A DNA stretch of 64,000 nucleotides from Eledone cirrhosa (Eukaryota): positions 113,646,001 through 113,710,000 of the forward strand of contig OZ024744.1 in the NCBI GenBank assembly GCA_964016885.1. The letters are read 5' to 3'. Shown one piece after another: positions 1 to 64,000 of the stretch. The notes below the pieces were generated by a model. It saw only the letters and a list, made by a program, of their open reading frames with translations. It was not told where the DNA came from and made no database searches. Both the position numbers and the translations under genes were made by a program. Each line of letters begins with the position of its first letter. Within the stretch, counting starts at the first letter, position 1.

Positions 1-1
1 A

Positions 2-1660
2 TGCAAGTTGGTGTTGACACGCCTTCAAGACACAAGCAGGGAACCTATCGGGACCTACTGCTGAATTATGCTTGATTTCCTTTATTGCCGCCAAGACATC
101 AGGGGCGCCAAACGTTATGTCCGATAAGGTGTAATGGGGAGTAACATCGCCGATACAGCCCAGATCGGCCATATCAGGATTGCTGAAAACAGAGCAGTAT
201 TGTTTCTGCAGTATCTCACCCATGGTTTTACCATTGTCTTGAAGAGTGCCATTTTCATCAATTAGAGGGCCAACAGTAGAGCCAGTGATTTTGTGTTTTT
301 TTGCAAATGAAAAGAACACTTTGGGATTGAGTTTGATCTTCTCAATGGCCCAGGCCTCTTCAGCTCTTCTCTGATTGTTGATGAGGGACATTATGTTGTT
401 TTGGAGGTTATGTTTTTTAATCTCTAGTGATGAAATGGCAGTCAAGTTGATGTGTTGCTGCTGACAGTATTTCAGCTTGTTGATTTTTTTGTTCGTTCTC
501 TTAATTTTTCTGATGAGCGTTTTTCTATTTCTAGGGATTCTGCTCTTAGATTTGTTTATAGTTCTTAATGGGGTGTGTTTAGCACATATGTTTGTAACAG
601 TGTCCACAAATGTCTGCCAGGACTTTTTGATGTTAGTGGGTGTATGAGTGTGCGTGAAGGACCAGTCGACATGTGCAAGATCATGACTGATCGCTTCCCA
701 GTTTGCATTGTGGAAATCCATAGCGTCAAACGGATGGACAGGAGAGATGACATTGGGTTTGTATATTGGATGGTGGAATCTCAGATCACAGAGAACCATG
801 TCATGATCAGAGAGTAGAGTTTTCTCCACTGCAATATTGTGGATATTGTCAGTGTGATTTCTGAAAATTAAGTCTAGGACGTTTTTGTGGCACCTCGTTG
901 GTTCGAGCACCAGTTGGGATAGGAAGAAATCATCCATGAAGTCAAGAAGCGATTCCACAGCTTCCCTGTCAGAGGTTGAGGCAGAAGAACCTGGTGGCAG
1001 GCTGTTTGTGGACCAGTCAACTCCGGGGAGGTTGAAGTCCCCCATCATTAAGATGTTGTCAGGGTGACACTCTTGGATGAAACACTTTATGCTGTTGAGG
1101 CATTCCTTGAAGCATGGTACAGGCGTTTGGGGTGGCCTATAGAGCCCAACTACTAATAGGTTGTTGGTTTGACTGAATACAGTGACTGCTTCACAGTATC
1201 CATTAGTGAATATGTTCATAGCCTCTGTTGAGAAAGAATTATGGACATAAATGGCAGTTCCGCCCTTTCTTCTGCCAGCGCGATCAGCACGGATGGCTTT
1301 GAAATTTTTCACTTTCACCTCGGCTTCCAAGTGGAGGTTACTGAGATGGGTTTCAGTGAGGACGAAGAAAGGGATGTGGTTTGGATGGACATCAATCCAG
1401 TCCTCCAGGAATTTGATCTTCCATTTTTGAGTATTGGTGGAAGGGCTGATGCCTTGGGCGTTAAGCAAAAATGTAGAGGCGAGAGTGGATGGTTTTAATT
1501 GTTTTGGTGTGTTGTTAATTTGTTTGTTTGTTAATGGCAGCAATGGGAGTTTGTGCAGTGGGGTGATAGTGGAGGGTGGTGCTGGGTGATAGCTCGAATG
1601 TTTTTTTCCAGTTCTTTTGCCAGATTCATTATGGCTAAAAAAGAGGAAGAAGTTTCCTGT
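2..1660 (-). CDS. LINE ORF2 N-terminal part: apurinic/apyrimidinic-like endonuclease + linker up to the start of RT (partial; absent from the ORF track because it has no stop in the window)
   Basis: Manual translation gives FLLNAQG...FVLTETHL...RADRAGREKGGTAIYV...VVGLYRPP...MMGDFNLPGVDW...LEPTRCHKNVLDLIF...LSDHDMV (APE motifs). It continues IKLNPKVFFSFAKK...QYCSVFS...SAVGPDRFPACVLK (CR1-type pre-RT region). The frame opens after TAA at 1663-1661 and is still the same frame at position 2. Confidence 0.92.
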
Positions 1661-2289
1661 TTAGAAGACTGTTGGTGACTGTGGTAGTGGTTATTTTTAT
1701 GTAGGTTATGGTTTTTGTTTTTGCTTTTATTTTTAATTTTATTTTCATTTGTCCGACGGGTCCCCGGGAGATGGGTAAAGGGACAATCCCGGTCTAAACA
1801 CAATCTGTCTCGCAGGGAAAAACGGCAGATTTGTGGATTCCTTGTTTGAGTTATTGGTGGTTGTGTTGGTGTTAAATTAGAGTATGTATTATGGTGGTGG
1901 CTGTTTGTGGGGATAGATCGTTTTGTCCTAGGTAAATGGGTGAATTTGCAGCCACTATCCGTACATATTCTATAGCATAGAGAGTAGCGGCAAATGATGG
2001 GGTTTCGAGTGGGTGGGTATGTGGGTGTGTGTGTTGTGAGAGGTGTAGATGATGGTTTGGGTAGGATTTGACGACCTTTGTGGACTGTGGGAGGGAGAGT
2101 TCTTGTTCTGGTATTAGAAGGTAAATTCCTTGACATAGCAGTAGACAAAAATGTTGTAGTAGTAGTAGTAGTAGTAGTAGGCAGAGATGGAGATGTTGGC
2201 AGTGGTGATGATTGGACTGCTGGGCCAGAGAAAGGATGTGGCGTTTCATGCTGTGAGACAGAGGCTACTGGGGGGGTCAATAGTTTCAT
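1531..2289 (-). CDS. LINE ORF1 C-terminal part with two CCCH-type zinc fingers
   Basis: CRYSLCYRICTDSGCKFTH and CRFSLRDRLCLDRDCPFTH (C-x8-C-x4-C-x3-H) with Pro/Thr-rich linkers. Lies directly upstream of and overlapping ORF2. Confidence 0.8.
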   Translation of the reverse strand: MKLLTPPVASVSQHETPHPFSGPAVQSSPLPTSPSLPTTTTTTTTTFLSTAMSRNLPSNTRTRTLPPTVHKGRQILPKPSSTPLTTHTPTYPPTRNPIICRYSLCYRICTDSGCKFTHLPRTKRSIPTNSHHHNTYSNLTPTQPPITQTRNPQICRFSLRDRLCLDRDCPFTHLPGTRRTNENKIKNKSKNKNHNLHKNNHYHSHQQSSKQETSSSFLAIMNLAKELEKNIRAITQHHPPLSPHCTNSHCCH

Positions 2290-2683
2290 TTAGTAGATCG
2301 GCCATTGTTGATGAATCAAGGAGTGGTTCACACTGTTGTTGTCGTCGTTGTTGTTGTTGTTGCTGTTGTTGTTGTAGCTGTTGTTGTTGTTGCTGTTGTA
2401 GCTGCTGTTGTTGCTGCTGCTGCTGGACAGCATTCGAAGAGAAAACACACCGTAGTTTATCCAAATGTTTATTGATTAATTTAAAAGCAATTTCGATTTG
2501 CTTTAATTTATTTTGAATCTGTTGTTCAGATCGAGTTTTCAAAAATTGAACTGTACGTTTAGCAATGTCGTTCAGAGATGAAGCATGTATGTCTTCTGTT
2601 TGGGAAAGGCAATGCCATGTGTTTATTAGAATGTCGATTTCATTATCAGACCAGTTCTGTTTGGATTTTTGCTGGTTAGCCAT
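2246..2683 (-). CDS. LINE ORF1 N-terminal part: Myb/SANT-like (trihelix-type) domain + polyglutamine tract; probably one ORF with 1531-2289, split by a 1-nt indel in a C7 run
   Basis: WSDNEIDILINTW...RSEQQIQNKLKQIEIAFK fits the Myb/SANT-like W..E...L..W / R...Q...K pattern. Removing one base from the G run at 2270-2276 fuses ...NETIDPP to VASVSQ... of the downstream ORF. Confidence 0.65.
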   Translation of the reverse strand: MANQQKSKQNWSDNEIDILINTWHCLSQTEDIHASSLNDIAKRTVQFLKTRSEQQIQNKLKQIEIAFKLINKHLDKLRCVFSSNAVQQQQQQQQLQQQQQQQLQQQQQQQQQRRQQQCEPLLDSSTMADLLNETIDPPSSLCLTA

Positions 2684-2880
2684 TCTAGTTTTGAGTGTGT
2701 GTGTGTTTTAGTTAAGTATTTCAATATATATATATTTTTTTTAAATTTATTTTTGATTTATTTTTGTTTTTTGTTTTTCTTGTGTGTGAGTGAGAAGAGT
2801 ATATATATAAATATGAGTATATATATATATATGTATATTCTGGTTATTTGAAATTAATTAAGTTAATGAAAAGACGAAAG

Positions 2881-3040
2881 GTATATATATATACATACAT
2901 ATATATATACATACATATATATATACATACATATATATATACATACATATATATATACATACATATATATATACATACATATATATATACATACATATAT
3001 ATATACATACATATATATATATATATACATACATATATGT
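2881..3040. repeat. Compound (TA)n/(TACA)n microsatellite
   Basis: Direct reading. Confidence 0.97.
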
Positions 3041-4264
3041 ATGCAGCTACTGCATCACTTGGATGACATTTTGAGAGCCTTGGGAGAGGGTTCCAACACT
3101 GATGTTATCTACCTTGATTTCAGCAAGGCCTTTGACAGGGTTGATCATAACATTCTACTGCGAAAGCTGTCCAATATTGGTGTCACTGGAAAGCTGCTGC
3201 AGTGGATCAAGTGCTTCCTGTCAAACAGAACCCAACATGTTGAAGTGGAAGGAGTCAAATCAAGCCCAGCCAAAGTCAGTAGTGGGGTCCCACAAGGCAC
3301 TGTGTTGGGCCCACTTCTCTTCATCATCTATATTAATGACATCACTGACATCATCAAACACAGCAATATTAAAATTTTCGCTGATGATTCCAAGCTCCAA
3401 AAGGTCATCAATGGCGTGGATGACCGGATAAGCCTTCAGTCAGACCTACTGGCTGTTACCCAATGGGCAGAAAAGAACAACATGTTACTGAACGAAGACA
3501 AATTCGAACTGATCCACTTTGGAAAAGAGGATGCTCTGAAACTCCCGTACTCCCTTCCCTCCGGGGAAACTCTCGTGGCATCTAACAACATCAGAGACTT
3601 GGGAGTAACCATGGACAGCAACATAAGCTGGACCACGCATATAAGCAGCAAAGTTGACATGGCCCGCAGAATGTGTTCCTGGATCCTCAGAACCTTCCAG
3701 TCGAGAGATTCCCGCACCATTATCCTTCTCTTCTCTACTTTCGCCCGACCACACCTTGAATACTGTTGTCCACTGAGGTCTCCCCACACGAAACAAAGTA
3801 TCATGAAACTTGAAGCTCCTCAAAGGGCAATCACGAAAAAGATAGATGGCATGTCAGACCTTGACTACTGGGGTCGATTAGAAAACCTGAAACTTTACTC
3901 ACTCCAACGTCGCCGTGAGCGTTATATTATCTGCATGATGTGGAAAATGTTCCATCATCACTGCCCAAATGATGTTGGCATCGCCTTCAAGATACACCCA
4001 AGGCTTGGGCCCCGTGCTATCCGTCCCATTCAAAAATCTAAATCGCAACTCATAACAACAATACGGCACAATTATTTCACCTCAATCGGCCCTGCTCTCT
4101 TCAACATCACACCAGGACACGTCAAAACAGAAACTGACCACACAAAATTCAAGAAGTCTTTGGACAAATTCCTCCAAGTAATCCCGGACAAACCACCCAC
4201 ACCCGGATATGTCTCCGCAAACAGTAATTCTGTTCTCGAATGGGCCATGGTGCCCAAATCCTGA
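3041..4264 (+). pseudogene. Reverse transcriptase fragment (LINE ORF2 C-terminal 407 aa, uninterrupted but 5'-truncated)
   Basis: [54 protein letters not shown] and [10 protein letters not shown] motifs. The ATG at 3041 is probably created by the microsatellite junction. Confidence 0.92.
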
Positions 4265-4340
4265 ATTGAAAGACTTCGCCAGGTGGTGCTATTAAGTTAG
4301 ACATGGCCTGGGCCAATACTGGCCAAAACATTTCAAAGTT
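3044..4340 (+). mobile_element. 5'-truncated CR1-group LINE (RT C-terminal part + 3'UTR) inserted in TA microsatellite
   Basis: RT ORF ends at 4264. The short 3'UTR has a GGCCA-ATAC-TGGCC stem-loop (4311-4324) followed by (TA)n. Microsatellite lies on both sides. Confidence 0.92.
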
Positions 4341-5039
<699 letters not shown>

Positions 5040-5041
<2 letters not shown>

Positions 5042-5355
5042 TGGTGGCTGCCAACTCGTTTTCGAGTACGGCCACTACTATATATCCATGTAGGAGAACC
5101 CCTACCGATGCGCTGAACGAGTGACTTTTTAGTCCAGCCAGCGACTTGAAAACTCTGGTACAAACACTACACTTGTGACAATTATTGACACATAGTGCTG
5201 GGCCCATGGTAGGACAATTATTGACACATAGTGCTGGGCCCATGGTACCATGTGAGGACAAGTGCAGAGAGATCTCCAGATATAAAGCAATGCCTGTGCC
5301 GTGAAGCTTTTATAGTGAGCAAAGGCACTGCACAAAGCCAGTCCCACACTCTTAA
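5040..5355 (-). mobile_element. 3' end fragment of an RTE-like LINE with a C2H2-finger remnant and (TA)n tail
   Basis: The minus strand encodes [17 protein letters not shown]. Terminal stem-loop ACTCG-TTTT-CGAGT (5054-5067, + strand) sits within a longer GTGGCTG/CGGCCAC stem. It ends GGCAGCCACCATATATA. An internal 36-bp tandem duplication lies at 5177-5247. Confidence 0.65.
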
Positions 5356-6584
5356 CATATATATATACATACATATATATATACATACATATATACATAC
5401 ATATATACATACATATATACATACATATATACATATATACATACATATATACATACATATATACATATATACATACATATATACATATATACATACATAT
5501 ATACATATATACATACATATATACATACATATATACATACATATATACATATATACATACATATATACATATATACATACATATATACATACATACATAT
5601 ATACATACATACATACATACATATATACATACATACATATATACATACATATATACATACATATATATATACATACATATATACATACATATATATATAC
5701 ATACATATATATATACATACATATATACATACATATATATATACATACATATATACATACATATATACATACATATATATATACATACATACATATATAC
5801 ATACATATATACATACATATATATATACATACATATATACATACATATATACATACATATATATATACATACATATATACATACATATATACATACATAT
5901 ATACATACATATATATATACATACATATATACATACATATATACATACATATATACATACATATATACATACATATATACATACATACATATATATATAC
6001 ATACATATATATATACATACATATATATATACATACATATATATATACATACATACATATATACATACATACATATATACATACATATATATATACATAC
6101 ATATATATATACATACATATATACATACATATATATATATACATACATATATATATATACATACATATATACATATACATACATATATACATACATATAT
6201 ACATACATACATACATATATATATATACATACATATATATATACATACATACATATATATATATACATTCACATATATATACATACATATATATATACAT
6301 ACATACATATATACATACATATATATATACATACATACATATATACATACATATATACATATATACATACATACATATATACATACATACATATATACAT
6401 ACATATATATATACATATATACATACATATATACATATATATATACATATATATATACATATACATATATATATACATATATATATACATATATATATAC
6501 ATATATATATACATATACATATATATATACATATATATATACATATACATATATATATACATATATATATACATATATATATAC

Positions 6585-6622
<38 letters not shown>

Positions 6623-6646
6623 ATATATATACATACATATATATAT

Positions 6647-6677
<31 letters not shown>

Positions 6678-6696
6678 CATACATATATATATATAC

Positions 6697-6755
<59 letters not shown>

Positions 6756-6778
6756 CATATATACATACATATATATAC

Positions 6779-6827
<49 letters not shown>

Positions 6828-7094
6828 CATATATACATATATATATATACATACATATATACATAATACATATATATATATATATACATACATATATACA
6901 TAATACATATATATATATATATACATACATATATACATAATACATATATATATATATACATACATATATACATAATACATATATATATATATATACATAC
7001 ATATATACATAATACATATATATATATATATACATACATATATATATATACATACATATATATATATACATACATATATATATATACATACATA

Positions 7095-7126
<32 letters not shown>

Positions 7127-7227
7127 CATATATATACATACATACATATATATACATACATACATATATATACATACATACATATATATACATACATACA
7201 TATATATACATACATACATATATATAC

Positions 7228-7260
<33 letters not shown>

Positions 7261-7347
7261 CATACATATATATATACATACATACATATATATATACATA
7301 CATATACATACATATATATATATACATACATATATATATATACATAC

Positions 7348-7382
<35 letters not shown>

Positions 7383-7510
7383 CATACATATATATATATA
7401 CATACATATATATATATATATACATACATACATATATACATGCATACATATATATATACATACATATATATATATATATACATACATACATATATATATA
7501 CATACATATA

Positions 7511-7542
<32 letters not shown>

Positions 7543-7812
7543 CATATATATACATACATATATATTCATACATACATATATATTCATACATACATACATA
7601 CATATACATACATACATACATACATATATATACATACATACATATACATACATACATACATACATATACATACATACATACATATATATACATACATACA
7701 TACATATATATACATACATACATATATATACATACATACATATATATACATACATACATATATATACATACATACATATATATACATACATACATATATA
7801 TACATACATACA

Positions 7813-7844
<32 letters not shown>

Positions 7845-8335
7845 CATATATATATACATACATATATATATATACATACATACATATATATACATACATA
7901 CATATATATATACATACATATATATATACATACATACATATATATATACATACATATATATATATACATACATACATATATATACATACATACATATATA
8001 TATACATACATACATATATATATACATACATACATATATATATACATACATATATATATATATACATACATACATATATATATACATACATACATATATA
8101 TATACATACATACATATATATACATACATACATATATATATACATACATACATATATATATACATACATACATATATATATACATACATACATATATATA
8201 TACATACATACATATATATATACATACATACATATATATATACATACATACATATATATATACATACATACATATATATATACATACATACATACATATA
8301 TACATATATATATATACATACATATATATATATAC

Positions 8336-8373
<38 letters not shown>

Positions 8374-8517
8374 ACATACATATATATACATATATATATA
8401 TACATACATATATATATATACATACATATATATATATACATACATATATATATATACATACATATATATATATACATACATATATATATATATACATACA
8501 TATATATATATACATAC

Positions 8518-8580
<63 letters not shown>

Positions 8581-9001
8581 CATATACACATATACATACA
8601 CATATATATATACATACATATATATATACATATATATATACATACATATATATATACATACATATATATATACACATATATATACATACATATATATATA
8701 CATACATATATATATATACATATATATATATACATATATATATATACATATATATATATACATATATATATATACATATATATATATACATATATATATA
8801 CATATATATATATACATATATATATACATATATATATATACATATATATATATACATATATATATATACATATATATATACATATATATATACATATATA
8901 TATATACATATATATATATACATATATATATATACATATATATATATACATATATATATATACATATATATATATACATATATACATATATACATATATA
9001 C

Positions 9002-9046
<45 letters not shown>

Positions 9047-9273
9047 CATATATATATATACATATATATATATACATATATATATATACATATATATATA
9101 TACATATATATATATACATATATATATATACATATATATATATACATATATATATATACATATATATATATACATATATATATATACATATATATATATA
9201 CATATACATATATACATATACATACATATACATATATATACATATACATATATATACATATACATATATATAC

Positions 9274-9304
<31 letters not shown>

Positions 9305-9333
9305 CATATATATATATACATATATATATATAC

Positions 9334-9396
<63 letters not shown>

Positions 9397-9471
9397 CATA
9401 CATATATATATACATACATATATACATACATATATATATATACATATATATATATACATATATATATATAC

Positions 9472-9518
<47 letters not shown>

Positions 9519-9560
9519 CATATACATATATATATATACATACATATATATATATACATA

Positions 9561-9596
<36 letters not shown>

Positions 9597-9628
9597 CATA
9601 TATATATATACATATATATATATACATA

Positions 9629-9692
<64 letters not shown>

Positions 9693-9880
9693 CACACACA
9701 CATATATATATATATACATATATATACACACACACGTATATATATATATATATACATATATATACACACACACGTATATATATATATATCCATACAATAT
9801 ATATATACATATAATATATAAATATACATACATATATATATACACATATAATACATATATACATATATATATACACACAC
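5356..9880. repeat. About 4.5-kb compound (TA)n/(TACA)n microsatellite
   Basis: Direct reading; the + strand is almost free of G. Confidence 0.98.
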
Positions 9881-10440
9881 GTACCTATGTTAATTGTGGT
9901 AGTTATAAGTTTGTTTATTATGTTTAATTAAAGAAACATCTAATATTACATGAGGTTATACAATACCAGAATAGAACGTCAGATATTTATACGAAACTAC
10001 TTTTGGTTACAGCAAATTGACATACTAATGAACATTATATATAATATATATTATATACATATATATTAGTAGCCGTCCCGAGTATAAATAAGAAAATACG
10101 TGGAGTTTGTTTTTTTAAAATATACATGCATAATTACATAGTTCGTGTGTAAAGTTAACAAAGATAAACGAGAGTAACTTGAAGCTTTCGCTAAAAACTG
10201 TAAGACAATAACATATATTATATATATATTTATATATACATACATGTATGTGTGTTTATACAACGTGCGTGAATGCGGGTTACATGAACAAGGAGGAATT
10301 AAAGATGAGGCAGTGTAGGGTTGACTGGTGTGTGTATGTATGTAGTGAGGGTGTGTGTGACAAGTACAACAAAATGCCAACTCACGTTTCTCTATAAAAG
10401 ACATTCACCTGCCGCGAAACTCTAAATGAATGTGACAACC

Positions 10441-10480
10441 AGTAGTAGTTGTAGTAATAGTGGTGGAGGTGGAGGAGGAG

Positions 10481-10512
<32 letters not shown>
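10441..10512. repeat. Compound (AGT)n/(GGT/GGA)n trinucleotide microsatellite
   Basis: Direct reading. Confidence 0.9.
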
Positions 10513-10513
<1 letters not shown>

Positions 10514-10656
10514 TTAGCAACTACGGCTGCCTGACTGACAGCCGGTCCACACAGCTTCAATTGCCACACAACTCCCACCAACTATACACCCTCACTTCTC
10601 AGCTGCTGTTGATATGTATATACAGCACAGTTGATTATATATATATATATATAGTA

Positions 10657-10698
10657 AGTGTTGCTGTCATATATATATATATATATGACAGCAACACT
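10657..10698. repeat. Perfect 42-bp palindrome
   Basis: AGTGTTGCTGTCA-(TA)8-TGACAGCAACACT; the arms are exact reverse complements and the centre is self-complementary. Confidence 0.93.
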
Positions 10699-10849
10699 GA
10701 CTGTTATGGCTGCTGGTAATAATGACGATGGTGGTGAATATGCCGAAAAGGATGATATACCACCACCACCACTGCTGCTATTGCAGCAACAATTACACCA
10801 CAAAGTACCCCTCTCCCAAGCTACTTAAAACCTTTAACCATTTACACTA

Positions 10850-13800
10850 CTTTCTGTATACTATTGTATTTTCACAGTAAAGTCTTTACCTCACATAACA
10901 TTTACTTTACTCTATATATACTATTGTATTTTCACAGTAAAGTCTTTACCTCACACAATATCTCACATAACATTTACTTTACTCTATATATACTATTGTA
11001 TTTTCACAGTAAAGTCTTTACCTCACACAATATCTCATAACATTTACTTTACTCTATATATACTATTGTATTTTCACAGTAAAGTCTTTACCTCACATAA
11101 TATCTCACATAACATTTACATTACTCTATATATACTATTGTATTTTCACAGTAAAGTCTTTACCTCACACAATATCTCACATAACATTTACTTTACTCTA
11201 TATATACTATTGTATTTTCACAGTAAAGTCTTTACCTCACACAATATCTCACATAACATTTACTTTACTCTATATATACTATTGTATTTTCACAGTAAAG
11301 TCTTTACCTCACATAATATCTCACATAACATTTACATTACTCTATATATACTATTGTATTTTCACAGTAAAGTCTTTACCTCACATAATATCTCACATAA
11401 CATTTACTTTACTCTATATATACAACTGTATTTTCACAGTAAAGGCTTTACCTCACATATCTCAAATAATATTTACATTACTCTATATATACTATTGTAT
11501 TTTCACAGCAAAGGCTTTACCTCACATAACATTTACATTACTCTATATATACTATTGTATTTTCACAGTAAAGGCTTTACCTCACACAATATCTCACATA
11601 ACATTTACATTACTCTATATATACTATTGTATTTTCACAGTAAAGGCTTTACCTCACCTAATATCTCACATAACATTTACATTACTCTACATATACTATT
11701 GTATTTTCACAGTAAAGGCTTTACCTCACATAATATCTCACATAACATTTACGTCACTATATATACTATTGTATTTTCACAGCAAAGTCTTTACCTCACA
11801 CAATATCTCACATAGCATTTACATTACTCTACATATACTATCGTATTTTCACAGTAAAGGCTTTATCTCACATAATATATCACATAACATTTACATCACT
11901 ATATATACTATTGTATTTTCACAGCAAAGTCTTTACCTCACATAATATCTCACATAACATTACTCTATATATACTATTGTATTTTCGCAATAAAGTCTTT
12001 ACCTCACATAATATCTCACATAACATTTACATTACTCTATATATACTATTGTATTTTCACAGTAAAGGCTTTACCTCACACAATATCTCACATAACATTT
12101 ACATTACTCTACATATACTATTGTATTTTCACAGTAAAGGCTTTACCTCACACAATATCTCACATAACATTTACATTACTCTACATATACTATTGTATTT
12201 TCACAGTAAAGGCTTTATCTCACATAATATATCACATAACATTTACATCACTATATATACTATTGTATTTTCACAGCAAAGTCTTTACCTCACATAATAT
12301 CTCACATAACATTACTCTATATATACTATTGTATTTTCACAGTAAAGTCTTTACCTCACATAATATATCACATAACATTTACATCACTCTATATATACTA
12401 TTGTATTTTCACAGTAAAGTCTTTACCTAACATAATATATCACATAACATTTACATTACTCTATATATACTATTGTATTTTCACAGTAAAGGCTTTACAT
12501 CCCACAATATCTCACATAACATTTACATTACCCTATGTATACTATTGTATTTTCACAGTAAAAGCTTTACCTCACATAACATTGACATTACTCTATATAT
12601 ACTATTGTATTTTCACAGTAAAGTCTTTACCTCACATAATATATCACATAACATTTACATCACTCTATATATACTATTGTATTTTCACAGTAAAGTCTTT
12701 ACCTCACATAATATATCACATAACATTTACATCACTCTATATATACTATTGTATTTTCACAGTAAAGTCTTTACCTCACATAATATCTCACATAACATTT
12801 ACATTACTCTATATATACTATTGTATTTTCACAGTAAAGTCTTTACCTCACATAATATCTCACATAACATTTACATTACTCTATATATACTATTGTATTT
12901 TCACAGTAAAGTCTTTACCTCACATAATATATCACATAACATTTACTTTACTCTATATATACTATTGTATTTTCACAGTAAAGTCTTTACCTCACATAAC
13001 ATTTACATTACGCTATATATACTATTGTATTTTCACAGTAAAGGCTTTACCTCACATAATATTTCACATAATATTTACATTACTCTACATATACTATTGT
13101 ATTTTCACAGTAAAGTCTTTACCTCACACAATATCTCACATAACATTTACATTACTCTACATATACTATTGTATTTTCACAGTAAAGGCTTTATCTCACA
13201 TAACATTTACATTACTCTGTATTTACTATTGTATTTTCACAGTAAAGTCTTTACCTCACATAACATTTACATTACTCTATATATACTATTGTATTTTCAC
13301 AGCAAAGTCTTTACCTCACACAATATCTCACAACATTTACATTACTCTACATATACTATTGTATTTTCACAGTAAAGTCTTTACCTCCCACAATATCTCA
13401 CATAACATTTACATTACTCTACATATACTATTGTATTTTCACAGTAAAGACTTTACCTCACATAATATATCACATAACATTTACATTACTCTATATATAC
13501 TATTGTATTTTCACAGTAAAGGCTTTACCTCACACAATATCCACATAACATTTACATTACTCTATATATACTATTGTATTTTCACAGTAAAGTCTTTACC
13601 TCACACAATATCTCACATAACATTTACATTACTCTCTATATACTATTGTATTTTCACAGCAAAGGCTTTACCTCACATATTTACATTACTCTATATATAC
13701 TATTGTATTTTCACAGTCAAGGCTTTATCTCACATAACATTTACATTACTCTGTATTTACTATTGTATTTTCACAGTAAAGCCTTTACCTCACACAATAT

Positions 13801-14318
13801 CTCACATAACATTTACATTACTCTATATACACTATTGTATTTTCACAGTAAAAGCTTTACCTCACATATCTCAAATAATATTTACATTACTCTATATATA
13901 CTATTGTATTTTCACAGTAAAGGCTTTACCTCACATAACATTTACATTACTCTATATTTACTATTGTATTTTCACAGTAAAAGCTTTACATCACATAATA
14001 CCTCACATAGCATTTACATTACTTTATATATACTATTGTATTTTCACAGTAAAGGCTTTACATCACATCATATCATATCTCACATAACATTTACATTACT
14101 CTATATATACTATTGTATTTTCACAGTAAAAGCTTTACTTCACACAATATCTCACATAACATTTACATTACTCTGTATATACTATTGTATTTTCACAGTA
14201 AAGGCTTTACCTCACATAATATCTCACATAACATTTACATTACTCTATATATACTATTGTATTTTCACAGTAAAAGCTTTACTTCACATAATATCTTACA
14301 TAACATTTACATTACTCT
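10850..14318. repeat. 72-bp minisatellite with a 60-bp variant, left block (roughly 50 units)
   Basis: Unit CTATTGTATTTTCACAGTAAAG(T/G)CTTTACCTCACATAATATCTCACATAACATTTACATTACTCTATATATA; the short variant lacks one 12-bp TCACATAATATC sub-repeat. Confidence 0.97.
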
Positions 14319-15216
14319 GAAAGTACAGTAGCTAGAGTCAGAACTGGGTGGAAAAAGTTCAGAGAGCTTATACCACTATTAGCCGCTAAAGGGTTCTCCC
14401 TAAAAATGAAAGGCAGGTTGTACGATGCCTGCATACGAACAGCAATGTTGCACGGCAGTGAGACCTGGGCATTGTGTGCAGAAGATATACGCAGACTAGA
14501 GAGGAACGAAGCTTGCATGCTCTGCTGGATGTGTAATAGTAATATACGTGAACGACAAAGCATAAACGAACTAAGGAAAAAATTAGAAATAAGAGGGATC
14601 AGATGTTGTCTACTCGAGAGAAGGCTACGTTGGTATGGTCACGTAATGCGCATGAAGGACGATAGCTGTATAACAAAGTGCAGGGCAATAAAGATAGACG
14701 GTAGCCACGGAATAGGCAGGCCCAGAAAAACCTGGGACGAGCTGATAAACTCCGACCTCACACACTTACACCTCACCAAGACAATGTCACTGGACCGAGA
14801 CCTTTGGCAGTACTCAGTAATAGAGAAGACCCGCCTTACCTAAATACATAGTAAAACCTACTACAGCCAGTAGGCATCTCTAACAAAATACACCCACGTC
14901 CCACCACCCACACCCCATCCACACCACCCCCTCCTATGTAAAGTTATGTTGGTGCCACAACATCCAGGCCGAAACAAATGAGATCGTGTAGGTGTCACGA
15001 AAAAAAAACACACTGTCCACGCTGTAATGTGGCCGTGTAGGCAACACGGTAAAAACCTCCCAGTCCCACACTGTAAATGTGGTTGGTGTTAGGAAGGGCA
15101 TCCAACTGTAGAAAACCTGCGAGCAAGACAAACACTCTTGCCTCAAGTGGGAATACCCCCGTCCAAACCCATGCAAGCGTGGAACACGGACGTTAAACGT
15201 TGATGATGATGATGAT
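14316..15216 (+). mobile_element. 5'-truncated RTE-clade LINE (ORF C-terminus + 3'UTR + (GAT)n tail) inserted in the 72-bp array
   Basis: Translates SESTVARVRTGWKKFREL...KGRLYDACIRTAMLHGSETW...RRLRWYGHVMRM...GRPRKTWDE...DRDLW, with stop at 14843. Ends GGACGTTAAACGT(TGA)5. Confidence 0.92.
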
Positions 15217-15865
15217 ACTATTGTATTTTCACAGTAAAGGCTTTACCTCACATGACATTTACATTACTCTATATTTACTATTGTATTTTCACAGTAAAGG
15301 CTTTACCTCACATAATATCTTACATAACATTTACATTACTCTATATATACTATTGTATTTTCACAGTAAAGGCTTTACATCACATCATATCTCACATAAC
15401 ATTTACATTACTCTATATATACTATTGTATTTTCACAGTAAAAGCTTTACTTCACACAATATCTCACATAACATTTACATTACTCTGTATATAATATTGT
15501 ATTTTCACAGTAAAGGCTTTACCTCACATAATATCTCACATAACATTTACATTACTCTATATATACTATTGTATTTTCACAGTAAAGGCTTTATCTCACA
15601 TAACATTTACATTACTTTGTATTTACTATTGTATTTTCACAGTAAAGCCTTTACCTCACACAATATCTCACATAACATTTACATTACTCTGTATATACTA
15701 TTGTATTTTCACAGTAAAGGCTTTATCTCACATAACATTTACATTACTCTGTATTTACTATTGTATTTTCACAGTAAAGGCTTTACCTCACATAATATCT
15801 CACATAACATTTACATTACTCTACATATACTATTGTATTTTCACAGTAAAAGCTTTTACTTCACA
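15217..15865. repeat. 72/60-bp minisatellite, right block (about 9-10 units)
   Basis: Same unit as 10850-14318, resuming in register after the RTE tail. Confidence 0.96.
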
Positions 15866-16016
15866 TATCGAATCTATGAGATTTTGATATTATTTATATT
15901 GAGAACAATAGCTTAACATAAGTATGAGTGGCCAGTTACAGCCTGTTTGAACAGAGGTGAGAGAATTCTGATCGGATACACTCCGTTTAAATGCTAAAGG
16001 GTTAAAGTGTGTGTGT

Positions 16017-16518
16017 ATGGTCGGGTCGTCGGCGACTAAACTGGCAACCCCACCAAGTTTACTTGGTGAGGAGGGCGATTTTGGATATCCTGCACAACAA
16101 AAAAACAAAACCTGACAAAGGGCGGAAGAACTCATAAGAGTTAACGGCCATCTGAAAGTGTGTAAATATGTATATAGACATGTACCGCACGGTTAAACCA
16201 CTGGGAGTGAAGGACCCCTAGCCTTTGTCAGGGCATTCTTCTAGGAGAAGGCAACTCAGGAAACTGGGATAACTCTGATATAAAACCAGCGGCTCAGTAG
16301 TTACCGATGATGTTGATCTTTTCTTCTTTTCGGGTTATAGCTGCAGTCGCTCAGAGAGTGGGATTGGCTCAGTGCACAGTCTTTCCTCACTTTAAAAAAT
16401 ATCTTCACGCACAGGCATTGCACGATAGAGTTAATTAATAATTATTAATAATGGTATATCGTGCAATGACCATATTCGATAACAAGGGGGCAGCCATCAT
16501 CATATATATATATATATA
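16017..16518 (+). mobile_element. Bipartite non-autonomous RTE-derived retroposon (RTE-type 5'UTR fused to an RTE-type 3' end with (TA)n tail)
   Basis: Contains TTCTAGGAGAAGGCAACTC...CTCTGATATAAAACC, which resembles RTE 5'UTR motifs (recall). Its 3' end GACCATATTCGATAACAAGGGGGCAGCCATCATCATATATA aligns with the minus-strand tail at 5040-5075, GGCCGTACTCGAAAACGAGTTGGCAGCCACCATATA. No RT coding sequence is present. Confidence 0.6.
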
Positions 16519-16600
16519 ATAAAAGTAAACAGAAAAACACAACAGACAATGAAGTACAATGAAGATATGTATTAGTTTCACACTTAATAAAGCAGAAAAA

Positions 16601-16638
16601 GTCTTGATGTTTCAGACTCTGGTCCTTCATCAGAAAAT
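16601..16638 (-). ncRNA. Decayed minimal type I hammerhead ribozyme motif (Penelope-like element remnant)
   Basis: Minus strand TTTT-CTGATGA-A-GGAC-CAGA-GTCT-GAAAC-ATC-AAGA: both core boxes and a 4-bp stem II are present; the usual GTC triplet appears as ATC. Confidence 0.55.
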
Positions 16639-17009
16639 AGAATGAGAAATTAAAGAAAAAAATAGAAAGATATCAGAGAGGGAGCAGAAGCAAAATGAAA
16701 AAAAAAAATTCTTTGAGGAAAAGCATGTCTGTTCATTTCACCATCTTTTGGAAAACTGTTGTTGGGAGCGTTGCATGAGAATGTTGGAATCATTAAAGAA
16801 TGAGCCTTCAATAAGTGAACAAAGAGGTATGTATGTATGGTCCCGTAACTCCTGCTAGAGTTGCAGGGGGCACTGTATTGGCATGCAGTGTTTCTTGGGA
16901 ATTTTTAAGCTTGGTGGAGCCCATCTCCTCTCCAGGTCTGAATACAGTAGATTTCTTCCAGAGAGTGATAAAAAGTGAGAGAATGGAAATGAGAAAGAGA
17001 TATAGAGGA

Positions 17010-17172
17010 AGAATATCGACCCCCAGTACTCTACTGGTACATTTTTATCCACCTCGGAAAGATGAAAGGCAAAGTTGACCGTGGCAGAACTTGAACTCAG
17101 AGAGCAGAGAGTCAGAACAAATATGATAAAGTATTCTATCCGATGTTCTAATGATTCTGCCAATTCACCGCC
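17010..17172 (-). mobile_element. tRNA-derived SINE (5' part), cephalopod-like
   Basis: Minus strand GGCGGTGAATTGGCAGAATCATTAG (A box)...GAGTTCAAGTTCTGCC (B box)...GGTCAACTTTGCCTTTCATC...GTACCAGTAGAGTACTGGGGGTCGAT. Matches my recollection of octopus SINE consensus sequences. Confidence 0.8.
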
Positions 17173-17179
17173 TATAAAG

Positions 17180-17640
17180 GTATATATACTATATTATAGA
17201 AAACACATCGCAAACTGGGATATACCTTCCCCGGACCAAGCTGATGTTGCTTTGTTTGTCGGCCACTTTCCAATTGGCAAACTGGGATATACTTTCCCCG
17301 GACCAAGCTGATGTTGCTTTGTTTGTCGGCCACTTTCCAATTGGCAAACTGGGATATACCTTCCCCGGACCAAGCTGATGTTGCTTTGTTTGTCGGCCAC
17401 TTTCCAATTGGCAAACTGGGATATACCTTCCCCGGACCAAGCTGATGTTGCTTTGTTTGTCGGCCACTTTCCAATTGGCAAACTGGGATATACCTTCCCC
17501 GGACCAAGCTGATGTTGCTTTGTTTGTCGGCCACTTTCCAATTGGCAAACTGAGATATACCTTCCTAGGAACCTCGAGAAGCTAGGAAGGTATATCTCAG
17601 TTTACCATTACTATGTATTTTATAAAGTATAATATATATG
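17180..17640. mobile_element. Fold-back/MITE-like element carrying an internal tandem array
   Basis: The left flank plus first unit (…TTATAGAAAACACATCGCAAACTGGGATATACCTTCC) is an imperfect inverted copy of the right end (GGAAGGTATATCTCAGTTTACC…ATGTATTTTATAA). A perfect 22-bp inverted repeat lies at 17547-17568 / 17582-17603. Confidence 0.55.
17211..17565. repeat. 67-bp tandem repeat, 5 near-identical copies + a partial sixth
   Basis: Unit CAAACTGGGATATACCTTCCCCGGACCAAGCTGATGTTGCTTTGTTTGTCGGCCACTTTCCAATTGG starting at 17211, 17278, 17345, 17412 and 17479. Confidence 0.97.
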
Positions 17641-18265
17641 TTTTCCTCTCTCTCTTATTTTAGATTTTGTTATTGACTGATCACCTTCTCTGTTGCAAAA
17701 TTGTAAAAAAAAAGAAATAGTTGTCATCTCTTGTGTAAGCATACATCCTTTGAATTATAAAAATATTTTACACATTTTGAAGGTTCCAGATATTATGGCC
17801 ATTTGTAGATTATGAATTAAGGAGCAACAGTCTTTCTCCATAAATCCAAGTTCAGTTAAACTGGTTCATAATTCCATAATTTCTGTAATCATTATCAAAC
17901 TTACAATGCACTAAATTATGATGGCTTTCACCTACCTCCCTATCTATATTTCTAAATGTCAATCATTCTATCTACATTAGGACTGCTAGTGGGACTTGTG
18001 CTTTGTTGTTGCTATTGTTGTTCTTGTCCAAACATAGATATAGTGGTAAATATACATAAATAGATAACTACAGGTTTTTTCCATCCCTACCTTTCTCAAC
18101 CCCTCCTGATTCTCCCCTACCTCTGTCTCCCCATTCCTCTCGATCATATCTTTCTTTTTATTCTTACTCATATTTTATACCTCCCCTACCTCACCCCTAA
18201 AAGCAAGGCTCTCCGCACATGCCTTCTTCCAGCACTTCCCTATTCTGTCTGCCATTCAATATTCA

Positions 18266-18307
18266 GTCTTGCCTGATGACCTTGTCAGTGGCCCAAACTT
18301 ACAAGAC
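18266..18307 (+). ncRNA. Degenerate hammerhead-like motif (probable Penelope-like remnant)
   Basis: GTCTTG-C-CTGATGA-CC..GG-CC-CAAAC-TTA-CAAGAC: 6-bp stem I and CTGATGA are intact, GAAAC appears as CAAAC. Preceded by a pyrimidine-rich tract. Confidence 0.35.
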
Positions 18308-18423
18308 CATCTTAAAATATAATAACCTTTCTTACCATTAAAATGATTATTATATTTTTAAATGGTCTGGTGACTTATGGGGACAACCACAGTTAAAAAG
18401 GTACTCAATACATTAATAGAGTG

Positions 18424-18621
18424 TAACAACAACAGTAACAACAACAACAGTAACAGCAATAACAACAGTAACAACAATAACAGTAACAAAAACAAAAACA
18501 ACAGAAACAACAATAACAACAACAATAACAACAATAACAATAGTAACAAAAACAAAACTAACAACAACAGTAACAACAACAACAACAACAACAGTAACAA
18601 CAACAACAGTGCCAACTACAA
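18424..18621. repeat. Degenerate (AAC)n microsatellite
   Basis: Direct reading; AAC interrupted by AGT, AAT and AAA triplets. Confidence 0.95.
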
Positions 18622-18789
18622 TAGGAGAAACACATGGAATATGTTTTTGTATCAGAAGAGTATGTGACAAACTGTATTTAACCTACATAGAGGAATGACA
18701 TTGAATATAGAGCTGACGTTTTGAGTAGATAGGTTGCCATAGAAAGAGAGTGGTGGGAGGAGAAGAGAGAGTGGTGGTTGGGAGTTTGG

Positions 18790-21477
18790 GTAGTGCCTCA
18801 GTATGGCCACAGTCTAATGACAAAAATGTAGTGAGGTTGATATGGTAGACTATATCAAGGTAGTGCCCCAGTATGGCCACAGTCTAATGACTTACACCAG
18901 TAAAACAGTAGTGAGATTGATATGGTAGACTATATCAAGGTAGTGCCCCAGTATGGCCATACTCTAATGACTAACACCAGTAAAACAGTAGTGAGGATAA
19001 TATGGTAGACTATATCAAGGTAGTACCCCAGTATGGCCACAGTCTAATGACTGACACCAGTAAAACAGTAGTGAGGTTGATATGGTAGACTATATCAAGG
19101 TAGTACCCCAGTATGGCCACAGTCTAATGACTGACACCAGTAAAACAGTAGTGAGGTTGATATGATAGACTATATCAAGGTAAAGCCCCAGTATGGCCAC
19201 AGTCTAATGACTTACACCAGTAAAACAGTAGTGAGGTTGATATGGTAGACTATATCAAGGTAGTGCCCCAGTATGGCCATACTCTAATGACTAACACCAG
19301 TAAAACAGTAGTGAGGTTGATATGGTAGACTATATCAAGGTAGTACCCCAGTATGGCCACAGTCTAATGACTGACACCAGTAAAACAGTAGTGAGGTTGA
19401 TATGGTAGACTATATCAAGGTATTGCCCCAGCATGGCCACAGTCCAATGACTGACACCAGTAAAACAGTACTGAGGTTGATATGGTAGACTATATCAAGG
19501 TAGTGCCCCAGTATGGCCACAGTCTAATGACTGACACCAGTAAAACAGTAGTGAAGTTGATATGGTAGACTATATCAAGGTAGTGCCCCAGTATGGCCAC
19601 AGTCTAATGACTGACACCAGTAAAACAGTACTGAGGTTGATATGGTAGACTATATCAAGGTAGTGCCCCAGTATGGCCACAGTCTAATGACTGACACCAG
19701 TAAAACAGTACTGAGGTTGATATGGTAGACTATATCAAGGTAATGCCCCAGTATGGTCACAGTCTAATGACTGACACCAGTAAAATAGTAGTGAGGTTGA
19801 TATGGTAAACTATATCAAGGTAGTGCCCCAGTATGGCCACAGTCTAATGACTGACACCAGTAAAACAGTACTGATAGATTATATCAAGGTAGTGCCTCAG
19901 TATGGCCACAGTGTAGTGACGGACACATGCAAAACAGTACTGAGGTTGATATGGTAGAGTATATCAAGGTAGTACTACAATATGGTCACAGTCTAATGAC
20001 TGACACCAGTAAAACAGTACTGATAGATTATATCAAGGTAGTGCCTCAGTATGGCCACAGTGTAGTGACGGACACATGTAAAACAGTACTGAGGTTGATA
20101 TGGTAGAGTATATCAAGGTAGTACTACAGTATGGCCACAGTCTAATGACTGACACCAGTAAAAATAGTAGTGAGGTTGACATGGTAGACTATATCAAGGT
20201 AGTGCCCCAGAATGGCCACAGTCTAATGACTGACACCAGTAAAACAGTACTGAGGTTGATATGGTAGACTATATCAAGGTAGTGCCCCAGTATGGCCACA
20301 GACTAATGACTGACACCAGTAAAACAGTACTGAGGTTGATATCGTAGACAATATCAAGGTAGAGCCCCAGTATGGCCACAGTCTAATGACTGACACCAGT
20401 AAAACAGTACTGAGGTTGATATGGTAGACTATATCAAGGCAGTGCCCCAGTATGGCCACAGTCTAATGACTGACACCAGTAAAACAGTAGTGAGATTGAT
20501 ATGGTAGACTATATCAAAGCAGTGCCCCAGTATGGCCACAGTCTAGTGACTGACACCAGTAAAACAGTACTGAGGTTGATATAGTAGACTATATCAAGGT
20601 AGTGCCCCAGTATGGCCACAGTCTAATGAGTGACGCCAATAACACAATACTGAGCTTGATATGGTAGACTATATCAAGGTAGTGCCCCAGTATGGCCACA
20701 GTCTAATGACTGACACCAGTAAAACAGTACTGAGCTTGATATGGTAGGCTATATCAAGGTAGTGACCCAGTATGTCCACAGACTAATGACTGACACCAGT
20801 AAAACAGTACTGAGGTTGATATCGTAGACAATATCAAGGTAGAGCCCCAGTATGGCCACAGTCTAATGACTGACACCAGTAAAACAGTACTGAGGTTGAT
20901 ATGGTAGAATATATCAAGGTAGTGCCTCAGTATGGCCACAGTCTAATGACTGAAAGCAGTAAAACAGTAGTGAGGATGATATGGTAGACTATAAAAGGGT
21001 TGTGCCCCAGTATGGCCACAGTCTAATGACTGAAAGCAGTAAAACAGTATTGAGGTTGATATGGTAGACTATATCAAGGTAATGCCCGGGTATGGACACA
21101 GACTAATGACTGACACCAGTAAAGTAGTAGTGAGGTTGATATGGTAGACTATATCAAGGTAGTGCCCCAGTATGGCCACAGTCTAATGACTGACACCAGT
21201 AAAACAGTACTGAGGTTCATATGGTAGACTATATCAAGGCAGTGCCCCAGTATGGCCACAGTCTAATGACTAAAAGCAGTAAAACAGTACTGAGGTTGAT
21301 ATAGTAGACTATATCAAGGTAGTGCCCCAGTATTGCCACAGTCTAATGACTGACACCAGTAAAACAGTACTGAGGTTGATATGGTAGACTATATCAAGGT
21401 AGTTCTCCAGTATGGTCACAGTCTAATGACTGCCACCAGTAAAACAGTACTGAGGTTGATATGGTAGATTATATCAA
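18790..21477 (+). repeat. 80-bp minisatellite (about 33 units), SINE 3'-end derived
   Basis: Unit GTAGTGCCCCAGTATGGCCACAGTCTAATGACTGACACCAGTAAAACAGTA(G/C)TGAGGTTGATATGGTAGACTATATCAAG. Confidence 0.96.
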
Positions 21478-24400
21478 CAGTAAAAACATTGTCATCACCA
21501 TCAACAGTAGTAACACTGTCATCACCATCAACAGTAACAACACTGTCATCACCATCAACAGTAGTAACATTGCCATCACCATCAACAGTAACAACACTGT
21601 CATCACCATCAACAGTAACAACATTGTCATCACCATCAACAGTAACAACATTGACATCACCATCAACATTAACAACATTGTCATCACCATCAACAGTAGT
21701 AACATTGTCATCACCATCAACAGTAGTAACATTGTCATCACCATCAACAGTAGTAACATTGTCATCACATTCAACAGTAGTAACATTGTCATCACCATCA
21801 ACAGTAGTAACACTGTCATCACCATCAACAGTAACATTGTCATCACCATCAACAGTAATAACATTGTCATCACCATCAACAGTAGTAACATTGTCATCAC
21901 CATCAACAGTAGTAACATTGTCATAACCATCAACAGTAGTAACATTGTCATCACCATCAACAGTAGTAACATTGTCATCACCATCAACAGTAGTAACACT
22001 GTCATCACCATCAACAGTAACAACATTGTCATCACCATCAACAGTAATAACATTGTCATCACCATCAACAGTAGTAACATTGTCAGCACCATCAACAGTA
22101 GTAACATTGTCATCACCATCAACAGTAGTAACATTATCACCATCAACAGTAGTAACAAGGTCATCACCATCAACAGTAACAACATTATCATCACCATCAA
22201 CAGTAATAACATTGTCATCACCATCAACAGTAGTAACATTGTCATCACCATCAACAGTAGTAACATTGTCATCACCATCAACAGTAGTAACACTGTCATC
22301 ACCATCAACAGTAACAACATTGTCATCACCATCAACAGTAATAACATTGTCATCACCATCAACAGTAGTAACATTGTCATCACCATCAACAGTAGTAACA
22401 TTTTCATCACCATCAACAGTAGTAACACTGTCATCACCATCAACAGTAACAACATTGTCATCACCATCAACAGTAACAACACTGTCATAACCATCAACAG
22501 TAGTAACATTGGCATCACCATCAACAGTAACAACATTGTCATCACCATCAACAGTAACAACATTGTCATCACCATCAACAGTAGTAACATTGTCATCACC
22601 ATCAACAGTAACAACATTGTCATCAACATCAACAGTAGTAACACTCATCACCATCAACAGTAACAACATTGTCATCACCACTAACAGTAATAACATTGTC
22701 ATCACCATCAACAGTAGTAACATTATCATCACCATCAACAGTAACAACATTGTCATCACCATCAACAGTAACAACACTGTCATCACCATCAACAGTAGTA
22801 ACATTGTCATCACCATCAACAGTAGTAACATTGTCATCACCATCAACAGTAGTAACATTGTCATCACCATCAACAGTGGTAACATTGTCATCACCATCAA
22901 CAGTAGTAACATTGTCATCACCATCAACAGTAGTAACATTGTCATCACCATCAACAGTAGTACCATTGTCATCACCATCAACAGTAACAACATTGTCATC
23001 ACATTCAACAGTAGTACCATTGTCATCACCATCAACAGTAACAACATTGTCATCACCATCAACAGTAACAACATTGTCATCACCATCAACAGTAACAACA
23101 TTGTCATCACCATCAACAGTAACAACATTGTCATCACCATCAACAGTAGTAACTCTGTCATCACCATCAACAGTAGTAACTCAGTCATCACCATCAACAG
23201 TAACAACATTGTCATCACCATCAACAGTAGTAACATTGTCATCACCATCAACAGTAACAACATTGTCATCACCATCAACAGTAGTAACATTGTCATCACC
23301 ATCAACAGTAGTAACATTGTCATCACCATCAACAGTAGTAACATTGTCATCACCATCAACAGTAGTAACTCTGTCATCACCATCAACAGTCGTAACTCTG
23401 TCATCACCATCAACAGTAGTAACTCTGTCATCACCATCAACAGTAACAACATTGTCATCACAATCAACAGTAATAACATTGTCATCACCATCAACAGTAG
23501 TAACATTGTCATCACCATCAACAGCAACAACATTGTCATCACCATCAACAGTAATAACATTGCCATCACCATCAACATTAGTAAAAATGTCATCACCATC
23601 AACAGTAACAACATTGTCATCACCATCAACAGTAACAACATTGTCATCACCATCAACAGTAGTAACATTGTCAGCAGCATCAACAGTAACAACATTGTCA
23701 TCACCATCAACAGTAGTAACATTGTCATCACCATCAACAGTAACAACATTGTCATCACCATCAACAGTAACAACATTGTCATCACCATCAACAGTAACAA
23801 CATTGTCATCACCATCAACAGTAGTAACGCTGCCATCACCATCAACAGTAGTAACATTGTCATCACCATCAACAGAAACAACATTGTCATCACCATCAAC
23901 AGTAACAACACTGTCATCACCATCAACAGTAACAACACTGTCATCACCATCAACAGTAACAACACTGTCATCACCATCAACAGAAACAACATTGTCATCA
24001 CCATCAACAGTAACAACATTGTCATCACCATCAACAGTAACAACATTGTCATCACCATCAACAGTAACAACATTGTCATCACCATCAACAGTAACAACAT
24101 TGTCATCACCATCAACAGTAGTAACATTGTCATCACCATCAACAGTAGTAACATTGTCATTACAATCAACAGTAGTAACACTGTCATCACCATCAACAGT
24201 AACAACACTGTCATCACCATCAACAGTAACAACACTGTCATCACCATCAACAGCAACAACATTGTCATCACCATCAACAGTAGTAACATTGTCATCACCA
24301 TCAACAGTAGTAACACTGTCATCACCATCAACAGTAGTAACATTGTCATCACCATCAACACTAGTAACATTGTCATCACCATCAACAGTAACAACATTGT

Positions 24401-27400
24401 CATCACCATCAACAGTAGTAACATTGTCATCACCATCAACAGTAGTAACACTGTCATCACCATCAACAGTAACAACATTGTCATCACCATCAACAGTAAT
24501 AACATTGTCATCACCATCAACAGTAGTAACATTGTCATCACCATCAACAGTAGTAACACTGTCATCACAATCAACAGTAACAACACTGTCATCACCATCA
24601 ACAGTAGTAACATTGTCATCACCATCAACAGTAACAACATTGTCATCACCATCAACAGTAACACCATTGTCATCAACATCAACAGTAGTAACATTGTCAT
24701 CACCATCAACAGTAGTAACACTGTCATCACCATCAACAGTAGTAACATTGTCATCACCATTAACAGTAACAACATTGTCATCACCATCAACAGTAGCAAC
24801 ATTGTCATCACCATCAACAGTAACAACATTGTCATCACCATCAACAGTAGTAACATTGTCATCACCATCAACAACATTGTCATCACCATCAACAGTAGTA
24901 ACAGTCATCACCATCAACAGTAACAACATTGTCATCACCATTAACAGTAATAACATTGTCATCACCATCAACAGTAGTAACATTGTCATCACCATCAACA
25001 GTAACAACATTGTCATCACCATCAACAGTAACAACATTGTCATCACCATCAACAGTAACAACATTGTCATCACCATCAACAGTAACAACATTGTCATCAC
25101 CATCAACAGTAGTAACATTGTCATCACCATCAACAGTAACAACATTGTCATCACCATCAACAGTAACAACATTGTCATCACCATCAACAGTGGTAACATT
25201 GTCATCACCATCAACAGTAGTAACATTGTCATCACCATCAACAGTAGTACCATTGTCATCACCATCAACAGTAACAACATTGTCATCACATTCAACAGTA
25301 GTACCATTGTCATCACCATCAACAGTAACAACACTGTCATCACCATCAACAGTAACAACATTGTCATCACCATGAACAGTAGTAACTCTGTCATCACCAT
25401 CAACAGTAACAACATTGTCATCACCATCAACAGTAATAACATTGTCATCACCATCAACAGTAGTAACATTCTCATCACCATCAACAGTAGTAACATTGTC
25501 ATCACCATCAACAGTTGTAACATTGTCATCACCATCAACAGTAGTAACTCTGTCATCACCATCAACAGTCGTAACTCTGTCATCACCATCAACAGTAGTA
25601 ACTCTGTCATCACCATCAACAGTAACAACATTGTCATCACAATCAACAGTAATAACATTGTCATCACCATCAACAGTAGTAACATTGTCATCACCATCAA
25701 CAGCAACAACATTGTCATCACCATCAACAGTAACAACATTGTCATCACCATCAACAGTAGTAACATTGTCATCACCATCAACAGCAACAACATTGTCATC
25801 ACCATCAACACTAACAACATTGTCATCACCATCAACAGTAACAACATTGTCATCACCATCAACAGTAGTAACATTGTCATCACCATCAACAGTAACAACA
25901 TTGTCATCACCATCAACAGTAACAACATTGTCATCACCATCAACAGTAACAACATTGTCATCAACATCAACAGTAACAACACTGTCATCACCATCAACAG
26001 TAACAACACTGTCATCACCATCAACAGTAACAACATTGTCATCACCATCAACAGTAACAACATTGTCATCACCATCAACAGTAGTAACATTGTCATCACC
26101 ATCAACAGTAACAACATTGTCATCACCATCAACAGTAGTAACGCTGCCATCACCATCAACAGTAGTAATATTGTCATCACCATCAACAGTGGTAACATTG
26201 TCATCACCATCAACAGTAGTAACAATGTCATCACCATCAACAGTAACAACAGTCATCACCATCATCAGTAACAACATTGTCATCACCATCAACAGTAACA
26301 ACATTGTCATCACCATCAACAGTAACAACATTGTCATCACCATCAACAGTAATAACATTGTCATCACCATCAACAGTAATAACATTGTCATCACCATCAA
26401 CAGTAGTAACATTATCATCACCATCAACAGTAGTAACACTGTCATCACCATCAACAGTAACAATACTGTCATCACCATCAACAGTAGTAACATTGTCATC
26501 ACCATCAACAGTAACAACACTGTCATCACCATCAACAGTAACAACATTGTCATCACCATCAACAGTAATAACATTGTCATCACCATCAACAGTAGTAACA
26601 TTGTCATCACCATCAACAGTAACAACATTGTCATCACCATCAACAGTAGTAACATTGTCATCACCATCAACAGTAGTAACATTGTCATCACCATCAACAG
26701 TAGTAACTCTGTCATCACCATCAACAGTCGTAACTCTGTCATCACCATCAACAGTAGTAACTCTGTCATCACCATCAACAGTAACAACACTGTCAACACC
26801 ATCAACAGTAACATTGTCATCACCATCAACAGTAACAACATTGTCATCACCATCAACAGTTATAACATTGTCCTCACCATCAACAGTAGTAACACTGTCA
26901 TCACCATCAACAGTAGTAACGCTGCCATCACCATCAACAGTAACAACATTGTCATCACCATCAACAGTAGTAACATTGTCATCACCATCAACAGAAACAA
27001 CATTGTCATCACCATCAACAGTAACAACACTGTCATCACCATCAACAGTAACAACACTGTCATCACCATCAACAGTAGTAACATTGTCATCACCATCAAC
27101 AGAAACAACATTGTCATCACCATCAACAGTAACAACACTGTCATCACCATCAACAGTAACAACATTGTCATCACCATCAACAGTAACAACATTGTCATCA
27201 CCATCAACAGTAACAACATTGTCATCACCATCAACAGTAACAACATTGTCATCACCATCAACAGTAGTAACATTGTCATCACCATCAACAGTAGTAACAT
27301 TGTCATTACAATCAACAGTAGTAACACTGTCATCACCATCAACAGTAACAACACTGTCATCACCATCAACAGTAACAACACTGTCATCACCATCAACAGT

Positions 27401-30400
27401 AGTAACACTGTCATCACCATCAACAGTAGTAACACTGTCATCACCATCAACAGTAGTAACATTGTCATCACCATCAACACTAGTAACATTGTCATCACCA
27501 TCAACAGTAACAACATTGTCATCACCATCAACAGTAGTAACATTGTCATCACCATCAACAGTAGTAACACTGTCATCACCATCAACAGTAACAACACTGT
27601 CATCACCATCAACAGTAACAACACTGTCATCACCATCAACAGTAGTAACACTGTCATCACCATCAACAGTAGTAACACTGTCATCACCATCAACAGTAGT
27701 AACATTGTCATCACCATCAACAGTAGTAACATTGTCATCACCATCAACAGTAGTAACATTGTCATCACCATCAACAGTAGTAACATTGTCATCACCATCA
27801 ACAGTAGTAACATTGTCATCACCATAAACAGTAGTAACACTGTCATCACAATCAACAGTAACAACACTGTCATCACCATCAACAGTAGTAACATTGTCAA
27901 CACCATCAATAGTAACAATATTGTCATCACCATCAACAGTAACACCATTGTCATCAACATCAACAGTAGTAACATTGTCATCACCATCAACAGTAGTAAC
28001 ACTGTCATCACCATCAACAGTAGTAACATTGTCATCACCATCAACAGTAACAACATTGTCATCACCATCAACAGTAGCAACATTGTCATCACCATCAACA
28101 GTAACAACATTGTCATCACCATCCAACATTGTCATCACCATCAACAGTAACAACACTGTCATCACCATCAACAGTAGTAACATTGTCATCACCATCAACA
28201 GTAGTAACAAGGTCATCACCATCAACAGTAACAACATTATCATCACCATCAACAGTAATAACATTGTCATCACCATCAACAGTAGTAACATTGTCATCAC
28301 CATCAACAGTAGTAACATTGTCATCACCATCAACAGTAGTAACACTGTCATCACCATCAACAGTAACAACATTGTCATCACCATCAACAGTAGTAACATT
28401 GTCATCACCATCAACAGTAGTAACTCTGTCATCACCATCAACAGTCGTAACTCTGTCATCACCATCAACAGTAGTAACTCTGTCATCACCATCAACAGTA
28501 ACAACATTGTCATCACAATCAACAGTAATAACATTGTCATCACCATCAACAGTAGTAACATTGTCATCACCATCAACAGCAACAACATTGTCATCACCAT
28601 CAACAGTAATAACATTGCCATCACCATCAACATTAGTAAAAATGTCATCACCATCAACAGTAACAACATTGTCATCACCATCAACAGTAACAACATTGTC
28701 ATCACCATCAACAGTAGTAACATTGTCAGCAGCATCAACAGTAACAACATTGTCATCACCATCAACAGTAGTAACATTGTCAGCAGCATCAACAGTAACA
28801 ACACTGTCATCACCATCAACAGAAACAACATTGTCATCACCATCAACAGTAACAACATTGTCATCACCATCAACAGTAACAACATTGTCATCACCATCAA
28901 CAGTAACAACATTGTCATCACCATCAACAGTAACAACATTGTCATCACCATCAACAGTAGTAACATTGTCATCACCATCAACAGTAGTAACATTGTCATT
29001 ACAATCAACAGTAGTAACACTGTCATCACCATCAACAGTAACAACACTGTCATCACCATCAACAGTAACAACACTGTCATCACCATCAACAGTAACAACA
29101 CTGTCATCACCATCAACAGCAACAACATTGTCATCACCATCAACAGTAGTAACATTGTCATCACCATCAACAGTAGTAACACTGTCATCACCATCAACAG
29201 TAGTAACATTGTCATCACCATCAACACTAGTAACATTGTCATCACCATCAACAGTAACAACATTGTCATCACCATCAACAGTAGTAACATTGTCATCACC
29301 ATCAACAGTAGTAACACTGTCATCACCATCAACAGTAACAACATTGTCATCACCATCAACAGTAATAACATTGTCATCACCATCAACAGTAGTAACATTG
29401 TCATCACCATCAACAGTAGTAACACTGTCATCACAATCAACAGTAACAACACTGTCATCACCATCAACAGTAGTAACATTGTCATCACCATCAACAGTAA
29501 CAACATTGTCATCACCATCAACAGTAACACCATTGTCATCAACATCAACAGTAGTAACATTGTCATCACCATCAACAGTAGTAACACTGTCATCACCATC
29601 AACAGTAGTAACATTGTCATCACCATTAACAGTAACAACATTGTCATCACCATCAACAGTAGCAACATTGTCATCACCATCAACAGTAACAACATTGTCA
29701 TCACCATCAACAGTAGTAACATTGTCATCACCATCAACAACATTGTCATCACCATCAACAGTAGTAACACTGTCATCACCATCAACAGTAACAACATTGT
29801 CATCACCATTAACAGTAATAACATTGTCATCACCATCAACAGTAGTAACATTGTCATCACCATCAACAGTAACAACATTGTCATCACCATCAACAGTAAC
29901 AACATTGTCATCACCATCAACAGTAACAACATTGTCATCACCATCAACAGTAACAACATTGTCATCACCATCAACAGTAACAACATTGTCATCACCATCA
30001 ACAGTAGTAACATTGTCATCACCATCAACAGTAACAACATTGTCATCACCATCAACAGTAACAACATTGTCATCACCATCAACAGTGGTAACATTGTCAT
30101 CACCATCAACAGTAGTAACATTGTCATCACCATCAACAGTAGAACCATTGTCATCACCATCAACAGTAACAACATTGTCATCACATTCAACAGTAGTACC
30201 ATTGTCATCACCATCAACAGTAACAACACTGTCATCACCATCAACAGTAACAACATTGTCATCACCATGAACAGTAGTAACTCTGTCATCACCATCAACA
30301 GTCGTAACTCTGTCATCACCATCAACAGTAGTAACTCTGTCATCACCATCAACAGTAACAACATTGTCATCACAATCAACAGTCATAACATTGTCATCAC

Positions 30401-33400
30401 CATCAACAGTAGTAACATTGTCATCACCATCAACAACATTGTCATCACCATCAACAGTAACAACATTGTCATCACCATCAACAGTAGTAACATTGTCATC
30501 ACCATCAACAGCAACAACATTGTCATCACCATCAACACTAACAACATTGTCATCACCATCAACAGTAACAACATTGTCATCACCATCAACAGTAGTAACA
30601 TTGTCATCACCATCAACAGTAACAACATTGTCATCACCATCAACAGTAACAACATTGTCATCACCATCAACAGTAACAACATTGTCATCAACATCAACAG
30701 TAACAACACTGTCATCACCATCAACAGTAACAACACTGTCATCACCATCAACAGTAACAACATTGTCATCACCATCAACAGTAACAACATTGTCATCACC
30801 ATCAACAGTAGTAACATTGTCATCACCATCAACAGTAACAACATTGTCATCACCATCAACAGTAGTAACGCTGCCATCACCATCAACAGTAGTAATATTG
30901 TCATCACCATCAACAGTGGTAACATTGTCATCACCATCAACAGTAGTAACAATGTCATCACCATCAACAGTAACAACAGTCATCACCATCATCAGTAACA
31001 ACATTGTCATCACCATCAACAGTAACAACATTGTCATCAACATCAACAGTAGTAACATTGTCAGCACCATCAACAGTAACAACACTGTCATCACCATCAA
31101 CAGTAACAACATTGTCATCACCATCAACAGTAATAACATTGTCATCACCATCAACAGTAGTAACATTATCATCACCATCAACAGTAGTAACACTGTCATC
31201 ACCATCAACAGTAACAATACTGTCATCACCATCAACAGTAGTAACATTGTCATCACCATCAACAGTAACAACACTGTCATCACCATCAACAGTAACAACA
31301 TTGTCATCACCATCAACAGTAATAACATTGTCATCACCATCAACAGTAGTAACATTGTCATCACCATCAACAGTAACAACATTGTCATCACCATCAACAG
31401 TAGTAACATTGTCATCACCATCAACAGTAGTAACATTGTCATCACCATCAACAGTAGTAACTCTGTCATCACCATCAACAGTCGTAACTCTGTCATCACC
31501 ATCAACAGTAGTAACATTGTCATCACCATCAACAGTAACAACATTGTCATCACAATCAACAGTCATAACATTGTCATCACCATCAACAACATTGTCATCA
31601 CCATCAACAGTAACAACACTGTCAACACCATCAACAGTAACATTGTCATCACCATCAACAGTAACAACATTGTCATCACCATCAACAGTTATAACATTGT
31701 CCTCACCATCAACAGTAGTAACACTGTCATCACCATCAACAGTAGTAACGCTGCCATCACCATCAACAGTAACAACATTGTCATCACCATCAACAGTAGT
31801 AACATTGTCATCACCATCAACAGAAACAACATTGTCATCACCATCAACAGTAACAACACTGTCATCACCATCAACAGTAACAACACTGTCATCACCATCA
31901 ACAGTAGTAACATTGTCATCACCATCAACAGAAACAACATTGTCATCACCATCAACAGTAACAACACTGTCATCACCATCAACAGTAACAACATTGTCAT
32001 CACCATCAACAGTAACAACATTGTCATCACCATCAACAGTAACAACATTGTCATCACCATCAACAGTAACAACATTGTCATCACCATCAACAGTAGAAAC
32101 ATTGTCATCACCATCAACAGTAGTAACATTGTCATTACAATCAACAGTAGTAACACTGTCATCACCATCAACAGTAACAACACTGTCATCACCATCAACA
32201 GTAACAACACTGTCATCACCATCAACAGTAGTAACACTGTCATCACCATCAACAGTAGTAACACTGTCATCACCATCAACAGTAGTAACATTGTCATCAC
32301 CATCAACACTAGTAACATTGTCATCACCATCAACAGTAGTAACATTGTCATCACCATCAACAGTAGTAACACTGTCATCACCATCAACAGTAACAACACT
32401 GTCATCACCATCAACAGTAACAACACTGTCATCACCATCAACAGTAGTAACACTGTCATCACCATCAACAGTAGTAACACTGTCATCACCATCAACAGTA
32501 GTAACATTGTCATCACCATCAACAGTAGTAACATTGTCATCACCATCAACAGTAGTAACATTGTCATCACCATCAACAGTAGTAACATTGTCATCACCAT
32601 CAACAGTAGTAACATTGTCATCACCATAAACAGTAGTAACACTGTCATCACAATCAACAGTAACAACACTGTCATCACCATCAACAGTAGTAACATTGTC
32701 AACACCATCAACAGTAACAATATTGTCATCACCATCAACAGTAACACCATTGTCATCAACATCAACAGTAGTAACATTGTCATCACCATCAACAGTAGTA
32801 ACACTGTCATCACCATCAACAGTAGTAACATTGTCATCACCATCAACAGTAACAACATTGTCATCACCATCAACAGTAGCAACATTGTCATCACCATCAA
32901 CAGTAACAACATTGTCATCACCATCCAACATTGTCATCACCATCAACAGTAACAACACTGTCATCACCATCAACAGTAGTAACATTGTCATCACCATCAA
33001 CAGTAGTAACAAGGTCATCACCATCAACAGTAACAACATTATCATCACCATCAACAGTAATAACATTGTCATCACCATCAACAGTAGTAACATTGTCATC
33101 ACCATCAACAGTAGTAACATTGTCATCACCATCAACAGTAGTAACACTGTCATCACCATCAACAGTAACAACATTGTCATCACCATCAACAGTAATAACA
33201 TTGTCATCACCATCAACAGTAGTAACATTGTCATCACCATCAACAGTAGTAACATTGTCATCACCATCAACAGTAGTAACACTGTCATCACCATCAACAG
33301 TAGTAACACTGTCATCACCATCATCAGTAACAACATTGTCATCACCATCAACAGTAACAACACTGTCATCACCATCAACAGTAACAACACTGTCATCACC

Positions 33401-36400
33401 ATCAACAGTAGTAACATTGTCATCACCATCAACAGTAACAACATTGTCATCACCATCAACAGTAGTAACATTGTCATCACCATCAACAGTAACAACATTG
33501 TCATCACCATCAACAGTAGTAACATTGTCATCACCATCAACAGTAACAAAATTGTCCTCACCATCAACAGTAACAACATTGTCATCACCATCAACAGTAG
33601 TAACATTGTCATCACCATCAACAACATTGTCATCACCATCAACAGTAGTAACACTGTCATCACCATCAACAGTAACAACATTGTCATCACCATTAACAGT
33701 AATAACATTGTCATCACCATCAACAGTAGTAACATTGTCATCACCATCAACAGTAACAACATTGTCATCACCATCAACAGTAACAACATTGTAATCACCA
33801 TCAACAGTAGTAACATTGTCATCACCATCAACAGTAACAACATTGTCATCACCATCAACAGTAACAACATTGTCATCACCATCAACAGTGGTAACATTGT
33901 CATCACCATCAACAGTAGTAACATTGTCATCACCATCAACAGTAGTACCATTGTCATCACCATCAACAGTAACAACATTGTCATCACATTCACCAGTAGT
34001 ACCATTGTCATCACCATCAACAGTAAGAACATTGTCATCACCATCAACAGTAACAACATTGTCATCAAAATCAACAGTAACAACATTGTCATCACCATGA
34101 ACAGTAGTAACTCTGTCATCACCATCAACAGTAATAACATTGTCATCACCATCAACAGTAGTAACTTTGTCATCACCATCAACAGTAACAACATTGTCAT
34201 CACCATCAACAGTAGTAACATTGTCATCACCATCAACAGTAGTAACATTGTCATCAACATCAACAGAAGTAACTCTGTCATCACCATCAACAGTCGTAAC
34301 TCTGTCATCACCATCAACAGTAACAACATTGTCATCACAATCAACAGTAATAACATTGTCATCACCATCAACAGTAGTAACATTGTCATCACTATCAACA
34401 GCAACAACATTGTCATCACCATCAACAGTAATAACATTGTCATCACCATCAACATTAGTAAAATTGTCATCACCATCAACAGTAACAACATTGTCATCAC
34501 CATCAACAGTAACAACAGTGTCATCACCATCAACAGTAGTAACATTGTCAGCACCATCAACAGTAACAACATTGTCATCACCATCAACAGTAGTAACATT
34601 GTCATCACCATCAACAGTAACAACATTGTCATCACCATCAACAGTAACAACATTGTCATCACCATCAACAGTAACAACATTGTCATCACTATCAACAGTA
34701 GAAACATTGTCATCACCATCAACAGTAGTAACATTGTCATCACCATCAACAGTAACAACATTGTCATCACCATCAACAATAGTAACACTGTCATCCCCAT
34801 CAACAGTAGTAACATTGTCATCACCATCAACAGTACTAACATTGTCATCACCATCAACAGTAACAAGTGTCATCACAATCAACAGTAACAACATTGTCAT
34901 CACCATCAACAGTAACAACATTGTGATCACCATCAACAGTAACAACATTGTCATCAACATCAACAGTAGTAACCTTGTCATCACCATCAACAGTAGTAAC
35001 ATTGTCATCACCATCAACACTAGTAACATTGTCATCACCATCAACAGTAATAACATTGTCATCACCATCAACAGTAACAACATTGTCATCACCATCAACA
35101 GTAACAACATTGTCATCACCATCAACAGTAACAACATTTTCATCACCATCAACAGCAGTAACAACACTGTCATCACCATCAACAGTAGTAACACTGCCAT
35201 CACCATCAACAGTAACAACATTGTCATCACCATCAACAGTAACAACATTGTCATCACCATCAACAGTAGTAACATTGTCATCACCATCAACAGTAGTAAC
35301 ATTGTCATCACCTTCAACAGTAACAACATTGTCATCACCATCAACATTAGTAACATTGTCATCACCATCAACAGTAACAACACTGTCATCACCATCAACA
35401 TTAGTAACATTGTCATCACCATCAACAGTAACAACATTGTCATCACCATCAACAATAGTAACACTGTCATCACCATCAACAGTAACATTGTTATCACCAT
35501 CAACAGTAACATGATTTTCACCATCAACAGTAGTAACAAAATCATCACCATCAACAGTAGTAACACTGTCATGACCATCAACAGTAACAACACTGTCATC
35601 ACCATCAACAGAAGTAACATTGTCATCACCATCAACAGTAACAACACTGTCATCACCATCAACAGTAGTAACATTGTCATCACCATCAACAACACTGTCA
35701 TCACCATCAACAGTAACAACACTGTCATCACCATCAACAGTAACAACATTGTCATCACCATCAACAGTAACATTGTCATCACCATCAACAGTAACAACAT
35801 TGTCATCACCATCAACAGTAACAACATTGTCATCACCATCAACAGTAGTAACACTGTCATCACCATCAACAGTAACAACATTGTCATCACCATCAACAGT
35901 AGTAACATTGTCATCACGATCAACAGTAACAACATTGTCATCACCATCAACAGTAGTAACATTGTGTTAACCATCAACAGTAACAACATTGTCATCACCA
36001 TCAACAGTAGTAACATTGTCATCACCATCAACAGTAGTAACATTGTCATCACCATCAACAGTAACAACATTGTCATCACCATCAACAGTAACAACATTGT
36101 CATCACCATCAACAGTAGTAACATTGTCATCACCATCAACAATAGTAACAATGTCATCACCATCAACAGTAACAACATTGTCATCAACAGTAACAACATT
36201 GTCATCACCATCAACAGTAGTAACATTGTCATCACCATCAACAGTAACAACACTGTCATCACCACCAACAGTAATAACACTGTCATCACCATCAACAGTA
36301 GTAACACTATCATCACCATCAACAGTAACAACATTGTCATCACCATCAACAGTAACAACATTGTCATCACCATCAACAGTAACAACATTGTCATCACCAT

Positions 36401-39400
36401 CAACAGTAACAACATTGTCATCACCATCAACAGTAGTAACATTGTCATCACCATCAACAGTAGTAACATTGTCATCACCATCAACAGTAGTAACATTGTC
36501 ATCACCATCAACACTAACAACATTGTCATCACCATCAACAGTACCCACATTGTCATCACCATCAACAGTAACAACATTGTCATCACCATCAACAGTAACA
36601 ACATTGTCATCACCATCAACAGTAGTAACATTGTCATCACCATCAACAGTAGTAACACTGTCATCACCATCAACAGTAGTAACATTGTCATCACTATCAA
36701 CAGTAGAAACATTGTCATCACCATCAACAGTAACAACATTGTCATCACCATCAACAGTACCCACATTGTCATCACCATCAACAGTACCAACATTGTCATC
36801 ACCATCAACAGTAACAACACTGTTATCACCACCAACAGTAACAACATTGTCATCACTATCAACAGTAGAAACATTGTCATCACCATCAACAGTAACAACA
36901 TTGTGATCACCATCAACAGTAACAACACTGTCATCACCATCAACAGTAACAACATTGTCATCACCATCAACAGTAACAACATTGTCATCACCATCAACAG
37001 TAGTAACACTGTCATCACCATCAACAGTAGTAACATTGTCATCACCATCTACAGTAACAACATTGTCATCACCATCAACAGTAACAACATTGTCAGCACC
37101 ATCAACAGTAGTAACATTGTCATCACCATCAACAGTAGTAGCATTGTCATCACCATCAACAGGAACAACACTGTCATCACCATCAAAAGTAGTAACATTG
37201 TCATCACAATCAACAGTAACAACACTGTCATCACCATCAACAGTAGTAACATTGTCATCACCATCAACAGTAACAACACTGTCATCACCATCAACAGTAA
37301 CAACATTGTCATCACCATCAACAGTAACAACATTGTCATCACCATCAACAGTAACAACATTGTCATCACCATCAACAGTAGTAACATTGTCATCACAATC
37401 AACAGTAACAACATTGTCATCACCATCAACAGTAACAACATTGTCATCACCATCAACAGTAGTAACATTGTCATCACCATCAACAGTAGTAACACCGTCA
37501 TCACCATCAACAGTAACAACATTGTCATCACCATCAACAGTAACAACATTGTCATCACCATCAACAGTAACAACATTGTCATCACCATCAACAGTAACAA
37601 CATTGTCATCACCATCAACAGTAACAACATTGTCATCACCATCAACAGTAACAACATTGTCATCACCATCAACAGTAGTAACATTGTCATCACAATCAAC
37701 AGTAACAACATTGTCATCACCATCAACAGTAACAACATTGTCATCACCATCAACAGTAGTAACATTGTCATCACCATCAACAGTAGTAACACCGTCATCA
37801 CCATCAACAGTAACAACACTGTCATCACCATCAACAGTAACAACATTGTCATCAAAATCAACAGTAACAACATTGTCATCACCATCAACAGTAACAACAT
37901 TGTCATCACTATCAACAGTAGAAACATTGTCATCACCATCAACAGTAGTAACATTGTCATCACCATCAACAGTAACAACATTGTCATCACCATCAACAAT
38001 AGTAACAGTGTCATCACCATCAACAGTAGTAACATTGTCATCACCATCAACAGTACTAACATTGTCATCACCATCAATAGTAACAACACTGTCATCACAA
38101 TCAACAGTAACAACATTGTCATCACCATCAACAGTAACAACATTGTCATCACCATCAACAGTCATAACATTGTCATCACCATCAACAGTAACAACATTGT
38201 CATCACCATCAACAGTAACAACATTGTCATCACCATCAACAGTAACACCATTGTCATCACCATCAACAGCAGTAACATTGTCATCACCATCAACAGTAGT
38301 AACACTGCCATCACCATCAACAGTAACAACATTGTCATCACCATCAACAGTAACAACATTGTCATCACCATCAACAGTAGTAACATTGTCATCACCATCA
38401 ACAGTAGTAACATTGTCATCACCTTCAACAGTAACAACATTGTCATCACTATCAACAGTAGTAACATTGTCATCACCATCAACAGTAACAACACTGTCAT
38501 CACCATCAACATTAGTAACATTCTCATCACCATCAACAATAGTAACACTGTCATCACCATCAACAGTAGTAACATTGTCATCACCATCAACAGTAACAAC
38601 ATTGTTATCACCATCAACAGTAGTAACATTGTCATCACCATCAACAGTAACAACACTGTCATCACCATCAACAGTAACAACATTGTCATCACCATCAACA
38701 GTAACAATATTGTCATCACCATCAACAGTAACAACATTGTCATCAACATCAACAGTAACATTGTCATCACCATCAACAGTAACAACATTGTCATCACCAT
38801 CAACAGTAACAACATTGTCATCACCATCAACAGTAGTAACATTGTCATCACCATCAACAGTAGTAACACTGCCATCACCATCAACAGTAACAACATTGTC
38901 ATCACCATCAACAGTAACAACATTGTCATCACCATCAACAGTAGTAACATTGTCATCACCATCAACAGTAGTAACATTGTCATCACCTTCAACAGTAACA
39001 ACATTGTCATCACTATCAACATTAGTAACATTGTCATCACCATCAACAGTAACAACACTGTCATCACCATCAACATTAGTAACATTGTCATCACCATCAA
39101 CAATAGTAACACTGTCATCACCATCAACAGTAGTAACATTGTCATCACCATCAACAGTAACAACATTGTTATAACCATCAACAGTAGTAACATTGTCATC
39201 ACCATCAACAGTAACAACACTGTCATCACCATCAACAGTAACAACATTGTCATCACCATCAACAGTAACAATATTGTCATCACCATCAACAGTAACAACA
39301 TTGTCATCAACATCAACAGTAACATTGACATCACCATCAACAGTAGTAACACTGCCATCACCATCAACAGTAACAACATTGTCATCACCATCAACAGTAA

Positions 39401-42400
39401 CAACATTGTCATCACTATCAACATTAGTAACATTGTCATCACCATCAACAGTAGTAACAAAATCATCACCATCAACAGTAGTAACACTGTCATGACCATC
39501 AACAGTAACAACACTGTCATGACCATCAACAGAAGTAACATTGTCATCACCATCAACAGTAACAACACTGTTATCACCATCAACAGTAGTAACATTGTCA
39601 TCACCATCAACAGTAACAACACTGTCATCACCATCAACAGTAACAACATTGTCATCACCATCAACAGTAACAATATTGTCATCACCATCAACAGTAACAA
39701 CATTGTCATCAACATCAACAGTAACATTGTCATCACCATCAACAGTAACAACATTGTCATCACCATCAACAGTAACAACATTGTCATCACCATCAACAGT
39801 AGTAACATTGTCATCACCATCAACAGTAACAACATTGTCATCACCATCAACAGTAGTAACATTGCGTTAACCATCAACAGTAGTAACATTGTCATCACCA
39901 TCAACAGTAACAACATTGTCATCACCATCAACAGTAACAACATTGTCATCACCATCAACAGTAGTAACATTGTCATCACCATCAACAGTAACAACATTGT
40001 CATCACCATCAACAGTAGTAACATTGTCATCACCATCAACAGTAACAAAATTGTCCTCACCATCAACAGTAACAACATTGTCATCACCATCAACAGTAGT
40101 AACATTGTCATCACCATCAACAACATTGTCATCACCATCAACAGTAGTAACACTGTCATCACCATCAACAGTAACAACATTGTCATCACCATTAACAGTA
40201 ATAACATTGTCATCACCATCAACAGTAGTAACATTGTCATCACCATCAACAGTAACAACATTGTCATCACCATCAACAGTAACAACATTGTAATCACCAT
40301 CAACAGTAGTAACATTGTCATCACCATCAACAGTAACAACATTGTCATCACCATCAACAGTAACAACATTGTCATCACCATCAACAGTGGTAACATTGTC
40401 ATCACCATCAACAGTAGTAACATTGTCATCACCATCAACAGTAGTACCATTGTCATCACCATCAACAGTAACAACATTGTCATCACATTCACCAGTAGTA
40501 CCATTGTCATCACCATCAACAGTAAGAACATTGTCATCACCATCAACAGTAACAACATTGTCATCAAAATCAACAGTAACAACATTGTCATCACCATGAA
40601 CAGTAGTAACTCTGTCATCACCATCAACAGTAATAACATTGTCATCACCATCAACAGTAGTAACTTTGTCATCACCATCAACAGTAACAACATTGTCATC
40701 ACCATCAACAGTAGTAACATTGTCATCACCATCAACAGTAGTAACATTGTCATCAACATCAACAGAAGTAACTCTGTCATCACCATCAACAGTCGTAACT
40801 CTGTCATCACCATCAACAGTAACAACATTGTCATCACAATCAACAGTAATAACATTGTCATCACCATCAACAGTAGTAACATTGTCATCACTATCAACAG
40901 CAACAACATTGTCATCACCATCAACAGTAATAACATTGTCATCACCATCAACATTAGTAAAATTGTCATCACCATCAACAGTAACAACATTGTCATCACC
41001 ATCAACAGTAACAACAGTGTCATCACCATCAACAGTAGTAACATTGTCAGCACCATCAACAGTAACAACATTGTCATCACCATCAACAGTAGTAACATTG
41101 TCATCACCATCAACAGTAACAACATTGTCATCACCATCAACAGTAACAACATTGTCATCACCATCAACAGTAACAACATTGTCATCACTATCAACAGTAG
41201 AAACATTGTCATCACCATCAACAGTAGTAACATTGTCATCACCATCAACAGTAACAACATTGTCATCACCATCAACAATAGTAACACTGTCATCCCCATC
41301 AACAGTAGTAACATTGTCATCACCATCAACAGTACTAACATTGTCATCACCATCAACAGTAACAAGTGTCATCACAATCAACAGTAACAACATTGTCATC
41401 ACCATCAACAGTAACAACATTGTGATCACCATCAACAGTAACAACATTGTCATCAACATCAACAGTAGTAACCTTGTCATCACCATCAACAGTAGTAACA
41501 TTGTCATCACCATCAACACTAGTAACATTGTCATCACCATCAACAGTAATAACATTGTCATCACCATCAACAGTAACAACATTGTCATCACCATCAACAG
41601 TAACAACATTGTCATCACCATCAACAGTAACAACATTTTCATCACCATCAACAGCAGTAACAACACTGTCATCACCATCAACAGTAGTAACACTGCCATC
41701 ACCATCAACAGTAACAACATTGTCATCACCATCAACAGTAACAACATTGTCATCACCATCAACAGTAGTAACATTGTCATCACCATCAACAGTAGTAACA
41801 TTGTCATCACCTTCAACAGTAACAACATTGTCATCACCATCAACATTAGTAACATTGTCATCACCATCAACAGTAACAACACTGTCATCACCATCAACAT
41901 TAGTAACATTGTCATCACCATCAACAGTAACAACATTGTCATCACCATCAACAATAGTAACACTGTCATCACCATCAACAGTAACATTGTTATCACCATC
42001 AACAGTAACATGATTTTCACCATCAACAGTAGTAACAAAATCATCACCATCAACAGTAGTAACACTGTCATGACCATCAACAGTAACAACACTGTCATCA
42101 CCATCAACAGAAGTAACATTGTCATCACCATCAACAGTAACAACACTGTCATCACCATCAACAGTAGTAACATTGTCATCACCATCAACAACACTGTCAT
42201 CACCATCAACAGTAACAACACTGTCATCACCATCAACAGTAACAACATTGTCATCACCATCAACAGTAACATTGTCATCACCATCAACAGTAACAACATT
42301 GTCATCACCATCAACAGTAACAACATTGTCATCACCATCAACAGTAGTAACACTGTCATCACCATCAACAGTAACAACATTGTCATCACCATCAACAGTA

Positions 42401-45400
42401 GTAACATTGTCATCACGATCAACAGTAACAACATTGTCATCACCATCAACAGTAGTAACATTGTGTTAACCATCAACAGTAACAACATTGTCATCACCAT
42501 CAACAGTAGTAACATTGTCATCACCATCAACAGTAGTAACATTGTCATCACCATCAACAGTAACAACATTGTCATCACCATCAACAGTAACAACATTGTC
42601 ATCACCATCAACAGTAGTAACATTGTCATCACCATCAACAATAGTAACAATGTCATCACCATCAACAGTAACAACATTGTCATCAACAGTAACAACATTG
42701 TCATCACCATCAACAGTAGTAACATTGTCATCACCATCAACAGTAACAACACTGTCATCACCACCAACAGTAATAACACTGTCATCACCATCAACAGTAG
42801 TAACACTATCATCACCATCAACAGTAACAACATTGTCATCACCATCAACAGTAACAACATTGTCATCACCATCAACAGTAACAACATTGTCATCACCATC
42901 AACAGTAACAACATTGTCATCACCATCAACAGTAGTAACATTGTCATCACCATCAACAGTAGTAACATTGTCATCACCATCAACAGTAGTAACATTGTCA
43001 TCACCATCAACACTAACAACATTGTCATCACCATCAACAGTACCCACATTGTCATCACCATCAACAGTAACAACATTGTCATCACCATCAACAGTAACAA
43101 CATTGTCATCACCATCAACAGTAGTAACATTGTCATCACCATCAACAGTAGTAACACTGTCATCACCATCAACAGTAGTAACATTGTCATCACTATCAAC
43201 AGTAGAAACATTGTCATCACCATCAACAGTAACAACATTGTCATCACCATCAACAGTACCCACATTGTCATCACCATCAACAGTACCAACATTGTCATCA
43301 CCATCAACAGTAACAACACTGTTATCACCACCAACAGTAACAACATTGTCATCACTATCAACAGTAGAAACATTGTCATCACCATCAACAGTAACAACAT
43401 TGTGATCACCATCAACAGTAACAACACTGTCATCACCATCAACAGTAACAACATTGTCATCACCATCAACAGTAACAACATTGTCATCACCATCAACAGT
43501 AGTAACACTGTCATCACCATCAACAGTAGTAACATTGTCATCACCATCTACAGTAACAACATTGTCATCACCATCAACAGTAACAACATTGTCAGCACCA
43601 TCAACAGTAGTAACATTGTCATCACCATCAACAGTAGTAGCATTGTCATCACCATCAACAGGAACAACACTGTCATCACCATCAAAAGTAGTAACATTGT
43701 CATCACAATCAACAGTAACAACACTGTCATCACCATCAACAGTAGTAACATTGTCATCACCATCAACAGTAACAACACTGTCATCACCATCAACAGTAAC
43801 AACATTGTCATCACCATCAACAGTAACAACATTGTCATCACCATCAACAGTAACAACATTGTCATCACCATCAACAGTAGTAACATTGTCATCACAATCA
43901 ACAGTAACAACATTGTCATCACCATCAACAGTAACAACATTGTCATCACCATCAACAGTAGTAACATTGTCATCACCATCAACAGTAGTAACACCGTCAT
44001 CACCATCAACAGTAACAACATTGTCATCACCATCAACAGTAACAACATTGTCATCACCATCAACAGTAACAACATTGTCATCACCATCAACAGTAACAAC
44101 ATTGTCATCACCATCAACAGTAACAACATTGTCATCACCATCAACAGTAACAACATTGTCATCACCATCAACAGTAGTAACATTGTCATCACAATCAACA
44201 GTAACAACATTGTCATCACCATCAACAGTAACAACATTGTCATCACCATCAACAGTAGTAACATTGTCATCACCATCAACAGTAGTAACACCGTCATCAC
44301 CATCAACAGTAACAACACTGTCATCACCATCAACAGTAACAACATTGTCATCAAAATCAACAGTAACAACATTGTCATCACCATCAACAGTAACAACATT
44401 GTCATCACTATCAACAGTAGAAACATTGTCATCACCATCAACAGTAGTAACATTGTCATCACCATCAACAGTAACAACATTGTCATCACCATCAACAATA
44501 GTAACAGTGTCATCACCATCAACAGTAGTAACATTGTCATCACCATCAACAGTACTAACATTGTCATCACCATCAATAGTAACAACACTGTCATCACAAT
44601 CAACAGTAACAACATTGTCATCACCATCAACAGTAACAACATTGTCATCACCATCAACAGTCATAACATTGTCATCACCATCAACAGTAACAACATTGTC
44701 ATCACCATCAACAGTAACAACATTGTCATCACCATCAACAGTAACACCATTGTCATCACCATCAACAGCAGTAACATTGTCATCACCATCAACAGTAGTA
44801 ACACTGCCATCACCATCAACAGTAACAACATTGTCATCACCATCAACAGTAACAACATTGTCATCACCATCAACAGTAGTAACATTGTCATCACCATCAA
44901 CAGTAGTAACATTGTCATCACCTTCAACAGTAACAACATTGTCATCACTATCAACAGTAGTAACATTGTCATCACCATCAACAGTAACAACACTGTCATC
45001 ACCATCAACATTAGTAACATTCTCATCACCATCAACAATAGTAACACTGTCATCACCATCAACAGTAGTAACATTGTCATCACCATCAACAGTAACAACA
45101 TTGTTATCACCATCAACAGTAGTAACATTGTCATCACCATCAACAGTAACAACACTGTCATCACCATCAACAGTAACAACATTGTCATCACCATCAACAG
45201 TAACAATATTGTCATCACCATCAACAGTAACAACATTGTCATCAACATCAACAGTAACATTGTCATCACCATCAACAGTAACAACATTGTCATCACCATC
45301 AACAGTAACAACATTGTCATCACCATCAACAGTAGTAACATTGTCATCACCATCAACAGTAGTAACACTGCCATCACCATCAACAGTAACAACATTGTCA

Positions 45401-48400
45401 TCACCATCAACAGTAACAACATTGTCATCACCATCAACAGTAGTAACATTGTCATCACCATCAACAGTAGTAACATTGTCATCACCTTCAACAGTAACAA
45501 CATTGTCATCACTATCAACATTAGTAACATTGTCATCACCATCAACAGTAACAACACTGTCATCACCATCAACATTAGTAACATTGTCATCACCATCAAC
45601 AATAGTAACACTGTCATCACCATCAACAGTAGTAACATTGTCATCACCATCAACAGTAACAACATTGTTATAACCATCAACAGTAGTAACATTGTCATCA
45701 CCATCAACAGTAACAACACTGTCATCACCATCAACAGTAACAACATTGTCATCACCATCAACAGTAACAATATTGTCATCACCATCAACAGTAACAACAT
45801 TGTCATCAACATCAACAGTAACATTGACATCACCATCAACAGTAGTAACACTGCCATCACCATCAACAGTAACAACATTGTCATCACCATCAACAGTAAC
45901 AACATTGTCATCACTATCAACATTAGTAACATTGTCATCACCATCAACAGTAGTAACAAAATCATCACCATCAACAGTAGTAACACTGTCATGACCATCA
46001 ACAGTAACAACACTGTCATGACCATCAACAGAAGTAACATTGTCATCACCATCAACAGTAACAACACTGTTATCACCATCAACAGTAGTAACATTGTCAT
46101 CACCATCAACAGTAACAACACTGTCATCACCATCAACAGTAACAACATTGTCATCACCATCAACAGTAACAATATTGTCATCACCATCAACAGTAACAAC
46201 ATTGTCATCAACATCAACAGTAACATTGTCATCACCATCAACAGTAACAACATTGTCATCACCATCAACAGTAACAACATTGTCATCACCATCAACAGTA
46301 GTAACATTGTCATCACCATCAACAGTAACAACATTGTCATCACCATCAACAGTAGTAACATTGCGTTAACCATCAACAGTAGTAACATTGTCATCACCAT
46401 CAACAGTAACAACATTGTCATCACCATCAACAGTAACAACATTGTCATCACCATCAACAGTAGTAACATTGTCATAACCATCAACAGTAGTAACATTGTC
46501 ATCACCATCAACAGTAACAACATTGTCATCACCATCAACAGTAGTAACATTGTCATCACCATCAACAGTAGTAACACCGTCATCACCATCAACAGTAACA
46601 ACACTGTCATCACCATCAACCGTAACAACATTGTCATCACCATCAACAGTAACAACACTGTCATCACTATCAACAGCAGTAACACTATCATCACCATCAA
46701 CAGTAGTAACATTGTCATCACCATCAACAGTACTAACATTGTCATCACCATCAACAGTAACAACACTCTCATCACCATCAACAGTAACAACATTGTCATC
46801 ACCATCAACAGTAACAACATTGTCATCACCATCAACGGTAACAACATTGTCATCAACATCAACAGTAGTAACCTTGTCATCACCATCAACAGTAGTAACA
46901 TTGTCATCACCATCAACAGTAATAACATTGTCATCACCATCAACAGTAACAACATTGTCATCACCATCAACAGTAACAACATTGTCATCACCATCAACAG
47001 TAACAACACTGTCATCACCATCAACAATAACAACATTGTCATCACCATCAACAATAACAACATTGTCATCACCATCAACAGTAGTAACATTGTCATCACC
47101 ATCAACAGTAACAACATTGTCAACACCATCAACAGTAGTAACATTGTGTTAACCATCAACAGTAACAACACTGTCATCACTATCAACAGTACCAACATTG
47201 TCATCACCATCAACAGTAACAACACTGTCATCACCATCAACAGTAGTAACAGTCATCACCATCAACAGTAACAACATTGTCATCACCATCAACAGTACTA
47301 ACATTGTCATCACCATCAACAGTAACAACATTGTCATCACCATCAACAGTAACAACATTGTCATCGCCATCAACAGTAACAACACTGTCATCACCATCAA
47401 CAGTAATAATATTGTCATCACCATCAACAGTAATATTGTGATCACCATCAACAGTAGTAACATTGTCATCACCATCAACAGTAACAACACTGTCATCACC
47501 ATCAACAGTAACAACATTGTTATCACCATCAACAGTACTAACATTGTCATCACCATCAACAGTAACAACACTGTCATCACCATCAACAGTAACAACATTG
47601 TCATCACCATCAACAGTAACAACACTGTCATCACCATCAACAGTAACAACACTGTCATCACCATCAATCGTAACAACACTGTCATCACCATCAACAGTAA
47701 CAACATTGTCATCACCATCAACATTAACAACATTGTCATCACCATCAACAGTAACAACATTGTCATCACCATCAACAGTAACAACATTGTCATCACCATC
47801 AACAGTAACAACATTGTCATCACCATCAACAGTAACAACATTCTCATCACCATCAACAGTAACAACATTGTCATCACCATCAACAGTAACAACATTGTCA
47901 TCATCATCAACAGTAGTAACATTGTCATCATCATCAACAGTAGTAACATTGTCATCACCATCAACAGTAGTAACATTGTCATCACCTTCAACAGTAACAA
48001 CATTGTCATCACTATCAACATTAGTAACATTGTCATCACCATCAACAGTAACAACACTGTCATCACCATCAACATTAGTAACATTGTCATCACCATCAAC
48101 AATAGTAACACTGTCATCACCATCAACAGTAGTAACATTGTCATCACCATCAACAGTAACAACATTGTTTTCACCATCAACAGTAACAACATTGTCATCA
48201 CCATCAACAGTAGTAACACTGTCATGACCATCAACAGTAACAACACTGTCATCACCATCAACAGAAGTAACATTGTCATCACCATCAACAGTAACAACAC
48301 TGTTATCACCATCAACAGTAGTAACATTGTCATCACCATCAGCAGTAACAACACTGTCATCACCATCAACAGTAACAACATTGTCATCACCATCAACAGT

Positions 48401-51400
48401 AACAATATTGTCATCACCATCAACAGTAACAACATTGTCATCAACATCAACAGTAACATTGTCATCACCATCAACAGTAACAACATTGTCATCACCATCA
48501 ACAGTAACAACATTGTCATCACCATCAACAGTAGTAACATTGTCATCACCATCAACAGTAACAACATTGTCATCACCATCAACAGTAGTAACATTGTGTT
48601 AACCATCAACAGTAGTAACATTGTCATCACCATCAACAGTAACAACATTGTCATCAACAGTAACAACATTGTCATCACCATCAACAGTAGTAACATTGTC
48701 ATCACCATCAACAGTACTAACATTGTCATCACCATCAACAGTAACAACATTGTCATCACCATCAACAGTAACAACATTGTCATCACCATCAACAGTAGTA
48801 ACATTGTGTTAACCATCAACAGTAGTAACATTGTCATCACCATCAACAGTAACAACATTGTCATCAACAGCAGTAACACTATCATCACCATCAACAGTAG
48901 TAACATTGTCATCACCATCAACAGTACTAACATTGTCATCACCATCAACAGTAACAACACTGTCATCACCATCAACAGTAACAACATTGTCATCACCATC
49001 AACAGTAACAACATTGTCATCACCATCAACGGTAACAACATTGTCATCAACATCAACAGTAGTAACCTTGTCATCACCATCAACAGTAGTAACATTGTCA
49101 TCACCATCAACAGTAATAACATTGTCATCACCATCAACAGTAACAACATTGTCATCACCATCAACAGTAACAACATTGTCATCACCATCAACAGTAACAA
49201 CACTGTCATCACCATCAACAATAACAACATTGTCATCACCATCAACAATAACAACATTGTCATCACCATCAACAGTAACAACATTGTCATCACCATCAAC
49301 AGTAGTAACATTGTCATCACCATCAACAGTAACAACATTGTCAACACCATCAACAGTAGTAACATTGTGTTAACCATCAACAGTAACAACACTGTCATCA
49401 CCATCAACAGTACCAACATTGTCATCACCATCAACAGTAACAACACTGTCATCACCATCAACAGTAGTAACAGTCATCACCATCAACAGTAACAACATTG
49501 TCATCACCATCAACAGTACTAACATTGTCATCACCATCAACAGTAGTAACACTGCCGTCACCATTAACAGTAACAACATTGTCATCGCCATCAACAGTAA
49601 CAACACTGTCATCACCATCAACAGTAATAATATTGTCATCACCAACAACAGTAATATTGTGATCACCATCAACAGTAGTAACATTGTCATCACCATCAAC
49701 AGTAACAACACTGTCATCACCATCAACAGTAACAACATTGTCATCATCATCAACAGTAACAACACTGTCATCACCATCAACAGTAACAACACTGTCATCA
49801 CCATCAATCGTAACAACACTGTCATCACCATCAACAGTATTAACAATGTCATCAACATCAACAGTAACAACATTGTCATCACCATCAACAGTAGTAACAT
49901 TATCATCACCATCAACAGTAGTAACACTGTCATCACCATCAACAGTAACAACACTGTCATCACCATCAACAGTAGTAACATTGTCATCACCATCAACAGT
50001 AGTAACATTGTCATCACCATCAACAGTAACAACACTGTCATCACCATCAACATTAGTAACATTGTCATCACCATCAACAGTAACAACAGTGTCATCACCA
50101 TCAACAGTAATACTGTCATCACCATCAACAGTAACAACACTGTCATCACCATCAACAGTAACAACACTGTCATCACCATCAACAGTAACAACACTGTCAC
50201 CACCATCAAAGTAACATTGTCATCACCATCAACAGTAACAACACTGTCATCACCATCAACAGTAGTAACACTGTCATCAACATAAAAAGTAGTAACATTG
50301 TCATCACCATCAACAGTAACAACATTGTCATCACCATTAACAGTAACAACATTGTCATCACCATCAACAGTAGTAACATTATCATCACCATCAACAGTAA
50401 AAACATTGTCATCACCATCAACAGTACCAACATTGTCATCACCATCAACAGTAACAACATTGTCATCACCATCAACAGTAACAACATTGTCATCACCATC
50501 GACAGTAGTAACATTGTCATCACCATCAACAGTAGTAACATTGTCATCACCATCAACAGTAACAACATTGTCATCACCATCAACAGTAACAACATTGTCA
50601 TCACCATCAACAGTAACAACATTGTCATCACCATCAACAGTAACAACATTGTCATCACCATCAACAGTAACAACATTGTCATCACCATCAACAGTAGTAA
50701 CATTGTCATCACCATCAACAGTATTAACAATGTCATCACCATCAACAGTAACAACATTGTCATCACCATCAACAGTAACATTATCATCACCATCAACAGT
50801 AGTAACATTGTCATCACCATCAACAGTAACAACACTGTCATCACCATCAACATTAGTAACATTGTCATCACCATCAACAGTAACAACACTGTCATCACCA
50901 TCAACAGTAACAACATTGTCATCACCATTAACAGTAACAACATTGTCATCACCATCAACAGTAGTAACATTATCATCACCATCAACCGTAACAACACTGT
51001 CATCACCATCAACAGTAACAACATTGTCATCATCATCAACAGTAACAACATTGTCATCACCATCAACAGTAACAACATTGTCATCACCATCAACAGTAAC
51101 AACATTGTCATCACCATCAACAGTAGTAACATTATCATCACCATCAACAGTAGTAACACTGTCATCACCATCAACAGTAACAACATTCTCATCACCATCA
51201 ACAGTAACAACATTGTCATCACCATCAACAGTAGTAACATTGTCATCACCATCAACAGTATTAACAATGTCATCAACATCAACAGTAACAACATTGTCAT
51301 CACCATCAACAGTAGTAACATTATCATCACCATCAACAGTAGTAACACTGTCATCACCATCAACAGTAACAACACTGTCATCACCATCAGCAGTAGTAAC

Positions 51401-54400
51401 ATTGTCATCACCATCAACAGTAACAACACTGTCATCACCATCAACAGTAGTAACATTGTCATCACCATCAACAGTAACAACACTGTCATCACCATCAACA
51501 GTAACAACACTGTCATCACCATCAACAGTAACAACACTGTCACCACCATCAAAGTAACAACATTGTCATCACCATCAACAGTAACAACACTGTCATCACC
51601 ATCAACAGTAGTAACACTGTCATCAACATAAAAAGTAGTAACATTGTCATCACCATCAACAGTAACAACATTGTCATCACCATTAACAGTAACAACATTG
51701 TCATCACCATCAACAGTAGTAACATTATCATCACCATCAACAGTAACAACATTGTCATCACCATCAACAGTACCAACATTGTCATCACCATCAACAGTAA
51801 CAACATTGTCATCACCATCAACAGTAACAACATTGTCATCACCATCAACAGTAGTAACATTGTCATCACCATCAACAGTAGTAACATTGTCATCACCATC
51901 AACAGTAACAACATTGTCATCACCATCAACAGTAACAACATTGTCATCACCATCAACAGTAACAACATTGTCATCACCATCAACAGTAACAACATTGTCA
52001 TCTCTATCAACAGTAACAACATTGTCATCACCATCAACAGTAACAACATTGTCATCACCATCAACAGTAACAACATTGTCATCACCATCAACAGTAGTAA
52101 CATTGTCATCACCATCAACAGTATTAACAATGTCATCACCATCAACAGTAACAACATTGTCATCACCATCAACAGTAGTAACATTATCATCACCATCAAC
52201 AGTAGTAACATTGTCATCACCATCAACAGTATTAACAATGTCATCACCATCAACAGTATTAACAATGTCATCACCATCAACAGTAACAACATTGTCATCA
52301 CCATCAACAGTAACATTATCATCACCATCAACAGTAGTAACATTGTCATCACCATCAACAGTAACAACACTGTCATCACCATCAACATTAGTAACATTGT
52401 CATCACCATCAACAGTAACAACAGTGTCATCACCATCAACAGTAACAACACTGTCATCACCATCAACAGTAACAACATTGTCATCACCATTAACAGTAAC
52501 AACATTGTCATCACCATCAACAGTAGTAACATTATCATCACCATCAACAGTAACAACATTGTCATCACCATCAACAGTACGAACATTGTCATCACCATCA
52601 ACAGTAACAACATTGTCAACACCATCAACAGTAACAACATTGTCATCACCATCAACAGTAGTAACATTGTCATCACCATCAACAGTAGTAACATTGTCAT
52701 CACCATCAACAGTAACAACATTGTCATCACCATCAACAGTAACAACATTGTCATCACCATCAACAGTAACAACATTGTCATCACCATCAACAGTAGTAAC
52801 ATCGTCATAACCATCAACAGTAGTAACATTGTCATCACCATCAACAGTAACAACATTGTCATCACCATCAACAGTAGTAACATTGTCATCAGCATCAACA
52901 GTAGTAACACCGTCATCACCATCAACAGTAACAACACTGTCATCACCATCAACCGTAACAACATTGTCATCACCATCAACAGTAACAACACTGTCATCAC
53001 TATCAACAGCAGTAACACTATCATCACCATCAACAGTAGTAACATTGTCATCACCATCAACAGTACTAACATTGTCATCACCATCAACAGTAACAACACT
53101 GTCATCACCATCAACAGTAACAACATTGTCATCACCATCAACAGTAACAACATTGTCATCACCATCAACGGTAACAACATTGTCATCAACATCAACAGTA
53201 GTAACCTTGTCATCACCATCAACAGTAGTAACATTGTCATCACCATCAACAGTAATAACATTGTCATCACCATCAACAGTAACAACATTGTCATCACCAT
53301 CAACAGTAACAACATTGTCATCACCATCAACAGTAACAACATTGTCATCACCATCAACAGTAACAACACTGTCATCACCATCAACAATAACAACATTGTC
53401 ATCACCATCAACAGTAACAATATTGTCATCACCATCAACAGTAGTAACATTGTCATCACCATCAACAGTAACAAAATTATCAACACCATCAACAGTAGTA
53501 ACATTGTGTTAACCATCAACAGTAACAACATTGTCATCACCATCAACAGTAGTAACATTGTCATCACCATCAACAGTAACAACACTGTCATCACCATCAA
53601 CAGTAACAACATTGTCATCACCATCAACAACACTGTCATCACCATCAACAGTAGTAACATTGTCATCACCATCAACAGTAATAACATTGTCATCACCATC
53701 AACAGTAGTAACACTGTCATCACCATCAACAGTAACAACATTGTCATCACCATCAACAATAGTAACATTGTCATCACCATCAACATTAACAACACTCATC
53801 ACCATCAACAGTAACAACATTGTCATCACCATCAACAGTAGTAACATTGTCATGACCATCAACAGTAATAACATTGTCATCACCATCAACAGTAGTAACA
53901 TTGTCATCACCATCAACAGTAACAACACTGTCATCACCATCAACAGTAACAACATTGTCATCACCATCAACAACACTGTCATCACCATCAACAGTAGTAA
54001 CATTGTCATCACCATCAACAGTAATAACATTGTCATCACCATCAACAGTAGTAACACTGTCATCACCATCAACAGTAACAACATTGTCATCACCATCAAC
54101 AGTAGTAACATTGTCATCACCATCAACAGTAACAACATTGTCATCACCATCAACAGTAACAACACTGTCATCACCATCAACAGTAACAACACTCATCACA
54201 TTCAACCGTAACAACATTCTCATCACCATCAACCGTAACAACATTCTCATCACCATTAACAGTAACAACATTGTCATCACCATCAACAGTAACAACATTG
54301 TCATCACCATCAACAGTAACAACACTGTCATCACCATCAACAGTAACAATATTGTCATCACCATCAACAGTAACATTGTCATCACCATCAACAGTACTAA

Positions 54401-57400
54401 CATTGTCATCACCATCAACAGTAACAACACTGTCATCACCATCAACAGTAACAACATTGTCATCACCATCAACAGTAACAACACTGTCATCACCATCAAC
54501 AGTAACAACACTGTCATCACCATCAACCGTAACAACACTGTCATCACCATCAACAGTAACAACATTGTCATCATCATCAACAGTAACAACATTGTCATCA
54601 CCATCAACAGTAACAACATTGTCATCACCATCAACAGTAACAACATTGTCATCACCATCAACAGTAGTAACATTATCATCACCATCAACAGTAGTAACAC
54701 TGTCATCACCATCAACAGTAACAACATTCTCATCACCATCAACAGTAACAACATTGTCATCACCATCAACAGTAGTAACATTGTCATCACCATCAACAGT
54801 ATTAACAATGTCATCACCATCAACAGTAACAACATTGTCATCACCATCAACAGTAACATTATCATCACCATCAACAGTAGTAACATTGTCATCACCATCA
54901 ACAGTAACAACACTGTCATCACCATCAACATTAGTAACATTGTCATCACCATCAACAGTAACAACAGTGTCATCACCATCAACAGTAACAACACTGTCAT
55001 CACCATCAACAGTAACAACATTGTCATCACCATTAACAGTAACAACATTGTCATCACCATCAACAGTAGTAACATTATCATCACCATCAACAGTAACAAC
55101 ATTGTCATCACCATCAACAGTACGAACATTGTCATCACCATCAACAGTAACAACATTGTCAACACCATCAACAGTAACAACATTGTCATCACCATCAACA
55201 GTAGTAACATTGTCATCACCATCAACAGTAGTAACATTGTCATCACCATCAACAGTAACAACATTGTCATCACCATCAACAGTAACAACATTGTCATCAC
55301 CATCAACAGTAACAACATTGTCATCACCATCAACAGTAGTAACATCGTCATAACCATCAACAGTAGTAACATTGTCATCACCATCAACAGTAACAACATT
55401 GTCATCACCATCAACAGTAGTAACATTGTCATCAGCATCAACAGTAGTAACACCGTCATCACCATCAACAGTAACAACACTGTCATCACCATCAACCGTA
55501 ACAACATTGTCATCACCATCAACAGTAACAACACTGTCATCACTATCAACAGCAGTAACACTATCATCACCATCAACAGTAGTAACATTGTCATCACCAT
55601 CAACAGTACTAACATTGTCATCACCATCAACAGTAACAACACTGTCATCACCATCAACAGTAACAACATTGTCATCACCATCAACAGTAACAACATTGTC
55701 ATCACCATCAACGGTAACAACATTGTCATCAACATCAACAGTAGTAACCTTGTCATCACCATCAACAGTAGTAACATTGTCATCACCATCAACAGTAATA
55801 ACATTGTCATCACCATCAACAGTAACAACATTGTCATCACCATCAACAGTAACAACATTGTCATCACCATCAACAGTAACAACATTGTCATCACCATCAA
55901 CAGTAACAACACTGTCATCACCATCAACAATAACAACATTGTCATCACCATCAACAGTAACAATATTGTCATCACCATCAACAGTAGTAACATTGTCATC
56001 ACCATCAACAGTAACAAAATTATCAACACCATCAACAGTAGTAACATTGTGTTAACCATCAACAGTAACAACATTGTCATCACCATCAACAGTAGTAACA
56101 TTGTCATCACCATCAACAGTAACAACACTGTCATCACCATCAACAGTAACAACATTGTCATCACCATCAACAACACTGTCATCACCATCAACAGTAGTAA
56201 CATTGTCATCACCATCAACAGTAATAACATTGTCATCACCATCAACAGTAGTAACACTGTCATCACCATCAACAGTAACAACATTGTCATCACCATCAAC
56301 AATAGTAACATTGTCATCACCATCAACATTAACAACACTCATCACCATCAACAGTAACAACATTGTCATCACCATCAACAGTAGTAACATTGTCATGACC
56401 ATCAACAGTAATAACATTGTCATCACCATCAACAGTAGTAACATTGTCATCACCATCAACAGTAACAACACTGTCATCACCATCAACAGTAACAACATTG
56501 TCATCACCATCAACAACACTGTCATCACCATCAACAGTAGTAACATTGTCATCACCATCAACAGTAATAACATTGTCATCACCATCAACAGTAGTAACAC
56601 TGTCATCACCATCAACAGTAACAACATTGTCATCACCATCAACAGTAGTAACATTGTCATCACCATCAACAGTAACAACATTGTCATCACCATCAACAGT
56701 AACAACACTGTCATCACCATCAACAGTAACAACACTCATCACATTCAACCGTAACAACATTCTCATCACCATCAACCGTAACAACATTCTCATCACCATT
56801 AACAGTAACAACATTGTCATCACCATCAACAGTAACAACATTGTCATCACCATCAACAGTAACAACACTGTCATCACCATCAACAGTAACAATATTGTCA
56901 TCACCATCAACAGTAACATTGTCATCACCATCAACAGTACTAACATTGTCATCACCATCAACAGTAACAACACTGTCATCACCATCAACAGTAACAACAT
57001 TGTCATCACCATCAACAGTAACAACACTGTCATCACCATCAACAGTAACAACACTGTCATCACCATCAACCGTAACAACACTGTCATCACCATCAACAGT
57101 AACAACATTGTCATCATCATCAACAGTAACAACATTGTCATCACCATCAACAGTAACAACATTGTCATCACCATCAACAGTAACAACATTGTCATCACCA
57201 TCAACAGTAGTAACATTATCATCACCATCAACAGTAGTAACACTGTCATCACCATCAACAGTAACAACATTCTCATCACCATCAACAGTAACAACATTGT
57301 CATCACCATCAACAGTAGTAACATTGTCATCACCATCAACAGTATTAACAATGTCATCAACATCAACAGTAACAACATTGTCATCACCATCAACAGTAGT

Positions 57401-60400
57401 AACATTATCATCACCATCAACAGTAGTAACACTGTCATCACCATCAACAGTAACAACACTGTCATCACCATCAGCAGTAGTAACATTGTCATCACCATCA
57501 ACAGTAACAACACTGTCATCACCATCAACAGTAGTAACATTGTCATCACCATCAACAGTAACAACACTGTCATCACCATCAACATTAGTAACATTGTCAT
57601 CACCATCAACAGTATCATCACCATCAACAGTAACAACACTGTCATCACCATCAACAGTAACAACACTGTCATCACCATCAACAGTAACAACACTGTCACC
57701 ACCATCAAAGTAACAACATTGTCATCACCATCAACAGTAACAACACTGTCATCACCATCAACAGTAGTAACACTGTCATCAACATAAAAAGTAGTAACAT
57801 TGTCATCACCATCAACAGTAACAACATTGTCATCACCATTAACAGTAACAACATTGTCATCACCATTAACAGTAACAACATTGTCATCACCATCAACAGT
57901 AGTAACATTATCATCACCATCAACAGTAACAACATTGTCATCACCATCAACAGTACCAACATTGTCATCACCATCAACAGTAACAACATTGTCATCACCA
58001 TCAACAGTAACAACATTGTCATCACCATCAACAGTAACAACATTGTCATCTCTATCAACAGTAACAACATTGTCATCACCATCAACAGTAACAACATTGT
58101 CATCACCATCAACAGTAACAACATTGTCATCACCATCAACAGTAGTAACATTGTCATCACCATCAACAGTATTAACAATGTCATCACCATCAACAGTAAC
58201 AACATTGTCATCACCATCAACAGTAGTAACATTATCATCACCATCAACAGTAGTAACATTGTCATCACCATCAACAGTAACAATACTGTCATCACCATCA
58301 ACATTAGTAACATTGTCATCACCATCAACAGTAACAACAGTGTCAACACCATCAACAGTAACAACACTGTCATCACCATCAACAGTAACAACATTGTCAT
58401 CACCATTAACAGTAACAACATTGTCATCACCATCAACAGTAACAACATTGTCATCACCATCAACAGTAACAACATTGTCATCACCATCAACAGTAACAAC
58501 ATTCTCATCACCATCAACAGTAACAACATTGTCATCACCATCAACAGTAGTAACATTGTCATCACCATCAACAGTATTAACAATGTCATCAACATCAACA
58601 GTAACAACATTGTCATCACCATCAACAGTAGTAACATTATCATCACCATCAACAGTAGTAACACTGTCATCACCATCAACAGTAACAACACTGTCAACAC
58701 CATCAACAGTAGTAACATTGTCATCACCATCAACAGTAACAACACTGTCATCACCATCAACAGTAGTAACATTGTCATCACCATCAACAGTAGTAACATT
58801 GTCATCACCATCAACAGTAACAACAGTCATCACCATCAACATTAGTAACATTGTCATCACCATCAACAGTAACAACAGTATCATCACCATCAACAGTAAC
58901 AACACTGTCATCACCATCAACAGTAACAACACTGTCATCACCATCAACAGTAACAACACTGTCATCACCATCAACAGTAACAACACTGTCACCACCATCA
59001 AAGTAACAACATTGTCATCACCATCAACAGTAACAACATTGTCATCACCATTAACAGTAACAACATTGTCATCACCATCAACAGTAGTAACATTATCATC
59101 ACCATCAACAGTAACAACATTGTCATCACCATCAACAGTACCAACATTGTCATCACCATCAACAGTAACAACATTGTCATCACCATCAACAGTAACAACA
59201 TTGTCATCACCATCAACAGTAGTAACATTGTCATCACCATCAACAGTAGTAACATTGTCATCACCATCAACAGAAACAACATTGTCATCACCATCAACAG
59301 TAACAACATTGTCATCACCATCAACAGTAACAACATTGTCATCACCATCAACAGTAACAACATTGTCATCACCATCAACAGTAACAACATTGTCATCACC
59401 ATCAACAGTAACAACATTGTCATCACCATCAACAGTAGTAACATTGTCATCACCATCAACAGTATTAACAATGTCATCACCATCAACAGTAACAACATTG
59501 TCATCACCATCAACAGTAGTAACATTATCATCACCATCAACAGTAGTAACATTGTCATCACCATCAACAGTAACAATACTGTCATCACCATCAACATTAG
59601 TAACATTGTCATCACCATCAACAGTAACAACAGTGTCATCACCATCAACAGTAACAACACTGTCATCACCATCAACAGTAACAACATTGTCATCACCATT
59701 AACAGTAACAACATGTCATCACCATCAACAGTAGTAACATTATCATCACCATCAACAGTAACAACATTGTCATCACCATCAACAGTACCAACATTGTCAT
59801 CACCATCAACAGTAACAACATTGTCATCACCATCAACAGTAACAACATTGTCATCACCATCAACAGTAGTAACATTGTCATCACCATCAACAGTAGTAAC
59901 ATTGTCATCACCATCAACAGTAACAACATTGTCATCACCATCAACAGTAACAACATTGTCATCACCATCAACAGTAACAACATTGTCATCACCATCAACA
60001 GTAGTAACATTGTCATCACCATCAACAGTAGTAACGTTGTCATCACCATCAACAGTAACAACATTGTCATCACCATCAACAGTAGTAACATTGTCATCAG
60101 CATCAACAGTAGTAACACCGTCATCACCATCAACAGTAACAACACTGTCATCACCATCAACCGTAACAACATTGTCATCACCATCAACAGTAACAACACT
60201 GTCATCACTATCAACAGCAGTAACACTATCATCACCATCAACAGTAGTAACATTGTCATCACCATCAACAGTACTAACATTGTCATCACCATCAACAGTA
60301 ACAACACTGTCATCACCATCAACAGTAACAACATTGTCATCACCATCAACAGTAACAACATTGTCATCACCATCAACGGTAACAACATTGTCATCAACAT

Positions 60401-63400
60401 CAACAGTAGTAACCTTGTCATCACCATCAACAGTAGTAACATTGTCATCACCATCAACAGTAATAACATTGTCATCACCATCAACAGTAACAACATTGTC
60501 ATCACCATCAACAGTAACAATATTGTCATCACCATCAACAGTAGTAACATTGTCATCACCATCAACAGTAACAACATTGTCAACACCATCAACAGTAGTA
60601 ACATTGTGTTAACCATCAACAGTAACAACACTGTCATCACCATCAACAGTAGTAACATTGTCATCACCATCAACAGTAGTAACATTGTCATCACCATCAA
60701 CAGTAACAACACACTGTCATCACCATCAACAGTAACAACATTGTCATCACCATCAACAACACTGTCATCACCATCAACAGTAGTAACATTGTCATCACCA
60801 TCAACAGTAGTAACACTGTCATCACCATCAACAGTAACAACATTGTCATCACCATCAACAGTAGTAACATTGTCATCACCATCAACAGTAACAACACTGT
60901 CATCACCATCAACAGTAACAACATTGTCATCACCATCAACAGTAGTAACATTGTCATGAACATCAACAGTAATAACATTGTCATCACCATCAACAGTAGT
61001 AACATTGTCATCACCATCAACAGTAACAACACTGTCATCACCATCAACAGTAACAACATTGTCATCACCATCAACAACACTGTCATCACCATCAACAGTA
61101 GTAACATTGTCATCACCATCAACAGTAATAACATTGTCATCACCATCAACAGTAGTAACACTGTCATCACCATCAACAGTAACAACATTGTCATCACCAT
61201 CAACAGTAACAACACTGTCATCACCATCAACAGTAACAACACTCATCACATTCAACCGTAACAACATTCTCATCACCATCAACCGTAACAACATTCTCAT
61301 CACCATTAACAGTAACAACATTGTCATCACCATCAACAGTAACAACATTCTCATCACCATCAACAGTAACAACACTGTCATCACCATCAACAGTAACAAT
61401 ATTGTCATCACCATCAACAGTAACATTGTGATCACCATCAACAGTAGTAACATTGTCATCACCATCAACAGTAACAACACTGTCATCACCATCAACAGTA
61501 ACAACATTGTCATCACCATCAACAGTAGTAACATTGTCATCACCATCAACAGTACTAACATTGTCATCACCATCAACAGTAACAACACTGTCATCACCAT
61601 CAACAGTAACAACACTGTCATCACCATCAACCGTAACAACATTGTCATCACCACCAACAACACTGTCATCACCATCAGCAGTAGTAACATTGTCATCACC
61701 ATCAACAGTAGTAACACTGTCATCACCATCAACAATAACAACATTGTCATCACCATCAACAGTAACAACACTGTCATTACCATCAACAGTAACTGTATTG
61801 TCATCACCATCAACAGTAACATTGTCATCACCATCAACAGTAGTAACATTTTCATCACCATCAACAGTAACAACACTGTCATCACCATCAACAGTAACAA
61901 CATTTTCATCACCATCAACAATAGTAACATTGCCATCACCATCAACAGTAATAACATTGTCATCACCATCACCAGTAGTAACATTGTCATCACCATCAAC
62001 AGTAACAACACTGTCATCACCATCAACAGTAACAACATTGTCATCACCATCAACAACACTGTCATCACCATCAACAGTAGTAACATTGTCATCACCATCA
62101 ACAGTAATGACATTCTCATCACCATCAACAGTAGTAACACTGTCATCACCATCAACAGTAACAACATTGTCATCACCATCAACAGTAGTAACATTGTCAT
62201 CACCATCAACAGTAACAACACTGTCATCACCATCAACAGTAACAACATTGTCATCACCATCAACAGTAGTAACATTGTCATCACCATCAACAGTAACAAC
62301 ACTGTCATCACCATCAACAGTAACAACATTGTCATCACCATCAACAACACTGTCATCACCATCAACAGTAGTAACATTGTCATCACCATCAACAGTAGTA
62401 ACATTGTCATCACCATCAACAGTAACAACACTGTCATCACCATCAACAGTAACAACATTGTCATCACCATCAACAGTAGTAACATTGTCATCACCATCAA
62501 CAGTAACAACACTGTCATCACCATCAACAGTAACAACATTGTCATCACCATCAACAACACTGTCATCACCATCAACAGTAGTAACATTGTCATCACCATC
62601 AACAGTAATAACATTGTCATCACCATCAACAGTAGTAACACTGTCATCACCATCAACAGTAACAACATTGTCATCACCATCAACAGTAGTAACATTGTCA
62701 TCACCATCAACAGTAACAACATTGTCATCACCATCAACAGTAACAACACTGTCATCACCATCAACAGTAACAACACTGTCATCATAGTCAACCGTAACAA
62801 CATTCTCATCACCATCAACCGTAACAACATTCTCATCACCATTAACAGTAACAACATTGTCATCACCATCAACAGTAACAACATTGTCATCACCATCAAC
62901 AGTAACAACACTGTCATCACCATCAACAGTAACATTGTGATCACCATCAACAGTAGTAACATTGTCATCACCATCAACAGTAACAACACTGTCATCACCA
63001 TCAACAGTAACAACATTGTCATCACCATCAACAGTAGTAACATTGTCATCACCATCAACAGTACTAACATTGTCATCACCATCAACAGTAACAACACTGT
63101 CATCACCATCAACAGTAACAACATTGTCATCACCATCAACAGTAACAACACTGTCATCACCATCAACAGTAACAACACTGTCATCACCATCAACCGTAAC
63201 AACATTGTCATCACCATCAACAGTAACAACACTGTCATCACCATCAACAGTAACAACATTGTCATCACCATGAACAACACTGTCATCACCATCAACAGTA
63301 GTAACATTGTCATCACCATCAACAGTAGTAACACTGTCATCACCATCAACAGTAACAACATTGTCATCACCATCAACAGTAGTAACATTGTCATCACCAT

Positions 63401-64000
63401 CAACAGTAACAACACTGTCATCACCATCAACAGTAACAACATTGTCATCACCATCAACAGTAGTAACATTGTCATGAACATCAACAGTAATAACATTGTC
63501 ATCACCATCAACAGTAGTAACATTGTCATCACCATCAACAGTAACAACACTGTCATCACCATCAACAGTAACAACATTGTCATCACCATCAACAACACTG
63601 TCATCACCATCAACAGTAGTAACATTGTCATCACCATCAACAGTAATAACATTGTCATCACCATCAACAGTAGTAACACTGTCATCACCATCAACAGTAA
63701 CAACATTGTCATCACCATCAACAGTAACAACACTGTCATCACCATCAACAGTAACAACACTCATCACATTCAACCGTAACAACATTCTCATCACCATCAA
63801 CCGTAACAACATTCTCATCACCATTAACAGTAACAACATTGTCATCACCATCAACAGTAACAACATTCTCATCACCATCAACAGTAACAACACTGTCATC
63901 ACCATCAACAGTAACAATATTGTCATCACCATCAACAGTAACATTGTGATCACCATCAACAGTAGTAACATTGTCATCACCATCAACAGTAACAACACAG
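21474..64000. repeat. 27-bp satellite array, more than 42.5 kb (about 1,600 units), open at the right edge, with higher-order duplications
   Basis: Unit ATTGTCATCACCATCAACAGT(AAC/AGT)AAC with recurrent variants (ACTGTC, 24- and 21-bp units) and occasional non-triplet indels. Confidence 0.99.

Follow-up and report, generated by a model that had tools for sequence, protein, structure and literature searches.

How the second open reading frame of a LINE is translated is an old question that has been studied mostly in L1 and SART1, and many invertebrate LINE models contain an ORF2 that lacks an AUG, with no explanation given. The same question is raised by a locus of Eledone cirrhosa, lying in a stretch of 64,000 nucleotides (hereafter the window) whose positions 1-2850 hold, on the minus strand, the 5' part of an APE-type LINE that we call family A. 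By what route does the ribosome reach its ORF2?

An ORF2 frame that opens inside ORF1

The features of the window copy that bear on this question are the following:

2684-2850, minus strand: probable 5' untranslated region; the match to copy L035 ends near 2850
1531-2683, minus strand: ORF1, about 385-395 aa from its Met in intact copies
1661-1663, minus strand: TAA at which the ORF2 frame is closed, lying 18 nt 5' of the heptamer T_TTT_TTA
1531-1660, minus strand: ORF1/ORF2 overlap of 130 nt, with ORF2 in the −1 frame
1636-1642, minus strand: slippery heptamer T_TTT_TTA in ORF1 phase (Ser-Phe-Leu), the predicted −1 shift site
1635, minus strand: G following the heptamer, which creates an AG, and a UAG in the +1/−2 frame
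1600-1606, minus strand: second heptamer, A_AAA_AAC, in ORF1 phase (Glu-Lys-Asn); family-specific and possibly incidental
1531-1533, minus strand: ORF1 stop TAA, about 24 codons ahead of the endonuclease Asn
1-1660, minus strand: ORF2 frame, comprising linker, APE endonuclease and start of the reverse transcriptase, and continuing beyond the window edge
794-1462, minus strand: APE-type endonuclease, reaching from the LNAQG Asn (1462-1460) as far as the Pfam match extends
1217-1219, minus strand: first ATG of the ORF2 frame, codon 148, within the endonuclease

A (TA)n microsatellite lies upstream of the probable 5' untranslated region. The N-terminus of ORF1 gives a weak Myb/SANT-like match (PF13837, E 3e-4, below the cut-off of that profile); ORF1 also contains poly-Q, and at 1992-1936 and 1827-1771 (minus strand) ORF1 encodes what we take to be two CCCH-type fingers. 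In the window copy a single additional C, in a run of Cs near 2276-2270, breaks ORF1; most sister copies are intact. Within the overlap, the ORF1 frame, which runs 36 codons past the first base of the heptamer, encodes a helix-like tail, and the ORF2 frame a linker rich in Thr, Pro, His and Lys. ORF2 has an APE endonuclease and a reverse transcriptase (PF14529, PF03372 and PF00078), the endonuclease matches spanning amino acids 82-289 of the frame; its full length is 1043-1045 codons in four of eight longer copies, and it stops early, at 926 codons, in the window copy.

The sequence-only reading of this locus had described an ORF2 frame opening after the TAA at 1663-1661 and overlapping ORF1 by 130 nt in the −1 frame, two heptamers in ORF1 phase at 1642-1636 and 1606-1600, and the lack of a Met ahead of the endonuclease motifs. 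All of these were recovered when the sequence was re-read, the first ATG standing 81 codons past the LNAQG Asn. An ORF1-frame ATG at 1629-1627 was discarded as a relevant start, being in the wrong frame and replaced by ATA in the contigs of relatives. In contigs of relatives the TAA at 1661-1663 is changed to TAG.

Because no start codon stands ahead of the endonuclease and U_UUU_UUA lies near the start of the −1 overlap, ORF2 is most likely made, at a low level, as an ORF1-ORF2 fusion by −1 ribosomal frameshifting at this heptamer, a reading to which we assign, from sequence evidence, a probability of about 0.8.

The 3' end of family A, in four of four copies, is formed by one to three copies of a unit of 7-10 nt, and therefore by short tandem repeats and not by poly(A). 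We presume that family A belongs to the CR1/L2 lineages of the Jockey group, a label derived from its domain content and its tandem-repeat tail, and not from a tree with named references. CR1/L2 elements are described as having, like family A, an APE endonuclease with a reverse transcriptase, a variable ORF1 and a tandem-repeat 3' end (PMC4120745); an ORF1 with CCCH fingers such as that of family A is not among the types in the consulted part of the CR1/L2 table of that paper. A PHD finger was found in ORF1 of relatives (PF00628 on P0024).

The two-frame arrangement is the amplifying form

A DNA search of the genome gave 1411 candidates, and the 40 of these that were scored were about 100% identical. 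Family A is a young and abundant LINE, with about 600 copies that include the junction. Copies were counted by a match to the 24 nt after the site with T-A-G or a non-T three bases before, which gave 623: in 621 the downstream 24-mer follows TAG, and two have a non-T at −3. The run has six Ts in 599 of the 621, and TTTTTTAG is found in 599 of all 623. Run length was scored in the first 100 of the 593 copies that retain both flanks, and comprised 93 T6AG, three T5, three T7 (one of which has C for A) and one T8. These counts show that the two-frame arrangement is what amplifies, and that fused (T7) copies are sporadic. The first Met of the ORF2 frame is at codon 148 in 30 of the 30 best-scoring loci, a set that was picked for near identity and includes the window copy. 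That the window copy might be a broken single ORF was ruled out by the 93 T6AG copies in 100, together with an identical arrangement in five other lineages (see below). Among the sequence-level observations that the sequence-only reading had listed as contrary to frameshifting, none was encountered: no in-frame ATG precedes the endonuclease, no fused ORF has been amplified, and the heptamer is conserved.

The variation in run length among these copies is also what might be expected if RNA polymerase slipped on the T6 run, so that a few mRNAs gained a U and with it a fused ORF. Cis preference is established for LINEs, and polymerase slippage combined with it predicts that the 7-U RNA would be copied, yet T6AG prevails among the copies and changes in length go in both directions; loci that carry A_AAA_AAC would also be covered less simply. 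We regard polymerase slippage as highly improbable, and ribosomal slippage at the heptamer as the better account.

Of 11 copies in an older subfamily of A, five (three of them probably duplicates) retain the main site unaltered and six have it changed in differing ways, as expected for decayed insertions. TTTCAG was found at the site in three copies altogether when family A and the older subfamily were inspected.

The junction in distant relatives

Since copies of family A are too young to inform on selection, distant relatives were examined. They were found by a genome search with the endonucleases of homologues and by a metagenome scan (80 loci). Two further families come from the same genome. 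Family B, whose endonuclease is 33% identical to that of A, has a −1 overlap of 271 nt; of 28 separate places counted, 24 have T_TTT_TTA in phase. In family C the −1 overlap measures 226 nt and the site follows the ORF2-frame stop by 6 nt, an arrangement seen in all ten loci that include the junction, out of 12 fetched. In the metagenome scan, the four best loci, L091, L092, L093 and L094, reach a profile score of about 193, and no other locus exceeds 119. In all four the −1 overlap measures 202-208 nt, and T_TTT_TTA_G follows the ORF2-frame stop at a distance of 0-12 nt. With L091 and L092 counted as one family, there are six lineages (A, B, C, L091/L092, L093 and L094), which group together as a clade in a quick tree (SH-aLRT 99), A branching deeply within it; two of the lineages, D and F, are close kin in that tree. 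Endonuclease identity to L091 is 32% for A, 43% for B, 44% for C, 40% for L093 and 67% for L094.

Other searches gave little beyond these. A genome search with L093 returned family B again, a search of the Eledone cirrhosa genome with the ORF1 fingers returned almost solely family C, and the Atlas gave generic LINE clusters only; no named reference sequence came out of the homologue and cluster searches. Two loci in prokaryote contigs are probable contaminants, and no relatives were found in the viral contigs searched.

All six lineages share the same layout: ORF1 runs from Phe-Leu into a helix-like, often Gln-rich tail, and the ORF2 frame encodes a low-complexity linker of 60-76 codons up to the endonuclease Asn. 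A and C together make up 57-70% of the overlap. In five of six lineages the last ORF2-frame stop precedes the site by 0-18 nt, and in B by 78 nt. No ATG occurs between the site and the endonuclease Asn in five of six lineages, where the first ORF2 Met is at +81, +10, +66, +101 and +9 codons relative to that Asn; in lineage D an ATG in the ORF2 frame stands 14 codons ahead of it. The G after the heptamer is present in all six lineages, and also in L139/L141 and L204.

Conservation of the heptamer codons and of an open −1 frame

Given the residues x-F-L and the codon use of each element, the exact heptamer would arise with a probability of 0.009-0.053 in any one lineage, and all six have it; the product of the six values, 2e-11, overstates the case, D and F being closely related. 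Judged by codon use, the codons of the first heptamer are fixed beyond residue need in all six lineages. The sequence-only reading had proposed conservation of the heptamer as a check, and T_TTT_TTA(G) is indeed kept far outside family A.

Ahead of the site, 819 ORF1 codons contain 56 stops in the −1 frame; the 365 codons between the site and the ORF1 stop contain none, and the +1 frame, taken as a control, has 30 there. This absence is partly a matter of construction, ORF2 having been defined up to its first stop, and synonymous shuffles are the fair measure; they gave a probability of no stop of 0.25, 0.04, 0.59, 0.13, 0.07 and 0.31 in the individual lineages.

A wider test used the 34 of 82 loci in which both ORFs are readable, less five near-duplicates and L204, whose ORF1 is degraded, leaving 28, some of which are sister pairs in a quick tree. 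ORF2 is in the −1 frame at 17 of these loci, namely L091 and 16 that lack an AUG before the endonuclease. An in-phase heptamer occurs in the overlap of 15 of them, where 4.9 are expected; when L091, L093 and L094 are left out, the figure is 12 of 14, with about 4.4 expected. Only one of the 11 controls has one (1.8 expected), divided into none of three loci with a −1 overlap and an AUG and one of eight in frame 0 or +1.

ORF1 homologues, known from protein alone, agree with this in part. Seven of nine distinct lineages, two of which are again D and F, keep x-F-L-[G/D/E/V] near the C-terminus and before a helix-like tail, with x being H, S or D, and two of nine are without the F-L motif; G, D, E and V, the residues after F-L, are all encoded by codons that start with G. 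The Met start of the ORF2 homologue P0001 was rejected as proof of an AUG, as it is probably the choice of a gene caller and a cluster mate has Val there. ORF2 homologues P0005 and P0008 also start with Met in their protein records.

A different route to ORF2 would be reinitiation at a non-AUG codon near the ORF1 stop, as proposed for mammalian L1, with the heptamer being a relic or serving the ORF1 protein. The ORF1 stop does lie at most four codons from the endonuclease Asn in four of six lineages, with CTG, GTG, ATA or ATC codons adjacent; lineage D has its ATG at −14; and L1 ORF2 is thought to start independently of AUG (PMC5009743). The ATG of lineage D is missing from its sister F. Reinitiation nevertheless leaves unexplained both the fixation of the heptamer codons and a −1 frame that is free of stops over the 36-72 codons before the ORF1 stop. 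Moreover, in most lineages the position of that stop follows from composition: a stop in a −1 overlap needs a Leu, Ile, Val or Met codon in ORF2, and such codons first become common at the first strand of the endonuclease. The probability that ORF1 stays open, given the ORF2 residues, is 0.30-0.79 in five of six lineages and 0.013 in B. The near-cognate starts by the ORF1 stop differ among lineages, none being common to all, and no ORF2 AUG of the L1/SART1 type, at or just after the ORF1 stop, was found in the six lineages. We therefore consider reinitiation unlikely, and frameshifting at the heptamer the preferred explanation.

The same nucleotides could be read as a splice signal, with TTTTTTAG serving as a 3' splice acceptor, an intron within ORF1 being removed and ORF1 being joined in frame to ORF2. 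The AG is invariant in six of six lineages plus L139/L141 and L204, the similarity of some relatives stops just 5' of the T-run, and the three copies with TTTCAG would suit an acceptor. Yet a spliced RNA that makes ORF2 should be copied back to the genome, and 599 of 623 counted copies keep the T6 run. In a search that covered junctions ending in TAG or with a non-T at −3, the two copies without a T at −3 proved to be colinear, differing by point changes, and the four inspected of the other 22 non-T6 copies are three colinear T5 and one 5'-truncated, none of them spliced. No joint at 1635/1634 was found in contigs and one DNA read set, material that is DNA only and silent on RNA; among the sequencing runs listed as containing the stretch, none is registered as RNA. 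A U2-type 3' splice site would have a pyrimidine tract and an AG free of nearby competitors, and the LINE site falls short of this: another AG lies at most 13 nt upstream in four of six lineages, and the upstream pyrimidine fraction is 0.26-0.58. No C has ever been fixed in the T-run, though TTC or CTA would suit both splicing and Phe-Leu (P 0.03-0.21 per lineage), and A_AAA_AAC, the heptamer of many loci in the wider set, could not act as a splice acceptor. Splicing thus appears quite improbable, even more so than reinitiation, and we retain −1 frameshifting.

The RNA downstream of the site

Folding of the 80 nt after the site in six lineages gave z-scores of −0.41 (A), −0.01, +1.48, +1.87, −1.37 and −2.78, with nothing conserved; only L094 reached −2.78. 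A simple scan for H-type pseudoknots gave none in three of six lineages, and those in the other three were no better than in shuffled sequences. The earlier remark that no convincing stimulatory structure is visible downstream is borne out by both analyses.

Of the two slippery heptamers put forward from the sequence, T_TTT_TTA(G) stands as a conserved site and A_AAA_AAC does not. The latter is kept only in family A and its older subfamily, is absent from the five other lineages and has nothing that folds behind it (z −0.34), and it was rejected as a conserved site.

The lack of a stimulatory structure could also mean that overlap and heptamer are incidental, with Phe-Leu kept for the ORF1 helix, since it opens an amphipathic, helix-like tail, and ORF2 coming from a separate transcript or a truncated start. 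Against this, the heptamer codons are fixed in all six lineages and the −1-frame stops are lost, and a start at Met148 would delete the LNAQG, TETHL and GGTAIY motifs. This is the least probable of the explanations considered. Frameshifting remains favoured by the frames, the missing AUG, the conserved in-phase site and the stop-free −1 frame, from which we infer the shift itself, much as the sequence-only reading had done.

A model for ORF2 synthesis

In the mechanism that we propose, most ribosomes would stay in frame and produce ORF1p complete with the C-terminal helix. At most a few percent would shift at 1642-1636, exchanging the helix for a low-complexity linker of 55-70 residues and continuing into the endonuclease and the reverse transcriptase. 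The predicted fusion would consist of about 350 ORF1 residues, minus the terminal helix, and about 1040 residues of the ORF2 frame. The outcome would be a high ratio of ORF1p to ORF2p, with ORF2p tied to its own RNA. As no conserved 3' RNA structure follows it, the site would depend on a low basal rate of slippage or on non-structural aid, such as a scarce tRNA-Leu(UAA), the nascent chain or a protein. LINEs need little ORF2p, so a low, structure-free rate of shifting may be enough. The G after the heptamer could have a part in this, in that UUU-UAG would stop ribosomes that slip −2 or +1; the standard slippage model does not demand a G at this position.

Relation to known frameshift sites and LINEs

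A −1 shift at U_UUU_UUA is proven for alphaviruses and HIV-1 (PMC2569925). Alphavirus shifting is given there as 5-40% with 3' stimulators and as <0.5% when the site is mutated to U_UUC_UUA, and a compact 3' structure is said to be possibly missing from the Semliki Forest complex and Aura virus. The product of the HIV site is reported as mixed Leu/Phe (PMC5009743), and nascent-chain forces are reported to be able to stimulate shifting (bioRxiv 10.1101/790444). Alphavirus 6K/TF and HIV-1 gag-pol share with family A the same heptamer, its zero-frame phase, Phe-Leu, and a position at the 5' end of the −1 ORF, and the 6K/TF site, like the LINE site, was recognised by conservation beyond amino-acid need. 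Most alphaviruses and HIV-1, as described in the same sources, have a 3' hairpin or pseudoknot, whereas the LINE clade has no conserved one, resides in a non-LTR element and has a shift that is predicted. The heptamer junction probably works like the HIV-1 and alphavirus sites, and we do not class it as a canonical structure-stimulated element because the defining 3' structure, a hairpin or pseudoknot 5-9 nt past the heptamer, is missing.

Among LINEs, the sequence-only reading had set the junction apart from L1 and SART1, a contrast that overlooked Dictyostelium. Silkworm SART1 translates its ORF2 through UAAUG coupling. Like family A, mammalian L1 and SART1 have a bicistronic LINE RNA and scarce ORF2p (for L1, PMC5009743); they have separated or stop-start ORFs and an ORF2 AUG, whereas the six-lineage clade has a −1 overlap of 130-271 nt and no AUG in five of six lineages. 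Dictyostelium TRE5-A and TRE3-A are said, in a figure legend of a review, to require a −1 frameshift for ORF2 (PMC5911963), and are like family A APE-type LINEs with two ORFs. They are amoebozoan elements that target tRNA genes and carry an oligo(A) tail; family A differs in its animal host, its short tandem-repeat tail, its (TA)n insertion sites and a named heptamer across a deep clade. Frameshifting has also been invoked in an animal non-LTR element, Drosophila HeT-A; there the shift sits within gag, in an element without a reverse transcriptase, and is not an ORF1-to-ORF2 switch (PMC5009743). In the consulted portion of that review, which mentions HeT-A, TART and L1, no ORF1-to-ORF2 frameshift in an animal LINE was found, and the word 'frameshift' is absent from the text seen of a LINE classification paper (PMC11203168).

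In the literature searched, which consisted largely of open-access titles and abstracts and had Repbase reports outside its scope, no description of a −1 ORF1-ORF2 site in animal CR1/L2-type LINEs was found. Repbase reports may already have proposed frameshifting for CR1-type ORFs that overlap. What is already known, then, is a −1 shift stated for Dictyostelium LINEs; what appears to be new is a conserved heptamer in an animal LINE clade.

Implications for LINE biology

As judged from its sequence, the junction feature is real and far from chance. We lean, with reserve, towards a broader view, in which −1 frameshifting to a Gag-Pol-like fusion would be the standard route to ORF2 in many animal CR1/L2-type LINEs without an AUG. 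The present clade would have kept U_UUU_UUA_G across great divergence and without an RNA structure, relying on a non-structural stimulator such as a leucine tRNA in short supply or the zinc fingers of nascent ORF1, and U_UUU_UUA or A_AAA_AAC would serve in the same manner in other branches.

A single conserved heptamer makes the old question of LINE ORF2 translation testable by one synonymous mutation. If the proposed shift is true, ORF2p would carry the RNA-binding fingers of ORF1 in the manner of Gag-Pol, which would alter how RNP assembly, cis preference and ORF annotation are read in these elements, and the known −1 sites would be joined by a large class from animal genomes that has no stimulatory RNA structure.

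Slippery sites and ORF1 termini across LINE families

In family B, another LINE family of this genome, the junction carries a tandem slippery site (for example in copies L050 and L064), where A_AAT_TTT is followed by T_TTT_TTA. ORF1 of family B terminates in Cys-Cys-Cys-stop and that of family A, the young LINE of the window, in His-Cys-Cys-His-stop.

Eight metagenome loci (L113, L119, L122, L124, L130, L155, L164 and L170) represent more distant LINEs with an ORF1 of a different type. Their ORFs overlap by 43-304 nt in the -1 frame, no AUG precedes the endonuclease, and A_AAA_AAC is present in the ORF1 phase in all eight, lying immediately 5' of the ORF1 stop in L170. T_TTT_TTA_G was also found beyond the clade of six LINE lineages that keep it in ORF1 phase, at three further loci: it lies inside the overlap in L139 and L141, and at the end of a degraded ORF1, presumably esterase-like as judged from a motif, in L204 (597-609), two codons 5' of the ORF1 stop.

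At four other LINE loci (L104, L137, L146 and L157), ORF1 and ORF2 share one frame, separated by a single TGA and with no AUG upstream of the endonuclease. Judged from this arrangement, they are candidates for stop-codon readthrough.

Tandem-repeat arrays in the window

10839-14318, minisatellite array, unit 72 bp
18828-21477, minisatellite array, unit about 80 bp
21473-63997, array of 42.5 kb, unit 27 bp, about 1586 copies, 90% match

Translated on one of its strands, the 27-bp array gives Ser/Thr/Pro/Val mucin-like repeats with open stretches of up to 2428 codons, but also frame switches and numerous stops. Satellite DNA is one possible identity of the array, and a giant repeat exon affected by assembly errors is another.

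Insertion sites of family A

3043-4420 (+), 5'-truncated family A copy, RT to 3' end
2850-3060 and 4340-9873, family A/(TA)n insertion-site evidence, together with genomic copies L034-L037

The truncated copy, 97.8% identical to L035, lies head to head with the first family A copy, and the two share one (TA)n tract. Family A copies end 3' in one to three short tandem units. Since a (TA)n microsatellite was found at the 3' end of all four full-length copies checked, microsatellite-targeted insertion of family A is suggested.

What the first reader, a model, noticed from the sequence alone, without database searches (positions are those of the whole stretch)
1531..2683. Atypical LINE ORF1: Myb/SANT-like domain + polyQ + tandem CCCH fingers
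Seen in sequence: an N-terminal WSDNEIDILINTW...RSEQQIQNKLK segment, a Q-rich tract of about 35 residues, a poly-Thr tract and two C-x8-C-x4-C-x3-H fingers. Established knowledge: Jockey/CR1-group ORF1s are usually described with RRM, CCHC, PHD, esterase or coiled-coil modules. Inference: a possibly undescribed ORF1 architecture pairing a DNA-binding fold with RNA-binding fingers. If fused to ORF2 by frameshifting, it could help target insertion, for example to TA microsatellites.
Basis: partly seen in the sequence, partly recalled or inferred. Interest (0 to 1): 0.72.

Follow-up and report, generated by a model that had tools for sequence, protein, structure and literature searches.

The report
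LINE ORF1 with Myb-like head
A jumping gene (LINE) that sat in TA repeats in every copy examined makes a first protein with a Myb-like, likely DNA-binding head and two CCCH zinc fingers, a design I did not find described for such elements, and a conserved ribosome-slip signal would join that head to the cutting-and-copying enzyme.

Summary
Window 1531-2683, on the minus strand, is ORF1 of a young, high-copy LINE with an APE endonuclease and reverse transcriptase.

- **Break in this copy:** a C7 run stands where 25 of 27 copies have C6.
- **Intact copies:** they encode one protein of 380-399 aa. It has a three-helix N-terminal domain, about 33 Q, a poly-T run, two C-x8-C-x4-C-x3-H fingers, a basic tail and a C-terminal helix.
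- **Myb call:** supported by Pfam, not by fold search. The window family's domain scores 23.1 bits against Myb_DNA-bind_4, under the cut-off of 27. A 51%-identical relative scores 31.7. Foldseek gave only non-significant matches to homeodomains and one SANT domain.
- **Conservation:** an older family in the same genome keeps the same module order, with dN/dS 0.11-0.30. A third family has a PHD-like head on the same CCCH/helix tail.
- **Insertion sites:** both Myb-headed families lie in TA-type microsatellites (18 of 18 and 6 of 6 3' ends). The PHD-headed family does so in 3 of 7.
- **Frameshift signal:** U UUU UUA sits in the ORF1 frame, at the start of the -1 ORF2 frame, in all three families.

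Aiming by the Myb head, and the frameshift itself, are inferred. None of my literature searches found this ORF1 type. This scan noted the same design before on other DNA. Verdict: a new variant of a known kind.

The parts
2684..2880 (-). Remnant of the 5'UTR. This copy is 5'-truncated by about 330 nt relative to full-length copies and abuts a (TATATATGTATG)n-type microsatellite at about 2881.
   Evidence: full-length copies start (AG)CAGTTGAGCAGTTGAAGTATAAGG about 520 nt before the ATG.
2246..2683 (-). ORF1, first frame piece: Met to a premature stop caused by the extra C.
   Evidence: 145 aa.
2450..2659 (-). Myb/SANT-like three-helix domain, ORF1 residues about 9-78.
   Evidence: Pfam Myb_DNA-bind_4: E 9.7e-5, 23.1 bits (cut-off 27) for the first 95 residues of P0004, the intact copy. 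The window copy's own 145-aa piece scored 21.4 bits, E 3.3e-4. Relative P0007 scores 31.7 bits. AF2 models have pLDDT 83.5 and 81.7, with helices at 13-28, 34-48 and 53-72/77.
2330..2428 (-). Q-rich tract of about 33 residues. Its length varies between copies, which accounts for ORF1 lengths of 380-399 aa.
2279..2323 (-). Short conserved motif LLDSSTMADLLNETI. The older family has LLNSSIIAELLND(T/S)I.
2271..2277 (-). C7 homopolymer (G7 on the + strand), the site of the frame break in this copy.
   Evidence: 25 of 27 copies have C6, one has C5, the window has C7.
1531..2289 (-). ORF1, second frame piece, running to the ORF1 stop at 1531-1533.
   Evidence: 252 aa.
2149..2181 (-). Poly-threonine run inside a P/S/T-rich linker.
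1936..1992 (-). CCCH finger 1 (C-x8-C-x4-C-x3-H).
   Evidence: conserved in the older family.
1753..1827 (-). CCCH finger 2 plus the GT(R)R motif, the most conserved module.
   Evidence: P, C, S, C, H, G and R are invariant and C and F are at least 90% conserved over 13 sequences; 9 invariant columns over 9 sequences.
1648..1752 (-). Basic N/K/H-rich tail (pI about 10).
1588..1644 (-). C-terminal segment SFLAIMNLAKELEKNIRAI, conserved (SFL...L...) in relatives and assumed to be helical. It was not modelled, because the alignment for this region was never folded.
1636..1642 (-). U UUU UUA heptamer in the ORF1 frame, a candidate -1 frameshift site. The ORF2 frame opens 6 codons upstream, after a TAA at 1661-1663.
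   Evidence: Conserved in 8 of 9 older-family copies where the site was found and in 8 of 8 copies of the PHD-headed family.
2..1660 (-). ORF2 in the -1 frame relative to ORF1, overlapping it by about 130 nt. The APE endonuclease lies at about 794-1474 and the start of the RT follows. ORF2 runs off the left edge of the window.
   Evidence: Exo_endo_phos_2, E 8e-14; RVT_1, E 2.1e-16.

Best explanation
Window 1531-2683 (minus strand) is the first open reading frame, broken here by one extra C, of a young high-copy LINE. Intact copies encode a 380-399-aa protein with an N-terminal Myb/SANT-like three-helix domain, a glutamine run and two CCCH fingers. This protein likely binds the element's RNA through the fingers and basic tail, while the Myb-like head is predicted to hold DNA or chromatin. 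A -1 ribosomal slip at a conserved U UUU UUA would fuse head and fingers to the endonuclease-reverse transcriptase.

**Shown**
- The module order, and its conservation under purifying selection in two families.
- Homology of the C-terminal half (CCCH finger, GTxR, then an SFL segment) to the ORF1 of a third family that has a PHD-like head instead.
- ORF2 lies in the -1 frame with no usable AUG.
- Insertion into TA-type microsatellites in every copy of the Myb-headed families whose ends I could read.

**Inferred**
- RNA binding by the fingers.
- DNA or chromatin binding by the head.
- The frameshift itself.
- Any contribution of the head to the choice of TA repeats. My working view is that the endonuclease and the 3' end of the RNA set the cut, and the head at most raises the local concentration on AT-rich DNA.
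For: **A multi-copy element, not a gene**
- All 40 scored DNA candidates matched at 94-100% identity, out of 1633 first-look candidates.
- 5'-truncated copies occur.
- The 3' end is ...CATTTCAAAGTT(ATTCAAAGTT)0-2.

**Intact ORF1**
- At least 15 of 30 loci hold it.
- 93 of 150 hits lie in open frames of 380 aa or more.

**Myb-like head**
- Pfam PF13837: E 9.7e-5 for P0004 (intact copy). Relative P0007 scores 31.7 bits, above the cut-off of 27. 6 of 11 alignment members match.
- The AF2 models show three helices at pLDDT 82-84.
- The best, non-significant, Foldseek rows are homeodomains and the DNAJC2 SANT domain, with TM 0.5-0.64.

**Fingers**
- The pattern occurs twice against 6.6e-4 expected.
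- C, C, C and H are invariant or nearly so across 13 sequences.

**Conservation**
- In the older family, N-terminal domain hits at about 50% identity occur in 6 of 12 loci, C-terminal hits in 12 of 12, and ORF2 endonuclease hits at 43-68% in 10 of 12. The order is the same.
- Nei-Gojobori dN/dS is 0.11-0.23 for the N-terminal domain and 0.16-0.30 for the C-terminal half, with pS 0.61-0.80.

**Frameshift**
- The heptamer is in the right frame. The first Met of the ORF2 frame falls inside the endonuclease domain.
- It is conserved in three families whose endonucleases are only 29% identical.

**Target**
- TA-type repeats directly follow 18 of 18 anchored 3' ends of the young family, out of 20 loci.
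- The same holds for 6 of 6 3' ends of the older family, out of 10 fetched.
- They directly precede 8 of 8 5'-truncated copies and 11 of 13 full or near-full copies.
- By comparison, 5.3% of 40-nt tiles in the window are TA-type.
- The PHD-headed family has a TA-type 3' flank in 3 of 7 copies.
Against: - The window family's own domain scores below Pfam's cut-off: 23.1 bits for P0004, 21.4 for the window copy's own piece. It is not reported at all when the whole ORF1 is scanned.
- A profile search of PDB sequences found nothing.
- No Pfam CCCH model reaches its cut-off on this protein (E 0.45-0.78).
- The finger region was never folded.
- The RNA downstream of the heptamer folds only weakly (z -2.0). 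The heptamer also encodes conserved S-F-L, so part of its conservation is due to the protein.
- The Myb-versus-PHD contrast in target choice is a single phylogenetic contrast, and the endonucleases differ too.
- The literature says target choice is mainly set by the endonuclease (PMC4494074, passage).
- No RNA data were available.
Confidence: 0.6

Rival explanations
1. The architecture is real, but the Myb-like head plays no part in choosing the target. The APE endonuclease, together with pairing of the RNA 3' end (...AAAGUUAU) to nicked TA repeats, sets the site. The head acts as a SANT-like histone or protein contact, or as a nuclear or chromatin tether for the ORF1 particle.
For: Target choice of LINEs is mainly assigned to the endonuclease (PMC4494074, passage). 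The PHD-headed relative still lands next to TA repeats in 3 of 7 copies. In the relatives, the head sits where a PHD-like domain does, and PHD fingers are known as histone readers (from recall). Unless a frameshift occurs, ORF1 is a separate protein from the enzyme.
Against: Both Myb-headed families are strictly in TA repeats (24 of 24 3' ends), against 3 of 7 for the PHD-headed family. A conserved slip site would put the head on the enzyme. In R2 elements a ZF-Myb module on the RT protein does read the target (PMC12203849, passages).
Confidence: 0.35
2. The N-terminal region is not a Myb/SANT fold. It is a helical oligomerisation module that continues into the polyQ run as a coiled coil, playing the part of the coiled coil of other ORF1 proteins.
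Against: The Pfam match spans profile positions 2-73 of 89. A relative passes the curated cut-off, and 6 of 11 members hit the same family. The trimmed model is a compact three-helix unit, and its best rows are DNA-binding three-helix domains. The two roles do not exclude each other.
Confidence: 0.12
3. ORF2 is made without fusion to ORF1, by reinitiation or non-AUG initiation as proposed for mammalian L1. The head then never travels on the enzyme, and the heptamer is conserved only because it encodes S-F-L.
For: Unconventional initiation is the favoured view for mammalian LINE ORF2 (PMC5009743, passage). No strong downstream RNA structure was found. One search on LINEs and frameshifting returned only that review, and the passages I read describe no LINE frameshift site.
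Against: The exact codons TCT/AGT TTT TTA are kept in three families that are otherwise saturated at synonymous sites (pS 0.6-0.8). The -1 frame opens 2-6 codons before the heptamer in each family. There is no AUG before the endonuclease core.
Confidence: 0.3
4. The 5' half (2246-2683) is a host gene fragment or another element joined by chance to this copy.
For: None beyond the frame break in the window copy.
Against: The region is present, contiguous and in frame in at least 15 of 30 copies on many contigs. It is collinear in a second family.
Confidence: 0.01

Closest known systems
PHD-type ORF1 (type III) of CR1/L2-lineage LINEs (Khazina and Weichenrieder scheme as used by Metcalfe and Casane 2014, PMC4120745, passages read)
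   Same: A two-ORF LINE with APE and RT, and a short tandem-repeat 3' tail. In this genome a PHD-headed ORF1 (453 aa, L078/L079) shares the C-terminal module with the Myb-headed ORF1: CCCH finger, GTxR, basic linker and SFL segment. It also shares the -1 overlap and its heptamer.
   Different: The head is a Myb/SANT-like three-helix domain in place of the PHD-like finger. There are two CCCH fingers where the PHD-headed family has three. A polyQ tract is present. The words Myb, SANT and CCCH do not occur in that paper.
R2 elements: N-terminal zinc-finger plus Myb DNA-binding domain (PMC12203849, passages read)
   Same: A LINE that pairs a Myb-like motif with zinc fingers upstream of its enzyme and inserts into one kind of repeated sequence.
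   Different: R2 has one ORF, C2H2-type fingers (recalled), a restriction-like endonuclease, and an rDNA target whose recognition by ZF-Myb has been shown. Here the modules lie in a separate ORF1, the fingers are CCCH, the endonuclease is APE-type, and any link to the enzyme needs a frameshift.
Microsatellite-specific LINEs Kibi (TC)n and Koshi (TTC)n and crocodilian Tx1 families (PMC4494074, passages read)
   Same: Both ends of the copies lie in one type of microsatellite.
   Different: Those are Tx1-clade elements with other ORF1 types, and their targeting is ascribed to the endonuclease. The target here is TA-type repeats. I found no paper on a TA-repeat-specific LINE in one search.
Myb_DNA-bind_4 (PF13837) proteins, such as trihelix factors and the Myb-like proteins of PIF/Harbinger transposons (examples recalled, not from a call)
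   Same: The best Pfam family for the head. The signature W...W, then RS..Q...K...L, fits.
   Different: Those are free-standing DNA-binding proteins or transposase partners, not part of a retrotransposon ORF1 with CCCH fingers.

Membership tests
Non-LTR retrotransposon (LINE) with ORF1 and ORF2 | ORF2 with an APE-type endonuclease and a reverse transcriptase | tested here: met
   Exo_endo_phos_2 E 8e-14 and RVT_1 E 2.1e-16, both above their cut-offs.
Non-LTR retrotransposon (LINE) with ORF1 and ORF2 | Many dispersed copies with variable 5' truncation and a common 3' end | tested here: met
CR1 clade / Jockey superfamily | RT groups with CR1 reference elements in a phylogeny | not tested
   No named reference RTs were available. 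ORF2 relatives carry no clade names. Earlier scan notes call it CR1. CR1 is one of the LINE groups reported as active in Octopus vulgaris (PMC13282606, Table 1 passage).
CR1 clade / Jockey superfamily | 3' end made of a few copies of a short tandem unit, not poly(A). This feature is recalled, not taken from a call. | tested here: met
   (ATTCAAAGTT)1-3 in the young family, (ATCAAAGTT)n in the older family and (ATGAA)n in the PHD-headed family.
Myb_DNA-bind_4 (PF13837), Myb/SANT-like | Score at or above Pfam's gathering cut-off (27 bits) | tested here: not met
   The first 95 residues of P0004 (intact copy) score 23.1 bits (E 9.7e-5). The window copy's own piece scores 21.4 bits when 145 aa are scanned. 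There is no hit when the whole ORF1 is scanned.
Myb_DNA-bind_4 (PF13837), Myb/SANT-like | A clear homologue passes the cut-off (transitive membership) | tested here: met
   P0007 (phmmer E 1.1e-13, 51% identical over residues 7-93) scores 31.7 bits, E 2e-7. 6 of 11 alignment members hit at E 0.1 or better.
Myb_DNA-bind_4 (PF13837), Myb/SANT-like | Three-helix bundle that matches solved Myb/SANT/trihelix structures | tested here: inconclusive
   Three helices are modelled at pLDDT 82-84. Foldseek's best E is 0.5-1. Homeodomains give TM 0.5-0.64, and the SANT domain of DNAJC2 is at rank 10 (E 2.4, TMq 0.51). VIA-align on the 95-aa model was uninformative. VIA-align on the trimmed model never ran.
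CCCH (C3H1) zinc finger | C-x7-8-C-x4-5-C-x3-H spacing with conserved ligands | tested here: met
   Two C-x8-C-x4-C-x3-H units. The ligands of finger 2 are invariant or at least 90% conserved in 13 sequences.
CCCH (C3H1) zinc finger | A Pfam zf-CCCH model at or above its cut-off | tested here: not met
   Best results are E 0.45 (Nab2-like) and 0.78 (zf-C3H1). Relative P0016 scores 19.3 against a cut-off of 20.5 for PF00642. The language-model neighbours are zf-CCCH clusters at 0.79-0.82, which is a lead only.
CCCH (C3H1) zinc finger | Zinc and RNA binding | not testable with these tools
   Needs biochemistry.
Microsatellite-specific LINE | Both junctions lie in the same repeat type far more often than the background | tested here: met
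   3' ends: 18 of 18 and 6 of 6. 5' ends: 8 of 8 truncated copies and 11 of 13 full or near-full copies. Background: 5.3% of tiles in the window. The window copy has the same (TATATATGTATG)n variant on both sides.
Programmed -1 ribosomal frameshift | X XXY YYZ heptamer in the upstream frame, inside the overlap | tested here: met
   U UUU UUA at window 1636-1642; conserved in three families.
Programmed -1 ribosomal frameshift | Stimulatory RNA structure 5-9 nt downstream | tested here: inconclusive
   The 151-nt fold has z -2.0 and only a 4-bp hairpin directly after the site.
Programmed -1 ribosomal frameshift | A trans-frame protein is observed | not testable with these tools
   No RNA or protein data; no RNA run is on record.
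R2-type DNA-binding N-terminus | ZF and Myb on the same polypeptide as the RT, with a restriction-like endonuclease | tested here: not met
   The modules are in a separate ORF1 and the endonuclease is APE-type. It may work like R2 only if the frameshift occurs.

The most novel reading that the evidence does not exclude
An APE-type LINE has reinvented the R2 strategy. A -1 frameshift at U UUU UUA makes a minority ORF1-ORF2 fusion that carries a Myb-like DNA-binding head and CCCH fingers on the endonuclease-reverse transcriptase. This head reads TA-repeat DNA and confines the family to TA microsatellites. Exchanging the head (Myb versus PHD) would then retune where related elements land.
Probability: 0.18. 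Interest if true: 0.8.

Novelty: new variant of a known kind. Interest (0 to 1): 0.55.

Why it matters
ORF1 proteins of LINEs are classed into a few types: RRM/CCHC, coiled coil-RRM-CTD, PHD and esterase. A Myb-like head on a CCCH-finger body adds a type. Together with its PHD-headed sister family it gives a clean natural example of head swapping on a constant body.

The Myb-headed families are confined to TA microsatellites, and a slip site is conserved across three families. The system therefore makes two open questions testable. One is whether ORF1 modules can steer APE-type LINEs. The other is how ORF2 is translated when it has no start codon. If the head does read DNA, it would be a compact targeting module of interest for retrotransposon-based insertion tools.

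Tried and rejected
**Searches that found nothing**
- Word-indexed protein search with the whole ORF1: no hits, probably swamped by polyQ words.
- The same index with the N-terminal profile against longer proteins: none.
- Profile of the N-terminal domain against PDB sequences: nothing below E 0.13.
- Earlier-findings look-ups by sequence with ORF1 and with ORF2: nothing.

**Structure searches**
- VIA-align wide on the 95-aa model: only coiled-coil matches to helix 52-95, so uninformative.
- VIA-align on the trimmed model never ran, because the machine was busy. The absence of Myb rows there is therefore not evidence.
- The second structure job was first meant for the finger region (alignment A4). 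After repeated busy answers I spent it on the trimmed N-terminal domain, so the CCCH region was never folded.

**RNA and expression**
- No RNA holder is listed, and no reads were laid.
- The second candidate heptamer, A AAA AAC at about 1601-1607, is not conserved in the older family, where many copies have G AAA AAC. I dropped it.

**Classification and other readings**
- Clade naming from ORF2 relatives failed, because the hits are unnamed.
- PMC9115989 (passages) describes octopus RTE and Dong elements, not this family.
- Host-gene capture or a chance junction was rejected.
- Complex prediction was not used. No specific protein-protein claim is made.
Full report
**What is there.** The feature lies on the minus strand.
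- Reading down from the ATG at 2683 gives 145 residues: MANQQKSKQNWSDNEIDILINTW...RSEQQIQNKLK..., a Q-rich run, then a stop at 2246.
- A second frame, open from 2289 to 1531, continues with a P/S/T-rich stretch, nine threonines, two C-x8-C-x4-C-x3-H units, an N/K/H-rich basic stretch, and a segment (assumed helical, not modelled) ending ...HCCH.
- A third frame, -1 relative to the second, opens at 1660 and runs off the left edge of the window. It encodes an APE-type endonuclease and the start of a reverse transcriptase.
- The RT continues in the DNA to the left of the window.

**It is one ORF in other copies.**
- The window's genome is about 3.0 Gb and belongs to an animal. The closest named ORF2 relative is from the octopod Argonauta hians at 51% identity.
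- A DNA search with 1531-2860 gave 1633 first-look candidates. All 40 scored candidates matched at 94-100% identity on many contigs.
- At least 15 of 30 fetched loci have a single open ORF1 of 380-399 aa that contains both halves. The length differences lie in the Q run.
- Of 150 scored genome hits to the N-terminal domain, 93 lie in open frames of 380 aa or more.
- The window copy has seven C at 2271-2277 where 25 of 27 copies have six and one has five. This is the only reason for its two frames.
- The window copy is also 5'-truncated. Full-length copies carry about 520 nt of 5'UTR starting (AG)CAGTTGAGCAGTTGAAG.
- A near-complete copy (L033) shows the layout: 5'UTR, ORF1, an overlapping ORF2 of about 1040 codons, a short 3'UTR, and a tail of one to three copies of a 10-11-nt unit.

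**The N-terminal domain.**
- Pfam's best family is Myb_DNA-bind_4. The window copy's own 145-aa piece scores 21.4 bits (E 3.3e-4). The first 95 residues of P0004, the intact copy, score 23.1 bits (E 9.7e-5). Both are under the cut-off of 27. There is no hit when the whole ORF1 is scanned.
- A full HMMER pass over 1.84 billion representatives found 12 proteins at E 1e-3 or better.
- Four of them match the head. The best is P0007 (E 1.1e-13, 51% identical), which scores 31.7 bits against the same Pfam family, above the cut-off.
- 6 of 11 members of my alignment hit that family.
- AlphaFold2 with this shallow alignment gives helices at 13-28, 34-48 and 53-72, plus a fourth helix running into the Q tract (pLDDT 83.5).
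- The trimmed domain gives three helices at pLDDT 81.7.
- Fold searches do not confirm the family. Foldseek has no row with E of 1e-3 or better. Its best rows are homeodomains (TM 0.5-0.64) and the SANT domain of DNAJC2 at rank 10.
- VIA-align on the longer model matched only the long helix to coiled coils.
- Language-model neighbours include Myb/SANT clusters at 0.83-0.84, which is a lead only.
- I therefore call the head 'Myb/SANT-like' on sequence-family grounds, at about 0.75 confidence. The structural test is open.

**The C-terminal half.**
- The two fingers fit the CCCH spacing, though no Pfam CCCH model reaches its cut-off.
- The remaining eight HMMER hits match this half.
- Over 13 sequences, the columns P..C..S.....C....C.F.H..G(T).R of finger 2 are invariant or nearly so. 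A basic linker and an SFL...L segment follow.
- Three of these relatives are longer proteins with a PHD-like finger and extra CCCH fingers.
- In the window's own genome such a protein (453 aa, L078/L079) is the ORF1 of a third LINE family. Its APE ORF2 is 29% identical to the one here and overlaps ORF1 in the -1 frame.
- The body of this ORF1 is therefore a shared LINE ORF1 module, and the head differs: Myb-like here, PHD-like there.
- The PHD-headed family also carries a degenerate remnant of the Myb-like domain about 700 nt upstream of its ORF1 start.

**Conservation and selection.**
- A second, older and decayed family (L066-L077) has the same order of modules.
- Head hits at about 50% identity occur in 6 of 12 loci. 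Finger/tail hits at 33-50% occur in 12 of 12. ORF2 endonuclease hits at 43-68% occur in 10 of 12.
- It also keeps a Q run and the short motif LLNSSIIAELLND(T/S)I.
- Nei-Gojobori comparison with the young family gives dN/dS of 0.11-0.23 for the head and 0.16-0.30 for the body. Synonymous sites are near saturation (pS 0.61-0.80), and this is despite the neutral decay of the old copies.
- Both modules have therefore been kept by selection on the element.

**Where the copies sit.**
- The young family's 3' end is followed at once by TA-type microsatellite in 18 of 18 anchored copies. 20 loci were examined and two had no anchor.
- The older family's 3' end is followed the same way in 6 of 6 copies whose end was found, out of 10 fetched.
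- TA-type repeats also directly precede 8 of 8 5'-truncated copies and 11 of 13 full or near-full copies.
- The two exceptions are an inverted copy of the same LINE (L004) and a TA-rich stretch with an inverted tail (L007).
- The window copy has the same (TATATATGTATG)n variant on both sides. This argues that the repeat was there before the insertion.
- Background: 5.3% of 40-nt tiles in the window pass the same TA test. In the distal flanks of the loci the figure is 29.7%, because these loci lie in large repeat fields.
- The PHD-headed family has a TA repeat at the 3' junction in 3 of 7 copies.
- This fits a role of the head in targeting, but it is a single contrast and the endonucleases differ as well.
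- Published work assigns LINE target choice mainly to the endonuclease (PMC4494074, passage).

**How ORF2 may be made.**
- ORF2 has no AUG before residue about 147 of its frame, well inside the endonuclease domain.
- In the ORF1 frame, the codons TCT TTT TTA (S-F-L) form the classical slip heptamer U UUU UUA at 1636-1642. This is 6 codons after the -1 frame opens.
- The same heptamer is present in 8 of 9 older-family copies where the site was found; 12 loci were searched.
- It is present in 8 of 8 copies of the PHD-headed family, as AGT TTT TTA, 2 codons after the -1 frame opens.
- Downstream RNA structure is weak (z -2.0).
- A slip there would give a fusion that carries the head, the Q run, the fingers and the basic tail, but not the ORF1 C-terminal segment, in front of the endonuclease.
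- This is inference. The review passages I read mention only unconventional initiation for mammalian LINE ORF2 (PMC5009743).

**Mechanism I commit to.** ORF1p is the RNA-packaging protein of the element.
- The CCCH fingers and the basic tail likely bind the element's RNA.
- The Q tract and flanking helices likely mediate self-association.
- The Myb-like head is predicted to contact DNA or chromatin.
- A minority -1 fusion would place these modules on the enzyme.
- The endonuclease, together with 3'-end pairing, most likely sets the cut in TA repeats, with the head as a possible helper.

**Comparison with what is known.**
- Papers on ORF1 types list RRM/CCHC, coiled coil-RRM-CTD, PHD, esterase and zinc finger/leucine zipper.
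- The words Myb, SANT and CCCH do not occur in PMC4120745. Myb and CCCH do not occur in PMC13343379. Myb, SANT and CCCH do not occur in PMC5203782 (term searches and passages).
- Two further full-text searches found no LINE ORF1 with a Myb-like domain.
- R2 elements have ZF-Myb on their single protein, and it reads the rDNA target (PMC12203849, passages). That is the nearest working analogy, not a membership.
- A 2026 repeat annotation of Octopus vulgaris lists 13 recently active CR1 families but does not discuss ORF1 (PMC13282606, passages). I did not read its supplements.
- This scan noted the same design before on other DNA (e1-9572282, e1-9524107, e1-9582791, e1-9507312). I saw those notes after my own tests, and they agree with them. 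Their CR1 assignment I could not test.

**Verdict.** This is a new variant of a known kind.

Noticed in passing
window 1636-1642 (-); L066-L074; L078-L085: A U UUU UUA heptamer in the ORF1 frame sits at the start of the -1 ORF2 frame. It is kept in three LINE families whose endonucleases are only 29% identical, which makes it a candidate programmed -1 frameshift in a LINE.
   Followed up: partly
window 3050-4330 (+): A second, 5'-truncated copy of the same LINE family (RT C-terminus, 3'UTR, tail CATTTCAAAGTT) lies in opposite orientation in the same TA/TACA microsatellite field.
   Followed up: partly
L078, L079, L085 (element sense, about 600-800 nt before the ORF1 ATG): The PHD-headed LINE family carries a degenerate, partly duplicated remnant of the Myb-like domain in its 5' region. 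This suggests that the head was replaced, or the 5' region recombined, between families.
   Followed up: partly
L011, L015, L016, L020, L021, L023 (5'UTR): Some copies have tandemly repeated 5'UTR segments: a unit of about 240 nt, and in L023 several copies of a unit of about 47 nt. These resemble the 5' monomers of other LINEs.
   Followed up: no
table (for example G000:C5:79035871, C1:145625782, C28:70179394): 7 of 150 hits to the head lie in open frames of more than 500 aa (up to 985). These could be microsatellite read-through upstream or in-frame ORF1-ORF2 fusions made by indels.
   Followed up: no
L072 1351-2226 (-): In this older-family copy the ORF1 frame runs past ...HCCH without a stop into sequence homologous to the ORF2 start (..KKWKIQF). 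It is an in-frame ORF1-ORF2 junction, probably caused by an indel.
   Followed up: no
L031 2520-4965 (+), just left of the window: A different LINE fragment, an RT followed by a Cys/His finger (CSVCRKGVGRNSILCPKCKVWVHKRCSG), lies next to the 3' end of the window's element.
   Followed up: no
L004 (upstream of the 5' end): Two copies of the family are joined head to head. Inverted ORF2 sequence directly abuts the full-length 5' end.
   Followed up: no
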